Source of the DNA: Podarcis cretensis
Lineage: Eukaryota
DNA: 64,000 nt
Assembly (NCBI GenBank): GCA_951804945.1
Contig: OX638161.1
Coordinates: 29,450,001-29,514,000, forward strand
Reading direction: 5' to 3'
How positions within the stretch are numbered: position 1 is the first letter of the stretch; each line of letters starts with the position of its first letter. A program made the position numbers and the translations under genes. The notes beneath the pieces are model-generated. The model ran no database searches and had not been told where the DNA came from. It saw nothing but the letters and a program-made list of their open reading frames with translations. Shown in pieces: positions 1-64,000 of the stretch.

Positions 1-883
1 CCTTAAAAAAATATGACAAGAATAATGCTAAGGTGATTTACACTTGCTGGATTTTCCATAGTCTGAGGAAAGACGGTGGAAACACAAGAGTTACAAGATT
101 TGATGACATTATGTTGCTCCTCTGTAAAAAGTAAGTGAAAAAAGCACACTCTAAAACCTGATGCTGAGCACCCAGTCAAGTAATCTGGGTAATTTGTGGG
201 TGGTGTTTACATTTGCAATAATGGTTACCACTCTATCTACTTACTGTATTTCTTATTCACCCTTCACCATAAAGCCCCAGGGCAGGTTAAAACAACATTA
301 AGATAAAGCCAAATAAAACCACCAACCCCTAACAGTCATACATTAATTAACAATTTCAAGGCAGGTCATAAAGACAAGCAAGCTATGACCAGTAAGCTAA
401 GAACGTCCCTTAGCTACAGACTACTCATATTGTTTTGCAGATACAGAATATTTAGGTCTGGCAATTGTTGCATCAGTACAGGGAATGGGACAAACCATAG
501 ATCCCTAAATTACCCTGGGCTGCAGCAGCCTCATAATAATCCAGCCCTTTAGTTTAGAGCAACCCTTCAAAGAATGACTATATATTGTAGTAGCACTAGA
601 AGAAGCCCACAACTAGATAGAAATTACTTATCAGCAACACAGTACTGCAGCAAACTGAAGATGTGGCTTCAGATTCTGTGCCCTTCTGTGGGCCTAATTC
701 CATGTCACTTAACTTTCTTCCTTCCTTTCTGTAAATCTCTATGCAAGAGAATGGAACTAGTGAGTGTGGCTATTGATAAAGAAGCCTTATAGTTTTGCTG
801 AAAGATATTTGTCCTTTAGAAGAAGGGAGAATAATACAACTATCTTCCCCACATTAGCCCCCAACATGCCTTCATGTAGGAGA

Positions 884-965
884 AGGGCCACAGATCAGTG
901 ACAGATCATCTGCTTTGCATGCACAAGGTCCCCAGTTCAAACTCAGAAATCTCTAGGTATGGGCC
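884..965 (+). mobile_element. Degenerate tRNA-derived SINE head
   Basis: A-box-like and B-box-like (GTTCAAA) sequence around ctgctttgcatgcacaaggtcccag; related remnant near 27310-27440. Confidence 0.5.
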
Positions 966-974
966 TAATGGTGT

Positions 975-1255
975 CAGTTCCTAAGGCAAGGATTGCGGTC
1001 TCTTTCTCCCCAGTGCTTGGGGAGAGGAGTGAAGCAGCCAAGATTAGCATTTTGAATTGAGCAGGGAAATTTACTGGTGGCCAATGAAGTCATGTCAGAA
1101 TTGGTGTAATGAGCTAAGTCCAAAGGCAGCTTCCAAAGGCAACCCCACATATAACACATTGCAGGAACCCTAGAAGTTATCAGAAGTTAGGCTATCCTTG
1201 TCCAGATAAGGGCGTAGCTGAGCCACCCGCCAAAGCGGATGGAAGGCCTACATGG
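975..1255 (-). mobile_element. Old L2-like LINE fragment
   Basis: Degenerate similarity to the L2 ORF2 3' region (recognised by eye). Confidence 0.4.
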
Positions 1256-2425
1256 CACCAGGCCATTGATAATGCCTCTTTCTTACCTAGATGGAGAATA
1301 GTGTGTATAAAAACTAGTCTCCTGCACAAAGGTAACATTTAAATGCATTGCTCTGCTCACTTTTGCCTCTGGCCCTGATTATCACTGATATGTGGCCCAG
1401 AAAGGAATGTTATCCTCAAGCTAAAAAAGGTTCTTCAGCCCTGGGCTGAAGGAAGATTATCTCTCAGCCCCCTGCACAAGCCTCTTCCAAACACAGCAGG
1501 TGTTCTAGCAGTGAAAGTTGTCGACATAGATAAACCTAGCTTAAGGATTTGCCAAGTGACGTGTATACCATGTCTATTCTCCTTTCACATGTTGGTTGGG
1601 TACAGCACAGCTGTATCTAACCATGCACATAGCACTTTTCCTCACCACTGTGAGTCAGTGATTCTATATGACTTTTAAATACATGTCACCCCAGCTCCAA
1701 TCTTGGTAAGAGTGTTCCATACATACTCCATTTGCTCTATCTGCTCAGATTCCATGTGCTTTCTAACCCTTACTTAGTTTGTACAAATGCACTTTGAGCA
1801 CAGGGTGATCTGAAAGATGAAACTTCTTCTTTCTGAACAGAGATATGGTGAGGTTGGAACCAAAAAACAGAACTTTGGCAAGTAATGTAACATGGAATGG
1901 AGAAGATTGAGCCCATTCACTACTTTGTAGTACAGTGGTTCTCAAACTATAGAAAAGGCCCTCAGGGAAGTGCAAGATATCTGGGACAGAAGACAGAGTT
2001 CTAGAGAGGGAGAAGATAACACAGTAGGCGCTGCCATAGGCCTTTTATTCCCAGCAGCAGAAATTTAGTTTTGAAGCAACTGAAATCTCAAATTGGCAGC
2101 TGGGGCATTTTCAGAGTGCCTGGCCACAGGAGCTGCTTTCCATCCTGCCTCCTGGCTAGTTTCAGGAGGAAGTTTGAGATGCTGTTTCAGTTTTCTTGTA
2201 ATGCTACTGCTGGGTTTGTGCCCCAGTCAAAAGATCTTTATACAAAGTTGTGGGCTACACAGAGACATCTGTGTGTAAAGATTCAGGGGACTCACATATT
2301 GAAGAGATGGCTGCCGCTGCAAGGGTCAGAATGCAATATAAGTTGGTAAGGTAGGTAACTTCCCATCTAACTCCAAACTTGTATTTCATTTGCCCACACA
2401 TAAAGACAAGGTGCATTGGATTTAC

Positions 2426-2691
2426 CTTTCCACCCCCTGGCTGATGCTTCAAATTTTCAGTGGAACCAATCTTGGACTTTATATTCTTCAGGTCTGGCAT
2501 GGGGACAGGGGCTGTCTGCAAGCGGCTCTTGACAGAAGAAGGGGATTTTGGCGGGGTGCGAACCACTGCCACCTTCTTGGGCTCCCTGTTTGGTGGAGTT
2601 GGCAGGGAGGGTGTGCGGGAGCGACTGCCAGGAGTTCCTGGAGATCCAGGGCTGCTGTAGCCACTCCTATCTCCAGACTTTACCGGTTCAC
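2426..2691 (-). CDS. MAPT: Tau exon 9: proline-rich region P2 and microtubule-binding repeat R1
   Basis: ttgcag|GT...AAG|gtaaat; 266 nt as in human. Translates [89 protein letters not shown]. Confidence 0.98.
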
Positions 2692-3258
2692 CTGCAATTT
2701 GAAATGAAAGTACAATATGTTAAGTAATCGTTTAGCTGTTGATTCAAAAGAACCTTCCACACTGTTCAATATGCACGAAGGAAATTAGCAAGCAGGGGGA
2801 GGACGTTTTCTGTTACAGCACCTAGCTAATCATCTCCCCACTGAAATAAGGAAGGAATCAACTTTGGTGAGTTTTTAGCACCTTCTGAAAATACACTTGT
2901 TCATCCAGGTCTTTGCCACAGAAAACTGTTCAGCTACTGCAGTTGTTGCCGTTTTTACTGTTTTTATTGTATTTTAATATGCCGTTTTATTATATTGGCA
3001 TCTATTGCAGACCACCCTAGAATTTTAATGAAGAGTGATATAAAAATGTTTTAAATAAATAAAAAAAATGCTATGTTGCATTTACTACTGTTGCAACTTT
3101 CTTTCCAATGGAAAGATATTTTAAAATATGAATAAAACAACCTTTTACCTACCCCCCAAAAAAGGTAATTTAATTATCAAGGTTTTACAGAATTTATGGT
3201 CAATGCCAGCGGACAGGATTTGTTAGGAATGAAGAGGAAATAGTAAACTTTTTTTTAC

Positions 3259-3312
3259 CTCTCTCAGATTTTGCTGCTGTGTTAGGGGGCCTTCTTTGCT
3301 CCTTTTTGGCAG
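3259..3312 (-). CDS. MAPT: Tau exon 8 (alternative)
   Basis: ttctttcag|CT...GAG|gtaaaa; 54 nt, phase 1-1. AAKKEQRRPPNTAAKSER resembles mammalian exon 8 (QRRPP...SER). Confidence 0.9.
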
Positions 3313-3627
3313 CTGAAAGAACAAAAACAACCGCTCCGTGAAAAACAATGATAATCTTGCATCCTGGTTGCTAGGGGGGAAAGGAAGGGCAGACTACAGA
3401 GATTCCAATGAGTATTAGAAAATAAAAGGGAAACAGGGAAAGTGCACTAAGGGGACAGGGAGCACAGGAGCAGGACCTTAAGCCCTATTTAACCCTGCCT
3501 CCAAGACTGGGTAAACCACTCATTGGGTGACTATCGGAGAACACATGTATCTGGGGGTGGTAGAAGAGCACCAGACCAAGACCTAGGCTCAAGGCTTTCA
3601 GCATCTTGTTGCAATGAGGTGATCCTT

Positions 3628-3885
3628 AATAATAATATTAATAATTTATTATTTATACCCCGCCCATCTGGCTGGGTTACCCCAGCCACTGTGGGCGGCT
3701 TCCAACAAAATCTTAAAATACAATAGTCTTTCCAACATTATAAGCTTCCCTAAACAGGGCTGCCTTCAGATGTCTTCTAAAAGTCTGGTAGTTGTTTTTC
3801 TCTTTGACATCTGGTGAGAGGGTGTTCCACAGGGTGGGTGCCACTACCAAGAAGGCCCTCTGCCTAGTTCCCTGTAACTTGGCTG
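3628..3885 (-). mobile_element. L2-type LINE 3' end
   Basis: (AAT)n tail followed by tttataccccgcccatctggctggg; the same terminus recurs near 12245 and 57816. Confidence 0.65.
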
Positions 3886-4493
3886 ATTCCCTGTAATTGG
3901 TGATTCTTTAAAAAGAATACAAACTGGTAGCAAGAAACCACCATCTTAGGTCCCTTTGTCATCATGTCAAGCATTGCATTGGGGGTGATACAAGATGGCA
4001 GCCACCTGCTATCCAATCATCCAGTGCTGAGTGAGATTTGATTCTTAAGCAGGATTATGGTGGCAGTCAGAGGCAGAAATGGACAGGTTGGCTGGTGCTC
4101 CCTGCCCTTTATAAAAGCTCACCTTATGATTTTGAGAAAAGGCTACTTCTCATGCTACTTTTATTAAAATTCCTGCCTTGAGGCCTGTGTCAAATGAACT
4201 TTTGCGGTGCTAGGCCACATCAACTTCATGCCACTTTCTTCAGAGGCCTTTTGGGTTCTTTTAAAAGGTTTCTCTGCATAGGCACAGTTCTTGGTCACAT
4301 CTACTGCCAAGAGGAATATACTGAGGAAGGACTTGTACTTTCTCTTGATACACCACAAATAAAAGCAAAAACCCAACACCTTTGTATTTGAATGTGAGGG
4401 AGCTCAAGTAAACCACAGTTTGTTTGGAGCAATTTCCAGAAAGCAAAAAAACCAAACTGCTATGCAACACACAAAAAACCCTTCTTCTCTTAC

Positions 4494-4620
4494 CAAGGCT
4501 GGGTGGTGTCTTGGGAATGGTGGGAGTTTTGGCAGGGATCCGAGAAGCATTGGCTGGACTCTTCTGATTCTGTCCCATACCAGGTCGTGGAGTGGCTATC
4601 TTTGTTTTCATATCTGGACC
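4494..4620 (-). CDS. MAPT: Tau exon 7: proline-rich region P1
   Basis: caccag|GGT...TTG|gtaaga; 127 nt. [42 protein letters not shown]. Confidence 0.96.
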
Positions 4621-5844
4621 CTGGTGACAGAAATTGAGAAAGGGCAGTATTTATTGACTGCTCATAGACTAAAAAAGCAGAGTAAATTGCTGTGGATTAG
4701 GGGGATTTCCTCTTTATTTACACATTTTCAACCTAAACCTGAGAAATGAACTCACAATGCCAATACAAGTTTCAAGACTTTACCATGTGCTTATTATATG
4801 TATTTTTATGAGGCTTGGCATACAAAATGCTATTCTATTCAATTCTACCATTTTCTCATTTGATTTCAGAACATAAATAATGAACAACTTATGTAAAGTA
4901 AAACTAATGGCTTGTCCAAATGCAAAGTTGATGATGCCTTGTTCCTGCTTAGCTCCTAAACATACAGCTTTTAGAATAGATATCCACAGTAATAACAGTA
5001 TTACATAATCCCTTTTTCACCCACATTAATTGAATGCACTTATTTCATGAGTCCTTTCTGTTGTATATAAAATGTGATATCCACATGAAAACATGTGTGA
5101 CTGTTGAATAAATCATTCACTGTTACATCACCACAGCTTGCAGGAGCAGGTGTGATAACATGCAAATACTGTGCCATCTGGAAAACCTGAGCAACAAGCA
5201 ACGTCAAATGTCTTACATATCCATTAACTAAATAAAGCTCAGTAAAACGCTGGCAATGTCCAGGGGAAAAACCATGAATATAAAAAACTAAGAAGAATTT
5301 AAGCAGAATAAACATACTTGGCTAAAGTGAATTTATATATTTGCACTTTTCATTTCTTCTCTAAATTGCCAAGTTTTATTGTTACCTACCCAGAGATCTG
5401 CAGATGTGGGGCAGTTTGTAGACTAAATAAATAACACTCCATCTGAGCACATTAATGTATCAAGTGGCAATTTATTTGACTTCATTTATGTGCAAATTAA
5501 ACACAATATTAAGTGCATTGTCAAGCTGTTTGTTCAACTATTCGAAAGAAGTATTCCTCAACTTGGCTATAATTAGTGGCCAATCCTAGCACAATCTCTT
5601 AAAATGGGAGAAAAAGGCAATACATTGGAGTGGTAGTAGCTAGCCATAACCAAGTAAAGTATATTCATATCTTGGTCATTAAGAAAAAGTCAGGTAAGTA
5701 CAAATTGCAAAACACAACAACCACTTGCATGCAATTTGCTGTAAATGCATGCCCAACCCAATGCAAGGAATCTAAGCAAATGGGAAAGAAATAGATTTAC
5801 CCCAGCCCCTCACTCCACCAACTTCTTTTTACACCATTTCTTAC

Positions 5845-6042
5845 CTTGCCCCTTTTCTCTTTTGTTCCTGTACTGGTTGGTCGGGATGCGATAGAAGAGA
5901 TGCATTTAGGGATGGAAGTTGGTACTGAGGACTCAGGAGGGTTGGAGGGTTTTTTCAAAGGGATAGAACTAACAGAGGAGTTTCGTTTGGGAACAATGGA
6001 GGATCTACCTTCCAAGATTTTGACAGAGGAAGGTATGGATGT
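5845..6042 (-). CDS. MAPT: Tau exon 6 (alternative)
   Basis: tttttaag|ACA...AAG|gtaaga; 198 nt, phase 0-0. TSIPSSVKILEGR...STGTKEKRGK resembles human TSTRSSAKTLKNR...SSGAKEMKLK. Confidence 0.93.
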
Positions 6043-7336
6043 CTTAAAAACATGTGAACAAAATAAAATAAAACCAAAGATCAGCATGAGAAAAAAGTAA
6101 TAAAATAATAAAAATAAACTGAAAAAGTGTGGTGGTTAAAGTAAAGTCAGAATGACCAATGGCCTTAAGCATGTTAAAAGAAAATCAAAACCTAACTGAA
6201 ACTGGCTCTCTATCTCCTGCACTGCGCTGGCATTAAAAAGAATTTCAAAGCATCGCATCATCTATCTCACCCTTAGAAGGATAGGGTACCAAAATCACAG
6301 ATTTTTGAATAGTACATCATCAAAGGAGCATCTGAAAGTAAACATGCTCCCACATATTGCATTTATCAGTTCTGTGGCATTGGTTTCCACCATGACATCT
6401 TCATAAAGAAGAATTCTGGGAGAGATGATGGCAGCTACATCCAGGAGTGGCTGGCAGGACATTACAGATCTGGCTGCCTTACTCTCTTGCCTTCCAAACA
6501 TGACATGATGTTGCTGCTTATTGAGAGGGGGAGTAGGAGGGCAACGAGAACTTGGTGTAGGAGGAGTGTTCAACTGGCTCTGCTGCCACACCAGTACCTG
6601 CTAAGCTCTCAGTTGCCTTGCCCTCTCCCCCCTCCCAGTAAGCAGAGGCAACACACTGTGTTTGAAAGCGGGGACAGAAATTCAGCCCCACCTGAACCAA
6701 CCTACCAGCCACTACTGGAACCATCAATCCCTTTGAGCTTGCAACATAACCTAGAAAAACCACAGGTTTTGCCATTTATTGTTTTACTCCCATGGGAATA
6801 GCTGGTTAGTGTCTGAACAGGTTTCCATTAAATAAAGAAGTTTGCTTCAACCTCTTCACTAGTAAGCCACTTCATTATTACTATTGAATGAGGAAGAAAG
6901 GTTTCTGAACTACAACGATCAACAAACAAGCCAGGCTCTGTGGATGTATTGCTATCTACATGGCCAGCAGACATTTTCCAGGCAATCCGTTTGAGAGCTA
7001 GGAAGGGGAGAGAGCAATTAAGTTCCAAAACTTAACCCCAGAAACAGAGGCTTGGGAGAACAAGCCTTTAAAAAACTAGCAGAATAAAACTGTAGTCCTT
7101 TCAGTCACATGCCTTTTCCAGGCAAGTCTGTGGGCCTGTCAAAGCAATCCTTATTTTCAAGTTTCCTGTGCGTGCTCTGATCCATTTTGTGGCTTGCCTT
7201 ATTTGCTCTTTAGGCAATTCAGTCTTTTCTTTTTGTGGTTCTGATTAAAGAGGCAAACGATCCTTTCAAAGCTCGAGTTATAAGGCAAGGTATGACAGCT
7301 GCTGCTTTTGTACAGCAAAAGGGGGCTTTCATTCAC

Positions 7337-7402
7337 TTTATTTTATTTTATTTTATTTTATTTTATTTTATTTTATTTTATTTTATGTTTGTTTGTTTGT
7401 TT
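7337..7402. repeat. (TTTTA)n + (GTTT)n microsatellite
   Basis: Direct observation. Confidence 0.95.
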
Positions 7403-7952
7403 ATATTTCTATCCCTCTCACCATTAGCCCTAAGTATGTTACACTTTAAAAACTACACATAGAAATACACAATAAAATCAAGCTCACATTAAAACGTGTT
7501 TAAACTAGTGGGTAGGATTCTCCAAAGCCAGCACCACAGGGAGGAAGAGAGGCTGTCCCTGAAGCAGAAGTTCCACAAAAAAAGCTTAACACTGATTACC
7601 ACACAGAAATGCTTCTCAGAGATACTCGGGCTTGAATGAAACTCTATGCAAAAGGAGATGTCAAGTTTTACAGCAGCAACTTCCTGTCACACCTAGTTTA
7701 GTTACAGGGAAGAAAGTGGCTTCTCAAGCTTAAAATACAGATTTTAAAGGGATTCTAACTTAGAATGCACACTGGGCCTTGCAAAAAAAAAAAATGGTGG
7801 TGGTGGTGGGGAGACAACAAACTGCATTTAAAGGTTTCTAGCAGAAAGCAAAATATTTACTCCATCAAAGATAAAGAAAAATGTTTTAAGGAAGAACCAA
7901 GAATGCAGAGAGGATGAACTGCATCCATGTTCATATATGCTTGTCAGCTTAC

Positions 7953-8008
7953 CTTTGGTTTAGGCTCTTCAGTTCCAGTCTCATTTTTATCTTTGTTGTC
8001 CATTCGAG
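7953..8008 (-). CDS. MAPT: Tau exon 5
   Basis: ttctcatcag|CT...AAG|gtaagc; 56 nt. ARMDNKDKNETGTEEPKPK versus human ARMVSKSKDGTGSDDKKAK. Confidence 0.95.
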
Positions 8009-8070
8009 CTGATGAGAAAGGAGAATTACTGTTACATTTTGCTGCGTGGAGGGGTGACAGTTCTAAAATA

Positions 8071-8312
8071 CAGTGGTACCTCTGGTTACGTACTTAATTC
8101 GTTCCGGAGGTGCGTTTTTAACCTGAAACTATTCTTAACCTGAAGCACCACTTTAGCTAATGGGGCCTCCCACTGCTGCCGTGCCGCCGGAGCACGATTT
8201 CTGTTCTCATCCTGAAGCAAAGTTCTTAACCCAAGGTACTATTTCTGGGTTAGCGGAGTCTGTAACCTGAAGCGTGTGTAACCTGAAGCGTATGTAACCC
8301 GAGGTACCACTG
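8071..8312 (+). mobile_element. Tc1/mariner (Tigger-like) MITE, copy 1
   Basis: TIR CAGTGGTACCTC...GAGGTACCACTG, TA target duplication, 242 bp. Confidence 0.9.
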
Positions 8313-10916
8313 TAGCTTCTGGAGAAGGTAAGCCACTCAGATTGTAACTGTAGCATGCAACTCTCCTCTGCCCTTGCATAAACAGTGAGGAAAGCTCCAT
8401 TCCTTAGAGAACCATATTTCTGATTTATAAATTTGCTCTCACTCTTTCAGGCTAAGCTTTAATGCAACAAGCAAGCGTGTTGTGCCTCACACCATCTGGG
8501 AAAGCAAAATAAAATAAATAAGTATTGCCAGCTGTATTGGGAATGAAAAAATAATAAGAGTTCCCAACTGATTGGTACCACTTTTGGAAGCTCTTCCAAG
8601 TGTTTTGTGTGAAGCTCTGTTTACAGTGTGATGTCAGGAACTGGCAACAGCACTGTGGCCTTTAACCACTGAAGTAACAGATCACTTTTAATAACCCCAT
8701 AGACTTCTAAATACAAGTAGTCCAATAACTTCTGCCTGTCTGCATTAAACTATCTGAGAAAAGCAGCAAACTAGTTAAAGCTGAACCATTTAGTTGGTTC
8801 CGGTAGTTTCCACACTCCCTATAATGGAACACCCAAGTTTAACAAAACACTTACTTGGGACAGAAAGTATGATTCTGTGTCAAAAGTATTCATGCTCCTT
8901 TCTAACAAAATGTTGCTTTGCCTGCTTTGGATCAAGTCATACAAAATGCTAAATCAATGTTTATCATTTTGATAGGGGATAAAGAAGCTACTAATTAGTT
9001 CCAAACAATACAACCTAGCTAATGGGAAAATCAGCTTAAAACGAAAAGTGTAAGCCTTGCTTTCAGCTCACTCTAAGTATAGGGTTCAGTTATAGGCCAT
9101 AAAGGGCAACATGTAAATTTAGTGAAAGGGTTAAGTTTAGTCCAAGTTAAAAGCTAGTTTCAGCTTTCAGTTCAGTTTAAAATAGTTCAACGGGGGGGGG
9201 GGGGGGGGAGGGAGGATGGGACCCTAGGCTTTTAGCTTTAAATTCAGTTTTTATAACACTTACACTCTAATTTTGAATGCTAAATAGATTTTAAGTTAAA
9301 ACTTAAAACATTAGGGTATTTTAAAAACCCCAATTCAAGCTCAGTAAAGGCCTGGTTTGTGCTTATTAAGCATAGCATGTAAACTAAAGTTAAGAGCATT
9401 CAGATTTAAAGCACTTTCATTTCCGGAGGAATTTCAACTGCCCACATCACATATCCCTCAATATCACTACCCAGGGTGCTAAACTGACATAAATTTCCCT
9501 TCCAGATTTTTAGTCACTGGAATTTATTGCAACCCAAGGAGTCTTACCTCCTTGCAGGCTCATGCAGAACTTGTCTGAGGCCTGGAGAGGGAGTCTTGTT
9601 AGAATAAAGTTATAAGCTCAAACAAAAAAGCAGCCAGTCCCTGGTGGGGCCCGTTAGTCACCTTAGCCCAGCAAGGCCTGGGGCTAGTGTACCCGACTGC
9701 CCGCACCCCCTCCCCACCCCTTGCAGGGGCCTGCCTCCTTGTGTTTTTCCAACAATGACTTCCTGATCTAATTGGCTGCTGCAGAAGTTGGGGGAAGCTA
9801 GACAGGACAATAAGCTTCAGGCAACCTAGAGAGAAAGAATCTGTTTTAGAAGCACAAAAGGAGCCCCATCTGGTGAAGATTCTCAGTCCCAGTGACCAAG
9901 TGTCAAGGTAACATGCAAGTTAGGCATTTGTGCAAGTTTAAAACAGAGCAAGTCAGTCAAGCCTCACTATGCTCCACCTCTTCTTTGATTTAAAATTCAA
10001 ACAACACAAAGCATTCAGGTAGGAAGCCAGCAGGGGTGTGGGGTCTATTTAGAACACTGTACAGAATGCCACATAAACAACTAATGGCTGCCTAGATAGA
10101 AGTCATGGGTGTTTACTCAGTGCAGTGAGCTCCTGACCCTCAGGGAACAAGCTCATCCCCTTGTGGCCAAGGAATCTTCTTTTTAAAAAATCTAACTTGT
10201 CCATAAGATGTAGTGTGAGGACACTGTGTACTTAGAATTTCAAAAAGACTTTGATAAAGTAACTCACCAAAGACTCCTGATTAAAGGTAGTGGTCATGGA
10301 ATAAGAGGAGAGACTCTCTTGTGGATTAGTAATTGGCAATGAAAAGCCCTTTAGAAAAGGGCTACCAAAATTATCATGGGACCAGAACAACTCCTGCTGC
10401 ATTTGAGGTTTATTCATACAATAATCTAGGGCCATCCAATAAAGCTGAGCAGCAGAAATCTGGTCCAATATGATAATTGTCAACCTCATATTATTCACTG
10501 AGGGAAAAGTTGCAGAAGCAAGGCAACAAAGAGGCTGCTGGCAGGAAGTAGCTTCACACACAAATTTTTTTGTTTTTTAAATAGCAAAATCTGAACACAT
10601 ATATCGAAAATGGGGCTGATACACCCACATTCAGCCAACAGAATCGGCTAAAGGAGAAGAGAGGCTGAAATGTTTGCCTGCAAATCAGCCAGAGAAAGAT
10701 GGATTGATTGCAACCAACATTCTGTTCACCCCTGCCCTACAGGAAACTGAGGGAATGCAAAGATTATAATCCTTGACTAGTATATCATGGACACATAAAG
10801 ACTGGTACTATACTCTGCTGCTGAAGTGCACACATTGTTTTTGTTCTGTTACGAGAAAGTTAATATCTTTTGCTGTGTATCTATGTCACTCTGGGTTGCC
10901 TTGGGCAATATAAAGC

Positions 10917-10919
10917 AAA

Positions 10920-10950
<31 letters not shown>

Positions 10951-10952
10951 AT
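10917..10952. repeat. (AAAT)n microsatellite
   Basis: Direct observation. Confidence 0.95.
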
Positions 10953-11284
10953 ATGCTCACTGATGATTACATTTCCCATATTTGCATGGACATCTACATG
11001 ACCCTTTTCTGAACAAACGAAGCCTTATAACGAAAGATTCTAGGTACAGCCTGTAATCATGCTACCCATCTTTCCTGGTTCTTGATAGAATTTTGTAGAC
11101 AATTGTCCATTGCTGCCAGAACACAATAAATTGCAGGGTGAGTATGAGGGCCCACTTCTCAGCTACCCCAAGCTGAAGTGATAAGCTTGATGCAAAAGAA
11201 TTCCATAAGGCCATGAGTCACTGAGTTTCTTTCAAAGAGCAGCTTGTCATAGAATGACTTGATGTTAGAATCACCAATGCTTAG

Positions 11285-11575
11285 TCCAGGCGGAGTGAGC
11301 TCCCATTGCTTTGTCCCAGCTCCTGCTAATCAAGCAGTTCAAAAGCATACCAGCACGAGTAAATAAATAGGTACTGCTGAGGCAGGAAGATAAACGGCGT
11401 TTCTGTGTGCTCTGGTTTCCATCATGGTGCCCTGTTGCGCCAGAAGCAGTTTAACCATGCTGGCCACATGACCTAGACAAACACCGGATGCCTCGGCCTG
11501 AAAGCAGAGATGAGCACCACACGCCATAGTCAAATTTGACTGGACTTAACCATCGAAGGATCCTTTACCTAACCT
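11285..11575 (+). mobile_element. Sauria-type SINE
   Basis: gtgagctccc...cccagctcctgc...taaataggtac...ctggccacatgacc core with ACCTT-type tail. Confidence 0.75.
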
Positions 11576-13405
11576 TATACCTACATATCTTTTTCTTTTC
11601 CAGAGGCTTCCTTTTCAATGGCTTAGCAGTGACAGGTTCTTCATTCTAGCAGACTCTGACAGTTAATTGTAGCCAGCACCTCCCTCTTTCCTACAAACTG
11701 AAGCTTCTGGAGTTATGAATGTTATCATCTGATCAGCCTATGCAAAGCATTTTCACACATTCATCAACTGCTCAGGTTTGGACAGAATATTTAAGTATCG
11801 TTTGGATTGTTCTGGGCCTTGGGTCTCTTCTTCTTGTGCTTTGGTTCTACTGATTTTCTCCCCTTTCACTTCTAATGCTCTCTTTGCAGCTGACAGAAAG
11901 GCCATCTCCTCTAACGCAGCCAGATGTTTCAATGCCAAGGAAGCTCACAGTTAAGTTCTTTGAGCTAAGATTCCTTCAGAGAAACTAAAAGACAGCCCAG
12001 CAAACTGTTAGTGGATGTAGCACAGGCTTTCTCCCATATGAGTGCTTTGAGCTGATTTACAAAGTCTATCCAAGATCTCTTTGCACAATTTGGGCAGTTC
12101 TGGCAGGATTCAACAGCATGCCCCGCTCTAGGGAATATTAGACAATGGTCATGCTCAACTGACAATAGGATCTTTTTTCCAAAGATGGTGCATTAACAAC
12201 CCCCATGAGCCATTTATGACTAGCAGTGTTCACTGGAACCCATATAATAATATAATAATAATTTATTATTTATACTCCACCTATCTGGCTAGGTTTCCCC
12301 AACCCATGAAGATCAGGTTACCCTTCCAGAAGGGATTTCAACATTCCAATTTACTCTACTACAAATTCTGAAAAGCTGGAGGGAAAAAAAGAAATACCAG
12401 TGCTAATTGTTTCACCTGCTTGCCTGCTGTGCAAGATGCAAAAATATTAAGTCTTTCAAGCAGAGGAGGAAGACTCATGCCTCCTTATTGCAGAAGTTCC
12501 AAAAGGTCCCAACTGTAATGTCAATATCTGTTATTTAGGAAACTCTTTGGTTCCCCCCCAACCCCCCCCATATGAAACTATGAAGAGACAATGTAGAAAG
12601 GGATGTTCTTAAAGAAGATACATACATGTATTTTCTATTCACATAGTTCCTCAAAAAAAAAAAAGGAATAGCTTGAGATGCCTAAAATCATGCAAAATTT
12701 CATACAGCAAATTGATTTTTTTTTAAAGTTAATGCAAATGTATTTGTAAAGGAAGTAGCCCACCTTTATTATGGAAGGACCACTGTTAAGCATTTTCTCC
12801 TGCCTATAGGTCATACCATCTATCACCTTTAGCTGACACCCCATACAAAGGGTAGCCAACATGATCACCCTCAGCTGTTGTGGATAACAATGCCCATTAG
12901 TCTCAGCCAGTGTGATCAATAGTCAGGGATGCTGAGAGTTGTAGTCCACAACATCTTGAGGACACCACATTGGCTACTCCTACCCTACTTTATTTCTCTT
13001 GGATGCAGGTGAGCAAAAAAATAATAAAACAAAAACCCTTACACCCTTTGGATGTTTTTACACGAGGCTTGATTGTACGTTTACATGTGCACTGTGCAGC
13101 ATTTGTGCCATGTGTAAGTGTAGTTAATGGATGGGTAGAATACAGAATGGAAAGGGAGAGAAAATTATAGCCAGTGTATGTTTCACATTAGCATTAAACA
13201 GATTTAAGCCAATGCCAGCATAAGTGAAACATTCTTTGTTTAATACACACCACAGTGATCTCTGACAGCTATTAGATAAGCTAGAATGGGAATGCATGAT
13301 GAGAATCAGAGACTTGAGAGAATGATGAGACACAGCTTATATAACAAGTTTCTGATCAAGGCCAAGATCAGTTAGCTCCATTCTTGCTTTACCTGTATCT
13401 TATCT

Positions 13406-13530
13406 CAGTGTTGGCAAAACTTGGGTCTTCAGCTACAACTCCCATCATCCCTAGCTAACAGGACCAGTGGTCAGGGATGATGGGCATTGTAGTCCCAAAA
13501 CAGCTGGATGGTCAAGTTTGGCCATCACTG
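13406..13530. mobile_element. hAT-type MITE
   Basis: TIR CAGTGTTGGC/GCCATCACTG; 8-bp TSD tcttatct/tctgatct; internal ctacaactcccatcatccc palindrome. Older relatives near 12850-12985, 41150-41285 and 45050-45150. Confidence 0.75.
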
Positions 13531-13886
13531 TCTGATCTAATTGGTTATAAGACCTGCCAGTGGAGGATCTCAGATGAAGTGAAAAGAGCTAAAATTCCAC
13601 AAAATATAAATTGGGGTGGCTATTGGTGAGAAGAAGCAGCAGCATCCATGCAGGATAAGCATGCAGCCATTGTATTAATGGATTGTACTCACACCCCAAG
13701 TCCAAATGAAGCAGACAGCCATGGATGTAGAGCAGTGCCACACAAACATTTTTGTTTCCTGTCAACTTATCAGGGAAACTGCTGAAGCAGCAGGATTCAG
13801 GGAGAGATGTGCAAAATCATTTGTGGTTTTAGCAGCCTTGCTTTCTTTAAGCAGGACAACTGAGCAACACACACACATGCACACAC

Positions 13887-14615
13887 CTTTCAGAAGTGGC
13901 AATCGACTGCTTTGTTTCTCTGGTGTACAATAGGCAGCTTTTTTTCCAGAAGCCTTTTGCAGTTCTGAGGCCTGCACAGTTTCCAATGTCTCCCCTTCCA
14001 GGGAGATGCTCTCCCCTGAAAGCTTGCCTGCTTCTAGTACACATTCCAAAGTTTTGCTCTCCTTCGGGACATTAGCTTCAACCTCAACTTGGTAAATATG
14101 CTCAGAGGGGTCCAGTTCTGCAACCATGGCACACCTTTCATCTTCTGATACGAATGGCCTTCTCTCATCCAGACTATCCTGCTGAGTTGTTTCATCAGTG
14201 TCTCTGTCTTCAACCTTTATCTGTCCAAATACAACTTCTTTCAAATCACCTCTGAAGTAGAGTGATCCATCAGCTGTTGGGAAATATGCCGTGTGAGCAA
14301 TTCCCACCGGCTTGCTTATCGAAATCAGCAGGGAATCTCTCAAAAGTCCCATCCCTTCCATCATTTTTAGGCTGGCTGGTCCCAATCCTGCACCAACATT
14401 TTTAGGTACTGATGTTGTAGGCACGCGAATAACCACTTTCTCAATAAGATCCTGCAACTGATTATGAATTCTGAAGACAGCCTTCTCCTGGCTTCTTTCA
14501 GCTGTGTGGAACTCCATGTATCCATCTGGCATCTTTAGCAAAGTGGCTACATAAAAGGGTTCCACACAATCTGCTTGTTGGGCTTTATCTGTCTGTGCAG
14601 ATTCAATTTCATTGC
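13887..14615 (-). CDS. MAPT: Tau exon 4A ('big tau' exon), 729 nt / 243 codons
   Basis: Long open frame between exons 4 and 5. Acceptor ctgcttcactag|GC, donor AAAG|gtgtgt, phase 1-1. EDRDTDETTQQDS, QVEVEANVPKE and SRLPLLK match human 4A EDRDVDESSPQDS, HVEITPNVQKE and SRVPQLK. The 5' boundary is less certain than the 3' boundary. Confidence 0.85.
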
Positions 14616-15851
14616 CTAGTGAAGCAGAGATTCTCTCCCCCCCTCCAAATCTCTAGCCCATGATCTCCCACAAAGGGAGTAAATTCTAGGAAATGTGAGG
14701 GTAGCTATAATATGCCTTGGATGATTTCATAGGTGCTCAGATAAATAAGCTATTTTGGATTTTGAGTGATTTCATTCTTAACCCATTTGCAATGTGTTCC
14801 TAAATTCTTGGTTCCACTCTCCTCAGCAATACTGAGGTATGCAGTTCTATTAAGGTATACAAGAAGGGCATTAAGCACAGTAAGAAGTTAGCATGTTTAT
14901 ATCAATACAAAGCCATTTTTGGAACACTACTAAATTAATTATAAATATTTGAGAGAATATCATTAAAAGAGCAAAACTGAATACCACACCACCATTTGCT
15001 ATAGTCAACTCTACTTTGGTTAGCCTAAAAGTAGTCCTCAGAACTCCTAATCTGTTTGAATATTGTACTTCTCAAATGTGAGTTACGATAATGAAACACA
15101 AACACAAGCATTTAACTTATAAAATCTATCAAATATTGCAAAATAATAGAGGCTGATACTGGATGTATAAAAAAAATACACCTCTATTATCAAAACAATT
15201 CTACGAGACATACACATATTTCTTCCCATTTTCAAGAGTTACTTCAACCAGTTTGTTGAAGTAATTCAAAAATTAAATCTGTAGGTTAATTACCTGAAAA
15301 CTTTCATTTTCATAACATCTATCATTATTCTGTAATCTTATTCACTCATGGCCTTTATCACTGTAGTACTAAATGTATTTCTGTTATTTTGGGTTATAAA
15401 AGGCATGCTAAAAAAAAAAAAAAAAAGTTCACAGCTTTAGGGCCACAATGGCAGCGTTCCACCACACTCAATCACCACCATCCACCTCCCTTTCCTATAC
15501 TTTTTACTAGTTCTCTACTATCTTTTTTGAGGCATGTTGCTAAAATTCTAAAACAGTAGTGAAGGTGAATGGCCTCCACAATAAACAATGGTTTAACAAT
15601 GATTTGTTCTATGCATTAGCCTCAAGCTAATGACTCCCCCTTCCCCTCCAGTTTGGCTGTAAGGAGGAGACAGGGAGCTTTGACTTTTGATTTCAATTAA
15701 CCACAGTCAAACACTGCATCCCAAACCTTAACCGTATTTTATCTTAACTTTAATTAGTTGAAAAAAGCCAGCATCACAGACTATTGTTTGAAGTATGCTG
15801 GTTTCAACTGAACAGAATCAACAAACCACAATTTGTCTTGATTTGAACATA

Positions 15852-16080
15852 CAGTGGTATCTCTGGTTACGTACTTAATTCGTTCCGGAGGTCCATTCTT
15901 AACCTGAAACTGTTCTTAACCTGAAGCACCACTTTAGCTAATGGGGCCTCCTGATGCTGCTGCCGCGACACCGCTACACGATTTCTGTTCTCATCCTGAA
16001 GCAAAGTTCTTAACCCGAGGTACTATTTCTGGGTTAGCGGAGTCTGTAACCTGAAGCGTATGTAACCCAAGGTACCACCG
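15852..16080 (+). mobile_element. Tc1/mariner MITE, copy 2
   Basis: Near-identical to 8071-8312, same orientation, TA TSD. Confidence 0.9.
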
Positions 16081-16556
16081 TATTGCTTAACTGCAGTCAG
16101 TTCAAATGGACAGAATTTTTTTAAAAACTCTTCCTAACCATGCCAGAGGAGTGTGAAAACCCAAGACTTCCTGTGGTTCATTTCACTAATGAAAAACAAT
16201 GGTTTATGGTAATTCCCAAACAAGACCAATCACTGATTTAATAAGGGGTATTGCAGTATTGTCTGTACTGTACTAAGTTCCATTAATTTCCTTAATAAAA
16301 CAGTGCAGCACAAAAGATGATGGAAGTATAAGGATTCCAAGATGCTTTCCTTCAGGGTAACAGCAATTGCAGAACCCAGCAAAAATGAAAATAGGGGATT
16401 CAACCATAAAAAGAAAAGCAGGATTGCTAATATTTGTGGGCTATAAAAAAGGACGCAACACACCAAATATTATTTCTCTGATTGTAACTTCCATTCCGAC
16501 CCAGCAGTCCAGAGCTTAGCATTTTAAGTTCTGCAGAGCAACAATACTGTACTTAC

Positions 16557-16619
16557 CTTGAGCATCCCCCGCAGCATGGTCTTCAAGGCTAGAAGTAGAG
16601 CCTAAGTCTGCTTCCTCAG
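16557..16619 (-). CDS. MAPT: Tau exon 4
   Basis: atgtag|CT...AAG|gtaagt; 63 nt. AEEADLGSTSSLEDHAAGDAQ versus human [22 protein letters not shown]. Confidence 0.95.
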
Positions 16620-18719
16620 CTACATTTTTCAAGTCGAGGATGGGAAAATGGTTTCAACATTAAAAATGGTACAAGACAAATGCCTCTAACCTTCTTACCA
16701 GTTTTACTTAATTTTTTTTAATATCAGAGGAATAAAATATATTGAACCTGAATGGCAGCACATTTAAATGAAAATGGGATGAAATGGATAGAAACATCCC
16801 CTCTCAAACAAATCAGCACTGATCTACTCTTGAGCCATATTCAGCAGTGAATTATGTCCAGAGCATGGAGAAGGATGTAGTAAAATTGACAGCTTTTATA
16901 AAATAGAATCTTACTAAAAAACAAACAAATAAATAAAATAAAATAAATCTGACCATATATATTGCAATGAATTTATTTTGAAGCTTCTCAAAAGTGAGAG
17001 TATCCTTCCCTACAAAATGGTTAACAGCCTGATACTATGCAGACCTGGGTTTGGCTATACTCATTTAGAACAATGGGAGCAAGCATATCTAGGAGGTACA
17101 AGCAGTTTCTTGATTTTTTTCCTTCAACCTCAGATTTAGTGCATGCCTTCACAAAGTCATAGAGCAAAGTGTAGCACACCTATTTAACTGGTCAATCCCC
17201 CCACCCCCATATTCCCTTGGGGGGGGGTCTTGAAGTCCCAAGTCCCTGCTTCCTCCATAAGGTATGATTAAGATTGATCTGCCCATTTATCTTGGTTTTT
17301 AATGGAACACATTTTACAAGGCTCAGTTATTTGTTTCATAACTTGAGGACTGTCTCCAGGGGCTGTTTTTTACAATATTGTTATGAGCTTGAACTGCCTT
17401 GATTATTTTTATTGAGTCTATCATTATTGCTGCTGCCTACAGTGTCAATTGATGGGGTTAGGGATTTGTCAAATGAACATTAATCTTCCCTAGTCACTGG
17501 GGATATTTTCCTTAATGGTCTGAAAATCTCTCTCCTCCCAACCAGCCTGTGGAATATGACACAAATCGGAGCTAGCAGGAAGAGCAGAGAAACTGTTTAT
17601 ACTGGGTCTGAATTTAGAGAGAATGATGCAAATTTAGTTAAATTTAAATCATCAAATGGGGAGAAATTAACGGGATTTATAGGGGCATAAGTAGTTGTTC
17701 TTTTTAGAAAACTGATGAAGGATCACTGCTTTTCCTGTTGTAGCAGTCAACTGCTTCCAGGCCACTTCTATATTTGTAAATGGAAAGACAAGTTGTTTGC
17801 TTGTAACTAATGTTTAAGTGGTCTTCTGTGCAATCAGAACATACGGATTCTGCATCTGCACAAAGCAACATCTCAAAAATGTCTAGAGTTTTAGAAATTC
17901 AGGAGCTCACACTGGCTTTCTCCCCTTGAGTGGGCAGGCCCTGCATGATGCTTATGCCTCAAGGGACAAGCAAGTGCTATCCCACTCATGAAGTAATTTG
18001 ACTTTTTATTCGTGGGCTCCACACAGTCACATATATGGAGATTACCAAGATGACCTACCTGAAGGTGGATGGAGGCAGCTCAATTGAACCAGTTATGTAG
18101 GCTGACTCTCCTAAGGGTTGTATTTGCCCTGGCCCTCATATAGCTAGCATGGTCTGTGATAAAAGATGATGAAGTAGATCAGGTAGCTGATTGGCAGAGC
18201 TCTGGCAAAGGTGTAGCCTATGAAAGTGCTGCTGAATTGTGACTTGTCCCTTCAATAGGAGAGCGCAAACGGGCTAAGGTGTCAGAATGAAAGAGAGATA
18301 AAAAACCACGTCTCCTAAACTGGCAAGTCAATTCAACAGTGTATGTTGGCCAAAAATAAATATATTGAGAAAAAATAGGCATCCCCTTTCAAAGACTTTG
18401 TTAGCATATGAAAGTCCAAACAGAAAGCCAAAGTATTTTTTCCAGATATAGATATAGGAGGGTGGAACAAAAAGCAGCTTCATGATCATCTTTAGACCAC
18501 TTGTTGATATCAAAGGCCTATAAAAGCACACTGTCAGATGAGGCATTTAGATGAGAGGCTCCTTTCCTGCATGCTTACCTAGTGTGCATAAAACCAACAG
18601 AGCACAAAACTACTTTGCATATCTCACCTGCCAGCCCTAGGGTAGGGTGAATCAGGAGAAAACCTGGAACTTAGCAGTCACTGAACAAAGGAAAGGAATG
18701 ATAATGTGTACAAAGAAGT

Positions 18720-18918
18720 GGTTGTATCCAACTAAATTTTACTCTTAGATGGCCCACTGGGTAGTACTCAATGTTAGTCCTACTCAGAGTTGATTCACTC
18801 ATTTCAGTGGGTCTATTTTGAGTAGGACTTAGGTCTATTAATTTCAATGGGCTGCATTCAACTAAGTCAGTCATGTCCATTAGTTTCTATGGGTCTACTC
18901 TGACACTGAATGTAACCA
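18720..18918. repeat. Old palindromic dispersed repeat
   Basis: ggttgtatccaac...gggtctactctga...caacc family, also at ~40365-40467 and ~47952-48059. Confidence 0.5.
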
Positions 18919-19720
18919 CAAAGCTGAACTACTGTCTGGATTAATTTTGAGAGAAAAGTAAGGAAAAAACCCTCCCAAAATCTCAAAAGGATAATATGTT
19001 CTATGATGCTGTTCAGGCAACAACCAAAAAACAACAACAACTGGACAGGAACTTGCCTGTCTCCTGAGAGTCATTCATAGCTTAAGATCCACTCATTTAA
19101 GAAAAGAGAACAAGGGCCAGCTCCTGCTTTCTGAAGCACTATTTATTTGTTTTTTTTGAGATGTTGCTCCCTACAGGTACACAACCCACTTGTGTGACTG
19201 CAAAGAAGAACAAACATTACAGACATATTGTAAGTATACTGTGTTCTCTTGTTTCAGAAATGAAACTCTGTAGTCCTGCCCTGTACTTTTTCTCACTCAG
19301 GGAAGCAGGGAATGCATAACAGTACAGTAAATGGTATGGAGGACCCTGCTGTAGCAATGGTGCTCAAATTAAGCAAGTGTGCACCTGATCATTTGGAGCC
19401 TCATGTAAACTGACTCAGAGCTTTATAAAGTAAGAGGGGGATGTAACTATGATACGTACATATACACAAACAGAATACATAAATTTTGCATCAGTTATAA
19501 ATGGTGCACACATGTATAAATATTGAGATCTCCCCTTAAAACACAGCAAAAGATGTCTTTTTACATGGATCTTTAATAGTTTAATTTGTAGGGGTGTGTG
19601 CTATTAATAACTAATGCGAAGCACATATATACTAAACATACCAGGAAGGAATTTGGTCATGTGTGAAGAGGCCCTATTTCAATCTTTTCTTCATACCATT
19701 TTCTTCCTAAGAGGCCTCAC

Positions 19721-19807
19721 CTGTATTTCCTTCAGGTATCTCTGCATGCTGGCGAGTTGCATTTCGATTCTCATGCACTCTCTCCTCCACTAATGGAGCA
19801 GTAGCAT
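19721..19807 (-). CDS. MAPT: Tau exon 3 (N2 insert)
   Basis: tttgtttcag|AT...CAG|gtgagg; 87 nt. DATAPLVEERVHENRNATRQHAEIPEGNT. Confidence 0.96.
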
Positions 19808-21638
19808 CTGAAACAAAAAGGCAAAATGAAGCAACTGTCACTTTAAAAGCACTGAAAAACAAAATTCTTCAGATATTAGCTACTTGAAGAAAATGAAGTA
19901 ATAGCCTGCTGTAAAAGATGGCAACTCAAAGGCAGTCATGTACCATGTTTTCTTCAGATGAGATGAGGATGGGGTTTGCATCCAGAAGCAATAGCCAATT
20001 TAACCTAAAAGGTTTGGGATATAAATCTGCATACTAATTATTGCTCAAAGCCACACAAACTGCAAGCTTGAAAAGGAATATGAACCAGAAGCTCACATCC
20101 AAGACCCTTGTTCAATTCATTCCACCTCCTTGAAGATAAAATGTGTAGTTCTCCTCACCCCCATGTTTACTTGTCAGCTCATGGAGTCATCCAGAGGTTT
20201 GTAGGTGGCAGACTTTCATGGACTCATTTTTGATTCTTCTTGATCAAGGGGATACCTAAACTGAGCCCTGGCACATGTGACATAGGTTTGTGTTTATGGG
20301 TGATCAAAATAGGAAAGTGGCCATACAAAGAACAGAGGGTTCACCACTAAGTCTGATGGCAAAAATATTAAACATGACACCAGAAACTTCCCAAGCGTGT
20401 GCAGTGTCTGTTTTCTTGGGTAGGTCAGTGGTGTTAAAGGCCTTGACTTACCACTCATGGCAAGTTACAGAGTATACAATTTATGTTCCGCTACCAACTC
20501 CTTAACCCACGTTTTTCACTCAAACAAAGCAAGAGACAGAACATAGACAGGACAAACAATGAGACAGACAATGGGAGATTATTATTTTTTTACTTTTACC
20601 TCCAGTTTTTTCTGAGAGAAGAGATATAGGGACAGCAAAGTTGACTTGACTGGCTTATTTACTAAATTTATATCCTGCCCTTGCTCCCAAAGAAGCCCAG
20701 AGTAACAAGTGATAAACTATTATTATGTTAGCTATTTTGGCCCTTTTCAAAGGACTGGCACATAGATCCACTGTCCTTCTTCAGCTAAAGATCTTTCGAG
20801 TGAATAATTTTTATAAGATCTTTTCCCTGTTTTGTTGATTTCCCTAACAATACTGATGCCAGGAGCTCAAAATGTCTGATATCCTTCAAAATATTTCTGT
20901 TTGATGATGTTCTAAGGATATGGTTACAAATAAATTTGCTTCAGTTTTGTGTATTGTTCAATCTTTGATATTTGTTGCCAAAATTCCATCTACTCACCTG
21001 TGTTGCGCAATAATGATTTCTGGATTATAATATATTAATGAACAATATTTCTTTCAGTTCTTAAATGACTAGCACATCATCAGTTTGTTTGCAGTATGTA
21101 AGACAGCAGTCTAGTTAAGCTTGCATACAATACAAATCCCTATTATGCTTATAAATTTACAGTGTAGATGCTGTAGGAAGACCAGAGTTCGTGAAATCAA
21201 GTTCAGTTTGGCAGTGACTGTAGTATAGATAGAGCCTTAAGTAGTATAGATAGAGCCTTAAGAGAAAGTGGCTACAGTCTGAATTTTCTTCAGTGGGCTA
21301 GAAAGGGCCTTCCTGCAGACAAAGTTTTTCTGTTTAATTTCTTACTGCATAATAATTGTTAAAATAATGTCAAAATCTAACACCCTATCAAGGACCTTGA
21401 ATATATTATTTGGCTGAGTGTAGACATGCTGGATTTGAGGAAGTAGGAATGCAGTTTATCCTGTGTATAGTGATTCTTGTGTCAGCAACTGTCAAAACTA
21501 AATACAGATAATTTAAAATTGGAAGCAACAATGAAAGAAAGTCTCTGCTTATTTGGGAGGGAAACATATTGGTGCACTTCTAAAAAATAAAGTGCTGACT
21601 GCTGTGAATTTCAAAGTAACGAGACAAAGAGTTCCCAC

Positions 21639-21725
21639 CTTCCACAGTTGGGGTACTCTTAGCATCAGAAGCCTCAGACTCTGGTTCATCAGATCCATCA
21701 TCAACTGGTATCTGGAGGGGAGAGC
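21639..21725 (-). CDS. MAPT: Tau exon 2 (N1 insert)
   Basis: tatttccag|GC...AAG|gtggga; 87 nt. GSPLQIPVDDGSDEPESEASDAKSTPTVE. Confidence 0.96.
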
Positions 21726-24324
21726 CTGGAAATACACACATTCAGCACTCAGCAAAAGGAGATCAGTTCTGGAGTATGGCCTGTCCTTGGTGCAAAATGT
21801 GCTTAATTCATCTTCATAATGCAGAGTGTGCATGCATATGTGACCGTCAGCTAGCAGAAATATGAGGCATTAGCAAGAAAAGGCAGGACTAGAAAACGCC
21901 AAATTCAAGTTTCAGTGGCAGCATCAAAGCAACTAAGGTGAAACTGTTAAAAGCAACTGATCAGTGAGGTGCATCAACTGGCAACAAAAACAAAAGCAAA
22001 AAATCAAAAAGTCCAAAGATGACAGATTTTTTTCCCTTTTACTACTAGGTTCAGATCACTACTACTACAATTTTAAGAATTTTGTGGGCCATGCCTTGCT
22101 TTGCATGAAAGTGCACTTCCAAATACTAGAGCATGACAGTAATAAGGAGTTCTTTATATAAGAAAGCAAACAAAAAATGTTCAGAGCAATTTATTCTGTA
22201 AAGGTAAATAAGTCATTCATCACCACAGTTGGTCACTGTTGTCAGGAATTTGTCAATTCCCACTTTTTAGAATCAAGAGGTAGATATCTACTTTTTGTAA
22301 TAGGGAGTCCAAAAGAGCAGGAATCCACAACCTCCTACAATTTATGCATAAAGGACTTAGTGACAAAAATGAGCTTGAATTGTGGCAGTGTTTGGGGACA
22401 TAATTCTCTATTTTCTTCAGGATCTGAGCCTCTTTAGTCTTCCAAAAGATGTTACTGGCTGAAGAGGGGAAGAATGTGGGTGTTCTTAGTTATGTGGGCT
22501 TGGGCAACATGCAGAGTATCTACTGAGAAGAATTTGAGAAAGCGTTACTGTGGACCTCATTTTTTTAGTCTCTCTGCTGACATAACAGACTTTTCAGAAC
22601 TTTTATCAATTCCTTTATACCTGTACGATATAAAGATGACTTGATTTTCTCCCCTGTATCAGGAGGCAGCCCTAATGACTGAATGTTGTAAATGGACAAG
22701 AATCATGAGCCAGGAAGTAGACAAAGGCAGGCTGCGGTTACAACGAAAAGTTACTCTAGACCCCACACCATAATTCTAAGTCCAAGAGAACCAAAACTGC
22801 ACAGAGAGAAAATGGAAGTTGCTTACCTGCAGCTAAGTGCTTTCCAAGTGGCTCTGGACAATCACAATAAATTGGTGACGTGCATACAAATCACAACAGC
22901 ATGGAAATATTTGTAGTGGTGCATGTGGTTTGGGAGGTAATGCCCAGAGCCTATACATAGAGGCCAAGTCAGCTGAAGAGGAAGTCAATGGGTACTTTAT
23001 TTATATGTGCAAATGGTGGAAGGAGAAAGGACTGTAAGAATACCCTCACTTTCTCCTCCTATTTGCACTAACGACTAAATAGTTCCATTAAGGGAGATCA
23101 TTAAGAAGTTTCTGTATGGAACAGAAGGAAAGCTCCCACATACTGCATATTTCTCCAAGTGAAAAGGTCAAGGATTTGATAATTCAAAATGAAGTGGATT
23201 GAAAACAACAAGGTAGTTCTGAAGTTAAGCCAAAATGCAGCCTGAGCTCTGATTAACTGTGAGGTTAATAGTCCTGATGCTATGGAGACATCAGGGCCTG
23301 AAGGCACCTCATGCAGCAACTGATCAACTCTATGTCTAGTCAGTGCCTGTGTGGGAGCCTCCCTGGCAACACCATCTTGAGTTCTATTGAAGAGGACAGA
23401 TAAATGTACTAATTATGACATATCTGTCATATCTATCTACTGCTCTTTCGGAGATTAAAAAGGTAACTACATAAGGGCACAGTGGATATGTGAAGGGTAA
23501 CTTCCTTCTGTATGAGCCTGACTACACACAAAGGTCCTCTACAGAGACCTTTCATTGCTTTCAAACAGACATTTCATTTGAAGGAGTCAGTGGGCTTTTT
23601 CTTGTGTCAGGCCCAGACTTTGGAACACTCCGGCTAAGAAAGTTATTTTTGTTTCCTGCTTGCTGGCCTTCCACCACAGAATTAAGAATTCATGCTTAGG
23701 AAGGCTTTATGGCTTTTGAGGGGGTACTGTATAGCTTGGTCTTGACATAATTGGTATGTAATTCTTCTGTTCATGTTATATATTTTACTGCTACTGCTGT
23801 TAAAAGTTTTATTTGCTGGCTAGGTATCTTTGCTGTTTTTATTGCATCTTATTATTTCTGTTGTAAGTAGAGACAAGGCAGGTTGTTATTCTTCCTAGGC
23901 ATCAACAGGAACATCCCCCACAATTGGGATCTCAGCTGTATTTCTCTGTTGGGTGCTTTTTTTTTTTTTAATGAAAAAGCTTGGCACTGAGGATACAACA
24001 GTGCACACTGTTTTTGAAAAGGCTCATTTAAGCAACTCTAAAACTGGCTTGAGCTAGCTATAAACTAATTTCTACTACTCTCTTCTGCTGCTCCTCACAC
24101 TAGTCAGAGATAAAGTCTTCAGCAGCAAATAATCCCACAGTACCCCACAGTAAACATTTTCTAGCAGGTACTGTAACCAACTCTCACAGATAAGAACTTT
24201 CCTGTGGTATTATTACTGATTTCATAGGGGGTAAAGGACAGAATAGTCATCAGACTTTTGCTGCCATGTCCCATAACAAATCAGTCTGGAAAGATCCTGC
24301 CATGAGTATAAAAAGATGAAAAGA

Positions 24325-26017
24325 TGCTGTAAAGATGAATGTATTGCCAAAAATGCTGTTTTTATTTCAAACATTGCAGATTGTGGACAAAACAGAGTGT
24401 TTCCGGAAGTGGCAGAGAGATATTTCCAAATTTGTCTGGCAGGGCAAAAAGCCCAGAATTAAGTTTAAGATATTAACTGATGCGAAAGAAAGAGGGGGCT
24501 TTGCCCTGCCAGACTTAAGGCTGTATTATGAATCAGCAGCTTTCTGCTGGTTAAAAGATTGGCTGCTTCTTGAGAATACTGATGTATTGGATTTGGAAGG
24601 TTTTGATAATGCGTTTGGTTGGCATGCATATTTATGGTATGACAAGGTTAAGATTAATAGGAATTTCAAGAACCATATCGTCAGAAAAGCATTGTTTAAT
24701 GTCTGGACAAAATACAAAGACTTATTGGAAAACAAAACTCCAAGGTGGCTTTCACCATTGGAAGCTAAGGCCTGAAAAAGACTCAATATGGAGGCCAAAT
24801 GGCCGAAATATTGGGAAATATTAGAAAAAGATGGAGACAACTGGAAATTGCAGAGTCAGGAGAAAATGAAAGACAAAGTGCGAGATTGGTTACATTATGC
24901 TCAGATTAAAGAAGTTTTTAAACTTGATAAAAAGCTAGGATTCCAGGTGGAAAAATCGAAGTTAGAAACGGAACTGTTAGAGCCTAAGACTAAGGTACTT
25001 TCAAGAATGTATAACTTGCTGTTAAAATGGAACACACAAGATGAAATGGTTAAATCGGCTATGATAAAGTGGGCACAGGACATTGGGTACAATATTATGT
25101 TTGAGGACTGGGTAAAATTGTGGACTACTGGGCTGAATTTCACTGCATGTAATGCTTTGAAAGAAAATGTAATGAAAATGATATATAGATGGTACATGAC
25201 CCCAGTCAAACTTCCAAAAATATACCACTTGTCTGATAATAAGTGTTGGAAATGTAAGGAAAATGAAGGAACGTTCTTTCACCTTTGGTGGACTTGCCCT
25301 AAAGTGAAGGCTTTCTGGGAAATGATATATAATGAGCTGAAAAAGGTATTTAAGTATACCTTCCTTAAGAAACCAGAGGCCTTCCTTTTGGGTATTGTTG
25401 GCCAAGGGGTACTAAAGAAGGATCGAACATTTTTTATGTATGCAACAACAGCAGCAAGGATACTCGTGGCCAAGCATTGGAAAACTCAAGATCTACCCAC
25501 ATTGGAAGAATGGCAGATGCAACTGATGGACTATATGGAACTGGCCGAGATGACGGGCAGAATCCGAGACCTGGGAGAGGAGACGGTGGAAGAAGATTGG
25601 AGAAAATTTAAGATTTATTTGCAAAAGTATTGTAAATTGTATGAATGTTAAGCAGGATGTTTGATCATAAACAATTGGGCACCATGGAAACAAATGAAGT
25701 GAATTATGAAGATAAGTTAAATTTATGAAAAAACTAAATTTTTAGATAATTATTGGGTTAATCTTAATGCACTGAAGAGGAAATAAACATATCTAAAATT
25801 TAAGATATAACATTGTAAAAAGGGATTTTAAGGTGGGGATAAGGTGAGAAATTGCTGGTTTAATTTTTATAAATTTGGAACGTAGGAGCGGGAGATGTGA
25901 GGAAGTCCAAGGAGGATCAGAAAATATGTTATGACACATGACATTTCTGTATGTTTTATTTTGTTTGTTGTATTTAAAAAATCTTTAATAAAAATTATTA
26001 AAAAATAAAAATAAAAA
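24325..26017 (+). mobile_element. 5'-truncated L1/Tx1-type LINE: ORF2 C-terminal part, 3' UTR and A-rich tail
   Basis: ORFs 24335-24775 and 24788-25651 share one frame, split by a single TGA. GGFALPDLRLYY motif; CCHC knuckle CWKC...FHLWWTC; AATAAA and A-rich end. Confidence 0.92.
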
Positions 26018-28579
26018 TCAAGGCTGAGCCAAGCCTCCCAGATATGTTTAATACTGTGTCCAACCATTTCTCTGTGTGTTTTCACCAGGAAATCCACTGT
26101 TATACTCCTTATGCCTTGTTCCTCCTCATATCCTGGATCGTGTCATTAGGTCTGTCTCATCCCGAGTGGCAAACTCACTCCTTAGCTATCACTACAATGT
26201 TTCAAGGACTTTCCATTATACAAAGAACATTGCTTCTTAAGTTTTGCACTGATATGAGAACCATAGGTCTCTGGAATGACTGTGTGAGCTAAGCTCCAGA
26301 CACTAGAGCACTGTCTTATTACAAAGAGTTGAGGCCATCTGAGGCAAATGGGGGCTGCCCTCAGAGGTCCAGCAATCCATAGATAATTGCTACTGTCACA
26401 AACTCAGCTGGGGGGGGGATGCAGTTTGATAAGTTACAGGTTTTTGTCCAAAATTAAGAGGCTGCAATTATCCCATGTTCTTCACCAGAGTTGACACTGG
26501 GAGGGATTGTGTGTGTGAGAGAGGGAGAGTATGTGTGGGTGCAAGTGAGAAGGGGGGGGGTGGACTTCTCAGACTCTCTTTGCATTAACATGGCTTGCTG
26601 GAGGAGATAAGCACTATAGAAGGCAGCAGGGATCAAGCTCAAATAGGAAGAAGTAATTCTATAATCTGGTATCTGCAACTCGGAATGCTTCCATGAAAAC
26701 TCTTGATATTTCAACTTGTTGCACAGACGATACTCCAAGAAATTATCTCCAAATGACCACAAGGATATGGAATTAATAACTAATCTACTTACTTCGCCAA
26801 ACCTTTATTAGGCATTAGGCCATTATAAAACATCCATATATAAAATTTTAAAATATAAACAAAAAAACAGCCATGTAAAAATATGTAATAATGAGGATTT
26901 TCATTGGAGTTTCTTCCCACTAAATAGTGCCATTCGCCACTCTAAGATATACTATTGATAATAACTAATCATCTCCTGGGGAAATGATTGAAGCCTGGCA
27001 ACATCTAAAAGCAAAGCTGAAAAATAAACCACTGAGGTGGATCCCAAATGGCGCACACAAATCAAGCAAGATGCACATGTAGTTCAGTCCTGATTTCTGT
27101 GGCCACATCTTTGCCTGCTGCACACCTGACATCACTTATGACATCAGGTGTGGGGCAGGTAGACATAGTTTGGGGAAAACAGCCTGGCAGCCCAAATGGG
27201 GAAACCCAACCCTGCTCTAGAACTTCCACAGAAATTAAAAGGAATTAACCATTCCGGACAACTTCATCCCAGCAGATCTCACTTGTATGTGTGGATCCTG
27301 GGTTAATGGGAGGACTCATAGTTTAGTGTGGTGCAGCATATGCTGTGTATGCAAATGGTCCCTTGGGACCACAGAGAGCTGCAGTAGACAATGTTGGGCT
27401 AGTTAGACCAGTGGTCTGTCAGTGTACGGCAGTTGCACATGTGCCATAGACAATGCTACAGTGAAATGGTACTGAAAAAAGGTGGTTATGGGGAAATGAT
27501 TTCCACAAGCAGATTACATTATACCTATTAAATAAATACTACCTTAAAGTTTTGCTTTTGGAATTCCTTGGAGCATCTGGCTGGCAACTGACAGAATACT
27601 GAACCTCAATTCTTATACTACTATGTTTATAGATATCTCTGGCACTTGATGCCAATTTGCTCCTTGCTTCTGGGTACACAAACTGGTTGGTTTACGACTG
27701 TACTCTGTTATCCATCCAGTATGAAATGTACTTGGATGCTCCCACTAATCTGAGTTAAGCTTACTTCCAAGCATGCACAATACTACTTTTGATGTGCTAT
27801 GGGACGGTGGCTTGATCAACTTTGTTCAGTGATGAGTACTGGCACTGATACTCCTTGAAGCTTTCAACAACCAGTATTACAGATAACACTGAAGAAAACA
27901 ATGCAACACCCGAATGCACACTAAGAAGAGGTAACCTCTGATATCTAGGGAGGGGATGCTAGAACTATTCTTCAAGGTTTCAGAAAAATGACAACTACAT
28001 TGGTTTTTTAAAAAGTCCACAGAGAAAATATGGTGTTTTGTAACTGTAGAATATATCTCTTCACATAGTAAGTGAAGTCTATGAGAAACAGTTTGCCAAA
28101 TTCTGAAATACACACAAATACATACATGCACAGAGATATACATTACGTTACACAGAGACGTGTCACACATAGCCCAGACCAGAGTTTAACATACTATTCA
28201 AGGGACAAGGATGCTTGGAGAAAAAGCTGTTAATTTGTAAATATATTTCCTTTACTGTAACATTTCATAAATACTCTGTGAATCTATTTCTTAATTTAAG
28301 AGTTGCCTCTTACTGTAAAGACAACACAACCACTTTGTAGAAGCTTTGAAAATGGGAACACTGCAATCAAATAATAACAAGTATGTTATTGTCCCCCTTT
28401 TCAACCAACAAATAATCTGCATTGGGTTTGTTTAAGTTCAGCTTACTCTACAGTTCCCTGTTACACCCAAAACAGACAACTGTAGTTTAACTCAGTTCAC
28501 TAACCAGGTTTAGGCCCAGTTGTGGCACAGAAAATGCTTTGATCACCCTGTGCGATTATCTATGTTGGAGAGAGATGGG

Positions 28580-29075
28580 GAAAATGTTAATTCTCCTCAA
28601 CCTCCCAGTGGATTTCAATACCATGGTATCCTTCTGGAGCAGCTGTCTGAGTTAGGGGTGAGTGGCACCACTTTGGTTCTGGACCACAATACTTCAAGGA
28701 CTCCCTCTCCTCATATGAACCAACCCAGACCCTGCAATCATCATCTGAGGCCATTCTTCATGTACCTTCTCCACAAGAGGTCTTGAGGGTGGCAACATGA
28801 GAGTGGGCCTTTTCTGTGGTGACTCCCCATTTGTGGAATGCTCTCCCCAGGAAGGCTCACCTGGCGTCTTCATTACATACCTTTAGGTGCTGGACAGAAA
28901 CATTCCTCTTCTCTCAGACCTTTGACTAATTAAACATTATATGGTGTTTTAAACACTGTGGGTGGTTATTGTTGTTTTTTGTTACTATTTTATGTATTCT
29001 TGTGCTTTCATATTGTAAACCTGTAATCCTTGGATGAAGGGTGGTATGGATATTTACTAAATAAATAAATAAAAC
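28580..29075 (+). mobile_element. Degenerate L2-like LINE fragment
   Basis: gggccttttctgtggtg...tggaatgctctcccc signature and (TAAA)n tail; similar remnants near 23480-23870 and 46030-46570. Confidence 0.55.
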
Positions 29076-29191
29076 CATCTTAAACAGCAATTATAAGTTC
29101 CTTGTTAGTAAACTGATATTTAAGCAGTAAAGCTGGCAGCAAGTGGCAATAACATGCACAATAGTAGTTTTGACTAGGATTCATGACTAAC

Positions 29192-29393
29192 CTTTCCTTA
29201 ACCCATTTATACTTCCAGGCTCCATCCCCACATACAGCCTTTCTCCAAACTGTGAACCAACATCCTGGATTCCATCCTGTGGAAGAAGCTCCTTCCTGTC
29301 TCCCACCCGGTCGGGCTCACCTGTCTGGTTCCATCTAGCTTGGCTCACCAAATGGTCATCTGTCATATTGAAATCCTGGTGCTGGTCAGCCAT
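29192..29393 (-). CDS. MAPT: Tau exon 1 coding part (ATG at 29393); ends at 29321 (short form) or 29192 (long form)
   Basis: Acceptor ttttctag| (exon starts at 29410), 17-nt leader, then AAG-ATG-G Kozak context. MADQHQDFNMTDDH resembles MAEPRQEFEVMEDH. Two phase-1 donors: CAG|gtgagc and AAG|gttagt. Confidence 0.9.
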
Positions 29394-29775
29394 CTTGTCA
29401 CAAAGGTTATCTAGAAAATGAATAGTAGTACTGGTTATTGACCATAGCAATAAAGTTTTAGTGTGACTTGAAAAGAAAGAGTAGATTATTGCAGAATGTC
29501 AGTAAAGATTAAAAAGCAAGCCTTCTTCTGTAGCTCCTGCCTCCTTTGCAATACATGTTCATCATCCATCTTACTCCAAAATTGTGACTACCTAAATCCA
29601 TACCAAACAACCAGATCTCTGCAAATATCATTATCACCCTTCGTTGCTACTGGCACCCTTAAGGAAACTTCTGGTCTGTGGACCAAATTTGGCCCACCAA
29701 CTCTCCCCATTTAGCCAATGAAGTAGTTTTCCCCAAACCATACTCACCTGCCTCCCACCTGACATAATAGGCTGT

Positions 29776-29796
29776 ACACACACACACACACACACA
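29776..29796. repeat. (AC)n microsatellite
   Basis: Direct observation. Confidence 0.9.
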
Positions 29797-31219
29797 CCCC
29801 AAAGAGTATCAAAGGTCAGGTTCTTTAGTTTAGTAGATGGTGGGATCAGGCTTCCTTTAGTGCTTTAGAGCAGAAGCTCCTCCAGCCATAAGGTCTTAGC
29901 ATTTCCCTACCACTACCCCCAGTAGTTTTTTTTACATAGTATTCATCCTCCCATGGTGAAGAATGCAGCTGGCTCATTCAGAAATGAGAGAGAATTTCAT
30001 CAACAGCTGTGATGCTGCAGAAGCCTCTGGGTCAGTCTTATTCATAACACATGAGAGGTAAGAAGCAGTACCACATTCTCCCAATCCCAAGAAGACTCAA
30101 TGAGGCCCAAGATCTACCAGTTATCCATCTACAGCATAGATTCTATAAGCTATGCTAGAGGTGATGGGGGATTCCCGATTTCAAGTAAATCCAAAGTGAG
30201 ACATTATTTAGCTTATGACTATGATAGCAAACAATTTTGCAATCTGAAACCTCAGGTAGTGGGAAGAAGAAAAACACCATATTTTTAAAGTAGCTAATAA
30301 CTGTGGCTTAAGTGATCAGCAACAACATATCATTTTGCAGAAACAGAAAATTCTAACTCTAAGCTTCCCTGGTAGCTTTGGGAATGAAGCGTGCATGTTT
30401 TCACAATAAATAAAAATACCACCAATTTTACATGACATGGTATTATTTTGCATGATATGGCATTGTGTTTCACACAAGTTCTAGCTTACCCCCAACATGT
30501 TTTCTATGCATTAGTTTTTCAGATGTGTAAGCAGAGTATCAATCCATTGTTTGCAAACATAAGTGAAAGTCCAGCAACAGATACAGAATTACACCTTCTA
30601 ATTAACAGCATCCTCAAGCCCTAGTTTTTTGCTACTTTGTATGCTGTCTCCTGCAGTGTTGTTTATTATGCAATTAAAAATATGTCCTAAATCAGATACA
30701 AAAATGTTTGGAAGTCAGAGGGTATACTTTCTGGACTCCCTCCAACAAATATTACAAAAGTTTGTATCAGTTTGATATAGAAGAATAAAACTAAATGTGC
30801 ACTTAATTTCACAAGACATTCAAGTTAGATGGGGGTGAGGGGTAGGAATTGCCTGCTTAAAATAAACCACTGTAATGATATATATCATATGATCATGTTG
30901 GCACTCTTCTTGCCGTTCTTAAATGGAATGTCATTGGACACTAATGATAGGAGAAGCAAACAAATTAAAAACAACCATGTATTTCACAGCTATGCAAGAG
31001 GGGAAGTGGTTAAATTTGAAGGCTGAAATTTGAAAAAGGTTTTAAGTTTTCATTTTAAAATCTGAGAATAAAATAAATTCTCTTTAAATTAACTGTTCCA
31101 TTTAACCTTGGTCTAATGCCTTGACTGCAACACCATGCTTTCTCACTGTACTCAGTATGTTAGTTAGCTGGGTAAGAAAGAAAGGAGACATGAAAGTTAC
31201 ACAGGAGACATGAAAGTTA

Positions 31220-32430
31220 CAGAGAATATATGAAAGGCAATTGGTCGACATATAAATTATCTGTTAACAGAATCAGATTATAAATTAAAGATGAAGGAAT
31301 ATAACGATATAAAATCTATGTTAACAGATTGGTTACAATATTTCTAACCAATTGACATATTTAGAAGTGATAAAGAGACGGGCTTTGGGAAGGAATTCTC
31401 AAAGTTCAAAAAGGAATTACTGGATAATAATTAGAAATTGTTATCAAAAATGTACAAGCTCCTGTTGGAATGGGAGATGAAAGACAAAGAGGTAAAGGCA
31501 GTAATAATACACTGGGCACAAGATATAGGATATAACATACCACTTGAATCATGGGGAAAGCTGTGGAAAGAAATTTATGGCATGTAGTTCACTAAAAGAA
31601 AACTATATGAAAATGATGTATAGATGGTATTTAACTCTGGTAAAGCTTACTAAGATGTACAAAAATTCATCTAATATCTGTTGGAAATTTAAAGAATAAG
31701 AAGGTACATGGTGGACATGTAAAAAGGTAAAAAGCTTCTGGGAAATGATATACAATGAAATGGGGGGGGGGGGAATTGTAAACTTTTGTTAGAAAACCAG
31801 AGGTTTTTTGTTAGAAAACCAGAGGAATTTTAGGAGAGGAAGTACCAAAGAAGCAAAAGCGACTGTTCATGAATGCGACCACAGCTGCCAGAATGCTGCT
31901 TGCCCAGAAGTGGAACGATGAGTGTCTACCAACGAAAGAAGAATGGAGGATAAAGATGATGTACTATGCCGAAATGGCAAAATTAACCATGAAGATCAGG
32001 CACCAAGATGAAGGAAAATTTAGTTAAGACTGGAAAAACTTCATAGTTTATTTCAAAGAACATTGCAAGAACGTTGAGACATTAGCAGGATTGTTGTATC
32101 ATTTATGAACTAAAGCAAGAAGCATGATGAGAAATTTAAAGTAAAAATTAAGTGGATAAATAATTAGATGCAATGAAAATAAAAAGGGGAAATTTTGAAA
32201 TTGGGGTGGGGGGAGAGTCGATCAAAGTGACAAAGTGTGTATCTGAAGAAGTGTGCATGCACACAAAAGCTCATACCTAGAACTAACTTAGTTGGTCTTT
32301 AAGGTGCTACTGGAAGGAATTTTTTTATTTTGTCTTGACTATGGCAGACCAACACGGCTACCTATCTGTAACTGATGTTATATATGTAAAACAAATTGTC
32401 ATTATTAAGTAAAATTGAAAATACAGAGTT
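31220..32430 (+). mobile_element. Degraded L1/Tx1-type LINE 3' part, interrupted by a Penelope-like fragment
   Basis: Homologous to 24850-25650 (tatagatggta, ttctgggaaatgatata, WAQDIGYNI); has frameshifts and stops. Confidence 0.85.
32238..32373 (+). mobile_element. Penelope-like element terminal fragment with a mutated minimal hammerhead ribozyme
   Basis: gtat-CTGAAGA-a-gtgtgcatgcacac-AAAA-gc-TC-atac, followed by ttagttggtctttaaggtgctac. Confidence 0.7.
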
Positions 32431-33309
32431 ACAAAGGATAAAGTGCTGTTTCAGTAGAGGAAGCCATGAAGAGTAAAGATGTTCACTTAGTGGCAGGAAA
32501 CATAACCACATTATGATAATCAAATCTGAATGTAACAAGCAGATGAATGACTGTGGGCAGATCCATTTTATCAATGTACACAAGCCAAAGCTGCTGGAAA
32601 GTGCTCCAGGCCACTACTACCATTTGAAAATTCGAGTAATGAGCCAGGAACGCACCCAAACTGAGTACTTGATTCTTCAAGAGAAGTAAAAAAAAATGCT
32701 GCCTAATACAGACCAGACAGAGATTTATGAAATTCCAGAATAGCAGTTTGAATATAAGAAGAACCCTGCTAGATCAGACTGAAGGGCCGTGTAATTCTAC
32801 ATCGTTTTTCACACTGGCCAACCAGATGGCCTGTGGCAAGGGTGGGCAACTCCCAAGAGGCTGTGATCTACCTGCTTTTTGGGGGTTCAGGTCAAAGTTG
32901 TTGAGCATTTTAGGGAGCAGGAGAGCACCATTGGGGGGGGTTGCAGGGCTAAAATGTTGAACTTTTTTAAGGGAGCCAAGGTTGTTGAGCTTCTTTGGGG
33001 GAAGCCAGTGATCTACCACAGACGTCCAGAGTGATGTACCGGTAGATCACAATCTACCTGTTGGACGTGCCTGGCCTATGGGAAGCCCACAAGCAGGAAA
33101 TGAGCACAACAGTACTCTCCCTTCACTCCCAGCACCAGGCAGCCTCAGCACTGCTCCCACAAGGTGTGGGGTGAAAGTCATCCCATCCACACCTTGTGGA
33201 GCAGGGCTGCTTGATGTTGCCGCTGCCTCCTCCTTCACCTGGGTGGCCAGGCTCCTTCTTGCTTCTTTGGCCACTGCAGCAACCTGGATCAAAAGTAGCT
33301 CCCAGACTA

Positions 33310-33403
33310 TGGGAGAGGGAGGTGAAATGGGGAGGGGGGATAAGGATGATATGTTTCTGGATAATATGTTTTGTTTTAATTTTGAATAAAAAGTTATTTT
33401 AAA
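33310..33403 (+). mobile_element. Extremely 5'-truncated non-LTR insertion (L1 3' UTR-like)
   Basis: 19-bp TSD aaaagtagctcccagacta at 33291-33309 and 33404-33422; AATAAA and short A tail. Confidence 0.75.
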
Positions 33404-34111
33404 AAAAGTAGCTCCCAGACTACAACTAAAACTACCCCTCCAAAACTTGGGTTCAAGTTTAGTTGGCCAACCCTCACCTACCTAACCACAGCTTCAGTAC
33501 ACTAATTTCAGGGATAACTGTTATCCTAGTTTTCAGTGATAAAGCACTATCACTCAGTACAAGAGCCAAAGTAGTTGAGACAAAAGCATGAAATTAGCAA
33601 TTACTTGAATGGATTTTTAAGGCAAGATTGCAGATGCAAGGGGCCAATTTCAGTCCCACACCTGCTATTTCATGGTGTGAGAGAGACCCTATTCACCCTA
33701 TAGGCTTTTCTAGTGCAAATAGCAGGCACTGAGGCCACAGCAACAATCTCCTTTCCACACACATAGACACACCTGCTCCCAAATACATTCCACTGTCATG
33801 TTCTCCTGCTGCGTGCTGCCTCTAGCCAGTCCTAGCTATATTCCTGGATGCTGGTGTTAGGGAAATCACCACAGCAGAAGTTAGAAATGCAAGGGTATGA
33901 GTGTGGAGAAAATCAGGTGGCTGTCACAGTAAGCTTGGACTTGCTGGGTTATCTTTGCAAAGGGCAAAGGAAGGTGGTAGGTTTGGCGAGAAGTATGGAG
34001 AAGGGTAAATGGCTTTGAGGAGGATTGGGGGTAAGGTAGAGTTGGCAAGCAAAGGCACAGCACCTAGTACTTAACACATTTCTACACATTTAGCATCACA
34101 TATAGTTTAGC

Positions 34112-34739
34112 ATCAAAAAAACTAAGATCATGGCCACTGGGCCCATCTCCTCCTGGCAAACAGAAGGGGAAGAAATGGAGGCAGTGAGAGATTTTACTTT
34201 CTTGGGTTCCATGATCACTGCAGATGGTGACAGCAGTCACGAAATTAAAAGACTCCTGCTTCTTTGGAGAAAAGTGATGACAAACCTAGACAGCATCTTA
34301 AAAAGCAGAGACCTCACCTTGCCAACAAAGGCCCGTATAGTTTAAGCTATGGTTTTCCGAGTAGTGATGTATGGAAGTGAGAGCTGGACCATAAAGAAGG
34401 TTGATCACTGAAGAATTGATGCTTTTGAATTATGGTGCTGGAGGAGACTCTTGAGAGTCCCATGGACTGCAAGAAGATCAAACCTATCCATTCTTAAGGA
34501 AATCAGCCCTGAGTGCTCACTGGAAGGACAGATCGTGAAGCTGAGGCTCCAATACTTTGGCCACCTCATGAGAAGACTCCCCGGACAGAGGGCAAGATGG
34601 TTGGACAGTGTTCTTGAAGCAACCAACATGAGTTTGACCAAGCTGCAGAAGGCAGCGGAAGACAGGAGTGCATGCAGTGCTCCGGTCCATGCGGTCACGA
34701 AGAGTCAGACACAACTAAACGACTAAACAATAACAACAA
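34112..34739 (+). mobile_element. BovB (RTE) LINE 3' fragment
   Basis: RVPWTARRSNLSILKEISPECSLEG...LQYFGHLMRR and DFTFLGSMITADGDSSHEIKR; (CAA)n-type tail; possible TSD atagttt(a/g)gc. Confidence 0.93.
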
Positions 34740-37155
34740 ATAGTTTGGCCCTCAGATAGTGAAAGTTATACTCACAGAGTGCAATTTCCATTCTAGGACC
34801 TGTGAGTGCAGTTATGCCCGTATGGGCCTTTCCTGGTACCACTGGATCCTCTCCCCTCACTGAAATTAGGCTTCAAATAGAGCAGACTGGAGTGTGTGGT
34901 TATTTTATATACGAACAAGGGAAGCACACTGATAGTTGTACTTTAAGGCCAAATCTGAATTACAAGATAGCAGTTATATTTTGTGTGGGAATGCATACAG
35001 CTCAGAAATATGCTCCTATACATCAACTACTGCCTCCCACCACTGTGTGCTCTGCACATACAAATGAATAATTTAATTGTCTAGCTGATCATCTGTCAAT
35101 CTTCCAGATCACCCTTTATTATAATTAATCACTCAAGACAGTTGTATTACTGGAAATTTATAGAACAAACCACAAAAACACTTAGCGAGGGGGGGAAGCC
35201 TACATAATGCAAGCAACCAGTCATGACGACCAGTCAGCAAGAATTAGATGCTCACAAAACATTTTTGTTACAATGAAGTGAGGACATGCTCCCCCTCTGA
35301 GATATGAATGCTAGAAGAATTCAGTTTTCATAAATTATTATATGAAATATAGTATCTCAGACTACTGTGCGGATCAGAATTCAGCAATCTATTGGATTTT
35401 ACACTTCTCCAAACATTGCAATGCACCTCAGGAATTTAAAAATTATCTCAGAATATATATTTAAATATATACTTTGAGAACACACATAAACATAAATATG
35501 CATTTTGAGAGGATTAATGCAGAAGTAGCATGAAATTATGGGTAAAAACATGCAAACCCCCCCCCCACAAAACCTGACAGATCAGAAACTGTCAGATTTG
35601 TCCATCTCAACTTTCAAGTGCAATGCCTCCAGAAAACAGTTGTTTTCAGACTGGGCCTATTTCACATGTTCACCATGTACTGTATATTTAAAGCACATGA
35701 CTTCCTCCGAAGAATCTTGGGAACTATAGGTTAAACACATTGGCAATTGTAGCTCTGTGAGGTGAATACAGTGTACAAAGCCTTTGAGAACAATCTGCAG
35801 CCTTAGTCAATCATAACCAACTTTAGCCGGATCTGAGCACCTTCTCATAGTTAACCATTATTCCTAGCTCATGTGGCATTATAATAAACATAATATGGTA
35901 GGCTATAATTTTCATGGGACAGTTCTGTGCATATGACAGGCCAAATGTGGATGCAAAATGCTGGTACTCAATAGCACTGAGGAATAATCAGCACTGAACT
36001 AATTTAGTGCTCCCAATTCATTTTTAAAAAACCAAACTACACATGCACTTGCATGCTGTAATTTTATTACAGGCAGTTGGAAGAATTAGAGATGCTCATT
36101 ACACTTTGTGTGAATTGGCATTCTAGCATGAAATGACTTCTTGAGATTCTGAGTTTTCTTTCTTGAACATTAAAAAAATATAATTCTTAGTTTGATATAT
36201 AGTTTGTGAGGCTTCTGCAAACATCATGTGAACTGCCTTACCCCTAACCTACATCTATTTTCCAGAATTGCATTTTTTTAATGGCAGAATAAGGCAATAA
36301 TTGTTCATTTAAGCTATCAACTTGACACACTGATTTAAAGTGCATTGCTTCTGGTTCCCTGGGTCTTCTTTGATTAGGAGCGTTGTCCATTTTATTACAA
36401 ACAACTTAAAAAATCAACATATGGATAGAAAGGGGGTGAAGATATCAGCCAGACTTGTTCTCCCCACCCCCAAAGGTGTGGGACTTTTAATGTATTACCT
36501 GCATTTTGTTACATTGTAAGCCACTTTGAGAACTCAGTTAAAAAAAGCAGGATAGAAACCCACTAAATAAATACTAGAATGCCAATCTAGACTTTAGTTG
36601 GAGCAGAGTCACAGCCATGCTTCTCATAATGCTTATGGCAGCGTATGACTTGAGCCATTCCAGATGATATTGCAATGTTCTGCTCCAAAAGCCTATTGCT
36701 TTTCCCCTTCATTTGCACATTAGTTCCGGCAGGAGGAAGAAACTGCTCTTTGGAAAAGGGATAATTTTGCCTAAAGAAACAAACAAAAACAAAAAACAAA
36801 AAACAAAAAAAACAATCTAAGAAACAGATTGTTCTTGCTATGTTTGTTGGACAGAATTATTGAGAGTATCCCTTTATTACTAAAAGCAACCACATTATAT
36901 TGTCTTTACACATTTAACTTTCTACAGTTGAAGTGATCTGTGAAGACTACAATGGGGCATAGATAACTGATGAAGTGGCCTGGCATGGGAATGAACATTC
37001 TAAAAGCTGTTCTTTGTTTCCCATTAAAGATGGGTCAATACATGTCTCTTGGGATTAATCAGCACTAATTTAGTCCGGTATTAGTTCTAGTTCTGCTCTA
37101 TCCTACAACTCCTTTCTAGTAATGGAAGAGTAGGGACCCGAGAGGCCTCTGTTCA

Positions 37156-37620
37156 CTGGCGGAGATGACGGGCAGAATCCGAGACCTGGGAGAAGAACTG
37201 GTGGAGGAAGACTGGAAGAAATTCAAGGACTATCTACAAAAATATTGTAAATTGTATGATTGTTAAGAAAGATGTAAGATTAGTAAAAACATGGCTTCAA
37301 CAAACTAGTTATAAAGAATATAAATTTAAATTCAATTGGAAGATGAAAAGATAAATCTGGGATAAGTAATATTTTATGATTAAGCTTTAATAAGTGTATG
37401 TTAAATCCCAAAATTTGAGATATTAAATATTGGAAAATTATATTATATGAATTAAATCAAGTTAATAATTTGCTGGTAAAATTTATGTTTAGAAAGCAGG
37501 AACAAGAGATGTGAGGAAATCCAAAGTAGAGAATGAAATGTGGATAATGGAAAATATTATGTTATTATGTATGTTTTTTATTGGTTATACAAAATTTAAT
37601 AAATATTATTATAAAAAAAA
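37156..37620 (+). mobile_element. L1/Tx1-type LINE 3' fragment
   Basis: LAEMTGRIRDLGEE...YCKLYDC* matches the end of the 24788-25651 ORF; poly(A); 16-bp TSD gagaggcctctgttca at 37140-37155 and 37621-37636. Confidence 0.9.
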
Positions 37621-37855
37621 GAGAGGCCTCTGTTCAAATCTCTGCCCAGCCATAAGTTTATTGGGCCAATCTCCTGGACTGACTTCAACACACGATTGTA
37701 AGAATAAAATGAGGACGGAAATACCATGCATGCTGCCCTGAGCTCTTTGGAAGAAAGAAAAAATAAAAAGCTTCTTTTTTAAAGACTCCCTTTTTCTAGC
37801 TATCCCTGTGACATTCCATTTCCTATTCCTGCTGTGGAACTGGATATGTACTTTA

Positions 37856-38097
37856 CAGTGGTACCTCGGGTTACATACGCTTCAGGTTACATATGCTTCA
37901 GGTTATAGACGCCGCTAACCCAGAAATATTACCTCAGGTTAAGAACTTTGCTTCAGGATGAGAACAGAAATCATGCTCCGGTGGCACGGTGGCAGCAGGA
38001 GGCCCTATTAGCTAAAGTGGTGCTTCAGGTGAAGAACAGTTGCAGGTTAAGAACAGACCTCCGGAACGAATTAAGTACTTAACCCAAGGTACCACTG
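37856..38097 (-). mobile_element. Tc1/mariner MITE, copy 3 (inverted relative to copies 1 and 2)
   Basis: Reverse complement of 8071-8312; TA TSD. Confidence 0.9.
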
Positions 38098-38175
38098 TAC
38101 TACTAAGTGAAAGGGCTGGAGACTGCAGGATAAGGAATCACCAAATAAGACATAATTTTATCTCAAAGGCTTTGG

Positions 38176-38490
38176 GGCAGGGTTAGGCAACCTAAGGCCC
38201 ATGGACCACAAGCGGCCCACGGGGATTGTTTAAGCAGCCCACATGCCGCCCCTGAACCGAGCCGCCTGCTCGGCGAGTCCCCGCCCACTATGCTAAACTG
38301 GCACAGCACGGAGTGGGGACTTACTTCCATGGCGCTGAGCATCATGTCTGCACAGACGCCAGAAATCGCGGGTGCGCGCATTCACACGCACGTGCAATCC
38401 GGCACACAAAAGTATCTCTGCTGGAGTGAACTGGCCCATGCGAGGTAAACCTTGCCGAAGACCCCTGCTTTGGAGAGCCAACAAATTTGC
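38176..38490. mobile_element. hAT-like non-autonomous DNA transposon fragment
   Basis: caggg-taggcaacc...ggccc...gcggccc terminus; CpG-rich interior. Confidence 0.55.
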
Positions 38491-39596
38491 CACAAAAGTA
38501 ACATTATTGCTAACAGAATGTCTGCCCCTAAAATAAAAACTTGTTCTATGCAGTGGTAGCTCAGTTACAGTCTCAGCCCCAGTTGTGATGAACTTTAGAA
38601 CATCACCAAAGATTGTGGCAAAAATGTCACATAATGTCAATCTCCACCCACTTCTACTAGGTTAGTTACTAGCAAACCACCCACCCACCCACAAAGAGTG
38701 GAAACTGTATCATTAAAAATGGACAGAAAGGTATATTTACCTAAAATTTGCAGATGCTAATCTATAGGTACAGAAACAAATTGAGACATAATTAATGCAA
38801 CTGAACAAAAATAAAACACACTAGACCCACAGCTTACATGGGGGTTACATTCTATAGATAGGGCATAAAGCCAAAATCAAGTAGATTGGGTGCAATGGTG
38901 TGTGGGGGTGCATGATTGCTAAAGTTTTTTTCCCTTGATGTCTGCCCCCTTTTATTCCCTCCCCCTTCTCTTTCCTCCCCGCCTCCCCCCCCCCCCAGGA
39001 CATTACAGCTCTGAGTGTGAAACTACAGTTCCCAGAATTCTTTAGGGGAAGGTTATATGCACTGAATGTGCTTCAAATGTATGGTGTGGATCTGCTCATT
39101 GCCACCCTAATCTCTACTTACCCTGCATGAAAGGTAGTCCCTTAAATAGGCCACTGATTTGTATTTGGTTGCTGCTATTCACCAGGTCAGGCACATCACA
39201 TCACTGGTCCCATCAAGTGTGATATTCACTCAGCAGAGGGGGCTACTAGACTTTTGGTGTATAATTCAACTTCTCAAAAATGTTATGAAATAAGCTTTAT
39301 AATTAGAATGGAAAAACCATTTATAGATACACATGCTGTAAGCATGAACGCACAACCTACTTTAGAGCCAGCCCAAAATAATGTTTCTCTGAAATCTCAT
39401 GTTACTGAAGATTCATTCATGGTTGCACATAGGATCATATGACTCAATCAATGTCAATAAAATGGTAGCTGGAATCGACTGGTTCTTCTATGAGAATGGG
39501 GCAGAGGAAAAGGGAATTCACTTACTTGCATCAAATCACTACACTCACGAAATCAGTTTTTGTCAGGCATCTTAGAGTAGAAAAGCAAGTTTAATT

Positions 39597-39654
39597 AGAA
39601 GAAGAAGAAGAAGAAGAAGAAGAAGAAGAAGAAGAAGAGGAGGAGGAGGAGGAG
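39597..39654. repeat. (GAA)n(GAG)n microsatellite forming the SINE tail
   Basis: Direct observation. Confidence 0.95.
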
Positions 39655-39887
39655 TTTGGATTTGATATCCCGCCTTTCACTCCCTTTAAGGAGTCTCAAA
39701 GCGGCTAACATTCTCCTTTCCCTTCCTCCCCCACAATAAACACTGTGAGGTGAGTGGGGCTGAGAGACTTCAAAGAAGTGTGTCTGGCTCAAGGTCACCC
39801 AGCAGCTGCATGTGGAGGAGCGGAGACGCGAACCCGGTTCCCCAGATTACAAGACTACCGCTCTTAACCACTACACCACACTGGCTC
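39655..39887 (-). mobile_element. Full-length tRNA-derived SINE (Squam3-like)
   Basis: Minus strand starts gagccagtgTGGTGTAGTGGttaaga (A box) ... GGTTCGCGTCT (B box); L2-like 3' end; microsatellite tail. Confidence 0.85.
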
Positions 39888-42800
39888 TTCTAAAAAAGGA
39901 CTTCTAAGTTTGTACTTTAAAACAAGGTCAAGATCTCTCTAGAAATTGGCAGCATTTTTAAAGCAGATTATGCAAGGATCAGCAAAATAAAAAAATATTT
40001 ATTAAATTTCTATCCAGTCCTTCAGGGCAGAATTAGCCTCAAGGATTTTTAATTTCCTTCTTTTATCATTTTGGCCTATTATATTTAGCTGTGCAACTAT
40101 AAAGTTTAGAAAATTGCCGTTTTCCCTCTACATGACAGCTGCACCATGATTTCATGTCCTACATTCAGACTGAGTGGCTGCACATTACTTAACTCTGCCA
40201 TAGCCATAGATCATTGTCAAAGGAACTATTTTTATAATATAGTTTAATATAAAAATAGAGCTTCATGGCAGAGTTGGTACAAACAGCTCAGATAAGCGCT
40301 TTACTAAGATTATCTGGCAATTTATTTTGTTATAATTAATTTTTAAACTGACACAATTTATGCAAGGTGTACTGAGAGTAGAACCACTGAAAATAAAGGA
40401 CATTGCTAACTTAGGTTCATTGGTTTCTATGGGTCTATTCTGAGTAGGATTTGGTTGAATACAACCCTGTTTCCTTTGATTCCAAATGTGTGTGAAGAAA
40501 ACTAAACTTCAGCCATTTTGTGTTTAGTTATAAAATGGTTGCCTTCTGTTTAGGTATTGGGTCATTTGGAATTTAGAAGCTGTTCCAGGTGGGGGGGGTG
40601 TTAAAAAGATCATGGAAGGTAAACTACAAAGAGAAACCTTATACAAATTAGAAATTTAGCAATACTCTATTGCACTACTGATTGAATGGGATATTGCTTA
40701 TAAGTGAAACTGACAAGGTAGGAGGTCCATTCAAAAAGATTAAAACTGGAAAAAGCCAGGATGCTGAGAGTTGCATAAGACCCAGATTAGAGTGATAAAA
40801 GAAGCTGATCTAAACAAGACGTCTGGAAACTGCCCTGCCACAGAAGTAGGATGAGCTGAAGTAAACTTTGCTTAAGTAGGAAAACATTGTAGACAAGATT
40901 TAAATGGATGTGTTTTACCATGTTACTTTCATATCCTAGTTGCTTAACTGCTAACGCAGCTTTAAAACCTTGTTTTTCCCCTAGAAGCACCATTATAATA
41001 ACTACTGCTTTTCAACGCCTTTAGTAAAAACTAAATTTAATGGAGATTTAGCCTTGGCCCGGTTCCTTGATTTTCAACTCACATCCAAGCTGCACTCTAT
41101 CCAGTCCAGCTGGGTCAGCAAAAAGTCTACAAGAAACACCAAAGTTATAACACACGTTTGGGGGCCCGAGGGCCCTCCAGATATTGTTGGACTTCAACTC
41201 TCATATATCTATTTCCATACAGCGTCTGGGATGATGGAAGATGTAGTCTAGCAACATCTATTGGGCCACAGGTTCCCTGCCCCTAATATAAAGTGCTCTT
41301 TCAATTAAGGCAGTTGGGGGGGGGGGAACCATCTACTTGGTGGCAGCACAGAAGACCACATAATGGGAAGGGCAAACAAAGGGTGGCATTCATTGTTTTG
41401 GTCATCTCCCCTTCTCTCCCTTGCATCGTAAACTAACAACCTGTGCTGTGACATCCATGAAATATATACATAGAAGGCGGGGAGTCTAGGGTAGCCTTAG
41501 TCCCTTTCATTCATCCTGTTGAACCTACAGATTGAGAATTTCAACAGTTTTGAGATAATGAAATCCTTTGCCCTTATACAGCACTTTTTATCCAATGACA
41601 TCAACAAGGAGGAACTGTTCAAACTGCTCCCACCTTGCTCCTCCCTTTGTCAAGCTGGAAATAAGCAAACTACAGCAATGGCGTAACATCATGTGCAAAT
41701 CAGCACATGGAGAAAAACAAACTGCAAGTGTTGATTCACATATAACACTAAACTGTGGCTTATTTCCTCCCCACTCAGCAGAGAGGAGTAGGGTGGGCAC
41801 ATTACTGCATTACTGGTAATCTATAACATGTTTCAGACTACATCTTACAGTTGGTTATGTGCAGTAGTGTTGTGGCAAGTTCAGAAATTAAGGGTCCCTT
41901 CATGAGTCACAACTGCACCTCCCCCCCCCACAGCCACACACCCTTCTAATAATACAATAATTAAAAGGTGGGAGGGAGATTATTATGCACTTAGGTTTGT
42001 TCAATATCATACAAAATCAATACACAGATTTTTTAAAAAAAAGATTATACAAGAGTTTTAATTATACAATAATAATTAGGGATGTATTACAATGATGAAT
42101 ACAGATCTCCATGTGTTGCCTTTCAGATAGAGCTATTTTCTGTGCAAATAATTTGGAGTGCTGAAATATCTTTTTTTGGAGTGACATCAACTGTCTTTTC
42201 CTTCAGGTTCCAACGTATGTAACAGAACTTGCAAACGATTATTTTGAAACTGAAGCACCTTGTGTTTTCAGTGTTCCTAAATATTTAGCTTTGGAGCATA
42301 CAGAACAACTCCTCTGTATTCTTCCTGTGTGCCTTCCTCAGAGTGACCCTAGCTAGGAGCCAATCCTGTCACTGACTCACCTCCTTCTACTCTGACTGCC
42401 TCCCATCAGCACAAAGGGTGAAAATACGTCTCTGTGGCTAAAAAGCAACCTTTTAGTGCTGATTGGATGGTCATTGATGACAGGGACTCTGCTGCAGGCT
42501 CTGTGACCTCCCGCAACCCCAGACCACCACACCTCTAAATATGTGAACACAGCCAGAGCATTTCCACTTTTGCTTTAGGCAATCTGTCATCTTATTTCAC
42601 CAGGCTCACATGCCCAAGTTAATTCCTCTTCCATTTTCCCATGGCAGTTCCCTGTCTCACTTCTCACAGCATCTAAGGTACTGGCTATACTCAAGGCAGA
42701 ACACTTTCTTCCACTTGCATAGCTGCAATATATATGTGATGTCTTCAGCCTAGAATCTTTGGAATTAAACCTTGAAATCCCACCCTCACATCAGTCACAT

Positions 42801-45800
42801 GCCCTCCTTCTGTGTTCCCTGAAACAGAGAGAGTTTAAGCATATCACCAAATGCTTAAATCCAATCCAAGGATAAGTACAGGATTCTGTTTTCATTATCA
42901 GTCCTCAGTTCTAGTTCACACACTTAACCAGTTGACAGTCTTCTGCAATGTACACACACAACTTCATCTGAACACATATCCAAGATGTGGGAACATAGAT
43001 GCTCCATGCAGGGGCCCAGTTTATGTGTATTTCTCCCCTCAAAAAAAGAACTCTTCCTGTCTCACTTTAGGTGTATGTTTGAAGGTAAGCATGCCTACCA
43101 AGCCACCATGCAAAGGGGCTCATCAGTCAGTGAGCAGTTGAAGCTTACTTTACACCTCAGGAGATGTAAAGTGATATCTCCTACCACACCTTTCCCACAA
43201 AGACATAATTAATTGTCTTGAAGACTGGCTTTCTTCAGTGAAACCTCACTGAAACAACCACAGCTTCTTCCATTTCAAAACTCATTTTGAAGCTTTGCTT
43301 CTTCTTTTTTGGCACTGACTCTCTCTTTGTTCTTTCTTTCCTCAGCACCAAAATGCTGAAATTCTACTCAACTTTATTAAGTTCTGAATCAGACATTTTT
43401 GGGTGCCATTATAGGAACTTAAATAAATAGAATGAAGATTCTTAGGACACCCAAATCTGAACAATGCCCCTGTGGTTGTGTGGTGAACCCCAAGTCCTAC
43501 ATAATAGTTTCATCATAAAAACAAGTAATTTTCAAACCACTGCCCATATTCCAAGTGAAGAAAGAGAAACCGCTTGCTATAAATTTTAAAATAGTTCGTT
43601 ATAGCAGCAGTATCGTTAAAATTGAGTCCCAAACTTAGATGTACTTATAATATACTCCATCAGTAATACTTGCATTTTTCTGTGAAAAGTCAACGGACAG
43701 TTTGCTTCTTGGATGCTTGTTGTCAATGAATGCAGGCTTTCAGAAGAAGAAAAAACCACACACAAACAGCCTGCACTTAGCTGAATAGCCTTTGAAATGA
43801 AGGCCTCTCTGCTTTCCATCCTCTTAATGGAGTCTCTATCAAAGGCTGCAGGACATAATGCCTGAAATGCTGAAGTTATTTAAATGCTACACCTTAAGTA
43901 CTTTCCTCGCTACAGAGCACAATACACATCTGCTGTTTTGGTTTGTTTGTTTTTTAAAGGATTTTATTTCCCTTAGCCACAGAATTATGTGTGGGTTGTA
44001 GCAAATTATTGCAGTCACAAGCTAAGGAACCTAACGTCTACAGCTGGATCAGTTCCTCAGACCAAATCCATGCAACAACACTGAAATTCCTCCTCCATGT
44101 CATAGCTGCCACAAAATATACTTTATCTTCAGTATATTCTTCCTGGACAGTCACATGCCCTCCTTCCATGCTCCCTTAATTGGAGGAAAAATGAAAGACC
44201 CAATTTCAATATCAGGACTCCATGTCAGCCACACACTTACCCAGCTGGCAATTCTCTCTATACAGCAGGAAGGTGGACACTTGAATGCAAGAAGTAAATA
44301 CTTTCCAACTTGCAACAGGAGAGAAAAGCTTCTCTCGGTTACCATTATCCGAGTCTGGGCACTGGGGCAAAGCAGAATTCTATCAAGAACAGGATCAGTA
44401 GTAGGCTGCTTTGTGAGGTACCTACGATAGCTCAACATCAACTGCTGACATCAGGACTCTAGCCCCGTAAACAGTGGGGAAACCACTGCTCCTGCTCAAC
44501 AGGCCACCTTGAGCAGAAGTGGAACAAAGTAGTTGTAAAGAAACATACACACTTACCTGCAGCTAGCCTACCAGCTCCTCTACTCGCCTTGTATATGTTC
44601 TCAAACACACAAGGCCAGACAGAACTGGACAGGTTGTAGAACAGCAAACGCTGCTGCCATGCACTACCTCCACAGAACAGTGGTGGTTGCTCCTCCTTGC
44701 AGTCATCCAGCAGCACCTCAATCCAGCTCTCACATGAGTGCAAGCACAAACATCAGCAGCAGCAGAATGGAAGTACCAGAAGAAAAGCTGGTGTGTTTTG
44801 AAGTTACTTTGAACACTAGTACGGGTTTTCAGAAGTGATGGAGACTGGGGCTGAAGAAGGGTTGGTACGACAGCTGCAAAACAATTAAATCTTGCCTCCT
44901 AATAGAGCCAGTAAGCCTACTGCCACTACAATCATTGGAATCGGAGACAGGCAAGCTATGAGGACAGGGGTTCACTGCAGATCTTTTGCCCAAGAGCCAC
45001 AAAATCTGGAGCTAGCCATGTCAAGGAAATGCCCCATGGACTAGCACCATTCATGGGGGGGCTAACCTAGGTCTTCAGATGTTTTGGGATTACCAACGGC
45101 CATCAAGCCCAATGGTCAGGGATGATGAAGTTGTAGTCCAGCACCGATTCCTCATGAAATCTATAAATATTCAGAAAATTTCAATAGTGCTCAGTAAGTT
45201 GTCAAATCTGGTAAAATAGTATCTGGCTGCAGAAGTAAAGAGAGGGTTAATATCACATGTGGGTGCTTTTCCAGAGTCTGGTACAGTTCCATTAATTGAA
45301 AGAGCGAGTTCCTCTACATTGTCCCTTGATTTTATGCTCTCCATAAACAAGCAACAGTAGCCCTCCTGTAATGCTGCGTAATAATTTATCACTCTGCTTC
45401 TTAATACTCCACTGCTGTAGTCTCTGGGAATGAAGCCACAGAAAGGAATTATGTGAGCTCCCAAATGCTCAACTTTTATGCCAACACACAGATTTGTTTT
45501 TGTCCTTTGATGTCACCTCAGGCTGGAAAAGATGTTGCTCTTTCTATGTCTTGGACCATTAAGAGCTGCATGGTCCAAGGTTCATTTTCTCAGGTTAAGC
45601 CTATCTAAAGATATACTGGTATTTCTGGCAGTGGAGTGTAGGAAATTATTTACTGGACTTGGACAGTATCAGCAAAGAGAACACAAGAAGATTTGGAGTT
45701 AGGTACTGTACCATCAATATGCAGATCACACCCAGCATAACTGATGGTTGAGAATAGAAACTGGCAGGATGAAGGCAAAGAATACATAGGTGCAAATCTG

Positions 45801-48800
45801 CTCAGGTAAATGATGTTCATCCTGTTTTGGACAGAGTTGTAGTGTCTCCAAAGGAATAGGCCTGCAGTTTCACAGTGCTTCTTAAACCATCTCAATCACA
45901 TTTCCATATTGGCAGAAAGCACCTTCTAGAAGCTTAAGCTGCTTTGTCAGCTGCATACCTATCTGAACTAAGAAAGCCAGGTCTCAGGTCTCATGCTCCG
46001 GTGATGGCCAGGTTAAACTACTGTTATCTAGTATACATTGGGTTGCCTCTGAAGACAGTTCAGAATCACAAGTTAGTTTAGACAATAGCTGCTAAATAAC
46101 AAAGACCAGGCATTATAAAATTATACTAGTGCTCCATCAACTGCACAGACTCTCAATTCATTTCCAGGTTCAGTTCTCAAGTGCTAGTTTTTATCCTTCA
46201 TGGCTTGGCACTAGGATACCCAAAGGATTGTATTAACATGTTCCTGTACGTACACTAGGCAAGGCTCTTTAAGTTCTTCCACCACTTGAGGTGCAGATGG
46301 CTACCAGAGAAAGGGCCTTCCCAGGAAGAGCATTATAAAATCAGGGCACCACCACTGAAAACTCATTTCAGCACCAAATAAGATAGATATTTATCTTTTC
46401 AGGCTTTGCAATTCAATTTGACCCGTTAACTGGATTTGTTGTTTTTATGCTGCTTCTAGTGATTTACTGGTTTTAATACAGCTCCATATGCTTTTAATAT
46501 GTTTTATTGTGTTTTTACATTTTGTAAGCCAATTTTATTAAAGTGTGGGGTAGAAATACCTCAAAATTTAAATAAGATTTTTCCTTTGTGGTCTTGGTAA
46601 TGGTGTGGGCTGAACATCAGATCAGCCAGCATGCAACTGGAATACAACTGGACATATCTATATGTCAAAAGTTGATGCACAGCATTAAAAGTGTTAAATT
46701 TAAAAAGATCAGAATTATTGCCAGGAATGTATTCACCACAAGAACTTTTTTCCTTGAGGAAACTATATATACAGTTTCCTTGAGGAAACTATATATACAG
46801 TTAGACGAACATTTTCCTATAACCTTGTAGACCGCAGAACACGTGTTCTCATTTGTTTTATAACATGTAGTAGCTCCAGTGTTTTATGCTATTTAGCATC
46901 CTTGTCATAAGCTATAAGAATTTTAAAAAATGAATCAGGGTGCACAAGTAGGAATGGGCAAATACTTCCATTCTGTATCAGTTTCACATCCACTCAATAC
47001 ATTCAATAAGTCTTTCCTGTTCTGTTTTTTTAAAAAATGTATAAAATGTACACATGCATTTTTTATACTTCTCAATGCATTTCCCAAGAAAAGACACACC
47101 TTCTATGCATTTTTAACTAAAACTGAAAGGCAAAATTTGAAGAAGTGTGCAGTTTAATAGCTGCATTCTGATCCATATACAAGTCTAGGACTGCCAAATT
47201 TGTTCACTTGAATCAATGACTGAGCATTTTCTAACTATCATTTTATAACCACCAGTTTTGTCTTTGGATCCATAGTGCCTTCTAAAACTACACAGTTCAC
47301 CCTTAAAGTGCTGAATTAAGAGTCTGGTATTCCTATTCTTTAGTTCAGAACCATGTTTCTTCTACAGAATGAATTAGTTTTGACAGTGATAGGAAGAAAT
47401 TTATACAGTAAGTTATTCTAAAACAAGTAATTCTAGGCCCATTTTTCCTTTTCAACCTCCTTGCATGTGTTTTAGAGTTTACTCTACAGTTTAAGACCAG
47501 TTGTGGCTTTTTGGATCTTAGGATAAAATGCAAGCTTGGAGCAAACTCCCGAAGGAGATTGCATAAAAGGTTCTTGTAATGACTTTCTTAGAAGCTTCTT
47601 TCTAAAAGATAAAAAGCTCCTCATTCAGAAGACACACTGAAGATCTACAATTTCAAGGTCTCTTGCATTAAAACCACAGGGAAGCTACCTGTCAACTCAG
47701 ATTTGTTCATCCAGCAACTGTCCAGGTCTTAAGCAGATAGATCTTCCACATGACTTCCTACCAGATATTTTAGCTGGAGATACTAGGGACTGGACCTAGG
47801 ACTTTCTACATCCCAACATGGACTCTACCACCTAAGGTTCCTTCCCATCACAATAATCTTTACAGATAACTAAAAGGTTCTCGTCTCTTTTTAAGAATAA
47901 GTAGGAGTCTCTGAAGTCATGTCTTGATAACAGAAACAATGGCTTATATCAGGTTGTATCCAACATAGAATAGAACTATTTAAATTAATGGTCATTATTA
48001 ACTTTCATCTTGTAATTTCATTGGGTCTACTCTGAGTAGAACATAGCTGGCTACAACCCACTGAGTTGGCACACCCACTACAGAATTAATGAAACTGTCA
48101 ATGCTGATTTAAGGAGGCAGGTTAGGGTTTTTTTAAAGACATTCCTATATTTACAAATATAGCAGAGAGAAGAAAAGCAAATAAAACCTAATAATTAAAA
48201 AACCCCACTGCCAGCTGATAATAACAGTAAGTATATTCCACCAATCCTAGTTTATATGTACAGTACTTATATGTACATTATTAATAAAGACAGTCCAAAT
48301 AGGTATCTAAACTAATTATTACAATCCACATGTTCAAATACAGAAAGGGCAGTGAGATCTTCAATCCATTGGGTGATAGATGGTAGATTTTTGTCCTTCC
48401 AACCTTGCAGTTTAAGTCTCTTAGACACCAAAAGGACTCATAGAACTCACTTTTGTTGTCATTCGGTTAGTTCAATATAATTTATGAGTGCAAATATTAA
48501 TGATTTTCTCAAAACAAAGTTGATATGAGCAGTAACTTCTGACAAGAAAGAAACCATTACAGGACATGCCCACATCATAAAGAGGAATTTTCAGCATTAC
48601 ACTGCCAACATCTAACTAACAAATCTCTTCCTATAAGAGCACTGTGATGTCCAACATATGGAAACATGATTTTTTGTTGTATCACTCTCAATTTTAAATC
48701 TAACGAAACACTGCATATACATGCAACTTTCGACTGACAGAGCTGAATGGAATACTTTAACCCTCTGTTCCATTCAACTTTAAGATCCTGGACATAACAC

Positions 48801-50099
48801 TTTTTTTTAAAGAAGAACATTATTCAAGGCATACATTTACATTAGCATGCAATGATCACTCTTTTACAAAAAAAATAAATGGTATGAGGAGGCTGCTAAG
48901 TTTATGAAGTATTTTCTGAAATATGAAGTTTTGTTTTGTTTTTTAATAGCTGCTTCTGATCAAGAGTATGTTCACACTCAAAAATGCATCAGGCATAATA
49001 AAAAAGTAGAGTAAGTTTGTGAATTATATAATTTTCTGCAGCAACTTTTGCAGTTTATTTCCTCGTGTGCTGCTGTTCTGCATGAAATCTGCACACACAC
49101 CCCAGCACAAAGAGACTATCAAACAAATGTGGTTTTTTCCTGGAGAAATATTGGGCCTTAAATTTGGTAGGCTGCACAAGATACAATATATGCAGATCAG
49201 CAAAATACCACAAGGTATGCATTTTAAATATATTTTAATGATAAAATTAGTTTAAAACAATTTGGTGTTGACATATTGAGGAGGGCATTATGTGCATGCA
49301 TATACCTCTACCTTACTTCGAAAGTATGAGCTATGAGAACTCTTCTTTACAGGAAATGGAACTCTCAGTCAAGATACAATATACCTACCTTCTTGTTGTT
49401 GGCTTTTGCGGGGGGCAATACAGGGAAATGGGTTTCTACTTATAATACATTGAAATCATGCAAACAACTTGGTGCAAGTGTGGAAAACCCATGTTGTCTT
49501 TGAATTTGATGTATTTAGGAATGACGCTTGAAAGTAATGTTTCATAAGTATAGTGGTAACTTCAGTTGAGTTTCTTGTGCAAATTAGGTTGGAACCCTAA
49601 ACACACTTAGCAGTAATAGTACCTCACTGAACACAGTGGAACTTCCTTCCAAATAAATATGATAGTATTGCTCTACTTTGCACTGGTGAGGTTGTCTCTG
49701 CCTCTTGGCACTGCAACCACAAATACATCTACTGGAATGCTCAGACACACACCAGTTAGAAGGAACTAGGGGGAAACCTGATGGCCACATCAGCTTTTTC
49801 CTTGGTTCCAAACAACCCAAGAAATAAGAGTTTCTCCAGCTAAAATACCTGTATTAGCTGGTGGCAGGAATTTCCCTAAATTTCTTCTAAAACATTAAGT
49901 GAAATGCAAGGATGATGCAAGACCAAAATCTGGCTAACTCCAGTACCAGATCCTAGAGACAGAGCTCTTTTCTTATAACCATAAAATTAAAGCTTTGCAA
50001 TGCATCTAAAGGGATTACCACCAAATATGTTCAAATGCTATGCCTTCATTCATGACTGAAGTAGAATAGAAAGAAGTCTTAATAAATAATGTATTAGAG

Positions 50100-50290
50100 A
50101 GCTGGTGTAGTGGCCAAGAAGTTCCTTCTTCAAATCTCACCTCAGCTATGAACTCAGAGACCAGTCAGTCCCTCATCCCCAATTCCCACCTGTAGCATAG
50201 GGACAATAAACTAACCTACCATACAGGATTGTTTTAAGAATTAATGACATCATATGCAAATGATTTAAACAGTCTAAAGAACTATAAATT
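50100..50290 (+). mobile_element. Old MIR/CORE-like SINE
   Basis: TGGTGTAGTGG A box, ttcaaatc B-box remnant, and cctaccatacaggattgttttaagaattaatga CORE-like segment. Confidence 0.55.
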
Positions 50291-51813
50291 AGCAACCATG
50301 GATTAGGGAAGTTACAGCACATACATTGACTATTTAAAAGGCTGAATAAATATATGGACAATCCCAGGAATCTTTTTTACCCTAGAATTCTATGATCTCA
50401 CCAGCCTAACCATGCAGCTCTTGCTGACAAATCAGTGGCATTACTTACCAATATAGTAGTTTATTTGCACATTACAATGACCAATTATCCCCACTAAAAA
50501 AGATGGAAGATGCAGCATCAATTACGGGAAAAATCCATAATAAAAATGTGTTTCTATATTCATTCTAGCAAGGCATCTATTTTAATGCCAATTCTGCTGG
50601 TAGACAAAAGGGTTTTTTCCTCTCTATCCCCACCCAAAACTACAGGAGCATACCACAGTCTTTACCCAATGAGAACTGCACTTTGCATCCATGTATTCTA
50701 GCCTAGCAGGGGCGTGACCAGCTGCTGCTATTACACTCAGATCCATTTTTCTCTCAGAGAAAACCATCTGAGACAGAGAGAAAAACAATGAATGCACAGA
50801 ATAATCAAGCTGGAATCTTTGGGTGACTATGATTCTCTAGAAAGCTGTGTGCGCCCCCCCCCCAGCTCTCCACCACATCTTGATCAGGAATCATCTATCT
50901 CGCTGTTAGATTTCTGCTCAGAACAGTAACTATTAACATAATAAGCATGGAGAAGGGGGAAAGTCATTTTCATTCTCTTTCAACTCACCAGTCTTGTGCT
51001 ACTGCTACACCCAAGAATTAAGAATCCTAAATATAAATCCCATAATACTGACCCATATAGAGGAACAAAGCAGCTCAGCTCTTAGAAAAGAATACTGTGC
51101 AGGTCATTTACCCTATCTCAGATTTCCACAATGAAAAAAAAATGCTAACACAGAATACATTTTCCTTTCTTAGGCTATTTTCCCCAACATCATAATTATC
51201 TAAGCAATACTAGAAATATGACATGGACTGCAAAACATGGCACCACTGATATGAAGGAGAGCCCACCCTTTTTCTCTCTCCAAGATCCACACCTACTGCA
51301 GCACCAACAGCCTATCATTCGCCATCACCCTCACAATCAAAACCAGTCTCCCAAGCAGGAAACCAAACCTATCAGAGACAAGAGATGGGGGGAAATGACA
51401 GTTAACAGGGTCAAAAAAGGGGTTCCTTAAAATTCACCTATAATTCCAAATGAAGTTAGCAGATCATTTGTTAAATGATAAAATAAAATGTTACATATGG
51501 GTGTTTTTTAAAAAGAAAAAAAGAAAGTGTGCCTCAAATTGCCAAAAACAAGCAAAAACTGCATTCCAAGCAACATATTACTATACAATGTTATTTTTTT
51601 ATAAAAAAAGAATAAAAGTAGATGTCGTTGTTGCAAAATATTTATAAAGAGATACATACAATTAAGCCTACCCTTGAGATCCTAAGAGACACACCCCTAC
51701 TGCCCCATTTTGCATTACGATTACAAGCCTCTCCACTGAATGATGATAGAAAGGAGCCCTAATAAAGCTACAATAGACCAGGGAGGAAAATAACGTATTT
51801 GTACTGCCACACG

Positions 51814-51830
51814 CGCTGGCAGGTGGCGAG
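51814..51830 (+). promoter_or_regulatory. CTCF-like motif
   Basis: CTGGCAGGTGGCGAG resembles the CTCF core CCASYAGRKGGCR; adjacent to the CpG island. Confidence 0.3.
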
Positions 51831-51989
51831 TGCGTATTTCTTTGCAATAGGGCTCCTCTTTTCAGAGGCAGGGGTGTGGTTAAAGGAGAAGAGATGAATG
51901 TTGTTCAGATTGCTGAAAATTAGGAGAGTTGTATAACTGTGAAGAGAGCATTAAGAGATCTACCGACATCATATGCAAACGGAATTACG

Positions 51990-52870
51990 CCGCGTACTGA
52001 AGCCATCGGATCCAAAGCTATATTGCATGGCGCGGCGCCTCTCCCTCCAGCCACTGCAAGCGCATTCACTGCGTAACCGCACGCACCTGTACGCCTAACG
52101 CACCCCCGCCCGTCCATCCCCACCACCCAAAGGTTTGCAAAGTCTGAAGGCCCTCGGTGCAGCTGCTCTCCTAAGAGCAGATCGCACCGTGCTGGGAAAC
52201 CCTACCTGGCGCTGCGGCTGCTAATGCTGCTGCAGGGAGAGCTCTCTGGAAAGTCTCGCTCACCAAAGCCGGGAGGAGGGGGAGTGACAGGAAAGAGGGA
52301 GAGACAGACAGAAAGAGAACGCGCCTATCTAGCGACGGGAGCGCGCACAGGCTCCGGAACCTTCCCAAGAAGAACTCGTATATGCGCGCTCGCAAGGGCC
52401 CTCCCAGCTCCTCGAGAAATAAGGTTGCTCCCACAATGAAAGGCTGCCCGAGATGGCTCTCCCACGCACGCGCACAATGCCCGCCCGTCTCATCTTTCAG
52501 ACACCTCCCTACGACCGTAAGCGCATGCGTGGAGGCTTTACACCGACTCCCAATGTGTTCTTTGTCTTCTTTGGAAAAGCCGGGTTTAAACAAAAAACAC
52601 ACACAAAAATCCTCCTTTTGGAGCCGCGCCGGCGTGAGCGCTATTTATCAAATAATAATAGTTACCGTTCTTTATAGCGCATGGGACACAAGGTCAGCGC
52701 AGCAGGATTACAGACAAAGCAGGGTTTGTTATAGTGCTATAATTAAGAGTGTGGTGACCCACTCTGAAGTCATACTGGAAAGCGTTTTTTAACATCCCTT
52801 CTCCCAGAACACGCATGTTTACACGTAGGTATATACCATAGGGGTCCGCAAGGGGGCGCATTGCTCCCTC
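51990..52870 (-). promoter_or_regulatory. MAPT: CpG island, probable MAPT promoter
   Basis: The only extended CpG-dense non-repeat segment in the window; upstream of exon 1 in MAPT orientation. NRF1-like GCGCATGCGT at 52521-52530; GC-box-like sequences. Confidence 0.7.
52206..52400 (-). other. MAPT: Candidate non-coding exon 0 of MAPT (5' end unknown)
   Basis: Minus-strand donors CCAG|gtaggg (exon end 52206) and TTTG|gtgagc (exon end 52264) inside the CpG island. Pyrimidine-rich leader; exon 1 has an acceptor and therefore needs an upstream exon. Confidence 0.5.
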
Positions 52871-55800
52871 ATTAGCCATAATCCCCAGATTCCCAATCTT
52901 ACTTTTTAAAAATGAAAGATCCCAGCACTTGTAGAATCAGGAATATGAAGCATTTTTGTTTTGTGAGGAACTAGCCTCTCCCATCTGTCTGCATTTTTAG
53001 CCAATAAATGAGGTCATAGTAATGACTGACATTTGGGAAAGCAAATCTTGCCAGCTAAACAAAGAGCAGGCTAGAAGACCAACTGCCTAGCCCTAGAAGA
53101 CTCTAGAGAAAAAAAATCTTCGTTTGCTTTTAAGCATTTTCTACTGTTCTTCCCTGTGGAGAAGTGATTTCCCCATAAAAAACAATCCAGAATTTTAGTA
53201 TCACTGTGACTGGGAAGTAGTGTGCCAACCCAAAACAAAAGGTAATAGCAAAGACAATATATTTCTAATGTGGATCTTAATTAGATTTTTCCCCTCCTCA
53301 GTTTGTAATCTTTTAAAAAACACTCTGTCAATACATACATAGAGACAATTCATCATTATTATGCCCATACTGCAGAGGGCAGGGCTGTGGCTGGGAGAGT
53401 GAGTTACGCCAGTTCTGCAAAGTAACCAACTGCAACTGTTGTTATATGCCTCTTGCTGGGAGAGGAGAAAGTTGCTGAGAGAGGAGAAAGTATACAACAA
53501 CCCTGAATGGTAGTCCAATGTTACTATCCTGGTGTATTGGGGTTGTTGATTTTTTAAAGGGAAATGCATTTTGGAGCGGGGATTGGCAGAAAAATTAAGG
53601 ACTAGAGGGAACAAAGCAGCGAGGGCAAGAATTCCTGGGAATGCCAATGTCACAGACATTACTTTTTATTAATCGTTCAGAATTTAGTATCTATCATACC
53701 TTTCAACGTTACACAAATTAAAATAGGAACACATGTACTATTCTTGCATCAAGGATTGCTACCTGAGCACCCCTCCTCCTTTATGCTGTTACTTGTTGAC
53801 GGAGGCTTTGCTTTGCTTCCTATACTGTGGGCCAGGCCAAAGGGGATACAAACATGGTCAGAAGCAAGGGTGCACAGAACAACTAATGTGAATTTTACCT
53901 TTGTAGGGTAGACTAGTTTCTACACAAACACCCCCCACCTCCTCTCTCCTTCATCCAGGCAAGCAAGAGGCAACATCACAGTTCAAGGACACATTCCAGT
54001 CAGGTAACAACAAGGAAGGCCCATCCCATCTCACCACCTGAGGAGAAAGATGAATGTGCCAACCCGTGCCACTGGATCACCTTCCCCCCTTGCTGACACC
54101 TGCCAAGTGGGGGCAGTTCTGGCAGTAGAAGTGGTGCGGCAGGCAGGTGGGATGTTGCCTCTTGCACTTCTTCTGCCTGAGGTGGCCCTCTGCCTCATGG
54201 GTGGGCCAACTATGAGTAACAACACTCAAGGAGGGTGTAAAGCAGGGCCAGTGAGAGATGTAACTTGGGGAGAGTCCCAAGGGCCACACAGAGAAGCCCA
54301 GAGAGCCACTTTTGGCCAACAGCCTGAGATTCCCTATCTTTGCCCTAAAGGATGCCTTACTTCTTCTGTTTGGCTTGTGCTGCACTAAGTGACAGTGGTG
54401 TCCAGAAAGTCAGCCTACTGTGTGGACTGGTCTGGTCTCCATTTGATGATGGGTGAAAGTTGTTGAAATACTGGTGCAATTTCTCAAGGAGCCTCCTTTC
54501 CTTGGATCCAAATTATTAATATTTCATTAATCTATCACAAGTAGTGAAGATATACTTCGTTGTTGGAGACTACTTGGTTGGATAGTTGTTTATCGGAGCT
54601 TATGGAGAAGGGAAGCAGTGCTTTGGTTTTTAAACAACCCAAAAAGCTTGAATCTAGCCACACTGTTTAAAAGTTTTTTTAAAAGGTGTTTACAGCACCT
54701 GTAAACATGTAGATTGACCACCCCATCTACAGCATATGAAATGGCAGAATGCACACCAGATTATTGCCATGCAGCTCAATCCTATAGTCAAAAGTAAGTG
54801 CAATGGGCCTTACGCACAGGTAAGCATGTACATAATAGTTGCCAGCCTCTGTTCCTGCATGTGCATTTGCAGGATAAGCACTAAAGCCATAGGCATCTGC
54901 CGCAAATTCATATTTAACTTATGGATACTTGAAGTAGAATAGTGAAATCTCAGTTTGTGTCATGCTGTCTGGCACTGATCCCCTTCTCAAGCTCAGGGGA
55001 ACAAAAGGGTTTGGAGGCACCTCTCTTTGAGGCGTCACTCCATATTACCAGAACTTCCAGGCCAGAAGTTGCTGCTTTACTGCACTTACTCAGATTTAGA
55101 AGACACACATGCAGTGTAGTCCCTTGTAAAGTGTTTCTTAGCAGCAATAGTGTGTTTTTAAACTGCCTGTTTACAGAATTTCTGCTACCTGATTTTACAT
55201 ATTCTCATGCAAAATTAGAGACATGTAGTTAATGTTGGTAGAAATTTTTAAAAATTGCATTGTTATAAAGAATATTATTTGACTTTTCTCAATATGTCTC
55301 TGTGATTCTTGTTCTGTTCCCAAATCATTCTTGATTTTTTTATTTAATGATTAATCAAAATGGGAGGAAACACAATTAAATACTTAGGGTTGTCTTACTA
55401 GGGAAACCTCCTGCAGTTTTCCCATCCCTAAATCCAATTACAGGGGATAAGTAACCATGGAATAGGATGGTAATAATTCTTTTGAAGAAGCTGCAGTAAG
55501 TAGCTAAACCTAAGGAGTATTATCTGAATGACTAAGCACTAGAAACTTAAGGAGGAATTTATTTGTTGCCTTTTTTAGATACATCATTATTATCACTAAT
55601 AAAGCACAGTGTTGAGAGGTCTTGCATATGGAAATCAAACTCAGCTTGACAATCCTGTCCAGAACCTATATATCATTAACAATGGTATCAGTCTCTGAAT
55701 ATTTGAACTTCAAACAGAGACTCATGTTGTAAATTATATACCTTGTTTCTCTATGACCTCTCAGTCTGTAAAGAGGTACAGTATTGTATTGCACACCATT

Positions 55801-57003
55801 CCTGCCCTTAATTACTACTGCTGTGAATGGTCAATTAATTGAATTGTCACAATTTTTACTTTCTGCATTTAATCATCTGACCGTACTGTTTACTATTTTC
55901 TCACTCTACACCCACATGTATGTACCTACCAACTAAATATGACAATACATGTATTTGATGAAGTAGACTCTAGACCACAGATACTTATACCATAATAAAT
56001 TTCTCAGTTTTTAAGCTGCAATAAAATTCTAAAATGTTATCTTGAGCAAGCATATAAACTTCCATGCCAATATATCAGTCCTCATGGCAGATACTATATT
56101 GTATTCTCTTTTGCATACTTCCTGTTCCCCTGAAACATGGGGGCAGGGATCAAGTTCAGATTCATCATTTAAATGCAGGCTGTTATCTGAGCATGTGTGC
56201 CAGTTTCCATGTTGATGTTTCAAGCCCAAATAACACTTTATACTAGTAAATATTTGTTCCCAGCACGATGTTTACTGATGTAACAAAGAATATTAGGGTA
56301 GGGGCACTCACAGGGGAGAATCAACATGAGGGAAGGAGGACTGCTTAACTATTTCTACACCAACTGGTGCTCTTCTGCAAATGTACTCATCTAACCTATT
56401 TTACTTTCAGCCAGCTTCAACATTAAAGATAATCAGGAACTAGAGAATCTACACATTAGAAGGTAGCAGAATCTTACACTGAATGTGAAAAGTGCCATAG
56501 CATAACATTACAAGGGGGGAAATTACTTAGGTTAGGGGGAAATCAAAGTAATTAGAAGCAAGCACAAGAGACAACAACCTACAAAACACAAACTATGTGC
56601 ATAAAAAATTAAGAATGATAAAAAATGCTGGCGTAAAGAAAATTGTGGGGGTGGGGTGAGGGAAGCTGAGGGAAACACAGTGGAGAAGAAGTCCATGCTA
56701 AGGTGCTCACACTTCTGCCCTCAGTTGCTGAGGAAGCAAACCAACAGCATTCTAGAGAAGCCGTTCACCAATTTTCCCAGAGAAAGGTTATGTGCAACCA
56801 CATCTAGGGATATCAGAGAACACTGATAGAAACAGAAATTGCAATCACTGATGTCTGCTTATTTGTCCCATGTCCAAAAAAGCAAATCAATCCAGAAAAA
56901 ACAATTCCTATTCATTGCTGTTCTTGTCTTCAGTCCAAACATTACATAATTTATGTTTTCCCTTATTTGCATTAAATTTCCTTTGCAGAGATACGTTGTG
57001 TAA

Positions 57004-57185
57004 TAGGGCCGCCATATCGGCAACAGGGGTCAAATCATGTTGAAAATGCATTAAAAAAAATTAAAGTTCCAAAATATTAACTGTAGAGCTTTTCCTTAAA
57101 AAAGCTCAACAACTTCAGGCACTCAACAATTTCGGGCACTCAACAACTTTTGAGGTGTCATGGTTTTTTAAATATGGCAACCCTA
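57004..57185. mobile_element. hAT-like MITE
   Basis: TIR TAGGGCCGCCATAT/ATATGGCAACCCTA; flanking direct repeat gtgtaa(ta); ctcaacaac repeats also present inverted at ~32890-32995. Confidence 0.65.
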
Positions 57186-57389
57186 GTGTAATAGCATTAC
57201 AATAATTAATTAATTAATTACATAAAATTCTGCTGCAGTGAACAGTGACATTAATGTCGTTTTTCTTGCAAGCCAAACTGCAGCAGAACAGGAACAGCGC
57301 TGCATGCAACATGGACTGAAAATCAATAACTTTTTACATCCCTAGTCAAATTCTATGCACACTTGCTTGGACATAAGTCCCACTATATA

Positions 57390-57632
57390 CAGTCGTACCT
57401 TGGTTTTTGAACAGCTTAGTTCTCAAACGTTTTGGCTCCTGAACGCCGCAAACCCAGAAGTGACTGTTCCGGTTTGCGAACTATTTTTGGAAGCTGAACG
57501 TCCGACGGGGCTTCTGCAGCTTCCGATTGGAGCTTTCTGCAGCCAATCAGAAGCCACATTTTAGTTTCTGAATGTTTTGGAAGTTGAGTGGACTTCTGGA
57601 ACAGATTCTGTTTGACTTCCAAGGTACGACTG
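57390..57632. mobile_element. Second Tc1/mariner (Tigger-like) MITE family
   Basis: TIR CAGTCGTACCTTGG/CCAAGGTACGACTG; TA TSD. Confidence 0.85.
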
Positions 57633-57909
57633 TACAAGACTTATTTCCTTGTAAGTGTGCATAGAGGTTTGCCCTTCAAACCTGTGTGTTCCAATGAATA
57701 ATAGTCCATACAAGGGGGCTTACACCATTGGATCCCCATAAAACCTTCAACCATCTCAAGATGTCCTGCTTATCCCCCATCACTCCCTGAGGCTAGACAT
57801 ATTTGTTTTCTGTTGGTAATAATAATAATAATTATACCCCGCCCTCCCCAGCCAAGGCCAGGCTCAGGGCAGCTAACAAGCAATAATAAAAACAAGTTGA
57901 ATGAATACA

Positions 57910-58020
57910 AGTGTCTCCGGACAGCGCTGGCCCCCGGCCTCTTGAGTGAGATGGGCGCACAACCCCAGAGTCTGTCAAGACTGGCCCGTACGGGCAGGGG
58001 TACCTTTACCTTTACCTTTT
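57910..58020 (+). mobile_element. Sauria-type SINE 3' fragment
   Basis: gcgcacaaccccagagtc...(ACCTTT)n tail. Confidence 0.75.
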
Positions 58021-58628
58021 ATATTGCTTATATGAGGCTGGTTATTCCACAGTCTGAGGGTGACTGCCAAAGGCAGTTTGGCAGTTATAGTTGAACTTCT
58101 GTTTGATGAGATGGGACTAGTGAGTGAGATGTTATAATTTTTTTCAGTTAATGGAATTCAAAAAGGTATTGGGGTTGGGATTATAAGGAACAAAGTATCA
58201 ATTTGTTGGGGCCTACCCCTCTTTTCAATGAGAGAAAGGGCATGAGTTCTTCAGTGTAAAAAGGCAAAAGAGCAGGCATCAGTGGGAATATCTGGAAGGA
58301 CTTTGATATTGTTCTGAAACCATGACATTTAAAATACTAAGTAAAATATTAATGAGGACATCACAGTGTCTACCTCATGCAAGAATAGAGGCTTGACTGG
58401 GGGAGGAAATAAATGTCTTACTAATAGAGTTTTTTGACTGTCAGCAAGCATGTGGATGCAGGGTAGGGCTATCAATGGCTGCTAGTGACGATGTAACTGA
58501 GACCAGGTAAAGGGCTCTGCCGTGGGTGAGAAAAGAAGAGCCAAGGTGGAAGACAGAATGGTGTGGCTTATTATTGTGTGTTGTATATATTTAAATTTAC
58601 TTTGAAATTACTTGGAGTCTGTGAGATT

Positions 58629-58892
58629 TAAAGGCAAATGTAAAGGACCCCTGACAGTTAAGTCCAGTTGTGAACGACTCTGGGGTTGCGGCGCTCATCT
58701 CGCTTTACAGGCCGAGGGAGCTGGCGTTTGTCCGCAGACAGTTTTTCTGGGTCATGTGTCCAGCATGACTAAGCCACTTCTGGCAAAACCAGAACAGCGC
58801 ATGGAAATGCTGTTTACCTTCCCACCGGAGCAGTACCTATTAATCTACTTCCACTTTGACGTGCTTTCGAACTGCTAGGTTGGCAGGAGCTA
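58629..58892 (-). mobile_element. Sauria-type SINE
   Basis: taaagg tail, gggtcatgtgtccagcatgact, gcagtacctatt...ctaggttggcaggagct. Confidence 0.8.
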
Positions 58893-61800
58893 GGTACAAA
58901 TCCAAATAAAAATATTGCGGAAGTCAAGCTACCCTTGATATAAAATGTATCCTGTGAAATGCATTCAAGACAGGGCAAGTATACTTGTGCACTACTTCCC
59001 TAGAATATACACACTTTTCTTATAAATCCAATTAGCATTAATCACTTGAAATAGATTCAGAAAAGCACTTATTCTTTCATCTAAATATTTAATTGCCTAA
59101 TCAGCAGCACTTGGGGATCCTACTTGAAGCATTAAAACATTGGATAAAATATATGCTGATACCCTGGGAACTGAATTGGGAGAAGCATTTTCCAAGTATT
59201 TCAGCCACATGGTAGAATTAACATTCATACTCATAGGTAAGTTTTGAAGCACTAACTTATAAAGTATGATACAAGATTATCAATACAGTGTTATTAAAGA
59301 CATTTCACAGGAAGAGTACTACTACTCAGAAGAGGAGATACTGCTTACAAGCAACTCTCTGCCACAGTCATAGGATTTGTCTGATTTAGGGTCCCTCCAT
59401 GACTTTAAAAAGGTTCATTGGTTCAAAATATTAAGCTTATTTTCCCCTTAGACTTAACCTTTGCACTCCAAAGCTATAATATTTTGTGCCACATTTTTGT
59501 TACTGGGGGTGGGGGGAGCTACCTATTTGGTTCCTGCAGCAATATATGTAAATAGTTTGAATTACTCTCAGGAGATCAACTTGGTGTGCTTAGGTGTCTT
59601 AATGATATAAAGGTGTGCTTATTCATACTCATCCTGAAGTAGACAAAGGTAGGGGTCCCCATGCCTGTGAAGAAGACACAACCACTGGCGATTTTTAGTC
59701 TGATATATGTTTGGGCATACAACAAGAGTGATTACTTCTCCTAAAAGACAGAAAACTATCTTTTGTACTTTAAGACACATATAAAACAAACTAAAATAAA
59801 GGTTGCTATCTTTTTCTCTAAGCCCTGATTCTGTGCCTTCAACAGCCATCTAACCCACAGAGATTTAACCAGTAAAATTTTTCTCAATGATATGTTGGAT
59901 TCTATGAAATGACTTCTGTGGGCACTTTTGGCTCATAACTAAATGTTGCTGACCATAGTTAAACCCAATACCACAGAACATTAAATAAAGTATTTCCAGA
60001 CATGCATTTTACAAGCTCCCTCTTGCTCTTAATGTCTCTGTTAGTCAGATCTTTAAAATAATGTTTCTGGCTGCATAATTTGATGCTTCTCTCTCTTTCT
60101 GCAATTATACTTTCTATACTGTTCTGGAAATTCTACAGATATTTGGGTTCATTTGGACCCATTGTGTGGTTAGCAACAGGTTAACACTAACCTCTAAACT
60201 TGAATGAAATCCACTACATTAATATAAAAAAGCCTACATTTGTCTTGCATTTAACCACTCTCTCAGATAAGTAATGATTTATTCTAAGTCAGAGCTGCTA
60301 GATGTATCACATGAGTGATCTTGCAACACACATACTGTATCTCTATGTGGATTGGTATTATTCTCCCCCCTTTTTTGCAATTATCTGCAAGGCTAAACAA
60401 CATAAACATGCATACCAATATTTATTCTAATTACCTTATAAAAGATTCCTTTGAATACTTTTTCCTGGGATTCACCATTTAAACTCTTCCCAGATTTTGT
60501 ACTCTTCAAAGGCAAATTCCAGTTCTGTAGATCACGTTTTTCTTGTTCGGTGTGCAGAAAACTCTCCCAAAGTGCTTCCAGGTATCTGTCAACCTGCAGA
60601 CAATATGGACCCCTGCTCAGTAGCTATGCAGCACTTGATTGCTATTATTTATAAAAAGCATACATCCCTATGGCACTCAGTGTAGCAGGAACACCTGCTG
60701 AATATAACACACAGCCCCCACTTGATTACCAGAAAGGAACACTTTCCCCATTGTACAGATGGACAAACAAAGGGTTAAATGACTCCCCTAAGGTTCCACA
60801 ATGAGTCTGTGACAGAACTGTCTGCCTAAGGTATCCGTATGATCTCTGTCACCATAGCAGCCAGCTAGCCAGCTAACCTCACAATTGGTGTATTTACAAT
60901 CCCCTTTTGGGGTATTATCCCTCATTTTTTATAACAGAAAATTGTAAAGTCTGTGTAAGTCCAGAACCTGCAAAAAAATTAAAAACTTGTCTCACACAGA
61001 TGATTTGAGGGAGTAAGTAGCCTATGTCTAGTCTTGTCTCAGATCCCAGCAATTTATGTATTTAGGCAGCTTGAGTTCTCCCCCTCTAATGCATTTCAAT
61101 TAATTTTAAATAATGGGAACTTAGAAAAAGAAGAAGTATCCTTGCCAAATATTTCCCTTGTATTAGAATATATATTATTTCAAGTTACACAAGTTAGAAA
61201 CCCAACATGTATTTATTAGTTCACTGACCGGGTGATGGACCAGAATGAAAAGCAGGAGGAGACAGAGAAACTGACAACACATTGTAGCAAGGATGCTAGT
61301 GAGAAAATTTGTTTCCCAAATATGAGTAGATGTGAATTCGAAGTTGAATGCTACCATTTAAAACATGAAACCTGCTACAAATTCTCAACAGTGTCAGTAT
61401 GATGGACAGTGTGTTGCCCTTCCACCCCCACATGTAGGAACAGAACCAAGACCAGGTTACTTTAGAACCAGCCCTGCCACTCCTGATACAAAAAGCAGCA
61501 GTGGGAATATAGTTTAATTGAATTCATAGCTGCTAGGAATTCATTATTGAAGGGTTTAATATCTCAAATCTTAACAATTTTCTTTGGCTCCAAACATTCA
61601 AGTTCCATAGTGCTTCAAGAAATGATACAATAGCCCCATTGTTATTCCCTTTAGCCTCTTAACAACCTTATGAGACAGGCTATTCCAAGGCTCCTCTATG
61701 AACTTTAGGGATCAGCAGATATTGGAACATGGATCTCCTACAACCAAATTTAATCTAGTGTAGCATACGGTTATCCAATATGCAAATTATGTCAGTGATA

Positions 61801-62062
61801 TGCATTTTTGTTAACCACATACACTATGGTTCATTATATATTTACAGTAAGGCCTTCAGTTATTAACCAGATGGCCACCCATCACTAAAGTATATTATTG
61901 TGATACTATGTTCTATCCAGTATCAGTATATAGCAATTAAACTGCCCCTCCCCCGGTTATAGCTGTCTATAATAAACATAGCAGCTCCTGAAGTATAGCA
62001 GATAGAATCAAGCTACCAGTACTTTTGTTGTCAGAAGTCAGACCACCATCCGTGAATGGCTA

Positions 62063-62304
62063 CAGTGGTACCTCGGGTTACATACGCTTCAGGTTACATA
62101 TGCTTCAGGTTACAGACTCCACTAACCCAGAAATATTACCTCAGATTAAGAACTTTGCTTCAGGATGAGAACAGAAATCGTGCTCTGGCGGCGCGGCGGC
62201 AGCGGGAGGCCCCATTAGCTAAAGTGGTGCTTCAGGTTAAGAACAGTTGCAGGTTAAGAACAGACCTCCGGAACGAATTAAGTACTTAACCCAAGGTACC
62301 ACTG
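62063..62304 (-). mobile_element. Tc1/mariner MITE, copy 4
   Basis: Near-identical to 37856-38097; TA TSD. Confidence 0.9.
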
Positions 62305-63512
62305 TACTGACTTGCAAGTTGCTGGTTGCTGAGATACTTGCAAATAATGATGTACTACGTGTACTACCTTATTGTCATCTGATGTGTAATTTAACAACTT
62401 ATGTGGAAGCGTTCTGGGGATAACTTGAAATAGTAGGCCTTGCCTGTTAAAAGTAAATACTTAGTGGACGGATTAGTTTTTCAATGGTAATGTGGCAAAA
62501 TAGTTTCATCAAACTTACTCAGACATATAATTTATGTACCTAGATTTGATGTAATCAGTCCTGGGGAGACACCTTGGAGGGGCTGCTTAGATCAGGGCAA
62601 GGGGTAGGAGAAGCCTATTGATGATGCTGGATTGGGAAAGCTGCATGGGGCTGCAACAATAATCTAAGAGCTCTGGGAGCTAAAATGCAGACGAGGAATC
62701 TGATCCTGGGGTCCCAGTGGGTTGTCATCCCAATGCCCCATTTCAGTCACACACCCACTTTTGACTCCAAGGCAGCCCCTGCCTGCCATGCCTCCTGTAC
62801 CACTGGAGCCTTTGCCTCCCACAGCCTCTGCCTCTCTGCCCACCAAGGCAGCATTTGATTCCCATTCTGGATCTGGATCCTGTCAGGATCCTGTCACATA
62901 GGACACAAAGATTCCAGCACCAGTGTGAACAGACAGCTCATGTTCAGCCCACCAGAAAGAGTGCCTGCTTGCTTGCTTGCTTGCTCAATCTAAGGCACAT
63001 TCCACTCACTATGCAGAAGCTGTGCTTGCCCTATGCTTTTATAATAGGAGCCCAGGGGACATGTCAGCTATTGGGTCAACGTTTCAGCTTGCTAACCTTG
63101 CCGTGCACCTGCTGTGCTGGTGACCCATGCTTTGCTTATGTACCATACTGATTTGAACAATATCTTTTTTTAATTAAAAAACAAAATCTGTGTCCAAGTA
63201 CTTTGTCCAGTGCAAGCTATGACACTGGGTTTTAAAATACTAATTGATTTTATATTTATTTTAAAGTGATTGTTTTATGTATATTTCTTTTTAGTTGGTT
63301 TGTTGGTTTTAATTGTGCTCTATCTACAATTTTATTTGTGCACTGCTTGAAGAGTTTTTTTGAAAAAGGGATTAATAAATTTTATGAATAAGATGTTGAC
63401 TATGTACTCTTAATTTGTAAGTGTAACATTACAGTCTTTCAAAAAGAGTAGTACATACAGGTCTGAAATCATTATCCTAACTTGTGATGCTTGCTGAATT
63501 TTCTGTACAGAA

Positions 63513-63626
63513 GCGAGTTTCTGTGCGCTGCTCTGGTTTGCCAGAAATGGCTTAGTTATGCTGGCCACATGACCCGGAAGCTGTCTGTGGACAAACGCCA
63601 GCTCCCTCGGCCAACAGAACGAGATG
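63513..63626 (+). mobile_element. Sauria-type SINE 3' half
   Basis: gctggccacatgacccggaagctg...ggggtacctttaccttta. Confidence 0.8.
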
Positions 63627-64000
63627 AGCGCACAACCCCAGAGTCATCCGTGACTGGACCTAATGGTTAGGGGTACCTTTACCTTTAGTGAGTTTGAGAT
63701 TAGACTAAATGGGGTTTTGGGATTCCCTCCAATTCTGTGGCAATATAGCTATAAAATGGGATTCTGTAGAAAAAGAGACTGCTAAAAAGGTCAAACAAGT
63801 TTCTTTATTAAGGAAATAACTTAGGTCTGTTAAGCATCTTTGTTACATAACCTAGAACAATGTGTTGTGACAAACTAATAAGTAGAGATACTTCCGAACA
63901 GTTTACATAGGACTTCCGGTGAACTATGTCCTAACCTCTCTCCCAGTTTCATATATGGGCCAAAGGCACTTGGGAAAAGGTTAAAATAACTGAAAGAACA

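Follow-up and report, generated by a model that had tools for sequence, protein, structure and literature searches.

The window, by which we mean the whole 64-kb stretch of Podarcis cretensis DNA analysed here, carries most of a lacertid-type MAPT (tau) gene on its minus strand. Annotated tau maps exon by exon onto the window and adjoining loci (tblastn), tau-type repeats and a proline-rich region lie downstream in the same gene, and exons 2 to 4 together with the end of exon 1 are alignable with mammalian tau (HMMER, PDB tau chains), as expected of a MAPT orthologue. The proteins matched by the long exon carry PF00418, the tubulin-binding repeat family. The 67-aa long form of exon 1 matches Podarcis and Lacerta tau entries at 100% identity, and the exon-1 stretch gave a single match in the genome search. 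An earlier note on this DNA had placed the exon 2 acceptor at 21725 and exon 4 at 16619, and both lie there; exon 3 was absent from its reading of the gene. We denote the upstream donor of exon 1 (29321) as the inner donor and the downstream donor (29192) as the outer donor (Table 1).

Table 1. Features of the lizard MAPT gene around exon 1 (window positions; a slash marks the exon end)
Feature	Position	Strand	Description
Exon 0 (main non-coding first exon), 3' end	52206..52240	-	spliced to 29410; loose ends in X20 (14 reads) and X4
MAPT exon 1, short form	29321..29410	-	17 nt 5' UTR, ATG at 29393, 24 aa + 1 nt; seen in RNA
Inner 5' splice site CAG/GTGAGC	29315..29323	-	exon end 29321; 73 coding nt; phase 1
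129-nt extension, alternatively included	29192..29320	-	43 aa; homologous to second half of mammalian exon 1
Outer 5' splice site AAG/GTTAGT	29186..29194	-	exon end 29192; 202 nt = 67 aa + 1 nt; phase 1
TGCATG, candidate RBFOX-type motif	29153..29158	-	+34 of outer donor
Exon 2, 87 nt	21639..21725	-	joined to either donor in RNA
Exon 3, 87 nt	19721..19807	-	joined directly to inner donor when exon 2 is skipped
Exon 4, 63 nt	16557..16619	-	from sequence and tau mapping

Several further features of the gene were observed. A second non-coding first exon, ending at 60435 on the minus strand, is spliced to 29410 in run X1, and annotated models include further exons upstream, near 50438-50563 and near 51259-51318, which carry upstream starts in frame. 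An open frame of the big-tau exon 4A type lies at window positions 13765-14652 (annotated part about 13888-14295). At an adjoining locus (L002:8683-8781), a repeat exon of the exon-10 type is included in one annotated isoform and absent from another. A 222-bp intronic element, probably a dispersed repeat, is present in two 91% identical copies at about 8065-8283 and 15846-16067 of the window.

Exon 1 has one upstream acceptor and two GT donors, the arrangement of an alternative 5' splice site. The inner donor, together with the 24-residue exon that it ends, was predicted by the earlier note and is found in the sequence and in RNA junctions; the predicted open frame of 129 nt beyond it, leading to a second phase-1 donor after GLRK, is likewise present in the sequence. 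The inner donor sits within Gly-Glu codons of the long form. Both donors match the consensus at 7 of 9 positions, the inner one with one further wobble position. As 876 of the 7172 129-nt windows in intron 1 (12%) are stop-free, the open frame alone is weak evidence for the extension; stronger evidence comes from the RNA junctions, from cross-species conservation and from its exon-like composition (GC 52% versus 32-34% in the flanking introns; 65% purine). Its 43 residues include 8 acidic, 6 basic and 8 Gly. Being contiguous with exon 1, the extension is not a separate cassette exon of the kind that makes the canonical tau N-terminal insert. Local folds at the two donors are weak (-8.5 and -7.3 kcal/mol, calculated without a shuffle control), and a hairpin like that of exon 10 was set aside for this reason.

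To follow donor use in RNA, we placed reads or contigs from 4 of 24 runs (X1, X4, X20 and X22; tissue and stage not given) on positions 29102-29488, which span exon 1 and its flanks, and read the partner exons from the loose ends by comparison with exon 2, exon 3 and the upstream exons. Both donors are used, the inner one more. X4 consists of contigs whose RNA status was guessed by the tool but which are spliced; here the outer donor is joined to exon 2 (depth 13.6), and the inner donor to exon 2 (depth 6.4) and to exon 3 (depth 18.3). Both donors are thus joined to the same acceptor, that of exon 2, with the outer-donor junction found in only 1 of the 4 runs. The outer donor accounts for about one third of the summed junction-contig depth in X4 (13.6/38.3), a crude figure, contig depth being a poor measure of level. 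Among the 20 placed raw single-cell reads of X20, 11 are junction reads from the inner donor (6 to exon 2, 5 to exon 3) and no outer-donor junction is among those listed; 1 of 12 informative reads runs into the extension. In X1 the inner donor is joined to exon 3 (depth 24.9), and in X22 none of 5 reads enters the extension. Apparent donor use differs among the four runs.

These junctions bear out the suggestion that the lizard keeps both an avian-type and a mammal-type donor. Of the junctions proposed for counting, 29321 to 21725 and 29192 to 21725 were both seen; the proposed partner at 16619 was not, as none of the junctions listed for the four runs takes exon 1 straight to exon 4, and exons 2 and 3 are the main partners. 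Exon 1 is joined to exon 3 without exon 2 in three of the four runs (X1, X4 and X20, the last with 5 such reads versus 6 with exon 2), and exon 3 also occurs without exon 2 in annotated proteins of lizards and of one marsupial (P0588). The inclusion of exon 3 is thus not restricted to transcripts with exon 2 in this lizard.

Two sets of sequences fit neither donor. A low-depth contig of X1 (2.7; 29102-29338) runs unspliced through both donors into intron 1 and may be pre-mRNA, intron retention or DNA. In X22, 4 of the 5 reads leave exon 1 near 29323, two bases before the inner donor, for sequence that matched neither the window nor the genome nor any of five neighbouring loci; these reads were counted for neither donor, and the exit sequence may be a chimera, a variant or an unassembled exon.

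Both forms are already present in automated protein annotations, and our cross-species picture is drawn from such predicted proteins, taken from the best rows of score-ranked searches and not from genomes. The long exon query found 98 proteins, 40 with the long form and 58 with the short (24-aa) form. Seven species of five genera have both (three Podarcis species, Lacerta, Anolis sagrei, Sceloporus and Tiliqua; automated annotations), and the long form occurs in nine genera (Podarcis, Lacerta, Zootoca, Anolis, Sceloporus, Tiliqua, Lerista, Eublepharis and Gekko). From geckos to iguanians, the extension in these nine genera measures 43-50 aa and always runs from GE[PA] to GLRK. Short forms only were found among the retrieved proteins of 19 other squamate genera (10 lizard, 9 snake), where absence is weak evidence. 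The earlier note had proposed following the frame through squamates, turtles, crocodilians and birds: it is open in the squamate long forms, which is partly built in, these being predicted proteins, and the birds, turtles and crocodilians retrieved have the short form.

Across five other squamate genera, identity of the extension to Podarcis is 41/43 in Zootoca and 26-31/43 (60-72%) in anole, skink and geckos. In the same comparison exon 3 is identical at 20-23 of 29 residues and exon 2 at 26-28 of 29, and the first 100 aa of exon 4A are identical at 61 positions between Anolis and Podarcis. These values suggest a constraint on the extension outside lacertids that is near that of exon 3, or not far below it, and near that of the start of exon 4A. 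A king cobra gene model (P0445) continues beyond the inner donor, and what follows is a diverged copy of the extension without the GLRK end. The score of this copy was reached by 0 of 2000 shuffles against Sceloporus, 1 of 2000 against Anolis and 221 of 2000 against Podarcis, which suggests decay in snakes.

The main rival explanation treats the outer donor as a decaying relic: a site of ancestral origin that has become leaky and minor, yields a product of little function and is being lost across squamates, just as birds, crocodilians and turtles lost it. Such decay would accord with its low use in raw reads (1/12 in X20, 0/5 in X22), with the 19 squamate genera for which only short forms were found, with the diverged copy in king cobra P0445 and with the loss in lacertids of an aromatic residue described below. 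It sits poorly with the outer donor's share of the summed X4 depth (about a third, 13.6/38.3, crude as that is), and with an open frame in which the identity of lacertids to geckos, skinks and anoles, at 60-72%, is little lower than that of exon 3. We regard the relic reading as somewhat unlikely.

A profile search of cluster representatives (best 150 of 1266) allowed 73 N-termini to be compared, ten of them named; in opossum, dunnart, axolotl and two caecilians, related sequence runs on beyond the position of the inner donor. Homology was tested by comparing local alignment scores with those of 2000 shuffles. All 12 squamate-marsupial pairs reached p<=0.003, and 14 of 18 squamate-amphibian pairs reached p<0.05, the failing ones being the three Podarcis pairs and Anolis-axolotl; with 0/3 amphibian pairs significant, the Podarcis segment is the weakest homologue. 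In the control for these two sets, deer, which lacks the motif considered below, 0/6 pairs were significant. For squamate-placental pairs (five placentals), the score was reached by fewer than 100 of 2000 shuffles in 24 of 25 cases. The true segment also scored above every other window of the same length in opossum or bat tau (6/6 comparisons). The extension can thus be aligned with the latter half of marsupial exon 1, with that of many placentals, and with the tau of caecilians and salamanders. At the level of protein alignment, similarity to amphibian tau is shown for skinks and geckos and partly for Anolis; amphibian exon boundaries were inferred from the alignment, and the amphibian segments probably include a few exon-2 residues.

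The outer donor ends the exon at the position aligned with the mammalian GLK end, in phase 1 with a final G, and the junction residue (G/D/E/A) varies with the acceptor exon in lizards and marsupials alike. Human exon 1 does end in GLK, as the earlier note had said, after 44 aa (PMC9755724, available supplement). The outer donor is likely orthologous to the mammalian exon-1 donor, judging from these alignments. The alternative that the extension arose by exonisation of intron within squamates, with a coincidental likeness of GLRK to GLK, could draw on the stop-free state of 12% of 129-nt intron windows and on a direct HMMER match between lizard and human that is limited to the last exon-1 residues. 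It is largely refuted by the significant, position-specific similarity that marsupials, placentals and caecilians show to the segment at each of its ends and by the shared G-initial, acceptor-dependent junction residue, and we give it hardly any weight.

The long form is general in two groups outside squamates. Exon 1 is long in every one of the 83 marsupial rows that include it (43 listed rows and 40 of 41 cluster members, the other member being without exon 1), and in 13 of 13 axolotl and caecilian proteins. The birds among the matches listed are all short (57 rows and the 16 of 31 further members that have exon 1), and so are all crocodilian (5) and turtle (2) proteins retrieved. Non-squamate long forms outranking short forms were absent from the best 120 of 870 matches. 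The 24 aa of the short form, which had been likened to the short chicken N-terminus, equal the length of exon 1 in eagle, painted turtle and crocodile in the available supplement of PMC9755724.

Because the proteins retrieved are long in marsupials, salamanders and caecilians and short in birds, turtles and crocodilians, the ancestral exon was likely the long one. Our preferred reading, in which we have good confidence, is that two donors are used in RNA, that the 43-aa stretch aligns with mammalian exon 1, and that the long form is likely the ancestral tetrapod state and the inner donor likely an innovation of the sauropsid stem; the sample is without tuatara, monotremes, lungfish and coelacanth, and its outgroup evidence consists of proteins, not DNA. 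The 43 aa that the earlier note called an insert are alternatively included, as it had suggested, but are better understood as a piece of the ancestral exon 1 that was kept. Parsimony places the gain of the inner donor on the sauropsid stem, where Gly-Glu codons opening the segment would have come to read as a donor; birds, crocodilians and turtles would then have fixed the short form and lost the outer donor, and several lizard lineages would have retained both. In mammals the outer donor alone would have survived, and internal deletions would have shortened the stretch. Estimated divergence times are 352 million years for amphibians and mammals and 312 million years for sauropsids and mammals (PMC6759874, available text).

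A different history would place both donors in the amniote or tetrapod ancestor, with the inner one lost in mammals and the outer one in archelosaurs, so that squamates preserve the ancestral state. Marsupials and one caecilian have Gly-Glu at the inner-donor position, whose codons could form a donor (known from proteins only), but not one short form occurs among the 83 marsupial and 13 salamander and caecilian proteins. Marsupial matches of 56 residues score 99-115 bits against a list cut-off of 64, and a marsupial short form should therefore have appeared. We consider an ancestral pair of donors improbable. A sturgeon protein named MAP2 by its source (P0187) also has GEP and GYALLQ at similar positions of its N-terminus; the segment may be as old as bony fishes, or P0187 may be a misnamed tau.

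Stefanoska 2018 reportedly described a primate-unique tau motif. Residues 17/18-28 of human tau are called primate-unique in the available text of three papers (PMC6999090, PMC6342323, PMC12325407); they are described as binding EB proteins, synapsin-1, synaptotagmin-1, 14-3-3 and annexin A5 and as favouring secretion (PMC6999090, PMC6342323), with Tyr18 a Fyn site (PMC6999090). Human exon 1 and dunnart tau can be aligned from the first human residue onward, the GDRKD and GGY elements included (HMMER), and the marsupial segment falls opposite human residues 17-44. The motif itself is aligned with the beginning of the lizard extension, as aromatic-x-x-G-D-R-K-E/D. The direct lizard-human HMMER alignment covers only the last exon-1 residues, and the link from lizards to human residues 17-28 runs via marsupial and placental intermediates.

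Among the 77 placental rows listed (bats, seals, manatee, armadillo, horse and golden mole; the best-scoring of 604 and hence enriched), 67 contain G[DE]RK[DE] in a 47-aa exon. The available supplement of PMC9755724 has the motif in cat, lacks it in mouse, rat and elephant and lacks most of it in marmoset; it is also absent in deer and sheep. By alignment, then, the motif is not primate-unique, being present in cat, bats, seals, manatee, armadillo, golden mole and marsupials, and its occurrence outside primates may already have been noted in earlier literature. Where human tau has Tyr18, the alignment shows Tyr for skinks, leopard gecko, cobra, axolotl, caecilians and four placentals; anole, Sceloporus and marsupials have Phe there, and Podarcis has Asp (2 of 19 rows surveyed are off the pattern). 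At window positions 29306-29311, lacertids encode Asp-Arg where other lizards have Tyr/Phe-Gln, and the aromatic residue at the Tyr18 position is gone.

In mammals the presence or absence of the motif is fixed by deletion, whereas in lizards it is switched by splicing. It is possible, at slightly less than an even chance in our judgement, that lizards toggle the Tyr18/GDRKD segment by regulated donor choice, the segment being of early-tetrapod age and having been lost repeatedly, by deletion in rodents, ruminants, elephant and marmoset and by the new donor in birds, crocodilians and turtles.

The two donors, much alike in their match to the consensus, would compete for U1 snRNP, so that the choice would be made at U1 recognition. 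The earlier note had pointed to a UGCAUG about 35 nt downstream of the distal donor, and it is present there, at +34. We take TGCATG to be an RBFOX-type motif; by its sequence and its place in the proximal downstream intron it is a candidate RBFOX site, noticed post hoc. TGCATG occurs 42 times on the minus strand of the window, which gives a chance expectation of about 3% in 45 positions. In the presence of RBFOX, a donor with UGCAUG just downstream is usually favoured. We propose, tentatively and with more doubt than confidence, that the inner donor is the default and that an intronic factor, possibly RBFOX at this UGCAUG, raises outer-donor use in some tissues or stages; the presence of RBFOX would then raise the long form in neurons or muscle. 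The projection region at tau's N-terminus is expected to be disordered. By analogy with human tau, the stretch could lengthen this disordered domain and add a docking region of the kind that binds EB proteins and synaptic partners, a role that we find plausible but somewhat short of probable.

Differences between human and mouse in the secretion of tau, its binding partners and susceptibility to disease have been explained by reference to the human 17-28 motif (PMC6999090, PMC6342323, available text). If the motif is an old tetrapod segment that rodents lost, there was no primate gain and mouse is the derived case. One gene making tau with and without the segment would allow its role to be tested free of cross-species confounds, and lizard neurons would, if this is true, be a natural within-animal test of segment function. 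A single new donor would also explain the short N-terminus of birds, turtles and crocodiles. The value of the finding lies in this evolutionary reading and in making the role of the motif testable.

Alternative 5' splice sites are an ordinary mechanism. Among the best-ranked matches of our literature search we found none on squamate exon-1 donors. The available text of PMC4815063 calls some N-terminal motifs mammal-exclusive and does not mention reptile donors, and its text supplements contain 0 of the 3 motifs searched for. Predicted RefSeq/UniRef tau isoforms of Podarcis, Lacerta, Anolis, Sceloporus and Tiliqua have the same two exon-1 ends; these are automated models that carry no comment on usage, origin or homology.

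Within MAPT, splice-site choice also alters exon size in 6p/6d and 4a/4a-L (PMC8909800, PMC9755724, available text), but exon 6p/6d are frame-shifting alternative 3' sites and 4a-L is a longer form of exon 4a, whereas the lizard event is an in-frame alternative 5' site in exon 1. Human exon 1A, of 135 bp, is an exon in its own right and is believed to trigger NMD (PMC12904492, available text); the lizard extension is contiguous with exon 1. In mammalian MAPT, as given in the available parts of several papers (PMC6999090, PMC8909800, PMC9755724, PMC12904492, PMC9587068, PMC11228892), exon 1 is constitutive and exon 3 is never included without exon 2, and these textbook rules fail in this reptile. 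The lizard gene shares with the mammalian 0N/1N/2N system the 87-nt exons 2 and 3, phase-1 junctions and a projection domain of variable length. It differs from that system (PMC6999090, PMC8909800, available text) in an exon 1 that has two donors and joins exon 3 directly, which upholds the earlier suggestion of an isoform axis beyond 0N/1N/2N, with 43 aa gained or lost by an in-frame alternative 5' site and not by a cassette exon.
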